DNA of 56,539 bases, counting the filler, from Sluysia triapertura (Eukaryota): the NCBI GenBank assembly GCA_046118255.1. It is 5 parts of 5 records of this genome, joined end to end, with 100 filler letters (N's around TTAATTAATTAA, not from the genome) between each part and the next. Parts side by side here need not be neighbours in the genome. Positions count along the whole stretch, not along the records: positions 22,523 to 34,002 come from JBJNIA010184268.1; 4 more parts are not named here. One strand, given 5' to 3'. Shown one piece after another: positions 1-56,539 of the stretch; within the stretch, counting starts at the first letter, position 1, and each line of letters begins with the position of its first letter. The notes beneath the pieces were generated by a model. It was not told the DNA's origin. It did no database searches and was given only the letters and a program-made list of their open reading frames with translations. Made by a program: the position numbers and the translations under genes.

Positions 1-1075
1 TTATTTCCTTCAGCACTTATCTTTCCTACTTAATTTGATTTAAGTTAGTTATGCGGGATCTATCGCCAATCCCTCTTATTGAATGGTTTTTACAAACAAA
101 GAAAATACTAACAAACTATTATAAATATATTAATTACATATTTTTTAAATGAAAAATAATTGATATGGAAAATGTTTATTATTATTTTATTTCTAATATA
201 ATTAATAATGAAAGTGAAATAGTTCTTACGTTAATAATTTTATGGATATCAAAAGTTGGTTGAAATAAATGTTCTTGTAACATTTTTACGAATCCGGCGC
301 CTTTGCAATTAATCTTTTGTGTGATTTCTAAATTTTCTACGTATTTATACTAAATTTCCAATAAATTTAATCACAGTGTATAGTTATTTCCACAATAATT
401 GTACAAATAAATAAATCATAATGTAGTTATTAAATCGCAATTATACAAACGTTAATAATCATAAATGTTAACAAATAAATACTATTATATCAAAATTGTT
501 AATACATAAATGTAAATAAATATTAATCATTACTATTAACAAAATATTATTCGCTAAATTATTTCGTAGGTTTAACAAACATTATTAATTTTACTAATAC
601 TATAATGTTTCTTATTCAATCTCAATTTAGTATGATTTATTCGATTAAAATGCTTTTTAAATTTTGATTACATATAATTTGTCATGTATATTCTAAATCA
701 TTTTTTTAGATAATTTTGATCGGATTTTATGTTCATAAAATTTCATTTCATATTACTGTTATTGAATGTTAATTTAAGATAATTTATTGACTACAATAAT
801 ATGGTTTGATGTTTAGATATTTTAATTTCATATTGTCTTCATAGAATCTCACTTTAAATTGGTTATTTATGAATTTTAATGGCTATTTGTTATTAAATTT
901 TGAATTCATATTAACTATATGTAACCTCATTTTAAATTGATACTAAAGCATTATAATCTTAATGAGTGTATTTTATAAATTATAAAACTCACTATTAAAG
1001 TCAGTTTATAAATTATTTTATTAAAACTGAGTTTAATTAAAATGAAGAATGGGCATTATGTCTACATATTACGTT

Positions 1076-1620
1076 TGTGGTGACCAACCTATTATTTTTA
1101 ACAAATTTTATTAAAATTTATTTTCAATACAATAAAACCACATTCACTTTCAAAATATACTATGTACATTTTAAAACTCTTTAAAAACATTTTTTCACAT
1201 AGCTCCATATCAATATAATCCAGATCATATTTTTCAACATCGCACAATTACCTTTTAGAATGTACCAAAATCTAGACTATAATTTATTTTCTTTACATCC
1301 ACTAAACCACCCTCTTTTCAATGCATTTTAAATCACAATCTTCTAACATCCAAACATTACTTTCAGTCAAAACATCAATGTATATTTAAAAATCCACATA
1401 AAACATTTATATTATTTCAAAACACTTAAGTCATTAGTTCTCAACACTCAAACTTATCTTCAGATAAAAACATTAAATAGCATTTAAAATTTCACTTAAA
1501 ACATTTTACGAACTATTTAATAACATTAGAATCACAATTACATCTTTAAATTTTATCGAAAATGTTTAACCGGAATTTAAAACACTATAAGTCCACAACC
1601 TCAACATTTAGCCTTTTAGT
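1076..1620 (+). mobile_element. LTR-like dispersed repeat, family A (long type)
   Basis: Starts TGTGGTGACCAACCT. The C/A-rich body (e.g. ctaacatccaaac, catcaatgtatatttaaaa) matches the reverse complement of ~40260-40720. 3' end approximate. Confidence 0.6.
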
Positions 1621-1718
1621 CTTTCAAAGATGATAGAGACCTTTAAATAATATGTTAAGATAATTTCAAATGTCTAGAAATAAAAAGAAATTTATGTATT
1701 TCATAATAAGAATAAGAA

Positions 1719-1751
<33 letters not shown>

Positions 1752-2273
1752 CATCAGTTTTAATTTTTCAATTTTATAAATAATTATCATTTTTATTAGT
1801 ACATAATTAATTTTGCACTCAACACATTATTGTAACTGCCACTGGTTGACAGTTAATTAAACAAATAGGTATCAATATTACCTACTGTCAACCACTGACA
1901 ACTGTTTATTGATAGTGTCTTACTTATTTAATGTCTGTATTTATTGTTTGTACTGTATTTGGGTGAGTGCCCAATTGGAACTATGTACAACAGCAACTGT
2001 AAGCGTCTTGACTGGGTAGCCACTTAGATACAGAACAAAAATATCATTACGAAATTTTATGGTATATGATTTATTTTAATAACTCACTACTACTGTATAC
2101 GATTACCATAACTACTTTACTAATTCTACTTTCTTTTTATTTCAATTTATTTTGATTGGATTGAATCTAAATTCGAATATCTCCTAATAATTTAACTGTA
2201 TACGGCAGATGACATATAAAGTTTATTTTTGAAATAGTTAACTGGAATAATCTAAATAAAATACATTACGAAT

Positions 2274-2735
2274 ATGAACGAGAACATTATGATGGCATCA
2301 TTATCACCACAACAACCATCATCATCCAAATCAACATAGTCATTATTCTACATAGCCTTCAAGTGCTGCCTAATGACCAGTGATTTACTTTTTCCGACTG
2401 GATTTCATATTACTTCACATAACTAAGTTGAGCCTCATCATCAAATCAATCAAACACCGACCAATAATCATATAGATACTCCTATTCATTCGACAAACCA
2501 TCCGTTATCTATGTTTCCTCGAATTGCCAGTCCTCTTAGTCATCACTCAAGTCCATTATTTGATACTAGTTTAGATCGATTAAATGTATCAAATCGTTAT
2601 TCACAAAATCGTAATTCAGATATGTCACTACAATTAACAAATAATGAAAATCCATACAATTTATCATTAATTGATGATTTTAATCCTACAAATTCCATCA
2701 ACGTCTCATCAGTCTTTTATGGGTACTCAATTTAG
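2274..2735 (+). pseudogene. Decayed Ser/Pro/His-rich orphan ORF
   Basis: Low-complexity coding-like composition with internal stops; includes track ORF 2511..2735. Confidence 0.3.
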
Positions 2736-2989
2736 CTTCTGATTATTTAATGTCAGCAGTTGCTTCTAATAATATTAGATTAAATCGATGATTCATATTT
2801 AACTTACGTCGATAATTATCTAAAGGATAAAGAATTAATGTTTGAGTTTGCCATACAAGGAACGCGTACATGCAAGAGAAAGCATGTAAAATAAAAAGAA
2901 ATAACATATTTTATTGAAAGAAGTATTAATTCACATGATAATTTTAGTTTCTTTAACGTGAAATTAAAATAATCCATGCTCCTGAACAA

Positions 2990-3571
2990 ATGTATTTGCA
3001 CCAAATGTTAATGATCAAAAATTTCGATTATTTACCATCAGTAACGTACAACAATTTCGACATTTCTGTCTACATCATAAAGACATTGGAAAGATGTATC
3101 GAATTTATAGTAAACATCGGTACTGTTAGAACGAACAATTTAGTAAAGCTGTCAACACCATTCACAAGAGTAATGAAATTCCAAACGTATAAAGTTGTTC
3201 GAGCAAATAATGATCATTCTTTTTAATTTAAAACCGCTATTTGCCCTCATATCACAATACTGAATGCGGAATGTTCCAGATATGGTAAACAATGTATGCA
3301 TGCACATAATGTTGTCGAATTAAAAGACAATTTTAGCTTCGACTCAAATTCATTCGGATATCTTAGTAGAATTCATAAACTTATAAGTGAATTGACTTCA
3401 AATCCAATTCATCACAAAAACGATCGTGATATTAAAGTAATTAACGTTTGCTTATTTTATAAAACTATGATTTTCAAATTCCTTTATTTATCTTATTTTA
3501 AATCATATAGGATAGTAAGGTGCATTCGGAAGACAATAATCTTTTTAAATTTAGATCTAAATGTTGTTTAA
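2990..3571 (+). pseudogene. Orphan ORF interrupted by one in-frame stop; paralog of 38739..39275
   Basis: Track ORFs 2990..3226 and 3296..3571 are in one frame, joined by FKTAICPHITILNAECSRYGKQC. This matches YKIGLRLYITTQSGECSKYGKNC of the 178-aa ORF. Confidence 0.65.
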
Positions 3572-4299
3572 ATGTTGTTCTTAATTTTTTAAAATAAAAA
3601 TTTATATAAATTTTAATTACAAAGTATTCATAAATTGCACATTATTTTTAAAGTAAAAATAATTAATTTCATTAACGTAATCGTTAAGTATTATTTAAAT
3701 TTAAATAATTTAGCATTTTCACAACGTTACATTTTACAAAAATATGTTTATGCGGGAAAAAAAATTATGACACTGCAGTACAAGAATGTTATAAATGTAA
3801 TATGGAATTGGCAACAGTGAGGAATGACGCAGAAAACGTTAATCAATTTATTATTTTATTTTATTTATATATGATGGAAAACGTCATTTTGATATTTTCT
3901 TTGTTAGCATGAATTGAGTTTTCTTAAACAAATATTTTTACATATTACATTTAATTCATAAATTGTGTTACTTTAAAATTTATAAAATTAACTAACATTA
4001 TTTTTATTTAATAGTTGCGCATGATTTAAAATATAAATGTTGCTATAAAACTGTGTTATTCATAAAGCAATTAATGTTATTTTTAGATTATTTATTTTAG
4101 TTGGTTAATTATTATGTATCTTCTAAATAAAGTATTTGATCACAAAAGGTGAAATTTATAATTAATAATATATCCAACGTTAACTGCTTATTATTTCACA
4201 TTGGCTTAATATTTTACTGTTCTCCTTTTTTGTTGGAAAGTTACATATCTTGTCTGTTTAAAGAAAAGTTTGTAAGCTACAAAAAGTATTAAAACTTTT

Positions 4300-5020
4300 A
4301 AGATAAATTAATTTTGTTGAAAATTACGGTCAGAAGTTCGCACAATAATTCGATCCTTGGCATCGCAAAACGCTCGAAACATTAATAGTGTATTTATCTT
4401 TAGTGTTACTATGCAACAGACAGTGTCATTCCACAAATGATGATGACAAATTAAAGTTACCATTGAGTCTGGCCCATTGCAGAGTACTTATGAAGAATTA
4501 TCGTTGAAGTTTGGTGTTAGCAAATACGCAATATTAATTCACTTAAAACAAATACGTAAAGTGAAAAAGAAGTTGGGTAAGTGGTTCCATATGAACTAAA
4601 TGAAAACGGAAACTAAAGTTGATCCATTTTTGTAGCGAATTATGACTTTCGATGAGAAATGGATTCAGTGTGATACATTCAAACATTCAACAAAGTTGTT
4701 GGACAGGGATGATGAAAAACTTAAAGTAAAACAAATTGACTCCTGTCTTATTTCATGATAACGCTGGACCACACAATGCATAAATGATTGGATTGTGGCG
4801 AAACTAGAAGAACTTGAGTTGGAACTTCTTCTTCATCCTCCATACTAACTAAACATAGCCACTTCTGACTAACATGTTTTCGTCATGTGAACAGTTTTTC
4901 AATAGGAAAACAATTTAATTTAAAACTGGCTTCCAGGAATTCATTGATTTTGTCATCCATGATTTTATATCACATGCCTCAGAAACCTACAGACAATATG
5001 GATGTATAATTTGATGAATA
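4300..5020 (+). pseudogene. Mariner (DD34D) transposase relic
   Basis: Ordered motifs WVPYEL-like (~4581), TFDEKW (~4645), HDNAGPH (~4754) and HPPY..IATSD.HVF (~4834), with stops and frameshifts. Confidence 0.92.
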
Positions 5021-5899
5021 ATAAATCCTTATATTTGTACGTTAACATCCAACTTTGCCCTTTTACTACAAATTTCAATTATGGATCACTGCCTATACAC
5101 ATTTAATTAATATTGAAATATTATCAAATAAACATAATTTCTATCATATACTTTCACAAATCCTGTGAATTATCCTTATCATTGGACCACATCTAAAAAC
5201 AACATTTCGGTGAGAAACCAAAATTTTAATAAAGAAATAACTCTGCATAAAAACTCTAATTATGCCACATAAATACAATCTACTTGATTTTGTGAGTTAT
5301 GCGGTTATTTAATATTAATACGTATTTAATATAAATTACTGCTGTAATTCAATTTAATATTAAAATACAAATCATGAAATAAAGACTCCATTTGATGTAT
5401 TCATAAAAACTTAACTAAAATACAATTAAAAACACGTTCACGATAACAGAAAAATCAATGTCGCAACAAGTGTTGCATACAGTCACTAACAAAAGTTATT
5501 TTCGCCTTGCACATCTTAATTCGTTTTAACAAACAATGGAATCTGCAGTATTGATAATTCCATATTCATCAAAGTGACAAACAATTTGGTAAGGTCTAAT
5601 CTTTCTGTATTAGTAAAAAATCAGACGTTTTTATCGAAATAAGTACTTAATCTCGAGATGTTGTTAATATTGACGTCATTTGATATTGACTTATTGTTGT
5701 TATTAGCGTGAGAATGCATTATGAAGAAAAGAATTAGGCGGTAATAAAAAGTGAGTTTAGAAGACAGTTAGATAGGATGTTAAGAAGAAGTAAAAATAAC
5801 TAAGAGAAAGGGTTATAAAAAAATTAGTAAAATTCTAGATGTTTAATAGAAATTACATTTCGTTTTATTTGTTGGATTTTAAAACGAAAATTTAGTAAA

Positions 5900-6830
5900 T
5901 TTTGATATAATGAGTGATTTGTATATGTTGTGCAGATGTGCATATTGGTGTGCGGTGGAATATTGAAATTTTGTGTAACTTGCTGACCACCACAATTTAA
6001 TGGTTTTATTATTAATCTAAGAAACAATACTACAAGAAACAAGAATCAATTCTTGTCGCGGTACAACCACTTATAGAACATCCATTATCTTTGTATGCGA
6101 CTTTGAGACAAATGGTACTGATGTTATTACTTTTTATTTTCTTTACATCTGTATTTCAATCAAAAACGGAACGTTAGATAATTTCAATTTCTTTAAAAAA
6201 CAAGAATTGTTTTATTAAATACTTCATCACGACAACTAAACATATGGCACAGCAAGACACAAACAGCAAATAAAAAACGTGCAATAGGCAGAACTTCTTT
6301 AGTTAAATTTACTTTAGATTTCCATAAATTTTGATCTTGAATCAGTAAATATTTACTTATTTTGTCGCGTTCTGCTTCATGCCATTCTGCATGTAACATC
6401 GATTCACCACTACGAAAATAAAAGCAATCCCAAACATACTTGCTTACATTTAGCAAGATAATTATCCACAAGTGATTGAATGTACTGAAACAATTACAAT
6501 AAAGTGGTTATTTCATCGAATTTCCAACGAAGTAGTTTTAAAATCAAACAATTTCGTTTCATATTCATTCTCAATTCATGTAAGGTATTATGAATCCAGC
6601 ATTGAAATAAACTTCTACTAAAATGTTTCACATGTGACGTTAATTCATGTAATGTATTAAAATGACCATCATCATATTCTTAACATTGAAATAAATTTTG
6701 ACTGAAATGTTTCAAAACATTCGTCTTACATGGCTTTGATTTTGCACAATATTATCACAATAATTACGAAACAAATTTTATTTTCACCAGTTGTCGAACT
6801 CCTGGATGGCAACTTCTTGTAAACGGAGAA
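5900..6830 (-). pseudogene. Decayed intronless orphan ORF region
   Basis: Coding-like composition including ORF 6193..6471; internal ~70-nt tandem duplication at ~6572-6720. Confidence 0.3.
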
Positions 6831-7967
6831 TTGATGTTAGTTTGTCATTACAACCCTTAAAACTCTTTAAAAATACAAAAATAATGTTAATTTTTCCAAA
6901 AAAGCAATTTTTTTCTAAAACATACTAGAATTCTATTTGATTCTTAGTGGCTGCTGGATAATATATATAGCTGAAGCCGAATAACAATGCTCACAAAATT
7001 ATCCGTTAAAAATCTTTATTCAGGAGAATCAATTTTAGTGACAAAGGACAATATCTTGCTACCAGTTTTAAACACGGTTGATTAAATTAATTAAATTACG
7101 ATTTTTAATTCCATATTATTTTAAAATCGATAATCTTTATTATTCAATTATTCAATCGAAAAACTTTTTAATTAAATTTTAATCCCCTATTTACTGAAGA
7201 GTAAAATCATTTCTCAAATAATTTATAAAAATTAAAGACCTTAACAAGGTTTTAATTTTAAATTGTTGCATTGTTATTTCTTTTACTCTAACTGCTGCTT
7301 TATTATTAAGAACAATTTGTAACAAATTAAATAACTATAAATACTTAATAAAAGTTTAATTACATAAACATTTGTGTTTTGTTATTCGATTATTTGTAGA
7401 TCAGTTAGATAATTTATAATCAATTCTTCAAAATATCGAAGTTGTGAAACACTGTAATTACAATAATATTTATATTAAAAATGTATTGTTTGAATTTTCT
7501 GAGAAATACGATAATTATTTTAATTTTCCGACTTTAATATTATTAAATAAAGTTTCAATAAATTCTGCTATCACAAGATCAAATATAAATTATCTTAAAT
7601 CTTATAAATTTTAATCTGATGTTTTTCAATCAAAATATTATTTTTCGTATTAAAATTAATAATAAGAAATATACTTTAATAACCACAAAATAAAATAAAA
7701 ATTGTTATTAGTTTACACTAAATTAACAATAATTCCACTAAATTAACTACGAATAACTAAATACAAAAGTCACAGTATTCTTATAATAATATTAATACAA
7801 TTATTTAATCAATAAACCAGGGTTGACACAACTATCACTTGCTAAAAATCTTAAATATATTTTTATATTTTATATATTTATATTTAATTTATTTGAATAT
7901 TGCAAATGAAAATAAAAATAAAAGGGAATCCGTAAAATATGTATTACAGTCTCAGCAACAGCTTAGG

Positions 7968-8500
7968 TTAATTAAGATTTTAATTAATTAATTATTTATT
8001 TTAACTTAATTTTATTTACGTTTAAAGGTTTTCCATAGTTGTAAAGATGTTAAATATTTTATAAGATGCTGAGGGGCTCTAAATGTTTTCAGCTTCACCA
8101 CTCTGATTCCTTTTCTAAATTTTTTTGTCAATATATAATTTATCAAGTTTATCCCTAATATTATTAACCATGATTTTAGTTCTTGAACATTTTGAAATTC
8201 CAAACATTTTACAAAGTTACTCAAAGGTCTCGAAAGTTTATTAAGGTCTCGAAGATCTTCAAAGTTTCAAATGATCCTAAAGTTCAGAAGGCAAAGGTAT
8301 CATTATACTTCAAAACATCTTTCCAAACCCTCTTAGGCCTTCGTAAGGGCCTTAATAATCTGTAAAGGTCTTTGGAACTCCAAGGTATTCTCCGGTTTCA
8401 AAATAACTATAAATATTTTCTTCTTCATTATTCTTGATCTAGCAGTATTTATTTATGATGTTATATTTCATATATTTTATATCACGTTTTCCTATATATT
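7968..8500 (+). repeat. Dispersed repeat family B
   Basis: ttaattaagattttaattaa...ccactctgattccttt matches 15400-15540; the 8205-8410 segment matches the reverse complement of 41390-41600. Confidence 0.75.
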
Positions 8501-8829
8501 TTAAATTCTCTAACCATTTAACCTAGTTTCGATTCACTAAATGAGCAATCCTAACATTAAGACCTACTTACTTTCTAGCAAATAAGATATATACAATACG
8601 TTTAAAAGTAAGAAATTCGAGAATTACATTTATTTATTTGTTATACTTACGGATAGGCCCACTTTACGTCATAAGCCATACACTGTAATCGAATAAAATC
8701 TTTAATAATCGTGATAAGGCAAATAGTATAGTTGATTTGTCACAGTGTTGAGATTGCCTAGTTGTGGATCAGGATATGAGTAAAAGGCATAAAATGAAGA
8801 ATTCATACAAAGTGATAGATTGAACATTA

Positions 8830-9700
8830 TAAACATTATTGGAATAAGAATGATGAAAATGAAAATATGTATAACAATGTTGAATACTTAAGAATATTTT
8901 GAGACCATATGAAAGCTTGAGATAGACTTGGAAAACGTTTAATAGCATTATGGTACCTTTGAATTTCTGAAACCTTATTTAGCTTTAAGAATTTTTGAGA
9001 CTTCTTATTAACATTTAAGAATTTAAGACCTTTGAGAAACCTTTTAAAGTAGTTAAAATCTTTAAAATATTTGAGAAATAAAATCATTGTTACTAATATT
9101 AAAGATAAGTAATTAACATACAGAAATAGAAAAAGGAATCAGAGAGATGAATATGAAATCATCTAGAACCTGCAGAGTACCTTATAAAGTATTAAATAAT
9201 ATTAGAACCTTAATAAAACCTTTAAACATAAAAATAGATTAGTTAATTAAAATCTTAATTAACTTAATTAAGAAAAAGTACGTTTCTGTGCATAAAGTTT
9301 GAATGCCGAATGCTATGTTTAATTTAAAACTATGTGTTTATTTTGAAAAGACCTTTGGATGGAGGTATGGCATGGCCGAGTCTTAATATTGAGTAAAGTC
9401 AAATTTTAATTAATTCTTATTTATGGATTTTTAATTTCTTATACTTAGAATGAATTGAATATGAGATTATTGCTATTAAAGAGGAGATTCTAGAATCAAG
9501 TTTGAATTTTGTTTGAGAATAAGAAAATATGGTGTGAAATCCTAAAATCAATTAAATTCTAAAAAATAAAATTAAATTCATTATTGTATTGCATGTTAAT
9601 AATATTGGTGATTGTTATTTTGATGTGAGAAGTAATTTAAGTAAAAAGAGATCGAGTAAAGTAGAAAAAAACAATAGATGATAATAAATCAATGTCTTAT
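8830..9700 (-). repeat. Dispersed repeat family B, inverted copy
   Basis: aaaggaatcagag...ttaattaaaatcttaattaac is the reverse complement of the 7968 and 15400 segments; 9270-9700 matches the reverse complement of 14940-15400. Confidence 0.75.
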
Positions 9701-10705
9701 GTTCTGTATCTGGTAAAATTTCACAAATCGTACCATGTAACTGTCAAAGTCATTACTGTTGGTTTGATTCTAAAAGAATGTTCTGATAATTTGTGTGAGA
9801 TAATGTTAGATAGTGAAACTCAGGAATGGTTGGATTAAGAGAATGTATGTAAGGACATAGGAATTTTGAGTCAGAAGAAAATAATTCGATGATAAATGAA
9901 CTGAGTAATACTTTTATTTTTTATTGGGTAAAAATTTTAATTTTCATTTTCATTTTTGATTAAGTTAATTTATACTTTTTGAGCCTATATAAATTTTATT
10001 ATATCTTCGAGGGATTATATCATTTTGGAAATAATATTGATAATATTGATAAATTTTTAAGGGATTACCTCGTTATAATAATTTGAATTTTTGATTATTT
10101 AGGAGACTTTAGGTTACTTTAGAAGAGAAATTAAATAAACAAATAAATCAATAATTATAATAAGTGATATTTTTGCCAGTTGTGTCACCATTGCTTTTTC
10201 GACTGAAATATTGCATTCTTAATGTTATAAAATTATTGATAACTTTGAGATTTAGTCATTTTTAGTTAATTTATTTGTAACATTTTCAAAGTGGAAAGTG
10301 TTATATATTTTGTGTTATAAAGTTAGTGATTACAAAAAATTAAGAGGTGGAGTATGCTTTATTAAGGCAATACCGAAAACTCCAAGTTGAAAAATACTCA
10401 GAAAAGTAATTAAAGAAAAATATGCAGAAGAATGTAAAAATTCAAAATGGATTTAATGTCTTTACAATTATTAGAACGCAAGAAATTAATTTTATAACAT
10501 GTTTTACAAAAAAATCTATTAAGACCATATTATCCATGCTCATTACAGTTTTATTAAAATACTTAAATAAAAAATTAGTAACACAAGGAAACTTTACATT
10601 TATTGAAATTAAAAACGTAGCATCATATTGTAAACATAAAACATAACCAAAGATTGTACATTTTGGCAATCTTGGTGCACTCCCTCTGGCATCGATAAAA
10701 TCTCA

Positions 10706-11020
10706 TGTTGTGGCCAACATTTTCGTACAAAATTTTATTACATCGCATTCCACTAAAAATCACAAAGCATTCATTATATCAAAAATCACTAAAATTGTAT
10801 TTAAAATCTAAAAATAACAATGGAATTTCTTTTAACACATTTAACTTTGTTAATACTCTTTTACGACACTCCTTCATATTTTTTTATTTTTTATTTTTAT
10901 CCTTCTTTCTCTTCCTTCAATGACTACCGTTACTTTAAATAACAATTCTAATTTACCCACTTTCATCCAGTTGTCGTCTCAAATAATTCGCACACAACCA
11001 GAGAAGTTACTAGCCTCACA
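10706..11020 (+). mobile_element. Short LTR-like element, family A (TGT...ACA)
   Basis: Starts TGTTGTGGCCAAC and ends CCTCACA; internal aatggaatttcttttaacac...atactctttt matches the reverse complement of 47745-47810. Confidence 0.6.
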
Positions 11021-11084
11021 TGACGGACCCCATCTAGCTCCAGAAGATTTGAAACAAACAATTAAGATGCTAAAATATTTAAAG

Positions 11085-11156
11085 CAGTGGTGTCAAACCT
11101 TTTTGCTTTACGGGCCACTTGATACAACGGAAATCTAACGGAGGGCCGCTATGGCA
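11085..11156 (+). mobile_element. hAT-type DNA transposon terminus (contig edge)
   Basis: CAGTGGTGTCAAACCTTTTT followed by GGGCC subterminal motifs, typical of hAT/MITE ends. Confidence 0.6.
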
Positions 11157-11256
11157 NNNNNNNNNNNNNNNNNNNNNNNNNNNNNNNNNNNNNNNNNNNN
11201 TTAATTAATTAANNNNNNNNNNNNNNNNNNNNNNNNNNNNNNNNNNNNNNNNNNNN
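11157..11256. other. Artificial contig linker (N44-TTAATTAATTAA-N44)
   Basis: Exactly 100 nt with a six-frame-stop core; identical at four places. Confidence 0.98.
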
Positions 11257-11434
11257 AAGGGAATTTAAGAATCGATGATATTTTGTTGTGCCATGAGTGA
11301 TAATTATTTCGAGAATGAGAACTGCAAACGTGAGTTGGATTATGCATTAAAATACAAACAGAAAGACGATCTTGTAATAGTAAAAGTGAGAAAAATTGTA
11401 ACATAAAAAACAATATGATACTAACATAAGAAAT
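11257..11434 (+). pseudogene. Additional partial TIR repeat with a nonsense codon and a frameshift
   Basis: Reads KGI*ESMIFCCAMSDNYFENENCKRELDYALKYKQKDDLVIVKV, nearly identical to the downstream repeats. Confidence 0.85.
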
Positions 11435-22679: not shown

Positions 22680-22980
22680 TTTTAAAGATTTCATGAACGT
22701 TACAAGATTACTCAAAGTCCTAAAATGTCTATTAAGGTCTCAGAAAAATCTCAAGGAAACTTTAAAGTTTCAAAACGTTTTCTGAACACATCTCAAGCTT
22801 CCTCAATGGTCTTTGGAATTTCAAAGTAATCTTAAATTCTAAAAATGATCATCGATGCTTTCATCTTCATCATTATTTCTCCAGCTATATTTTAATATAC
22901 GTTATTTTGTATTAATTCTTCCTGAATCTCTCAACTCCAAATCTTCTTTACTCATCTCCAATTCATAGCTGAGCGATTCT
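22680..22980 (+). repeat. Dispersed repeat family B copy
   Basis: ttactcaaag..ttaaggtctc..ggtctttggaa..tgagcgattctaatatta matches 8210-8560. Confidence 0.65.
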
Positions 22981-24269
22981 AATATTACTATTATTATATA
23001 TTTTACAATTACTATTATTGTTGTGTTTTTAATTTTTAATATTTTTTAAATTAACAAGGACAATTATAAAAGACAATGAGTCTTAATTTCATTATATTAT
23101 AACCATATCACAATATATCGCAATCAAAATCAAATAGTGATTAAGTAACTATAATTTAGTCTTTTACGACAATTAATTATTTAAGAAAATAAAATATGAT
23201 ATTCAATTTCAGGGGTTACACAGCATTTATAAATGTTAGTAACCAGAATAAAATAAATAAATAATAAAAACTCAAGACTCAACTAACCACAAATAAGTTG
23301 GTGTTTTAATAAAATTTAGTCCGATTTCTAAAGAATTGTAAGATTTAGTTAGTGTTTGTACTACTGCATTGAAGCAGGCTTCTTACAGCAAAAGTTATAA
23401 TAATTTTCTTTTGTTCTGTTTGTGTCAAATGATAGAAAAATATGGTTCGTTATATAGTGGATAATTGATAAGAAGTCGGAAATTCGACTTAATTATTGTG
23501 CATGTCGGTTTTATGTCGACCACTTTTCTTAATCAAATTTGAATATAAATTTCCGTCGAATTTCTGTCTTAATATTATCTAGTTTTGTGGCATAATAAAA
23601 TTAAAATTTAAGATTATAGTTATTTTGTATATATTTTATATATTTTTTAGATAAGTACTAAGATTAGTTTTATAATTATAATTACTATTATTTCTAAGAT
23701 TTTTGTTATTATTTCCAGTTTATTCATTATTTATAATAAGGCTTGTTCTTCAGGAATAACATGTTTTGTTAATATTTTTATAAATTTGATGATTAATTTA
23801 AGTTACAATTATTTTTATAACATACATAAAATCAATATATTATTACTCTTGGTTTAATTTATTCTGCCTCTATAATTTTTATAAAAACTTTAAAAAATGT
23901 CATATATTTCAAAATTATTTAACTTCATATTTAAATTAAATTGTTTTTGAAACGTTGAAGTTGCATCATCATTGAATGATTATTATTATTATTTAGTAAA
24001 TACATATTTTCCGGTTAAATATATTCAACAAACATTTACCATATACCAATTATTTAAATCATTTGATTTTTTTCATTATATGTTATTATTTTATATTAAG
24101 CAAATAAAATATTTCCAAGTTAAAATAAATATGTATAATTTTAAAGGCATTTTAAAGCAGTTATTTCACCTTCGTGTTTTGTTAAACTTAGACATTTTAA
24201 TTATTAAAATTTTTGTAATGTTCAGCAATTTTTTTATCACGCTGAAATTTTATGTTTCATAGTTAAAGA

Positions 24270-24823
24270 ATGGGTATTCCATTGGATAACTTTGTTTCAG
24301 AAGTTGATGAAGAATTGATTTGTGCTATTTGTAAAAATGTTCTTGATAATCCAATTCAAGCTGCGATTTGTGAACACACCTTTTGTCATTTTTGTATTGT
24401 AGAATGGTTGAAATTTGATTCTTCTTGCCCAGTTGATAGAAATATTTTATCCAAATCAGACTTAAAACCTGTACCGAGAATTTTGCGAAATTTATTGAAT
24501 AAGTTAAATGTGTACTGTGATTTTAAAAGCGAAGGTTGCACTGAAATAGTTAAATTAGAATCTCTAGTTAATCATGTTAGAGAATGCGAATATAATCCTA
24601 CGAAACCAATATTTTGTTTTGAAGGCTGTGGAACAATTATTTCAAAAACTAATGAGGTACTTTTTGAATATAACTTATTTATGTTTAGCAAAACCATAGT
24701 TGCATTAAAGCTTTAAGAACAACTATAAAAGAACAAACAAAGACAATAGAATCGCTAGAACAAAAATATACTGATTTAAAATCAAAATATGATACAACTT
24801 TAGAAGAAGTGACTATTTTAAAA
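24270..24823 (+). CDS. RNF41: E3 ubiquitin ligase NRDP1/RNF41, exons 24270-24656 and 24689-24823; later exons not found
   Basis: VDEELICAIC..CEHTFCHFCIVEW....CPVDR..L....LKPVPRILRNLL RING plus TRAF-type zinc finger. Splicing a 32-nt GT-AG intron gives QNHSCIKALR..coiled coil..ILK followed by a GTATG donor, as in RNF41. Confidence 0.92.
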
Positions 24824-25635
24824 GTATGCTTTTTTTATAAATTCGAAAATTGAAGCTAACATAAATGTAAATTTGAAATTGATAATTTAAATTTATCAAT
24901 TTTTTGTTGGAGTGACTTTTCTTTAATGAGTTGTACAGTTTTAAAATATGAAATATTTAAAAAAACATAAGTTTAGATTTCTCAACATATTTTAAAGTAA
25001 GTAGTGATTTAAATGTAAATTCAATTTAATTTATACTTAAAATCTCAAAAACTGATTTCAAATAAGTAGTGTGGTTTTTGTTGAAAATTAGTTATTGAGA
25101 ATAGTAAAAGATTTACATTAAATTAATTTAAAATTTACTTGAAAATATGCTGTACCTCAAAAGTTCATTCAAGCGTTCTGGTGGCTGAGATTTGTTAATC
25201 CATGTACCAAATCGAAATAATAGGTAATAATATAAACAGTTGGATTATATTATTTTTGATTTTTAAAGCTTTATCTTATTTAAAATGTGGGTTCTTCAAG
25301 AACTATTTTAATTAATTTTATTAATTGCTTTTTTTATAAATTTGTTAAAATATCAAAATAACCTAATGTCATTTATATTATGACAGTTTTTTTGGTTCGA
25401 GTGGTTTGATAAAGAAAGTATCGATTACGATTTGTATAAATTGTACAACTTAAATTTAGGAATAATCGTGGAAATATAGGCCTTTAAGTAAAGTTTATAA
25501 TCAATTCAGTATTTGATGTTAAATAAAATTGATAAAAATATTGAAAAATGAAATCAGTGGTTTTTATATAGGTAGAAGCTAATTTAAAAATATTGCACAC
25601 TAATTAATCCTATTGATCAAGCATTAATAATTCTA

Positions 25636-26101
25636 TTGGGTTGGTGCATAAATTTATTCGGTTTTATGTGTTACAAAGAAAACACACCAACTTATTGTTT
25701 TAACTGATTTGAGTTATATTCAACTATTTAAATCATTTTAGACTAACTTTCACTTTCATAACCCTCATTAAAATGGAATGTGAGGTAGATAAAAATGAAT
25801 ATTTCCAGCATCTACTCCTTGCCTACAGATTTTCATCTTTTCCGCTCCATCTTTTTGGTCTCACATTTGAAAGCGAAGAAGCAATAACCAAAAATCACCA
25901 AGCTTCTTCAAACGTGGGATTGACAAACTGCCATAATGGTGGAATGAAGTGATCGATTGTGATGTATAACATTTCATCGATTGAGACTGAGATATTTTGT
26001 TATTTGGTATGTTTTTTTGCATGGTTTTGCATGGTTTTGCATGGTTTTGCATGAATTTTTCATAATTGTAAAAAACCGCACGAACTTATGCACTAATCCT
26101 A
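25636..26101 (+). mobile_element. Internally deleted mariner with both terminal inverted repeats and TA flanks
   Basis: TA|TTGGGTTGGTGCATAA...TTATGCACTAATCCTA|TA; keeps the N-terminal MECEVDKNEYFQHLLL and C-terminal GIDKLP*WWNEVIDCD. Confidence 0.88.
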
Positions 26102-26745
26102 TATAATGGATAAAGGTTCTGCCCATGTTTTGGTATATACTGCTTGAATATATCCAAATGTCAAACTACAAAACTATTATTATTAAGGCTGGGACTTTGA
26201 AGGATTTTACTGCACTACTGAATGATTTAATAATAATGTATTGAGTTAAATATAATATAATAAAAACAAGAATGAAATTACAACATAATGTTATAAATTT
26301 CGATGGCTTTTTAATAAAATAAAGGTGGAACCAGATGTATATTATATTATATAATGAAACACCTACGAACAACTATTATTCCAAAATGAGACATGTTTTG
26401 TATTTTAAAACATTGACTTCCCAATTAGAAATTTATTGTGAATATTCTACAATTTTATTCAAAAAGAAGGATAATGAAAATTTATGATTTTTACGACCAT
26501 TATGATGTCATTTATTTATCGATCATGTTCATAAATCAAAAATCGGTGCAGGAAATTTTTCCGGTGAACCGGGAACATCCATAATTATTATTATTACTAA
26601 TATTACTATTATTTATACTGCTACTAGTAATACTATTACTAATACTACTATTATTATTAGTTTTATTGCTGTTTCTGCTTCTTTTATTAATATTGCTATT
26701 ATTAATATTAAATATAATTATAATTTTGAAGAATAAATATTTATA

Positions 26746-28530
26746 TTAAATGTCTCTTTTACCTTGAGCAGTTATAATATCCCAATATAAATTATTTTTA
26801 AATATTGCTATCATATTAAATGGCAAAGAATTATTTTTCGAAATAATTTTCCAGTTTAATTTATCTTTAAATTCTTGCATAAAGCATTCACTAAAATTGA
26901 TCTTCTTAGAAACGTATTTCCAGTTTACCTTATCGGGAAATTTTCTAATCAAATCTTCATTTAATATTTGATATTTTGAAACTAAATCCCAGTTTAATTT
27001 ATTGTGATATTGTATTATGCATTCTTCATTTAATACTTGATATTTGGATATTAAATCCCAGTTTAATTTATTTTCATATTTTATTATTTGTTCATCATTT
27101 AATATTTGATATTTTGAAACTAAATCCCAATTCAAATAATGGCTGTATTTGGTTAATAAATCTCTAGATAAAATATGTGCTTTAACTAATTCATCCCAAT
27201 CGATATTATGCTGAAATTCATGGACAAATTCTGTGGAAGTATGATAGAAATTTTGCGATATATATTTCCAGTGAAGTTTATATTGATATTTTCTAATGAA
27301 ATTTCTGCATAAAAGTCGTTTACTAATTAATTTCCAATTTAATTTATCACTAAATTCGCTTAATAATGTTTTACTTAATGCTTGTGAATTACTTATGCAT
27401 TTCCAATCAACTTTATTTTGAAATTCGCGAATGAAATCTTCTGTTAATTGTTGTTTGCAAACTAATGACCAATTGATTTTATTTTGATATTGACGAATAA
27501 AGGACAATGATAAATGATAGCCAATCAAATTCCAGTTGATATAGTGACGATAATATTCGATTTGTTTTTCATTTAATTTTATATTACGGTTTATTTTGTG
27601 CCAGTTTTGTTGAATTTCGATTGTATCACTTAACGGTATTACTGATCCAGTGTAATTTAACCATTGTTGTGCATTACAATTCGGTAAATTATATATGAAA
27701 TTCCAATTGAATTTCCGTCGAAATCGTTTAATAAATCGTTTACTTAACACTTGATACATACTTAAATAATGCCAGTTCAGTTTATGTTTAAATTTTGACA
27801 TAAAACGCGTACTTAAACGTTGAGTTCGACTAATTATATCGAAATTTATTTTATCGGCAAATAGTATCATGAAATCTTCTGTTAATGTTTGGTGTAAACA
27901 AACATTTTCCCAATCTAATTTCTCATGAAATATAGTCATCAATTTCGTTGTTAAACGCTGATATTTACAAATAGTCGACCAATTGAATCGATCGTGGTGC
28001 TTGTATAATAAACTTGTCGGTAAAATCTTATTTTCACTTAAAATATTCCAATTGATTTTGTGTGAATATTGCAAAATGAATGTGGTATTTATATTATCCC
28101 AACGACTTACTAAATTCCAATTGAAATCGTTTTGAAAACTTTTAATGATTTTATAAATGGGTTTCATATGAGTATTAGATAAAAACGACCATAATTCTTC
28201 GTTATTACTTAACTTATCCCAATTTAAATTGCTTCTATTTCGTTTAATGAATTTCAATGATAAATTGGTAATATTTGATATAAATTGCCAATTTGTTTCT
28301 TGTACTTCTACTAGGTCTACTTTCATTATTGTACGGCAATAAGCACATTGGGGTTTTTTCTTCGATTCAATCCATTTATCGGCACATTTTTGGCAATAAT
28401 AATGACCACAACTGCTAACAGTGTCCACAAATGACAAGTGTATACAACATTCATCTGGTTTATCGGTTTTATTCAATTGTATTCGTGGTTTAATAACTGT
28501 ATATGTACAGACTTTATCTAAATAATTCAT
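26746..28530 (-). CDS. RING-finger plus tryptophan-repeat (~22-aa LNW..IS.YQ.L.E.FI) protein, intronless
   Basis: Intact 594-aa ORF. N-terminal CCIH...SCGHYYCQKC..KW......CAYCR, then roughly 20 repeats with (L/I/V)(N/D)W. Confidence 0.9.
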   Translation of the reverse strand: MNYLDKVCTYTVIKPRIQLNKTDKPDECCIHLSFVDTVSSCGHYYCQKCADKWIESKKKPQCAYCRTIMKVDLVEVQETNWQFISNITNLSLKFIKRNRSNLNWDKLSNNEELWSFLSNTHMKPIYKIIKSFQNDFNWNLVSRWDNINTTFILQYSHKINWNILSENKILPTSLLYKHHDRFNWSTICKYQRLTTKLMTIFHEKLDWENVCLHQTLTEDFMILFADKINFDIISRTQRLSTRFMSKFKHKLNWHYLSMYQVLSKRFIKRFRRKFNWNFIYNLPNCNAQQWLNYTGSVIPLSDTIEIQQNWHKINRNIKLNEKQIEYYRHYINWNLIGYHLSLSFIRQYQNKINWSLVCKQQLTEDFIREFQNKVDWKCISNSQALSKTLLSEFSDKLNWKLISKRLLCRNFIRKYQYKLHWKYISQNFYHTSTEFVHEFQHNIDWDELVKAHILSRDLLTKYSHYLNWDLVSKYQILNDEQIIKYENKLNWDLISKYQVLNEECIIQYHNKLNWDLVSKYQILNEDLIRKFPDKVNWKYVSKKINFSECFMQEFKDKLNWKIISKNNSLPFNMIAIFKNNLYWDIITAQGKRDI

Positions 28531-28697
28531 ACTGAAAGTTATTTAAACAATTATGAAAAGTTATTAAAATCATTTATTGTAACTTAAATATTATTAATTT
28601 TCATGTCAATCCCTTCATTTATTAATTTAATTACACTTCATCGAAATTGTAATACTAATACAATTAATCTTTTCCTTATTTTGTGTAATAGCATTTA

Positions 28698-28723
28698 ACA
28701 ACAACAACAACAACAACAACAAC

Positions 28724-28754
<31 letters not shown>
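28698..28754. repeat. (AAC)n(AAT)n microsatellite
   Basis: Direct reading. Confidence 0.95.
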
Positions 28755-28756
<2 letters not shown>

Positions 28757-31699
28757 GTCTGAACAATATGAATACTATCTACGTAGTTTTATCACTTATC
28801 CCATCAGTATTTTATTAGATATATTGTTTCTTAAAATTTAAACAAACAACAAAAACTAAGCATCTAAAGATTTATGTAAAGGTTATAAAAATTGTCAGTG
28901 GACATATTTAACTTAAGAGATGTATTATTATTGGACTTGCAGAAAAATCAAATGTACATAAAAAGATGTGTAGATTTTTTTACAAACAAGTATATCTTTT
29001 TAATGTTCAATTGTATAGCTTCAGATTGACACTTTAACAGTACATTTCCTTACCTAAATTCAGGTAAATCAATACTTGGCCCTAAAAGAGACGAAATAAT
29101 GACATAAAAAATATATTGATTATTTGCTTAAGCAATTTATTGAAATATATTGGATTGTATTTATTTGATTTTTATCAGTGTGGCTTAGAATAAGTTTAAC
29201 CTAAAAGCAACTACGAAGAAGTCCACTGAATCTATAGCAATTTATTCGTGCTTTTAACATAAACAACAGTTTATTTAATCTTCATTTGACAAGCTTATTT
29301 ATTATGAATTAATGTATCAACATTTTCGAATAGTAAGAAATTTGTTGTTTTTAATTAAATTAAACAATGATTAAATATATCGTAATAACATTTTCTTACA
29401 GCTTCATTTTACGTGAATTAAATAATAAGGATTAGTTTAATTCAATGATTATTTTAACAATTAATATTTTAATTTCGTATTATTTTCTATTTTTATATTA
29501 TTGCGGCTAAATTTCATAATTAAATAGCACATCTTTTAAGATGTAAATTATTTTATGATTAATAATAGTTCATTTAAGAATGCCTGAAACTTCTTCGTCT
29601 TAATATTTTCCAAGTAATCAAAATACCAATCATTTTTATTCAAATTATTATTTACTTTAACTTTACATGTAATTATTTTTTGACCATAATTTAGCTCTAG
29701 TGGAGCTATCAAAATACAATAAAGTACAATAAAATAAAATACAAAAATCAAACTAGTGATAATAGGAAGATAATAAAACAATAATAGTAATTTCGATAAA
29801 TTTTAGTTTCTGTTTTTGTATTATGATTATTGTTCACTGTAGTTGTGAAGATTGTTCTGTTTTATTTATGCTATTTGTTGGTTTGATATTTTGTGAGATT
29901 GTGTTGAAGTTTGTTTAAGATTTTGTTTATGAGAAATGCGTTGGTTTATGTTGATGTTTGTCTATGATTAAGTTTTAATTAGACGCTCACCACAATGTGA
30001 ATATACTATTTATTTGGTAGTTAGATAATAGCACGTTTATATTTATTTCTCTAGGTTTAGTTTATGGAGTCAAAGGTTGGCTCCAAAGAAATATTTAGAT
30101 TTTCTAATTAATTAAAATAATCATACCAAAAAATATTTATTTAATTTTAATAAATATTAAAAATTAACTTTCGATTTTACAATTTTATTTTGAGAAAATT
30201 ATCAATATTAATATTAAGATTTTTTAATGAAACTAATTTAAATTTTATATATATACATTGAATATTTATGGCAATATCCAAGCATGCCTGAGTTATGTGC
30301 ATGGATTATTAAAATAACAAATTTTTTTCAATTTTTGTCGGAATATAAAATTAAATTAGTATCGAAAAAGTTGGAAGTGATAAAAGATGTCTTCAAAAAG
30401 TAAGAATTAAGTTTAAAGTTAGTGAAAGTTGTAATATTTCAGTTATAGAAAACAGTAATACTAATTACAGTAGACAGTAAAGGGATCAGTAGAAAATGGT
30501 CCATCATCTCAAGAATATAACTTCAAAAATATTGTAATTCGCTAATAAATATAGTAATTATACTACGAATGAGTAGTTTAATCTTATTTTCTGATGTTTT
30601 CCAGATGGAAAATATTGGCTAGGATATTTAAAAGAATTAGAAAAGTAGAAGCAATCTCGAAAACTGAAGGTCTATCATTTTGGACACACTTTGATGTGAT
30701 AACAACAGTTACTCAAAATGTATTGAAATGAGATAAATTTTTGTGATAAAACCTTGACCTGTGGCAAGACAACTACTGATCATGAATTAAAGCTAATTTG
30801 ATATTAAACATAGTTGCTTCTGGAAATCTCACTAAACGTATTTAGCCACCCAAATAAGCGTATCTCAGACTTATTGAGAATATATATAGTCAATTATTAA
30901 AATACATGTTCTTTGGATAATTTTCTGAAACACCTTAATCGAAAATTACGTAATTTTGAATCAGTAGGATTCTTTACATGTTTTTGTTTTCCTCTTATGA
31001 TATTAATTTAATAGAAACTGAAAGTAATATATATTTTTCAGTAGGATTATAATGAATAATTTTCTTTACTGAATAATACGTAAAACTAAAATTCAATCTA
31101 ATATTTGAATTAATGACACATTGAGTTTTTCTGTGTTGAGCTTCATTAACTTTCTATACTTATGGATGTTTTGATGATTCATTAAAGGACAAATGTTAAT
31201 CATGTTTAGAACAAGAAATTAAATTATGTGATAAATGGTTTTATTTAGGGAAAAATTTCCAGATCAATTGTGCCAGTAGATCCTTTAAAACGCGATTTTC
31301 AGGAATTCGAAGAGAAAGGGTTGATTGTTGAAAACAATGTTTTCATACGCGATAACAAACAAATTCAAAAATACCATAGTAATTCGAAAGTAAGATTATC
31401 AGAATCACATGATATGTTCGAGATCATCGTATAACATTATTATGTCATAAATATATTATTTATACAATGTCCTAAGAAAAATGATATAACTGCATATATG
31501 AATATCTGAGTAAAGGCATGTCTGACAAGCGAATTAAAAAGACCAATAAATGATATATGCTGTCTGTTTTGTAAATTCTTTAATCGATTTTACAATATTC
31601 TATGCACACTGGCTTTATGTTCGTTTTTCCCGTAAGCCTAGATAAATTTCAGCAGACAGTCAATTCGTGACTAAGGAATATTAATCCATGTTTATAAAA

Positions 31700-31980
31700 T
31701 AAACAAAAGAGGTTCCTTTTGTCGTGTATGAAAATGAAAATAGACACATCTTAAGCAAATTTCAGAATAATAGATTTACATTATCTATTAAGCGATCAAT
31801 TTCAAGATTTTAGTATTTTTGGTAGATCGTTTGAAAAAGATGTTACTTCATTTCTAGATATGAAAACTAATGATGTAGTAGAAAAGAAACTTTCGTCTCG
31901 TCTGGAACTGGGACGAATATTTATGAGATATCATGTAAGTTCGAAATTTTACGAAATAACTCAGGTTAGACCGTCAAGAG
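31700..31980 (+). pseudogene. Possible Penelope-like reverse transcriptase fragment
   Basis: FEKDVTSFLDMK followed by RKET..GTG.NI resembles the E...LPFLD..YRKPT.TG region; heavily decayed. Confidence 0.3.
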
Positions 31981-32178
31981 GTTAAATTTTTAAAGCCATA
32001 CATTAATTACAACAGGGTATATACATTGTCGAATATTTAATTTTATATATATTTAATGTTAGGTTGATTATTGCTGTAAAGTTTCATATTTTAATTGTTA
32101 AATTCAGGATATCGTTAGAAATATAACGTCAAATTTGTACCTTTCTTCTGATATATTCAATGAAGAAGAAATGTTTCG

Positions 32179-32179
<1 letters not shown>

Positions 32180-32244
<65 letters not shown>
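32180..32244. repeat. (TTA)n microsatellite
   Basis: Direct reading. Confidence 0.95.
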
Positions 32245-32655
32245 GTGGGTGATTTTTTATTTCTAACGTGTTCTAAAGTAGCCACATTGTTGATGTTCGG
32301 GTTTAAACTTCCAATATAAAATAAGTATCAGATAAATATATTAATACAAAATATACTAATTCAGTCAGGACAATGGTAAAATGAATGCTTTATATGTTCT
32401 TCACAATTAGTTTCTTGATGGACACATTTTTACATCCCATACTTTTTTTGATACTGAATAATACATTGATCTTATTAACTATTTAACGGCACAAAACATA
32501 AGCATTGTATATTGATAGATCAATTATATTTGAAAAAAGAATTTATCTAAATTATTTGGTGCTTCTTTTGTATCATAATATAAAATTATTTCGCCATGTA
32601 AGATGTGATAGTTGCATTGCTCGCGTATTGAGATACTAATTTTATAGTTTTTTTT

Positions 32656-33660
32656 ATATAATTTAATCCTCTTGTCAAATAATTTAGGCTTTTTGTCATA
32701 TAACTTAATCTTTTTTGAAATTAATTAATTAATTGTAATTGTAATGCTTGTATATTATTCAATAAAATAAAAAACTCCAAAATAAGCGAACATTCACACT
32801 TCTTAATAAATTTACAATAAAAGGGCTAATTGTCAATTGCTCTGATTGCCAAACTTGATGGTATTATTTTCAATTTCAATTTGCAGATTTTATGATATTT
32901 TCCCTTTTCGAATACTTTTTCAATTGGATTAAGTTGTGCAGAATACGGTGGATTAAATTTTCATAATTATTAATGACACATCAGGGTTATTGAAATAGCT
33001 GTTGTTTATAATTTAAATATAATTTAATCGTTTAATAAATACGAGAAGAAAGTATATTGCATGGACTTTATTTAAAATTCAATATAGACACCATCATTCG
33101 CCACGAGTTTCTCAAGTCGACCAGGAATCACATCAATTGATTTCATAAGAAACTCTTGTGAGATGAATACCATAACTTCATGTTTTCTCCCTTCAAGTTC
33201 TTCCAAATTTCTTGGTTTGGTTGAGTAGACTTGCTCTCTCAACCAAACCCAGAGAAAAAAGTCAGGACTTCTGACCCATCCATCTTTCAGGAAATTTATC
33301 ATTCAGCCGCTCACGAACAATGACAGCAAAGTGCGGAGGAGCTTAATGGTTATTCACCATCTTTGCACTTGAACAATTGATTTCCAAACTTCGTAACGTG
33401 CAGCTATCTGGGTGTAAGACGATCAATCATTTTTGTAGGATTTTGAGATTTCAAACAAATTCATAAAACAGATCTAAAAAGAAAACGAGAGCGTAGATGA
33501 AATTGTCATACATTAAGTTGAGAAATATATTACGGCATTTGAATTATATTGTAGGTATTTTAAAATAGGGAGATGTGATTTATGTATAGGTGCATTATTC
33601 ATAATGATGATTGTATTTGTTATAATGCTTAAATTATTTGACAAGAGAATTAAATTGTAT
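32656..33660 (-). mobile_element. Internally deleted Tc1/mariner-superfamily element flanked by 34-nt inverted repeats
   Basis: APPHFAVIVRERLNDKFPERWMG and RSPDFFLW.WLREQVYSTKPRNLEELE (33072-33345). Inverted repeats at 32656-32689 and 33627-33660 have 3 mismatches. Confidence 0.8.
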
Positions 33661-33925
33661 GAAAAACGTTAATTCATGCTTGTTTTCCTGATTATCACAT
33701 GACCTTTTATTCTTTTCGAAAGAAAAGACAATATGAATTTTCAAAATCACAGAAAATTATATTATATTATATCAGTGATTCTCTGGATGTAGCAATCAAG
33801 TTAATTTTAATAAATCATTCAATGACCATATCTTTCGTAAATTAGTAAAATTAATATTTTATATGTAGTGTGTACTAGAAGAAGTTAGGAAGTAATTTGA
33901 ATGATATGTGGATCATTATGCAAGT

Positions 33926-33926
<1 letters not shown>

Positions 33927-33984
<58 letters not shown>

Positions 33985-34002
33985 TGATGATGATGATGAT
34001 GA
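33927..34002. repeat. (AAT)n(GAT)n microsatellite
   Basis: Direct reading; at contig end. Confidence 0.95.
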
Positions 34003-34102
34003 NNNNNNNNNNNNNNNNNNNNNNNNNNNNNNNNNNNNNNNNNNNNTTAATTAATTAANNNNNNNNNNNNNNNNNNNNNNNNNNNNNNNNNNNNNNNNNN
34101 NN
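34003..34102. other. Artificial contig linker
   Basis: Same pattern; the preceding contig ends in (AAT)n/(GAT)n. Confidence 0.98.
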
Positions 34103-34997
34103 GATCTGTTATTGTAATGCAAGTTCTTAACATACATTTTTTGGCTTAATCTCTTGGATACAATTATTTTATTTACTATGCCTAAAGTGGTTAAATGTTG
34201 GGATTTTGTAAGCTTATTATGTTATAATTATTGTGCAGCATTTTCGATAACAATAGGTGTAATTTTGATTCTAATGTTGTATGATAAAGAATAAATTATT
34301 TTGAGTGAATTTTTAATGAAGAATGGTTTTGACCGAAAAGAAGGTTTGGACAATGAAAACTTGTGAATTGAAATATATCGGTGGTCTTATTACATTCTAA
34401 AGGCAGTTATACGTCGTTGACAAATATCCTTAAGATTGTACTGTTATGTAACCATGATTGAAATGTTTTTTATAAACTTTTTAATTATAGGTTAATTCTG
34501 AAAGTGAATGTGACTCCTTGTGGTTAGACCATGACTTTGAGATGTTTTCACTTATTTTGAAGGTGTAATTGTAATTCTGATGTTGTGAAATAATGAATGA
34601 AATGTTTTAACTGGGTTTTAATGTGCATTAATGGTCTGAACTTTAATGTAATTTTAATGTTGTAAAGTATGAATTGGAAATGTTTTGAGAAGTTGTGATA
34701 AGGTTTTGTTTAAAGTAAAGGGGACAAAATATGAAAAAGTTTAGATGTAAAAGTAGTTGAAATGTTATGCAATGTAGTTTTATATGGAATTTGTAACATT
34801 AAATTTTTTTACAGGTTTCTATTAATTTTTTGAAGTAATGTTTAGTAGTTTCTGATGTTGAGTATTATTTAGATAATATAGAATCTTGTATCTGAAATGT
34901 TTGAAAGTTAAGAAATTGTGAAATATTGTAAAGAGTGATTTTGTAATATCAAGAAAATTAAATAAAATTTGTTAAGAATTATAGGTTGGCCCCCACA
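34103..34997 (-). mobile_element. LTR-like family A copy (long type)
   Basis: Minus strand starts TGTGGGGGCCAACCT; the G/T-rich body matches the reverse complement of 40860-41100. Confidence 0.6.
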
Positions 34998-36429
34998 CGA
35001 ACTATTATTTTGAACCTTTAAAATTCGTAAAAACTCTTCAAGTTTCCAAAATTTTACTCTTCAATCCCGAATAAAACTTTAACAAGAAAAAACTTTATTT
35101 CAATGACGAACAATCAATACAATTTTGATTATAAATAAAAGAAATTCGCACAGTGCAGATTAGGTTTTTTATAGAACATCAGTTAAAATGATTTCTGATA
35201 TAATTAACACAGAGTTTAAATCATCAATAACTTACAGATACAAAATTGTTCTTTGGTGTAATTTTATAGTAATAATGTCACTAGACCAATTATTCCATTA
35301 GATCCTAATTTAAAATCTATGATTGTATATAATCGATAATCTTTGTCGAAAAAATCTTCTGCAACTGGAATCAATCAAAAAATTACAGCTTCTATATTTA
35401 TATTTGATTTTATATTGTGTTTTCAGATGTGTTTATATATTTTTTTCGTTTAATAATTATCCATGATTGCATATGTATACAGTTTTAATAAGTTAGACTA
35501 ATACTAAATTGTTAATTAATCCATACATAAATATGTAGTTAAAATTATAAAATATAAATTATTAATGTTAAGTTTCTGCGTATTAGTACAATATATAAGA
35601 AATAGTGATGAATTGAAATAATTATAAATAGAAATTTATAAATTTTTTGCATACATTCATTTTCAGTACACTATCAATCAGTAATGCAATGTCTAAATTT
35701 TTATAACTATTCGACATTCGTCATTTATTAATGTCACACTTTATATTATTAAACTTTTCAACATTTAGTTTATTTTTTGATATTTAAATTAAAAAAATTA
35801 GATTAAATTCAACATTTACAAGCATATTAAATTTAAAAATTTACACAATGATTAATGATAAACTCAATGACAAGATGTACAAAAACACAAAAAATGTATT
35901 TAGATAAAACAAACGTCCAATTAAGATTCTGTGTTATACTTTTGAGTAATTTTCAGTTAAAATATGAAGTTTTGCTTAATGTGTACTACATTATTACTAC
36001 AATAGACGTAACAATAGCTTCAATAATTCATGGTGACATACTCAAGAATATTGAAGGCCTTAAATATATTTATGGCACATTTTACTTACTACCTATTTAA
36101 ATTTTCTAATAAATTTAAAAATAGTTATTGTGAAGTCTGAAGAATTACTTAAGATTTATTTTAAATGATGTATTTGTATGATTTATTCGCATATGCACAA
36201 AAATACATCGGCATAAGTGTCGCGACAGGTGATAATAGTTACATATAATTAATTATCTTGATATCGAATTTTTACATATGATGAATTTTAAAATGTCAAC
36301 AATTTAAACTTAACTTCAAACTTAAGATTCAAAAAAGTGTCACCTATTCGTAGTCTAACGTGGTCTCAGTGGAAATGACTTTCAGAAAGGAAAATCACTA
36401 TTGCACATGTTATTGTATTTTAAATTATA

Positions 36430-36960
36430 ATGTGTAACGTTTATCAGAGAAGATCTTGAAGTAGATTATAACGTTGATTGGTACAAATGAATACAAAGAA
36501 CGAAAGAATCAAATCAGTATATTTTTGACTTAAAACGGCTAGCTTTAAAGGCTTTTCCAAATTTTAGTCACGAGCAGTAGTTGTGCAATAATTTTTGGAT
36601 GGATGCAAGGAACCAATTCGATCAGAGTTATTAATTTCTGATGCTACGACTTTGGATGATATTCAATCAAAAGCTACTAAAATGGAATCAAAATTATCTA
36701 TTACTCCGTTTAAGACTAGTTTTATGGTTTCCGATATTGAGCTAATAGAACGTCACGATATTAAAATATCTACTACAGCGCCTGGTAGTAGTTATATACC
36801 TAAAAATAATTTTTCGGATAGATGTCGTAGTAGACAGCGTTGAATTTAAATCAAAATAAAATTGTTAAATAACACTAATACAAGGAGAAATGTTTGTTTA
36901 GAGTAAAATAGAATTTATATCAAACTAATGCAGAAGGCGAAAACGCCTTGGATTGCGCTA
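36430..36960 (+). pseudogene. Retrotransposon gag-like relic
   Basis: FLDGCKEPIRSELLISDATTLDDIQSKATKMESKL resembles the C-terminal capsid region of Ty3/Gypsy gag. Confidence 0.55.
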
Positions 36961-36988
36961 GAAGATCTAAACGACAAGAATAGTACGA

Positions 36989-37566
36989 TTGTTAGAAAGT
37001 GTTAGAAATACTGCAAAAATGAATAAGCCACTGAACGATGGAGTTTCACCCTCTTTTGCTACCCAGAACACTAATTTTAATGATAACAATAATAATGAAT
37101 GTGAAGTTGATGTTAATAAACTAATTGAGTCACAATTGAAAAATGTGTTACAAAATAATGAAGTTTTGTTAAATAACGAAAAAGTGCATGATATATTTGT
37201 GTTAATAGATATAGTTCCTTCCATTGGAATTACTTATGAATTACGAAAAAATCGTTCATTTTTTAATGGAACAAGTAAAATTCCCACATCCATATTGTAT
37301 GAAAGCTAAGGACAAGCGTGGTTGTGGAGTGACAGTTAAATCTTTGCCAATTTTGTTAAATTATGAAAATAATCTTCATGCGTACAATTACCCAATTATA
37401 CTACATGACAAGATGCTATGGTATTAGCACGTTCAATCTTTAATTTACTAAATGGTGAAATCACAGTTATTATCAGAAATGACATAGTGATGACATATGA
37501 ATTAATAATAGAGTGTGGATGTTTGTCATTTCGATTAAATAGAGTAAAAAATTCAATTTTTAGGTG
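36989..37566 (+). pseudogene. Decayed orphan ORF
   Basis: Overlapping ORFs 36989..37309 and 37224..37427 suggest a frameshifted gene. Confidence 0.3.
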
Positions 37567-37846
37567 AACAACATAGAGATTAAATATATAGTTGTTGTGG
37601 TGTGATATAATATCTATTGAAAGTCATATACTTAAATTTTAATTTCATATAAAGATAAAAAATTTTATCAAAGACACCACAACCAATGTCTTTTTTAAAT
37701 ACAAATTTATTAAAAAATCAAAAATTTTCTTTAAATAATCAAAATTAATGACCAAAAACCAATAGCTAAAAGATTTATTTGAATTAATCAAAATTTTATT
37801 ATGATAATCTCGTAGATGCTTTTAAAGAAAAGAGATGTTCCATCAT

Positions 37847-38497
37847 CTAAATAAAAATCAAAAAAATAATTAAATCACAAGAATCATAAAATTCAATTAC
37901 TTTAGATTTGTCCATGCTGTTAATCATTAAAATACTTGTTGTGCTTACATACTTTCTCCGTTGCGAATTAACTTGTAAACAGTCGACACGAATTCTGATG
38001 TTGTCTTCAAGGTTCAGTGAGTATCGGTATTGTAGAGCCGCTTGGTTTACGTTTACGCAGAGGTTCATAAGACCATTTGTTATTATATGTTGACGTTCGT
38101 TACTTGACTTTTATATAGTGTGCTTATATCTGTTATCATTAAAGTTTTAGTCGAATAATAGTCTAATATATACATAAACTAATATATACACATCTAAAAA
38201 ATTCTTGTAAACTCTTAAAACGTTCTTCAAACACAAAAACAACCATTTTTTGAGTTGAAGAGTTTGATGGTAGTATGAGCACTCATCCTTGTACAAATAA
38301 GAAACAGGTTCAGGAACATTACAAACTTTGTCATCACCATTTGGAACATAGTCAATCGTTGTACAATCCATCGAGCTGTCACAAATTATAAATCTGTTTT
38401 TTACTGTTGATGCTAATAGTGTACTGTTGATTCTACTGCCGCTGCGTGAATTGAAAAATATTATGAAAATTGTATTTCCTTGAAAGTTTTTTAACAA
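37847..38497 (-). pseudogene. Orphan ORF fragments in a co-oriented array
   Basis: ORFs 38147..38497 and 37847..38068, coding-like composition. Confidence 0.35.
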
Positions 38498-38738
38498 AAA
38501 TTAATTTAAAATTTTCAAAATTTAGTAAGAAATGGAAATAAAATACTAAAACTATCTATTTTTATAACATTGAGATAAAAAATAATTTTTTTTCTACATT
38601 GTTTCCGTAATTTCTGAATGTGTTCATACATTTGGCTAAAAATATACAAATATAAAAATTGACTTAAATCAAAATAAATCGTAACAAAATGTAAAATTAT
38701 CCATGGGTCATCCTGTATCACTGAATCTGATCGGACAC

Positions 38739-39275
38739 TCATAGAATTAAACTTGCTGATGTTGGCAGTACTAATTTCCAGTCCCGCGTGTTAAATATAA
38801 CTCCAAAGGTTGCTAAGAGAGAATTTATTCTACCATAATGAGTACTGAAAATTGTTGGATAACTAATGACATCATGGCATTTATAAACTGTTTGGCAATA
38901 TCTGCAATTCTTGCCATATTTTGAACATTCTCCAGATTGAGTAGTTATATATAGACGAAGGCCTATCTTGTAATTTTTATCGTCATTGATGTTCTGTGCA
39001 TTATGATCTAAAGGTTTGTTACCATTGTAGAAAAGTTTAAAACGGTCGATTTTTGATGTTTCATTCGACAATTCTGTCCTTACTGTTAGTACTTTATTCG
39101 TAACGAAAACTTTATCAAAATCTACCATATTTGTAATAACTAATTTGTGAAACATTGGAATTATATTGATATGAGTCTCCATAACCTGAACATCAACTGT
39201 TACAATTAATCTATCTATACTTTTAACAAAAAATAAATCTGATAACATGACTTTTCTGTGATTTTTACAAATCAT
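38739..39275 (-). CDS. Orphan Cys-motif protein (ECSKYGKNC), paralog of 2990..3571
   Basis: 178-aa ORF with an internal paralog in this window; acceptor tactcacctcAG just upstream of the ATG. Confidence 0.7.
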   Translation of the reverse strand: MICKNHRKVMLSDLFFVKSIDRLIVTVDVQVMETHINIIPMFHKLVITNMVDFDKVFVTNKVLTVRTELSNETSKIDRFKLFYNGNKPLDHNAQNINDDKNYKIGLRLYITTQSGECSKYGKNCRYCQTVYKCHDVISYPTIFSTHYGRINSLLATFGVIFNTRDWKLVLPTSASLIL

Positions 39276-39346
39276 AGGAAACTCTTTCGACTGAGGTGAG
39301 TAAAATTGTATAGTTAATCTTCTTGTACTAATATTTTGTACTTGTG

Positions 39347-39577
39347 CTAATGTAACATACCATCTAAAACTAATTTTTCATTTATAGTTAAGTCTGACCT
39401 AGGGATTTTTATATTTACTAGATTATTATTCTGGTCTTTAACATATTGCAATATATTACATCTATCTACAAATCTACTATCTTTTATTTGCTTTACGTTA
39501 GCAACACACTCGGTTCTTAAATTATCTTTTTCGTTAAAGCCGAGTACTATATTTCTATCAACAAGTTTAACTAACAT
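39347..39577 (-). CDS. Hypothetical protein
   Basis: 76-aa ATG ORF with globular composition at the head of the array. Confidence 0.45.
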   Translation of the reverse strand: MLVKLVDRNIVLGFNEKDNLRTECVANVKQIKDSRFVDRCNILQYVKDQNNNLVNIKIPRSDLTINEKLVLDGMLH

Positions 39578-40259
39578 ATAAAATGGGACACATGATATTT
39601 TATCTATAAATATCGAAATTTGTTTTTAAACACAGTATTTATAATTTGCCTTTTATCTTTATTTATCACCTTGAAGTTGTATTTGTCTCTTTACAACAAT
39701 GCTTATCTTTTTGTCACTTTTTTAAAATTATGCTGAAAATAATAATTTTTATTTCTAACACTTTTGTGATTTGTACTCAGTAACTATCATTGGTTGTTCA
39801 ATCAGAACGAGAGACAATAATGGAAATAGTAATAATATATTTCGACTAAGTGACTATCAATATAAAAATAGAATTGATTGGACTTCCAGTATTTAGAGTG
39901 ATAATGTACATGTTAATGATGACGATAATAATAGAAATAAGATTGATTGAACGTCAAATCAAACAAAAATAATTGTGAGACAATTAGTACTAATCAATAG
40001 TACTATTAATAGTACTAATCAAAAAGAATTACAAAGCTGTCAAGGATGACAGTATAGATAGTGGTAGTAACCACACAAACAACAATTTTTATTAAAAGTA
40101 TTGATAATTATAGTAGTTATATAAATAAACTAAATAATGATTATAATAAGGTAAAATATAAAAATAAAAACACATCTTTTCTCTTTCTGTAAATATAATC
40201 TGTCTTTCAATGACTTCCTCTTCTTAACATATTATTTATTTTGCTTACTAGTATAAATG

Positions 40260-40720
40260 TTATTCTGAAATGCGATAAAAATATGATTTTAAAATGTTTT
40301 GAGTGGAATTAAAGATTGAGTGTTTAGGGTTATAAACTTAAAGTATTTTGAATTGATTTGAAGATGTCTATTCGTTGATTTAAGATATAGTTGTGATTCT
40401 AATGTTATAAGGTAATGAGTAAATGTTTTAAATAAACGTTTAAATATACATTGATGCTTTGAATATCGTTACGGTTTGGATGTTAATAGATTGTGGATTT
40501 AAAATGTTTTAAGATATGAAAAGTGATTTTAGTGAATCTGAAATAAATGAAATATGAAAAAGGTTTTGATAGTTTCTGAAAAGGTAATTGTGCAATGTTA
40601 ACTAATGTTATGAAATTATTAGTTAAAATGTTTTTAATGAATTTTTAAATGTACTTTATTAATCTGAAAGTAACTGTAATTTTAATATTACAATGTTATG
40701 AAATAAAAATGTTTTAAAAT
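40260..40720 (-). mobile_element. LTR-like family A body
   Basis: Reverse complement of ~1150-1600. Confidence 0.6.
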
Positions 40721-40775
40721 GACAAGCTAGTTAAGGTATTAAAAGGATTGAAAGCAAAGTGTATATAAAAAGGAG

Positions 40776-41170
40776 TGTGGTGACCAACCCTATAATTTGA
40801 AATTTTGTAACACAACGGACGATGAAATCATTCTTCACAACATTTTACAAGGCTTTATATCATCAAACATTTCCAACATAAAATTTCACATCACTTTAAA
40901 TACTTTTACATCTAAATCTTTTCATATTTTGTCTCTTTTACTTTCAGTAAAACCTTACCACAATTTTTCAAAACATTTCATACACGTTCAGACCATTTAA
41001 CCTATAATTCATAACATCAGAACCACAATTATATTTAAGAGCATTAATCTACAATTTAAAGTATTCAAAATAACTCAATTCACAAACTCTCATCATTCAA
41101 ACCACATTTTACATCTCAAACCATCAATGTATATATTAAAAATTCACTTAAAACACTTTATTCATTATTT
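40776..41170 (+). mobile_element. LTR-like family A copy preceded by a purine tract
   Basis: AAAAAGGAG|TGTGGTGACCAACCC. Confidence 0.6.
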
Positions 41171-41379
41171 CATATATTCGTTTGATATTATTTTTGAATG
41201 TCTGTGGACAGACATTTTCTTCGGGGATGAGATGTTGGGATTGTCCAGTTAATGTATAGAAAATAGGTTTACAGGTAAGAGAATTTACAATATATAAGAT
41301 AAAGTGAAATAAAATAGCTGAAATATGATAATATAAACATAATTAAATATTTTTATAGCAAGAATAATAAACTGTAAAG

Positions 41380-41780
41380 TGTTTATAATTATTTTGAAAC
41401 CGAATAATACTCTGGAGTTCCAAAGACGTTTGCAGGGTATGAGACTCTTATGAAGTCTTGAGTAAGGTTTGGAAACATGTTTTGAATTATGAAGATACCT
41501 TTGAACTTCTGAACCTTAGGATAATTTGAGATCTTGTTGATCTGTTGGAACCTTTTAAGACCTTAATAAACTTTTGAGATCTTCAAGTAACTTTGTAAAG
41601 TAGAAGAAAAAAATGAGAGTTGATTATTAATGGAATTGTTTTGTTTTGCTTGACATGTACCAAAGTCGTTTTAGTCGGTTTAATCTTTAATAGAGGTTTT
41701 GATGATTTGTCTAAGAGCAATTCCTGATTGTGAATGTGGAAATGATTTTATGACATACACGTATAAAATAGAACATTTAG
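41380..41780 (-). repeat. Dispersed repeat family B copy
   Basis: Reverse complement matches 8205-8410 and 14820-14920. Confidence 0.7.
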
Positions 41781-42461
41781 GCATTTTAGGCACTCAAAAA
41801 AGGTAGACAACACTCACAGGTGACCACGAAAAGAAAATCCATGCTTTTGGTAAAGTTTTTAAATTTTTGTTTTAAATAAATATTAATTTTAATAAGGGTT
41901 ATTTTATAATATTTTAGATTTTATTATTGATCTGGTTAAAACACATTTTTGTTTTAAAATATTTTTTTAATATATTGTGATAATACTCTAAATTTTATAC
42001 TTCTTGATTTAGCTAAAGTAAATTATATTTTTGTTTTTGGGATTCGCCCTCACATTTTGTAAACAATTTTGTTATTTTTAGGGGATTCATTTTTATTTAA
42101 TCTAGATAAATAATATTTAATGTTTTAGGAATCCCCATTTGAAGTAACTTTGTAGCACATGATTTTAAATTGACATTTTTGTGTACTAACTAGATTACTA
42201 TTAAATTGCACAAATTGTTATTTATGGTTATCATAGATTTAATTTTTTGGTAATTGTTAGAAATTTCAGGTAATCAACTTTTTGTTGATTGTAAAATTTA
42301 ATAAATTATTGGGTTTTCTTGATTTCATCATTTGATCTATATTACTAGAAAAGGACTTATTATTGCAATAAGAATTATTATTAGTAATATTTTTGTGACA
42401 TTTTAATATAAGTGCCAACAATACTAGCTTATGTACCAGTTATCAACTCATGAAAGTCGAT

Positions 42462-42491
42462 GGAATGTTCTAGAACATTCGAGAAGCTTCT
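42462..42491. promoter_or_regulatory. Heat-shock element array (6 perfect units)
   Basis: GAAtgTTCtaGAAcaTTCgaGAAgcTTC; flanks are homologous to 17780-17930. Confidence 0.7.
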
Positions 42492-42723
42492 ATTCTATTT
42501 TTAGAAATTTTCTTTTTTGGAAAATAATTATTTTTAAAGTGAATTTATTTAATTGATTTTTAAATAATTTTAATGTATTTTTTGTTTTTTTAATAGGTTA
42601 AAAATTAAAAATTTCAATAAGTTAATGATGCAAGAGATTTCATCACAACCCTTCAAAATTAAAGAAACTAAAAAAACTGATTAATTTTCCAAAAAATGAA
42701 AATCATGTTTCTAAAATAGAAAT

Positions 42724-42753
42724 CGAAAGTTCTAGAATATTGCGGAATTTTCG
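42724..42753. promoter_or_regulatory. Heat-shock element array (5 of 6 units perfect), inverted copy of the same repeat
   Basis: GAAagTTCtaGAAtaTTGcgGAAttTTC. Confidence 0.55.
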
Positions 42754-45593
42754 AGGATTTTAGCTGTGATTGGCTAGTTACAAACAAGATGTGTCACAAT
42801 TTAGTATAGCAATTTTAGACAGTTAATATTTAAGAATGGCATATACTGCAGCGATGGCTTCTCTGCACACTTGATCTTATTAAAATGAGAATATACAAAA
42901 ATCCTATATATATACACAAAATTAATTACTTGGGTTTTTCCTTTTAAATGAATTTATATAAATTTTACCACTTGTAATCATTCTTCAATTCTAGTTTTTT
43001 TAGATATGAGAAAATAATTGAAATAAAATTATATACATATATTCTTTGTCCTATTTTAATTATAAGTTTAGAATATTAAATAATAATTATCATTAGAAAT
43101 AAATTGTTTCGTTAGCTGGGGTTCATTTATTTCGAGGATACTAAAAGTAAGATTCGACACAATAAAGCATTATTTAGAAATTTATGCACTTCCATTTATT
43201 ACATCAGAGACGAGTAATGACTCAAACTTCTCGTATAAAAATTCATATTAATATAAAAGAATATAAAATAAAAAATTGTAAGCTCAAATTAGGATAATAG
43301 AATAGATATTGACAAAAGTACAAAATTGCGATTCAAAATATAAAATAAATTTACTACTAATATATTAATGAAAATTTTTATGATGATTTTAACTTCTTTT
43401 TAAAATGAGGTTAACAAACAGGAGCAGAAATATAATAATGATTTTAATTGATTTTAAATATCCCTGAAATTGAATTCCTTTTTAAACTGTAGTGAAAAGG
43501 CGCTATGAAATTTAGAAAGAATTGATAATAAAAACTTTATTAACTAGGCTAAATAATATTTTTTTCAGAGTGTTACGAATCTATACATCATATAAAAATA
43601 TAAATAAATATTAATATTTAAAAGTAAAGTTTTTTTGATGATTTTGATACACATTTAAGGTTTTTTGAATGTGCATCAAAATGAAGGGTGTAAAAAACTA
43701 TATGAATAAAACTAACGATATTGTGAGAATGTATTTTAGTAAAATTGATAAAATCTTCGAATTAGCTTTGCAACTGCAAACATTTTATTTATTTGTTACT
43801 TAGAGAAGGTGAATTTGCGAGTTCATGTATTTCTGTTGAGAAGAGTTTTTATAAATATTATAGAAAATATCAATTTTCCAACTGACCTTATTTTTATTTG
43901 TTTATTGTCAACTTAATTCTTTTGTTACTATTGTGTTCCTTATTCTTATATATTTATTAATGAAATGAAATTTACAACTCATCTCGAGTACTTTATAATA
44001 CCGCAATTATAATCTCAGATAATTAACAATAAACACTAGTATATTGTATGATACAAAACTATAAATAAATTTCGCAACACTTTTCTCAAAAATAATACAA
44101 ATACTACTATCATTTAAAATACAATATTAATATTTAATAAGGCAATATATTTTAAAGATTGATTTTGATACTAGATTTATTCTAGTAGAAGCGCACGAAT
44201 GAGTTTAATTATAATTTAATCATTATCTTATGTAAGGAAAATAGTGCAAGTATTTCTTTTAAATCTTAATCTTACTTACAAAATATCGAAGGAGTCGGTT
44301 TATACGATTTATACCACTGTTGGAGACGTATTATTAGGATTTTTATTTATATTTAACTTAAGACTTCAACAATTAACTTCTTAAGGAATTTCTCAATTGA
44401 TCTCTGAATTTCATAATTGCGCAACCCGTATTAAGGTGTTGCTTCAAAAAAATAGTTTATTCAAAAATTAATAAAACTTAACCCACTAAAGTTTATTACT
44501 TAAATAAGAAGATTTTACAACTGAAATTTGCTTACACTCAGTAAAATAGAAAGATAAATTATAATAATAATAATAAGATTTTAATCTTTACAACTCAACC
44601 TTGGTTGGTTGTTACGAAATTTATAATAATATTTCGCAACCCTTCTTAAGGTGTTGCATAAAATAAAAATAGATTTTAAGTGGATTTTTTGATTCCCTTG
44701 CGGTGAATCTCCTTAAATAAAATAAAATTACTTGTGCATGGAATTTTTGTGGATACAAATTAACAATCTTCTGCGATTAACAATCTACTATAAAATTTTG
44801 TTCCTAAAAGTTTTAATCTGCCTGAAAATTTTTTATTTCTGAATTTCTAAAAATTCGCTTTCTTATTTATACTGTGATTTTTTGGTCATCCATTTTAATT
44901 CCAATAATTTAATTAAACAAGATTAATTCCAGATTGTTCCAAATCGTAATATTTTAAATTTATTAATACTTTAAATTTATTAAATTTTCTTTTAAATTTA
45001 TTTATTAATTTTTTAAAATTTATTCCTAATTTTTATATTTTTAAAAATTTTAATTTATTTAAATTTCTTTTAATTTATGTTTTGGATTACATTAAATTTT
45101 CTTCTACATTTATTTATTTATTAATTTTATTTATTTTACGATTTTTAATTTATTTATTAAACTTAATTATAATAAAAGTAATATTAATACAAAATTTACA
45201 AAATAAAATACTATAAGAGTGATTCGGGCAATAGTATACAACATGCGACCTTTTGTTTTCAATGAAATAATCGATTTTTAAAAATGAATCATTTTCTGGA
45301 AATTTCTGTGAACTATCCGTTAGATAATCGCAGAAGTCACTATCAAGTTACTTGTTTAATTACAACGGATGTTTTGATATCATTGGTTGTAGATCCACTA
45401 AACAATCACAAACTGTATTTAACAATTAGACTAATCAAGAATCGCAAACATTCTTTTGTGTCGCTTTTTATATTCGATTAACTAGGTGTGTTACACATTA
45501 TTTGCAAAATGTCGTGCCTTAAAATAATGTTTAATTCACAAGATGTCACGCCTTTAATTATATTTTTTTGTATTAATGGGCGTTACTCTTAAA

Positions 45594-45660
<67 letters not shown>

Positions 45661-45668
45661 TTATTATT
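45594..45668. repeat. (TTA)n microsatellite
   Basis: Direct reading; at contig end. Confidence 0.95.
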
Positions 45669-45768
45669 NNNNNNNNNNNNNNNNNNNNNNNNNNNNNNNN
45701 NNNNNNNNNNNNTTAATTAATTAANNNNNNNNNNNNNNNNNNNNNNNNNNNNNNNNNNNNNNNNNNNN
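45669..45768. other. Artificial contig linker
   Basis: Same pattern; the preceding contig ends in (TTA)n. Confidence 0.98.
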
Positions 45769-45844
45769 TATATGGAGGAGGGGGTCGTTTAAAATTTCCT
45801 AAGCTTGAAGGGGGTCGCTATATAAAAAAGTTTAAGAAGCCCTG
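45769..45844 (-). mobile_element. hAT-type transposon terminus (contig edge)
   Basis: Minus strand starts CAGGGCTTCTTAAACTTTTT with repeated CGACCCCC subterminal motifs. Confidence 0.65.
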
Positions 45845-46026
45845 CAATAGATCATTCTACAATTTATTCATGTTTCATTCAAAAGTTTATAATGGGTTTT
45901 AAGTCCTTTTGCTATAATTTTATTTTAATTGAAACATTTATGATGGATCTTAAATCTTTATGTAATAATTTAAATTTCGAACATATTAAATTACAACAGA
46001 TGCATACAAAATTGAAATAATAAAAA

Positions 46027-46820
46027 TGGATTTGCCAATTTTTTTGCCAAAGTAATTACTAACAAAAGAAATTTCTATTTGGACTTAAAATGAATAAACT
46101 TAAACTGACGATAAATTTCAGAATTAAATTTTATAGAAGAATTGTCGTCCGTTTATTCTGAATTCGATGATAATGAAAATTTAAATTTAGAAAATATAGT
46201 TTCTAAGGAATTGGATGATTCTGAAAAAATCTCAACCAAAGGATTCTATTTTATGTATTCATCAATTAAGTAAAATAAATAATAAGTTGAAACGTGATAA
46301 ATTGACATATGATAATGGTTTAGTAACATGTTGCACTTGAAGTCATTATTTTACAATTGGTATAAGTTGTGGACCAACATATTTTTGATATGAAACAGGT
46401 TTTACAAATATATGTCAGTTCTGGAGAAAAGGTCAACAATCGGACTTGAATGAATACATGATATGTGGGGCATAAGCATCTAATCCAAACCGAGATTGTT
46501 CAGAATTGCGTTTGTATCGGTTGTGCAATTTCCAATATAGATTTTCTCGAAGATACTATTAAAGGTGTGCATGTGAACACACAATAATCAATATTCCACT
46601 TTGGATTCAAACACGGTATAACCAGCACATCAGCAAATGCAAAAAAATTTTAGTGGAAGAAAAATTGACACATTTTGGTAAAAATATGTCAATGAACATG
46701 TTCTACACCTGTACCAAATACATGTGATAATAATAATTTCCTTTTTAGTAAGTTTATGTTTATTTATTATTACCATAAATTTAATTGTATTATGATTTAT
46801 GTATTTGCTTCTCATGGAAT
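46027..46820 (+). pseudogene. Decayed Cys-rich protein with hydrophobic C-terminus
   Basis: NGLVTCCT*SHYFTIGISCGPTYF*YETGFTNICQFW...MICGA*ASNPNRDCSELRLYRLCNF; several stops. Confidence 0.45.
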
Positions 46821-47421
46821 TATAATTTTTTGGGTTTTAATATAACATTATGCATAAAACAGCAAACATTTGAGAAAAGGTAATCCAGTAAATATAAAAA
46901 ATTCTTTGGTCCAATGCAGTTAAAGATTAGTGAGATTCTATATATATTTTCAATTATTTCATAAATAAAAAAATATTAGACTCCTTTCAAAAGTTTACAT
47001 AAAACTCAAGCTTTACATTTAATTCAAACACAATTCACAGTTATAATTAAAAAAATTATATTTGGAAAGTTCTATTTGAGAAATTGTGAAATAATTTATT
47101 CACTCATTATTACATTTTGCATAATCATAGAGTTATGAATAATTATCAATAACCTCAAGTTGAATTTCCTAATATAGTACTTTAGCCTATGGAAATGTAA
47201 TGTTATACGAAGAATAACATGTTATTTCATCTGATGCAATGGAAAACTTACGTACTATCGAAATATAAATGGTTAGACTATGGTGAGAGGTATAATTGAT
47301 TATCTGAAGGGTTGCGACATTGTAATTGCAAAACTGTTGTGTTTGACAGTTAATATAATTAAAAATGTAAATAATAAAAATAATAATCAATAATGATAAT
47401 AAAAATGTAAAATGTGGATCA

Positions 47422-47426
47422 TAATG

Positions 47427-47481
<55 letters not shown>
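47422..47481. repeat. (AAT)n microsatellite
   Basis: Direct reading. Confidence 0.95.
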
Positions 47482-47483
<2 letters not shown>

Positions 47484-47665
47484 TTAATAATAAAATAAAA
47501 ATTAATAAATTCTTCTGTCATAACATATATTCTTCTTTTATATATTTTTTTCTTAAACATTTCTTAATATAACAATAATAATAATTATAATACAATAATA
47601 CAATAAAATTCTTTACATAAATTTCTTTTATCTTTCTATATTTCTCTGTCCTTGAGAATATAATT

Positions 47666-47948
47666 TGTTACGTAACAGTTCTGCTTTACAAAGATTAGAT
47701 AAAATGAAGCTTTGGTGATAAAAAGGTAGAATGAAGCGAAGTGAAGGTTGTGAAAGAATACGAAAGAGTATAGTAACAATGTTGAAGGTGTTAAAGGAAA
47801 TTCCATTTTCATCACTATTAAATTTGAATTTAAATTACATATTTAATGACTAAATATAGAATAAATGGTTAAGATGTTGCAAAGTTAAAAGCTTTTGTTT
47901 ATTATAATGTTTATTATAAAATTTTAAATAATAAGGTTGGTCACCGCA
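47666..47948 (-). mobile_element. Short LTR-like element, family A
   Basis: Minus strand reads TGCGGTGACCAACCT...GTTACGTAACA; homologous to 10706-11020. Confidence 0.6.
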
Positions 47949-47959
47949 ATTTCAAAAAA

Positions 47960-48750
47960 TGAAAAAATTCAACGAAGCAGAGGAAGACCTCTGTGATTAC
48001 TTATTTGAATACGAAAACATTGCTGAAGCAACCGGCTGAAATGAAGTCGAAAAAATTAAAAGATTTCAAAACTATTTAACTGGAGTGGCGATCCAGAGTT
48101 ATAAGGAAATAAGTAATAATGATAAGCAATCTTGTAACGCCTTTACCGGAGGAAATAGCACTCAAAGGTATGGTAAAATATTATACTAAAATGTTAAATG
48201 TAAGAAAGCAAAAGCCAAACGAATCTGTATTGTTACCAGGACAAAAATCTCTGAAAATTAAAAAGAATTAACATTAATAGATAAACTAAAAACTAGCTTA
48301 TGACCAGAATTAAGGACATATGTTGCACTAATAGAAGGAAAACCTATTAAGGAAATAATTAAAAACTAAGAAGTATAGAACGATCCTACATTGATGATAA
48401 GGATAACACTAATTACGTAAGTGATATTGATGATAAAGGAGATAAAAGTTCTAAATTTATAAGTAATACGAATAAAGACAATTATGATAATTATAACGAT
48501 AATGATAGACATACTAATAGATTGAACAATTCTTCAAATTACGATAAACATAATAATAATTATAATAATAAAAATAGTAACAGATATAATAGCCCACGCA
48601 GAGGCAATTCAAATAGTTAAAGAGGATTTCAAAATAGTGGAACAAGTCCTTATGGTGCATCTAAATATGAACAAAGACCAGCACCAAGGTGGTCACCTTA
48701 TTCTAATATTAATAATCTAAGTAGTGTTAATGTGTTAAAAAATAAATAAT
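47960..48750 (+). pseudogene. Ty3/Gypsy gag relic
   Basis: KFNEAEEDLCDYLFEYENIAEATG*NEVEKIKRFQNYLTGVAIQSY, then L*PELRTYV and an Asn/Arg-rich tail. Confidence 0.75.
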
Positions 48751-49109
48751 AAAGTTCAACTTAATGCATAACGATAAAGTTCAAATTAATGTATATTTAT
48801 TCGTAAAATTTATTTCAAGTTAATGTATATTTATTTAATGATTCGTAAAATTTATTTATAATTCATTTGAAATAATTTATGTTTTAATTTTTAGAAAAGT
48901 TAAAAATACAAATTTATGAAATCTCACAATTTTTTGCAATCCTTGGTGAACGCATACTTTTGTGATTACTTCGAAATAGCTAATTGTTTTTTGAGGACAT
49001 TATATCTTTTGGAATCAGGATCTATCTACAATTTCCATTATTATGTTTGGGAAAAAGGCCTAGAGTGCCATTTGCTAAAATTGACTATAATAAAATAAAA
49101 TCGTTAGAC

Positions 49110-49181
49110 GGGGCTGATAGCTCAGTGGTACAGTATCGACTGTGCAGACAATGGTCCCGGGTTCGATTCCCGGTCAATACA
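49110..49181 (+). tRNA. tRNA-like sequence (pseudogene or SINE head; Cys-like 5' half)
   Basis: A box TAGCTCAGTGGTA, T-arm CCGGGTTCGATTCCCGG, followed by TTTT; acceptor and anticodon stems pair poorly. Confidence 0.55.
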
Positions 49182-49438
49182 TTTTATAAGTCTAACAATT
49201 AGATTATCGTTAGTTTTTGTACTAAGTTTGCTGCAATATTTAAGATTGCGTTCAATTTCCTATTGTAGCTGATTAAAATTAATTATTTAAAATTTGAATA
49301 CGTCGATTAATCCTTCTCAAAAAGTATCATTACTATTATTATATTAATCAGTTGTACTTTATTTACTTAATTGTATATAAAGTTTTTTGAAATAACTTTA
49401 TCCTAATTTTAATTTTTTTACTATCATAACTAAGTCTT

Positions 49439-49568
49439 AGGTTCTATTTAGAACCTTATTAAAATCATCCACTAAATCTTTGATTATTTTTTAAAGGTTC
49501 AATTTCAGAACCTTATCAAAATCATTTCGTAATTTGTAAAGGTTCAATTTAGGAACCTTATTAAAATA
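49439..49568. repeat. Three tandem palindromic sites AGGTTC-N5/7-GAACCTTAT
   Basis: Copies start at 49439, 49495 and 49540. Confidence 0.8.
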
Positions 49569-49677
49569 TATTGATTTAATTATTTTTGTGCAAGTAATAA
49601 ATTTATTATTAAGAGTCTATAGAAGAAATATAGCTAAGTAATTTAACCTCCATTTATTTCAAATATTAATTTTATAG

Positions 49678-49785
49678 AAAAACCCAACGGCTAACCCTAA
49701 CCGGTAAGTCCAGTAGGTTGGTGAACTCACCTTAAACTTAAGCTAAGTTTCTTTTTATTCTATCTGCTTACTTTTTTCACAATAG
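49678..49785 (+). promoter_or_regulatory. Conserved leader motif with a putative 5'-UTR intron (GTAAGT at 49704)
   Basis: aaaaacccaacggctaaccctaaccgGTAAGtccagtaggttggtgaactcacc followed by a pyrimidine tract; homologous to 22134-22192 (minus). Confidence 0.6.
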
Positions 49786-49819
49786 TAATAATAGAAATAG
49801 AAGCAAAAGCCCTATGTAG

Positions 49820-50640
49820 TATGAAAACAATAACAAGACGCAAACTAATATAGATGGAGAGATAATTAATGATAAATGTGGTAAGTATGGACATTATACA
49901 AGAAATTTTAGAAATCTAAAAGAAAATATATTTATTCACTAAGATAAGGGGCCCACAACAATAAAGATAGCAAAGTCCTATTAGGAGAGTAAGATTCAAT
50001 GATAATAAGAATGATAAGGGTCAAATAAATTATAATTATAGAAATCAGACAGACTACAATTTTAGAGATGGAATGAATGAATATGAATAAGAATATTAAT
50101 ATGAAGAGAAACCCAGAAGAAATAAAAATATCAAGAATAAATAACCAAAAAGAGGAGAAATGAGCAGTGATGAAGAAGATGATAAATATTTACAACTAAT
50201 AACTAATGAAGAAAAGAATGCAATGTTAATCAAATTACATATTCCTGGATTATATTTTGACAGAAATAGATTCAAAAATAAAAGAAAAGAGGAAATATGC
50301 ACGATAAATATTTAGATTATCGAAAAGATAAACAACGAAGTAAACGAGGAAAAAGGAAATTAGATTAACAACTCAACCAATTCAAGTTAGAATTCGATAA
50401 ATACCAAATCAGCCAATGGAAGAAAGAATCGAATAAGCAAGAAAAATAAAAGAAGTAATTACAAATGAAGATAAGAGAAAAAGAATTCAAGAAATAATTT
50501 ATAAACGGGAAGGTAAAATAAAGGGAATTGGATCAATCAGGAAATAAATAAATAGATCTAATAAATAAATCTAATAAATAAATAGATGAAATTGCATCTA
50601 CTAATTCAGAATGTTCAGATTTTCTTAGTAAACAATTATA
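49820..50640 (+). pseudogene. Decayed Lys/Asn/Glu/Arg-rich ORF
   Basis: Purine-skewed frame QSPIRRVRFNDN...PKRGEMSSDEEDDKYLQLITNEEKNAMLIKLHIPGLYFDRNRF with stops. Confidence 0.5.
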
Positions 50641-50657
50641 ATATTATTAATTTCTTC

Positions 50658-50747
50658 GGGTTCGCCTGTGATATACGATTTATGTCGCACGAAGACGTAT
50701 CCACGGGATGTCAAATGTCAAAAGCTTGCGACTCAGTCTGAGGGTCA
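50658..50747 (+). other. Putative 3' structured element (GGGTTCG-hairpin-GAGGGTCA)
   Basis: CCTGTG/CACGGG and ATACG/CGTAT stems; GC island immediately after the ORF, followed by a T-rich tract. Confidence 0.55.
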
Positions 50748-51239
50748 ATATTTTATTTTCAATATATGTTTAACTCAAAATATCAATTTACTCTTTTGGA
50801 TTTTACTATAACCAATTTTACTTTATTAAACTTTATTTGAAACTCTACCGAATTTTACTTAAATCAGTTAATTCTATTAATTAATGACACTATTAATTTA
50901 TCTATACTAAAATCAAAGATAACAAAATTTATTATTCGAAAAAAAACAAATTTATAAATATATGTTTGGTGGGTGATCTAGATAATTGAAATGAGTTGAA
51001 TTTAAATTTATAAAATTATCATTTAGCAGGTGCAGATTTATCTGTACATGCCTCATTGAACCTATTCTTATTTCGTAAAAAGTTCTTTTATAATTAGAGA
51101 TAATTCTTATGAAATCTTTTCTCATATTATTAACACCATGTTCACTATAAGTGAAACATTTATGAATGCCACAAAACTTGACTTTAAATAAATTATATAA
51201 AAGACTAAACAACACATAAGTATATTCAAACTTTTATTA

Positions 51240-52550
51240 AATATAGAGACAAAGACTATTATATTTGATAGTGCATCCTGATGTGCCGCATTCCGCCGCG
51301 CTCCAATAGGATCATCTGAAAAAAAATGAATATTTAATTTAAAAAATGATTTAATAAAACAAAAATTAACCTTTTTAACTTCTCATTTATGAACCTTGAA
51401 TTTAATATGTTTATCCAATAGATAATTATCGTACGACTTTGGAGATTGTAGAGGTGAACACATAACTTTAAGACTAGATTTATTTTTTCTTTTGATATCA
51501 ATTATTTTTTCAGATAATTCTGAGCATACGGATGATCAAATTGTAAGAAGATTCCAAGATCTTTGAATATGAAAGTCTTTTTATATATTTCATTTTATGC
51601 AGACTTTTGAATAACTCCTTATATTCTTGAAAAGAGAAAATATGCGCAATTACTGGAGTTTCATATGTTGCATGTAAAACTCCATCTAATGAATTTACTT
51701 TAACATAATCTAAATATTGTAAATTTAAAAATTCGTTACCGAGACATGCATTTTCACTACTACAACAATTATTATCATTTTTAAATAGGTTGGCAATCTT
51801 CAACTTTATTTTTGCTGTCTGAACTATTTCTGTACCAACTAAGTTAGTTGGAAAGCGACGATTATAAAATGATTATAATTCACGATTATAAAATGATTTG
51901 AAAACATCAGTACATGGTGGTAAAACTAACTGAACAAATGAAAGACATTGTTCATTATACATAATTGAAATACATTTACTAAATCTTTCAGTCAGAATAT
52001 GCATTAATTTACTAATGTAACTAAATGGATACTATTTCCATTTCGCAATACTAGATCGATTACAGTAACTAGACTTCACGTGAAATTGACATAAAGAAAC
52101 AGGATCCATTGTGTTTATAAAACTGTTTCATTCTAAATTTTGGATCACCGCTGAAGGGAATCTACAATCAATAATTATACTAGAATTTAGTTTTAAATTT
52201 TTTAAGTCATCTAAATCAGAAATAGGAGACAGCATCAACATAGACTCATAATTATCACATAAATCAACTTATTTATTATTAGAATACATAAACGAATATA
52301 CGCCAAAATTTGATATTAAATTAGAATTAATACAATTATAAACTTCATAATCTTCTTGATAACTGAGCATGAAAAATAGTGCTTTATAATTGTTATTAGT
52401 AATAACTAAAAATAAATTGTATTTAATTTTACCAACATAAGAATATTGATTGGTATTCAGAATGAATTGAACCGCGTTTTCGATTTTATTTGCTTGTGAG
52501 CATCTGCATTAGCGACTCTTTCTCGTATACAGTTTGATCTCATATTAAAG
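51240..52550 (-). pseudogene. Decayed Cys-rich orphan gene, possible short intron ~51316-51370
   Basis: Long frame with few stops (..CRFPFSGDPKFRMKQFINTMDPVSLCQFHVKSSYCN..; CCSSENACLG); GTTAATT..TTTTTTTCAG intron-like segment. Confidence 0.45.
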
Positions 52551-53469
52551 ACTATACGTTCAGATAAGTCTAATAACTATGTATAATTTGAAATTTTTCC
52601 AACTATTGTTACAGGCATAACAGCGAGAGAAAATTGTAAATTATATTTATTGACTTGTCAAGTACAAAAAATGATATTTTTAATTCCTTTTTTTCAGATG
52701 ATGGCCAGTGATTGGTAATCCAACCAGAATTGTTTATCTGTAGATGAATGAAATTAATTCTCGTTGGATGCCAGTAATATGAGTAGAGATTTAATGAAAT
52801 GGTTATTGTGAATAATTAGCCATCATCAGTGTTGATATAAATGTGTCGACAGTAATGAACAATGTCAACATTGGTGATGGTAGAAACAATTTTTGTTATT
52901 TTATGGAAAATTAATAAAATTTTATAACAATAATAATAAAAACAATGTTGTTATTATTATTAATATTATTTTTCTACGAAAATATTAAAAATTGCATAAA
53001 TTTCCTATCTTTTTCTTAACGCAATCTTTCTGTCGCTTTCATTGAATTCTTAACATATTTTAGATCTGAAAATAGTAGAAATGGATTCTGTAACAACGGA
53101 GACAAAAGAAATAGTGTTAAAATTATTATGGTTATTAATCTACATAAATTGCTGAATTCTTTAAAACTGTACACGATCTTCCTTTAATTCTTCTAGATTT
53201 ATTGACATGTTTTGAAACTAATAATCATTGAGTACAGATTAGTTTGAATGAATTTATATGTGTGATTAACGTTTTAAGATATGATAATATTTCTTATGAA
53301 ATGCAATTAAATGCGGAACACTGGAATGATATTTTAGGTATTGACTTATGTTTCTGATTAAGAATGTATTTAAATATTGGAAGATCGTGAATAAAAGACC
53401 TATTGAGAAGAGTGTAATTTGGTAAACGTAAAAAAGGCAACTACAATACAGCTCTTGGTATATTTAAAA

Positions 53470-53778
53470 TATTGTTGTGCAGTGTTTTCTGTGATTTATT
53501 TATTTGATGTTTTTGAATGGTATTGTATTGTGTTGTTGGTGATTATGTATAGACAAATGGTGAATTTAAGATGTTGTAATTGATTCGAAATAGATAATTT
53601 ACATGATTTAGATAAATTGTTGGTATAAGTTGATGGTATTAAATGTAACTGTGGTTTATATATTATGAGCTTGTGAATATGGCTTAGTTTAGGCAAATGA
53701 ACTATTTTGCAAGTGTATTGGAGGTTTAATTAGTTTTTTCTTTTAAAATTTCAACAGTTATAAAGGTTGCCCACTACA
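53470..53778 (-). mobile_element. LTR-like family A copy
   Basis: Minus strand starts TGTAGTGGGCAACCT; G/T-rich body. Confidence 0.5.
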
Positions 53779-55092
53779 AAAACAAAATGAAAAACTTAAT
53801 TTTAATCATGAAGTTTAATGTTCGATTCAGAACCCTATTGTAAATTAGAGTAAAAATAATAAACGATAAATTTATAAAGCTAGAGGTTATAAATGATCTT
53901 ACAATAATATAATTAAATTAAATTAACTAAGTCTATCTGTGAACAATTTATTCGGTTTGTTCATTCCGTAAATCTTGTGCTAAGATTTTTTATTTTGATC
54001 TTAACTGGGATAAGTAACTACCCTATTAGCTTAATGAATAACAGCAATTATGAGGATAATAAATAAAATGAGTCTTTTTGAAACTCATGGTAATTTACGA
54101 AATAAAAAGTTGATTTGGTAAGATACGCTCAATGCCTTGATAAAAATGAACTTTTTAGAAGTTTTCCAAAGCCAAAAGTAAATGAGAAAAATATATTGAT
54201 TATTGTTTGGTAGTCTATAATAGAAATTATTCAATGCAACTTCTTAATTTCCTGATGAAACCATAAATTCTAAATAGTACTACATATACATTAAAACTGT
54301 GGATCAAACAATATTTATGAGATTCCTCATTAGTTATTAGAAAGAATCTCAATATTTTACATGATAAAATTACATATTTTTTGAACGACCAGAAACAAAA
54401 TAATTAAATATTATGAAAATTAAATGATCCTTAAATATTGCTAAAGTTTATTTTGCGATATAGTCCTAAATAATAGTTGTAATAAAAATAGATTATTACA
54501 ATTATTATTGTGGGTACTTTTAAAGGCAAAATCAATAGTCAACAAAATTGGGATAAAATTAATTATTTATTGTGTTTATATTTTAATCTTTTAATTTTAT
54601 TTTTTCTTTATTTCTACAATTTATTTTTGTAATTTCTAATTTATTAAATTGTAATTATAGTGATTTATTATTGTAGTAATAGTATTCAAAATAATGATTA
54701 TAGACAAAATTTTAATTTTTAAATCATTTTTGCAATTAATGGTACTTCCTTTATGTAATTCACCAATAAACTTTAAATTTTACATCTGCAATATTTTTAG
54801 AAGTAATTTGAAAGAAAATAATAACTTTAATTATATTTTAACTATAATTATATCACTTTAATTTTAAAATTATATTTCACTTACAGTTCTAAGAGCATTC
54901 ACTTTACAACTTCAAATATATCTTCTGAAGTGCAAAAAATATATTCAGAAATAATAATAATGAGGTAATATAGTTTAGCAAATGAACATGGAGAAAGGAG
55001 GCAAGAATCTGGATTTAACGTATGCCAATAAAGCAAGATGTGTTTTTACTTTAAATTATTAAACTCCTGGCAAATATATAATATTATTATTT

Positions 55093-55225
55093 GGGTTCGC
55101 CTGAAGTCAATGATTTATATGCGTACAAGACACTGCTTCAGGATTTTTTCTTAAATTTAAAAATCTTCGGAAGTTTTTCCTTGCTCTTGACAAATTACTG
55201 ATAATGCTAATTTAATCGAGGGTCA
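55093..55225 (+). other. Putative 3' structured element (GGGTTCG-hairpin-GAGGGTCA)
   Basis: GGGTTCG-CCTGAAG...CTTCAGG stem; stem sequence differs from the 50658 copy while pairing is kept. Confidence 0.55.
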
Positions 55226-56465
55226 CTTAATCTAACTTTTATTATTAATTTAACAAATATCTTTACAACTTTTTAAATATCGTTTACTTTATTCCAATCT
55301 TACTAAATAAATAAAGAAAATAATACAACTTTTCTAATAAATTACGGTAAAAATCAAATATAAAACAAAATGTAATAAACAGAATATAGAAATAATGATA
55401 ATGATAACAATTATTTAAATTAAAAATTAAGTTATTTACTTAATTTAAATTTAACTTTAAGATAAAATATTAAGCTAGATTTAATATTTGACTTTCAAAT
55501 TTTGAAAGATTTTCCTGAAATATTATAGGATACACTTATAATAAGAAATCTTACGCTTTATTCATGGAAACACAAGAGTTTGTAAAGATGGATCTGAATC
55601 TGGAACCTTCGATCATTTTGTTGCCTGGATCTGTAAATTTTTCACTAATTTATATTTCTATTCCAAATTGATAAAAACTGCTAAGATCCTCCGAGAACCA
55701 AATATGCCAATAACGGATGGTTAGATACACAAAATTGAATCCGTCAAAAATTATAACCACAAGATTAGTAGCAAGATTTATGTGAAATATTTTAAAATTC
55801 TTCTTTTTGTGTGTAGTTACAGAGCCTTTTATTAAAAATAAAAATAAGTCGAATATAAAACTACCATAATTTTTGTTTTTAATTTTTTAATACTTTTTAT
55901 TTCTCATATAACAGTTAAAATGTTTCTTATACAAACTTTATTGCTTAATTTTCAATAAACAACTTATTCAAAATTTTATACTTATTTTATGTTTAATTTG
56001 CTTTCTTATTCATTTATAATATTTAATAATTATTTTACTTTTTACAGAATTTAATATTTTTACAATAATGTAGCAAAGTTAATTTAAATGTATTGAATTT
56101 AAAACTTAAACATAATAGATTTACATAATTTAAAAAATTTATTTATATATTTACAATATTACAAGCACAAAAATGCCACTAAAAGTGAATATTAATTGGC
56201 ACAAACAAACCAACAAGGAAGATATCAATAAAGTACATATTAAAAATAGCCTTATTATAGATAAAATCGTATTTGATGAACATTGAACATTAATGATTAT
56301 TGATCAATAATCAGGAAAATGGAAAAATGCTGTATAAAAATCAGAAAATTGGTTAGACAAAATAGAATTTTTAAAAATTTGGTTACTGTTAATTAAATAT
56401 TCATTTAAGAAAATCTTGAGAATTTTGGTGGAATTATAGAATTTAGAAAATTTTGGTTTCAGTAA

Positions 56466-56466
<1 letters not shown>

Positions 56467-56539
<73 letters not shown>
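56467..56539. repeat. (AAT)n microsatellite
   Basis: Direct reading; at window end. Confidence 0.95.

Follow-up and report, generated by a model that had tools for sequence, protein, structure and literature searches.

A tryptophan-repeat ORF with an N-terminal variant RING domain in animal DNA of Sluysia triapertura

The tryptophan repeat gene family is defined by tandem repeats of ~23 aa with a conserved Trp, and its thousands of members are spread across giant viruses and jumbo phages. Some MSV members are said, in work by Afonso et al. from 1999, to carry a C-terminal RING. AMV254 is described as a Trp-repeat protein with an F-box in the accessible text of PMC7728225. From what is accessible of that paper and of PMC3185573, AMV254, the poxvirus ankyrin/F-box (PRANC) proteins and the p28 RING ligase all join a binding module to a ubiquitin-ligase module. 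The function of a phage G Trp-repeat member is given as unknown in the accessible part of PMC12484599. Likewise from partial texts, an iridovirus isolate carries a Trp-repeat gene (PMC6669658), and two endogenous viral elements of ants match one (Flynn and Moreau 2019, PMC6540820). In the literature searched, mostly outside subscription journals, we found no function for the Trp repeat and no description of a RING/Trp-repeat fusion.

We analysed a window of 56,539 nucleotides (filler included) from the Sluysia triapertura assembly GCA_046118255.1. It holds an ORF, P0001 (26746..28530, minus strand), that encodes a RING and 22 tryptophan repeats. The entomopoxvirus family (MSV205, MSV027, MSV029, AMV029 and the Mythimna separata EV members) and PHROG 3532, known from jumbo phages (among them phage G gp558-563), have the same repeat by profile (PHROG 3532, E 3e-110). 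Entomopoxvirus and phage G members also share the predicted fold of P0001 (E 1e-29 to 1e-10, among the best 50 of 61 matches), and P0001 is similar in length to the long family members (530–620 aa). Unlike these entomopoxvirus and phage members, P0001 is found in animal DNA, next to a host gene that is spliced, and starts with a RING whose second ligand is His. As in AMV254, the PRANC proteins and p28, a putative binding module is joined to a predicted ubiquitin-ligase module; compared to F-box and PRANC proteins, however, P0001 has its predicted ligase module, a RING, within the one polypeptide and would require no cullin. Sequence shows that the repeat is not ankyrin, and in structure it resembles ankyrins only weakly (Z <= 6.2). 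The ant elements represent the same viral family inside animal genomes but are described, in the accessible text of PMC6540820, as fragments, whereas P0001 is full length. There are precedents both for this type of fusion and for insertion into animal DNA; what is distinctive about P0001 is its full length, its host-like depth and its possible host splice sites.

The ORF and its tryptophan repeats

The 594 codons of P0001 are free of stops, in agreement with the intact ORF of the sequence-only reading. At the stop frequency of the window (0.081 per codon), the chance of such an open frame is ~1e-22, and P0001 is the longest among the 7 ATG ORFs of >=100 aa in the window. Its 22 Trp-anchored units fall into two blocks (9 + 13). 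Block 1 (27679..28296, minus strand; residues ~79–284) has nine units; Phe replaces Trp in one of them, and another is irregular, with a length of 34 aa. Block 2 (26749..27609, minus strand; residues ~308–594) has 13 units and is preceded by a low-confidence linker. The modal spacing is 23 aa, and the DNA unit is therefore 69 nt rather than 66 nt. Accordingly, the repeats reported previously are present, but the estimate of ~20 units of ~22 aa is corrected to 22 units of 23 aa. No further Trp-repeat copies were found elsewhere in the window.

The profile of PHROG 3532 matched P0001 with an E of 3.3e-110, and two further PHROGs also matched strongly. At E<=0.001, 5306 cluster representatives match the repeat. 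A word search with the repeat protein returned 52 proteins, with identities of 23–52% among the matches listed. Seven phage records match, one of them annotated 'tryptophan repeat gene family protein'. The family definition could be re-derived from homologues, and a profile built from 171 of the 194 scored the ORF at E 3e-75 and 9e-66. In an alignment of 36 sequences, the Trp columns alone are nearly invariant; the homologues are 25–38% identical and the repeat register is ambiguous. An AlphaFold2 model built on this alignment predicts two short helices per unit in both repeat blocks, with pLDDT mostly 80–98 and lower values in the linker and the last unit, so that the solenoid architecture proposed earlier is reproduced in the model. 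Among predicted viral structures (BFVD), 61 fold matches were obtained at E<=0.001. The best 50 of these include 11 proteins of entomopoxviruses and 20 without a name, next to proteins of phage G and of pitho-, marseille-, orpheo- and mimi-like viruses; the best named match has an E of 1.4e-29, a TM of 0.56 and 33% identity. Foldseek gave no match at E<=0.001 among solved structures, and the best VIA-align hit to solved structures (Z 6.2) was to generic helical repeats, with no family indicated. Because the profile matches and the predicted viral fold matches concur, we conclude firmly that P0001 is a member of the viral tryptophan repeat gene family; the viral-family origin previously assigned to the repeats is upheld by PHROG 3532, the phage records, the 5306 cluster representatives and the entomopoxvirus folds.

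The array had also been described as recently expanding, with near-identical 66-nt units at ~26900–27140. The three units concerned (26929..27135, minus strand) measure 69 nt, are 78–81% identical in DNA and share 54–56 of 69 nt and 14–17 of 23 aa; TRF reports a period of 69, 3.0 copies and 81% matches. They are the youngest duplication of the array, yet not a fresh one. Where these units have the same residue, 34 of 44 codons are identical, compared to 29 expected from codon bias alone, whereas 45 older unit pairs have identical codons at 144 of 229 (youngest versus older, Fisher p 0.08). Since the three C-terminal units are only 78–81% identical, recent or ongoing expansion is unsupported and we rejected it.

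The variant RING domain

The RING occupies residues 28–66 (28333..28449, minus strand) and follows the pattern C28-x2-H31-x9-C41-x-H43-x2-C46-x2-C49-x3-W53-x8-C62-x2-C65-R66. C28 and H31 bear out the C-x2-H first ligand pair noted before. Seven of the eight ligands are those of the canonical C3HC4 set and the second is His, which makes the domain a variant RING-HC; its first loop is minimal, at nine residues. The E2-binding Trp (W53) and the linchpin Arg (R66), whose roles in RINGs are covered in the accessible text of PMC6118397 and PMC9954413, are both in place and are invariant with 17 other RINGs. At the level of residues, the domain thus looks like that of an E3, as the sequence-only reading had supposed. 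The RING model has pLDDT < 50 over residues 1–86, with few RINGs in the alignment used. A search with the RING region alone yielded three candidates, none of them scored, which is weak evidence.

The reading that we favor, with reasonable though not high confidence, is that P0001 came from a large eukaryotic DNA virus, is integrated, and encodes a product predicted to act as a one-chain ubiquitin ligase. The RING/Trp-repeat fusion would have arisen in the virus, presumably to remove a host protein. The N-terminal RING would bind two zinc ions, with His31 standing for Cys, and could dock a ubiquitin-loaded E2 via Ile30 and Trp53 and activate it via Arg66. The predicted helix pairs of the repeats would stack into two solenoid blocks, whose variable positions may bind the substrate in the way of poxvirus ankyrin/F-box proteins and p28 (PMC3185573, in its accessible part). 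A full-length member with its own RING offers a biochemical handle on the family, through a ligase assay, a substrate pull-down and a helical-repeat structure that is as yet unsolved.

The same domain might instead belong to an integrated viral relic whose RING is inactive as a ligase, with the frame intact because the insertion is young or because the product serves as a non-catalytic binder. We judge this unlikely. It would fit the second ligand, which is non-canonical and whose codon would need two changes to encode Cys, the Ala that replaces the usual Pro ahead of the last Cys pair, and the sub-threshold Pfam scores (zf-RING_2, E 1.1e-4 and 22.9 bits against a cut-off of 27.3; zf-C3HC4, 20.9 bits against a gathering score of 21). 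A broken RING-H2 gene elsewhere in the window points the same way, as does the CpG observed/expected ratio of the ORF (1.37, versus 0.80–0.92 in the background), which indicates that the host pattern has not been fully adopted. However, the seven other ligands, Ile30, Trp53 and Arg66 are all retained, and Cys-to-His swaps are found in whole RING families, at the eighth ligand (PMC6118397, accessible text). Moreover, 1.8 kb have stayed stop-free, and GC (26%) and GC3 (24%) of the ORF agree with host values.

Genomic setting of the ORF

The window consists of five pieces of 10.8–11.6 kb joined by identical 100-nt spacers (11157-11256, 22423-22522, 34003-34102 and 45669-45768), each made of 44 N, a 12-nt six-frame stop and 44 N. 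The true context of the ORF is therefore the piece 22523-34002 (JBJNIA010184268.1) alone. A landscape of decayed ORFs had been noted around P0001; clusters of broken ORFs do exist, but mostly beyond the artificial spacers, on other pieces. The ORF's own piece carries RNF41 exons, high-copy repeats, microsatellites and a transposase remnant. The latter (32826-33668, minus strand) matches DDE_3 below the cut-off (E 0.0023), and we take its other motifs to be of Tc1/mariner type. The animal RNF41/NRDP1-like gene (24270..24823, plus strand) has exons at 24270-24656 and 24689-24823, separated by a 32-nt GT-AG intron, and shows 48–58% identity to 49 matches, of which the named ones are all animal. 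Exons for the C-terminal half of RNF41 were not found in the rest of the window. Either the gene is truncated, or it has an intron longer than 9 kb, within which the ORF would lie; with the C-terminal exons missing from the window, nesting of P0001 in an RNF41 intron is possible. High-copy repeats (25528..26745) lie between RNF41 and the 3' end of the ORF, with a summed contig depth of 14,000–50,000 compared to 13–22 for unique DNA.

One public sequencing run, probably the assembly's own source, contains the stretch; no RNA run is listed. Exact-match contigs over the ORF have depths of 13.1, 12 and 20.9, the RNF41 contig has 15.8, and three other flanking contigs have 13.9–21.8. One ORF contig continues 234 nt past the stop into DNA whose summed depth is close to 50,000; a second extends 159 nt beyond the 5' end of the ORF, to a microsatellite. 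Since depth is equal and the contig ends run into repeat DNA, integration is favored, and the ORF is likely integrated in a chromosome of an AT-rich animal. Pfam scans of two selections of ORFs (48 and 10) revealed no viral hallmark gene, and no terminal repeats were seen among those listed for 17500-40000.

A different origin for the same assembly would be that the ORF comes from a virus or another co-sequenced organism and that the assembler joined host DNA to it at the flanking repeats. Run contigs do break at repeats on both flanks (25703-26512 and 28690-28762), none of those listed from the one run bridges the ORF to RNF41, and the ORF is present in that run only. Against this, the ORF has the depth of host unique contigs, its contigs run into high-copy DNA on one side and to a microsatellite on the other, and from a gene-dense virus one would expect neighboring genes, of which none were seen. 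We regard such a join as improbable. The earlier concern about a chimeric join to the RNF41 contig is met in part, in that there is no sign of a chimera while the join itself lacks a bridging contig.

With P0001 taken as an integrated viral gene, we considered whether the host splices it. P0001 had been called intronless, and its frame is open without any internal intron; however, sites resembling an acceptor and a donor lie at its two ends, which puts the claim in doubt. A candidate acceptor (28532..28537, minus strand) ends 1 nt before the ATG and would close a candidate 522-nt intron (28532..29053, minus strand) that contains an AAC/AAT microsatellite at 28697-28755. Upstream is a candidate mini-exon of 28 nt (29054..29081, minus strand) with a pyrimidine-rich acceptor and a donor of the strongest type; two of its frames are open and one fits the phase of the ORF. 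The mini-exon and the ORF are on different run contigs. At the other end, the GT of a donor-like site (26757..26764, minus strand) starts 17 nt from the end of the ORF, with no exon identified downstream of it. The mini-exon donor word occurs twice in the window, compared to 3.2 expected, and is not enriched overall. A donor-like word near the ORF end is seen in 2 of 105 ORFs, P0001 included. The acceptor and mini-exon features occur jointly at 0.1–4.8% of 1832 ATGs, depending on stringency, where the joint criteria were set after the site was seen and the count at the strictest level rests largely on the site itself. As a lead only, these signals suggest that the P0001 gene may be host-spliced and that 'intronless' may be wrong.

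That the animal now expresses the gene, as opposed to carrying a young insertion that has yet to decay, is possible but doubtful in our estimate. A fully domesticated viral ligase, with P0001 as a long exon behind one or more host mini-exons, under selection, part of a small gene family and representing a solenoid E3 class otherwise absent from animals, seems to us rather unlikely. If the splice signals are real, P0001 would exemplify the adoption of a viral ubiquitin ligase by an animal; if they are not, it would be one more endogenous large-virus gene and a record of a virus infecting this animal group.

Two run contigs bear on gene number in the sample. One, at a depth of 15.8 and placed at 27403-27456, matches one repeat unit and then goes back 36 with 33 letters between, giving a 69-nt period whose joint is in frame by eye. 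The second, of 1763 nt and depth 13.4, matches 27403-27456 with 9 differences in 54 nt. The 69-nt-period joint and the 1763-nt contig point to at least one further, diverged Trp-repeat gene at single-copy-like depth.

RING fusions in the family and other ORFs of the window

The novelty that had been implied for the RING/Trp-repeat fusion does not hold, because a RING pattern is already present in 3 of 194 homologues, all three confirmed by Pfam among the 62 scanned. The metagenomic protein P0088 and its cluster mate P0196 (locus L010) align with P0001 through RING, linker and repeats, in the same order, with a linker of almost equal length (14 versus 16 residues to the first Trp). Unlike P0001, they have Cys, the canonical residue, at ligand 2, and their repeats are far less numerous (262–265 aa in total length, versus 594). 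They also differ in setting: P0196 sits among giant-virus-type genes, directly after a 934-aa protein with AEP_C962R, PriCT-2 and D5_N domains, that is, a giant-virus-type C962R/D5 primase-helicase, whereas P0001 is in animal DNA. Two further metagenomic proteins, P0083 and P0175, have the same repeat with the RING at the C-terminus, in contrast to the N-terminal RING of P0001.

Shared ancestry of the P0001 and P0088 fusions looked convincing in BLAST but failed its controls. Against P0088 and P0196, the P0001 RING scores 15.0–15.8 bits; RNF41 RINGs give values of up to 16.3, and P0083 gives 18.0. The N-extension plus linker of P0001 versus P0088 is not above shuffles (328–1605 of 2000 reach the score). 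Common descent of the fusions is not shown, since the RING is as close to generic RNF41 RINGs. No close relatives of P0001, of P0088 or of the L010 helicase were found in viral contigs. A search with P0175 gave nine loci, and the three examined (L001, L007 and L008) all appear phage-like by eye. In the Atlas, there were only leads at 0.75, with one cluster in which 10–16% of members have a RING.

We hold it very improbable that the fusion arose in the animal lineage from an RNF141-like host RING and an array taken from a virus or phage: among solved structures, animal RNF141 matches the RING best by a clear margin (26.2 bits, E 2.4e-5; next protein 15.7 bits), the RING is not measurably closer to viral RING fusions and a Listeria phage matches the repeats at E 9e-63, but an identical domain layout is already present next to a gene of giant-virus type, the RNF141 match spans 48 residues only while the remainder of P0001 is viral repeat, RING and repeats share one uninterrupted frame, and viruses themselves are generally known to capture host RINGs.

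The majority of the homologues lack a RING, and those whose genomic context was seen here are from phages, so the repeat as such is not tied to ubiquitin. The proteins P0183, P0044 and P0005 have the repeat fused to Skp1-like (E 0.006), protein kinase and other N-terminal domains. An F-box had appeared by eye in several homologue N-termini and was rejected: among 18 rescanned homologues, Skp1_POZ (E 0.006) and F-box-like (E 0.12) were weak matches in one each. On metagenomic and viral contigs, Trp-repeat genes form tandem arrays of three (L011:304-3095, L007:3956-6799 and L008:3959-5815).

Elsewhere in the window, an orphan gene family is found on three pieces (2957-3568, plus strand; 38742-39377 and 52272-53729, minus strand), most copies being stop-broken. 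Its members share a weak CCCH-like motif and pairwise z values of 9.8, 5.2 and 4.9 among 153 pairs; there were only weak matches in Pfam and NCBIfam, nothing in the Atlas for the ORF at 38742, and no viral match. Same-strand clusters of short broken orphan ORFs lie at 37847-39625 and 50952-53729 (both minus strand). Because four of the five pieces carry clusters of broken orphan ORFs, the window suggests a genome strewn with some element. In the segment 18270-22159 (minus strand), GC is higher (32%) and short ORFs on the same strand follow one another in a virus-like layout; among them are the broken RING-H2 gene (19668-20000) and an orphan of 228 aa (18495-19181). Finally, a tandem TIR-only gene (11257-12925, plus strand) begins at the edge of its own piece; its 462-nt unit is present in 3.5 copies, with a single frame running from 11402.
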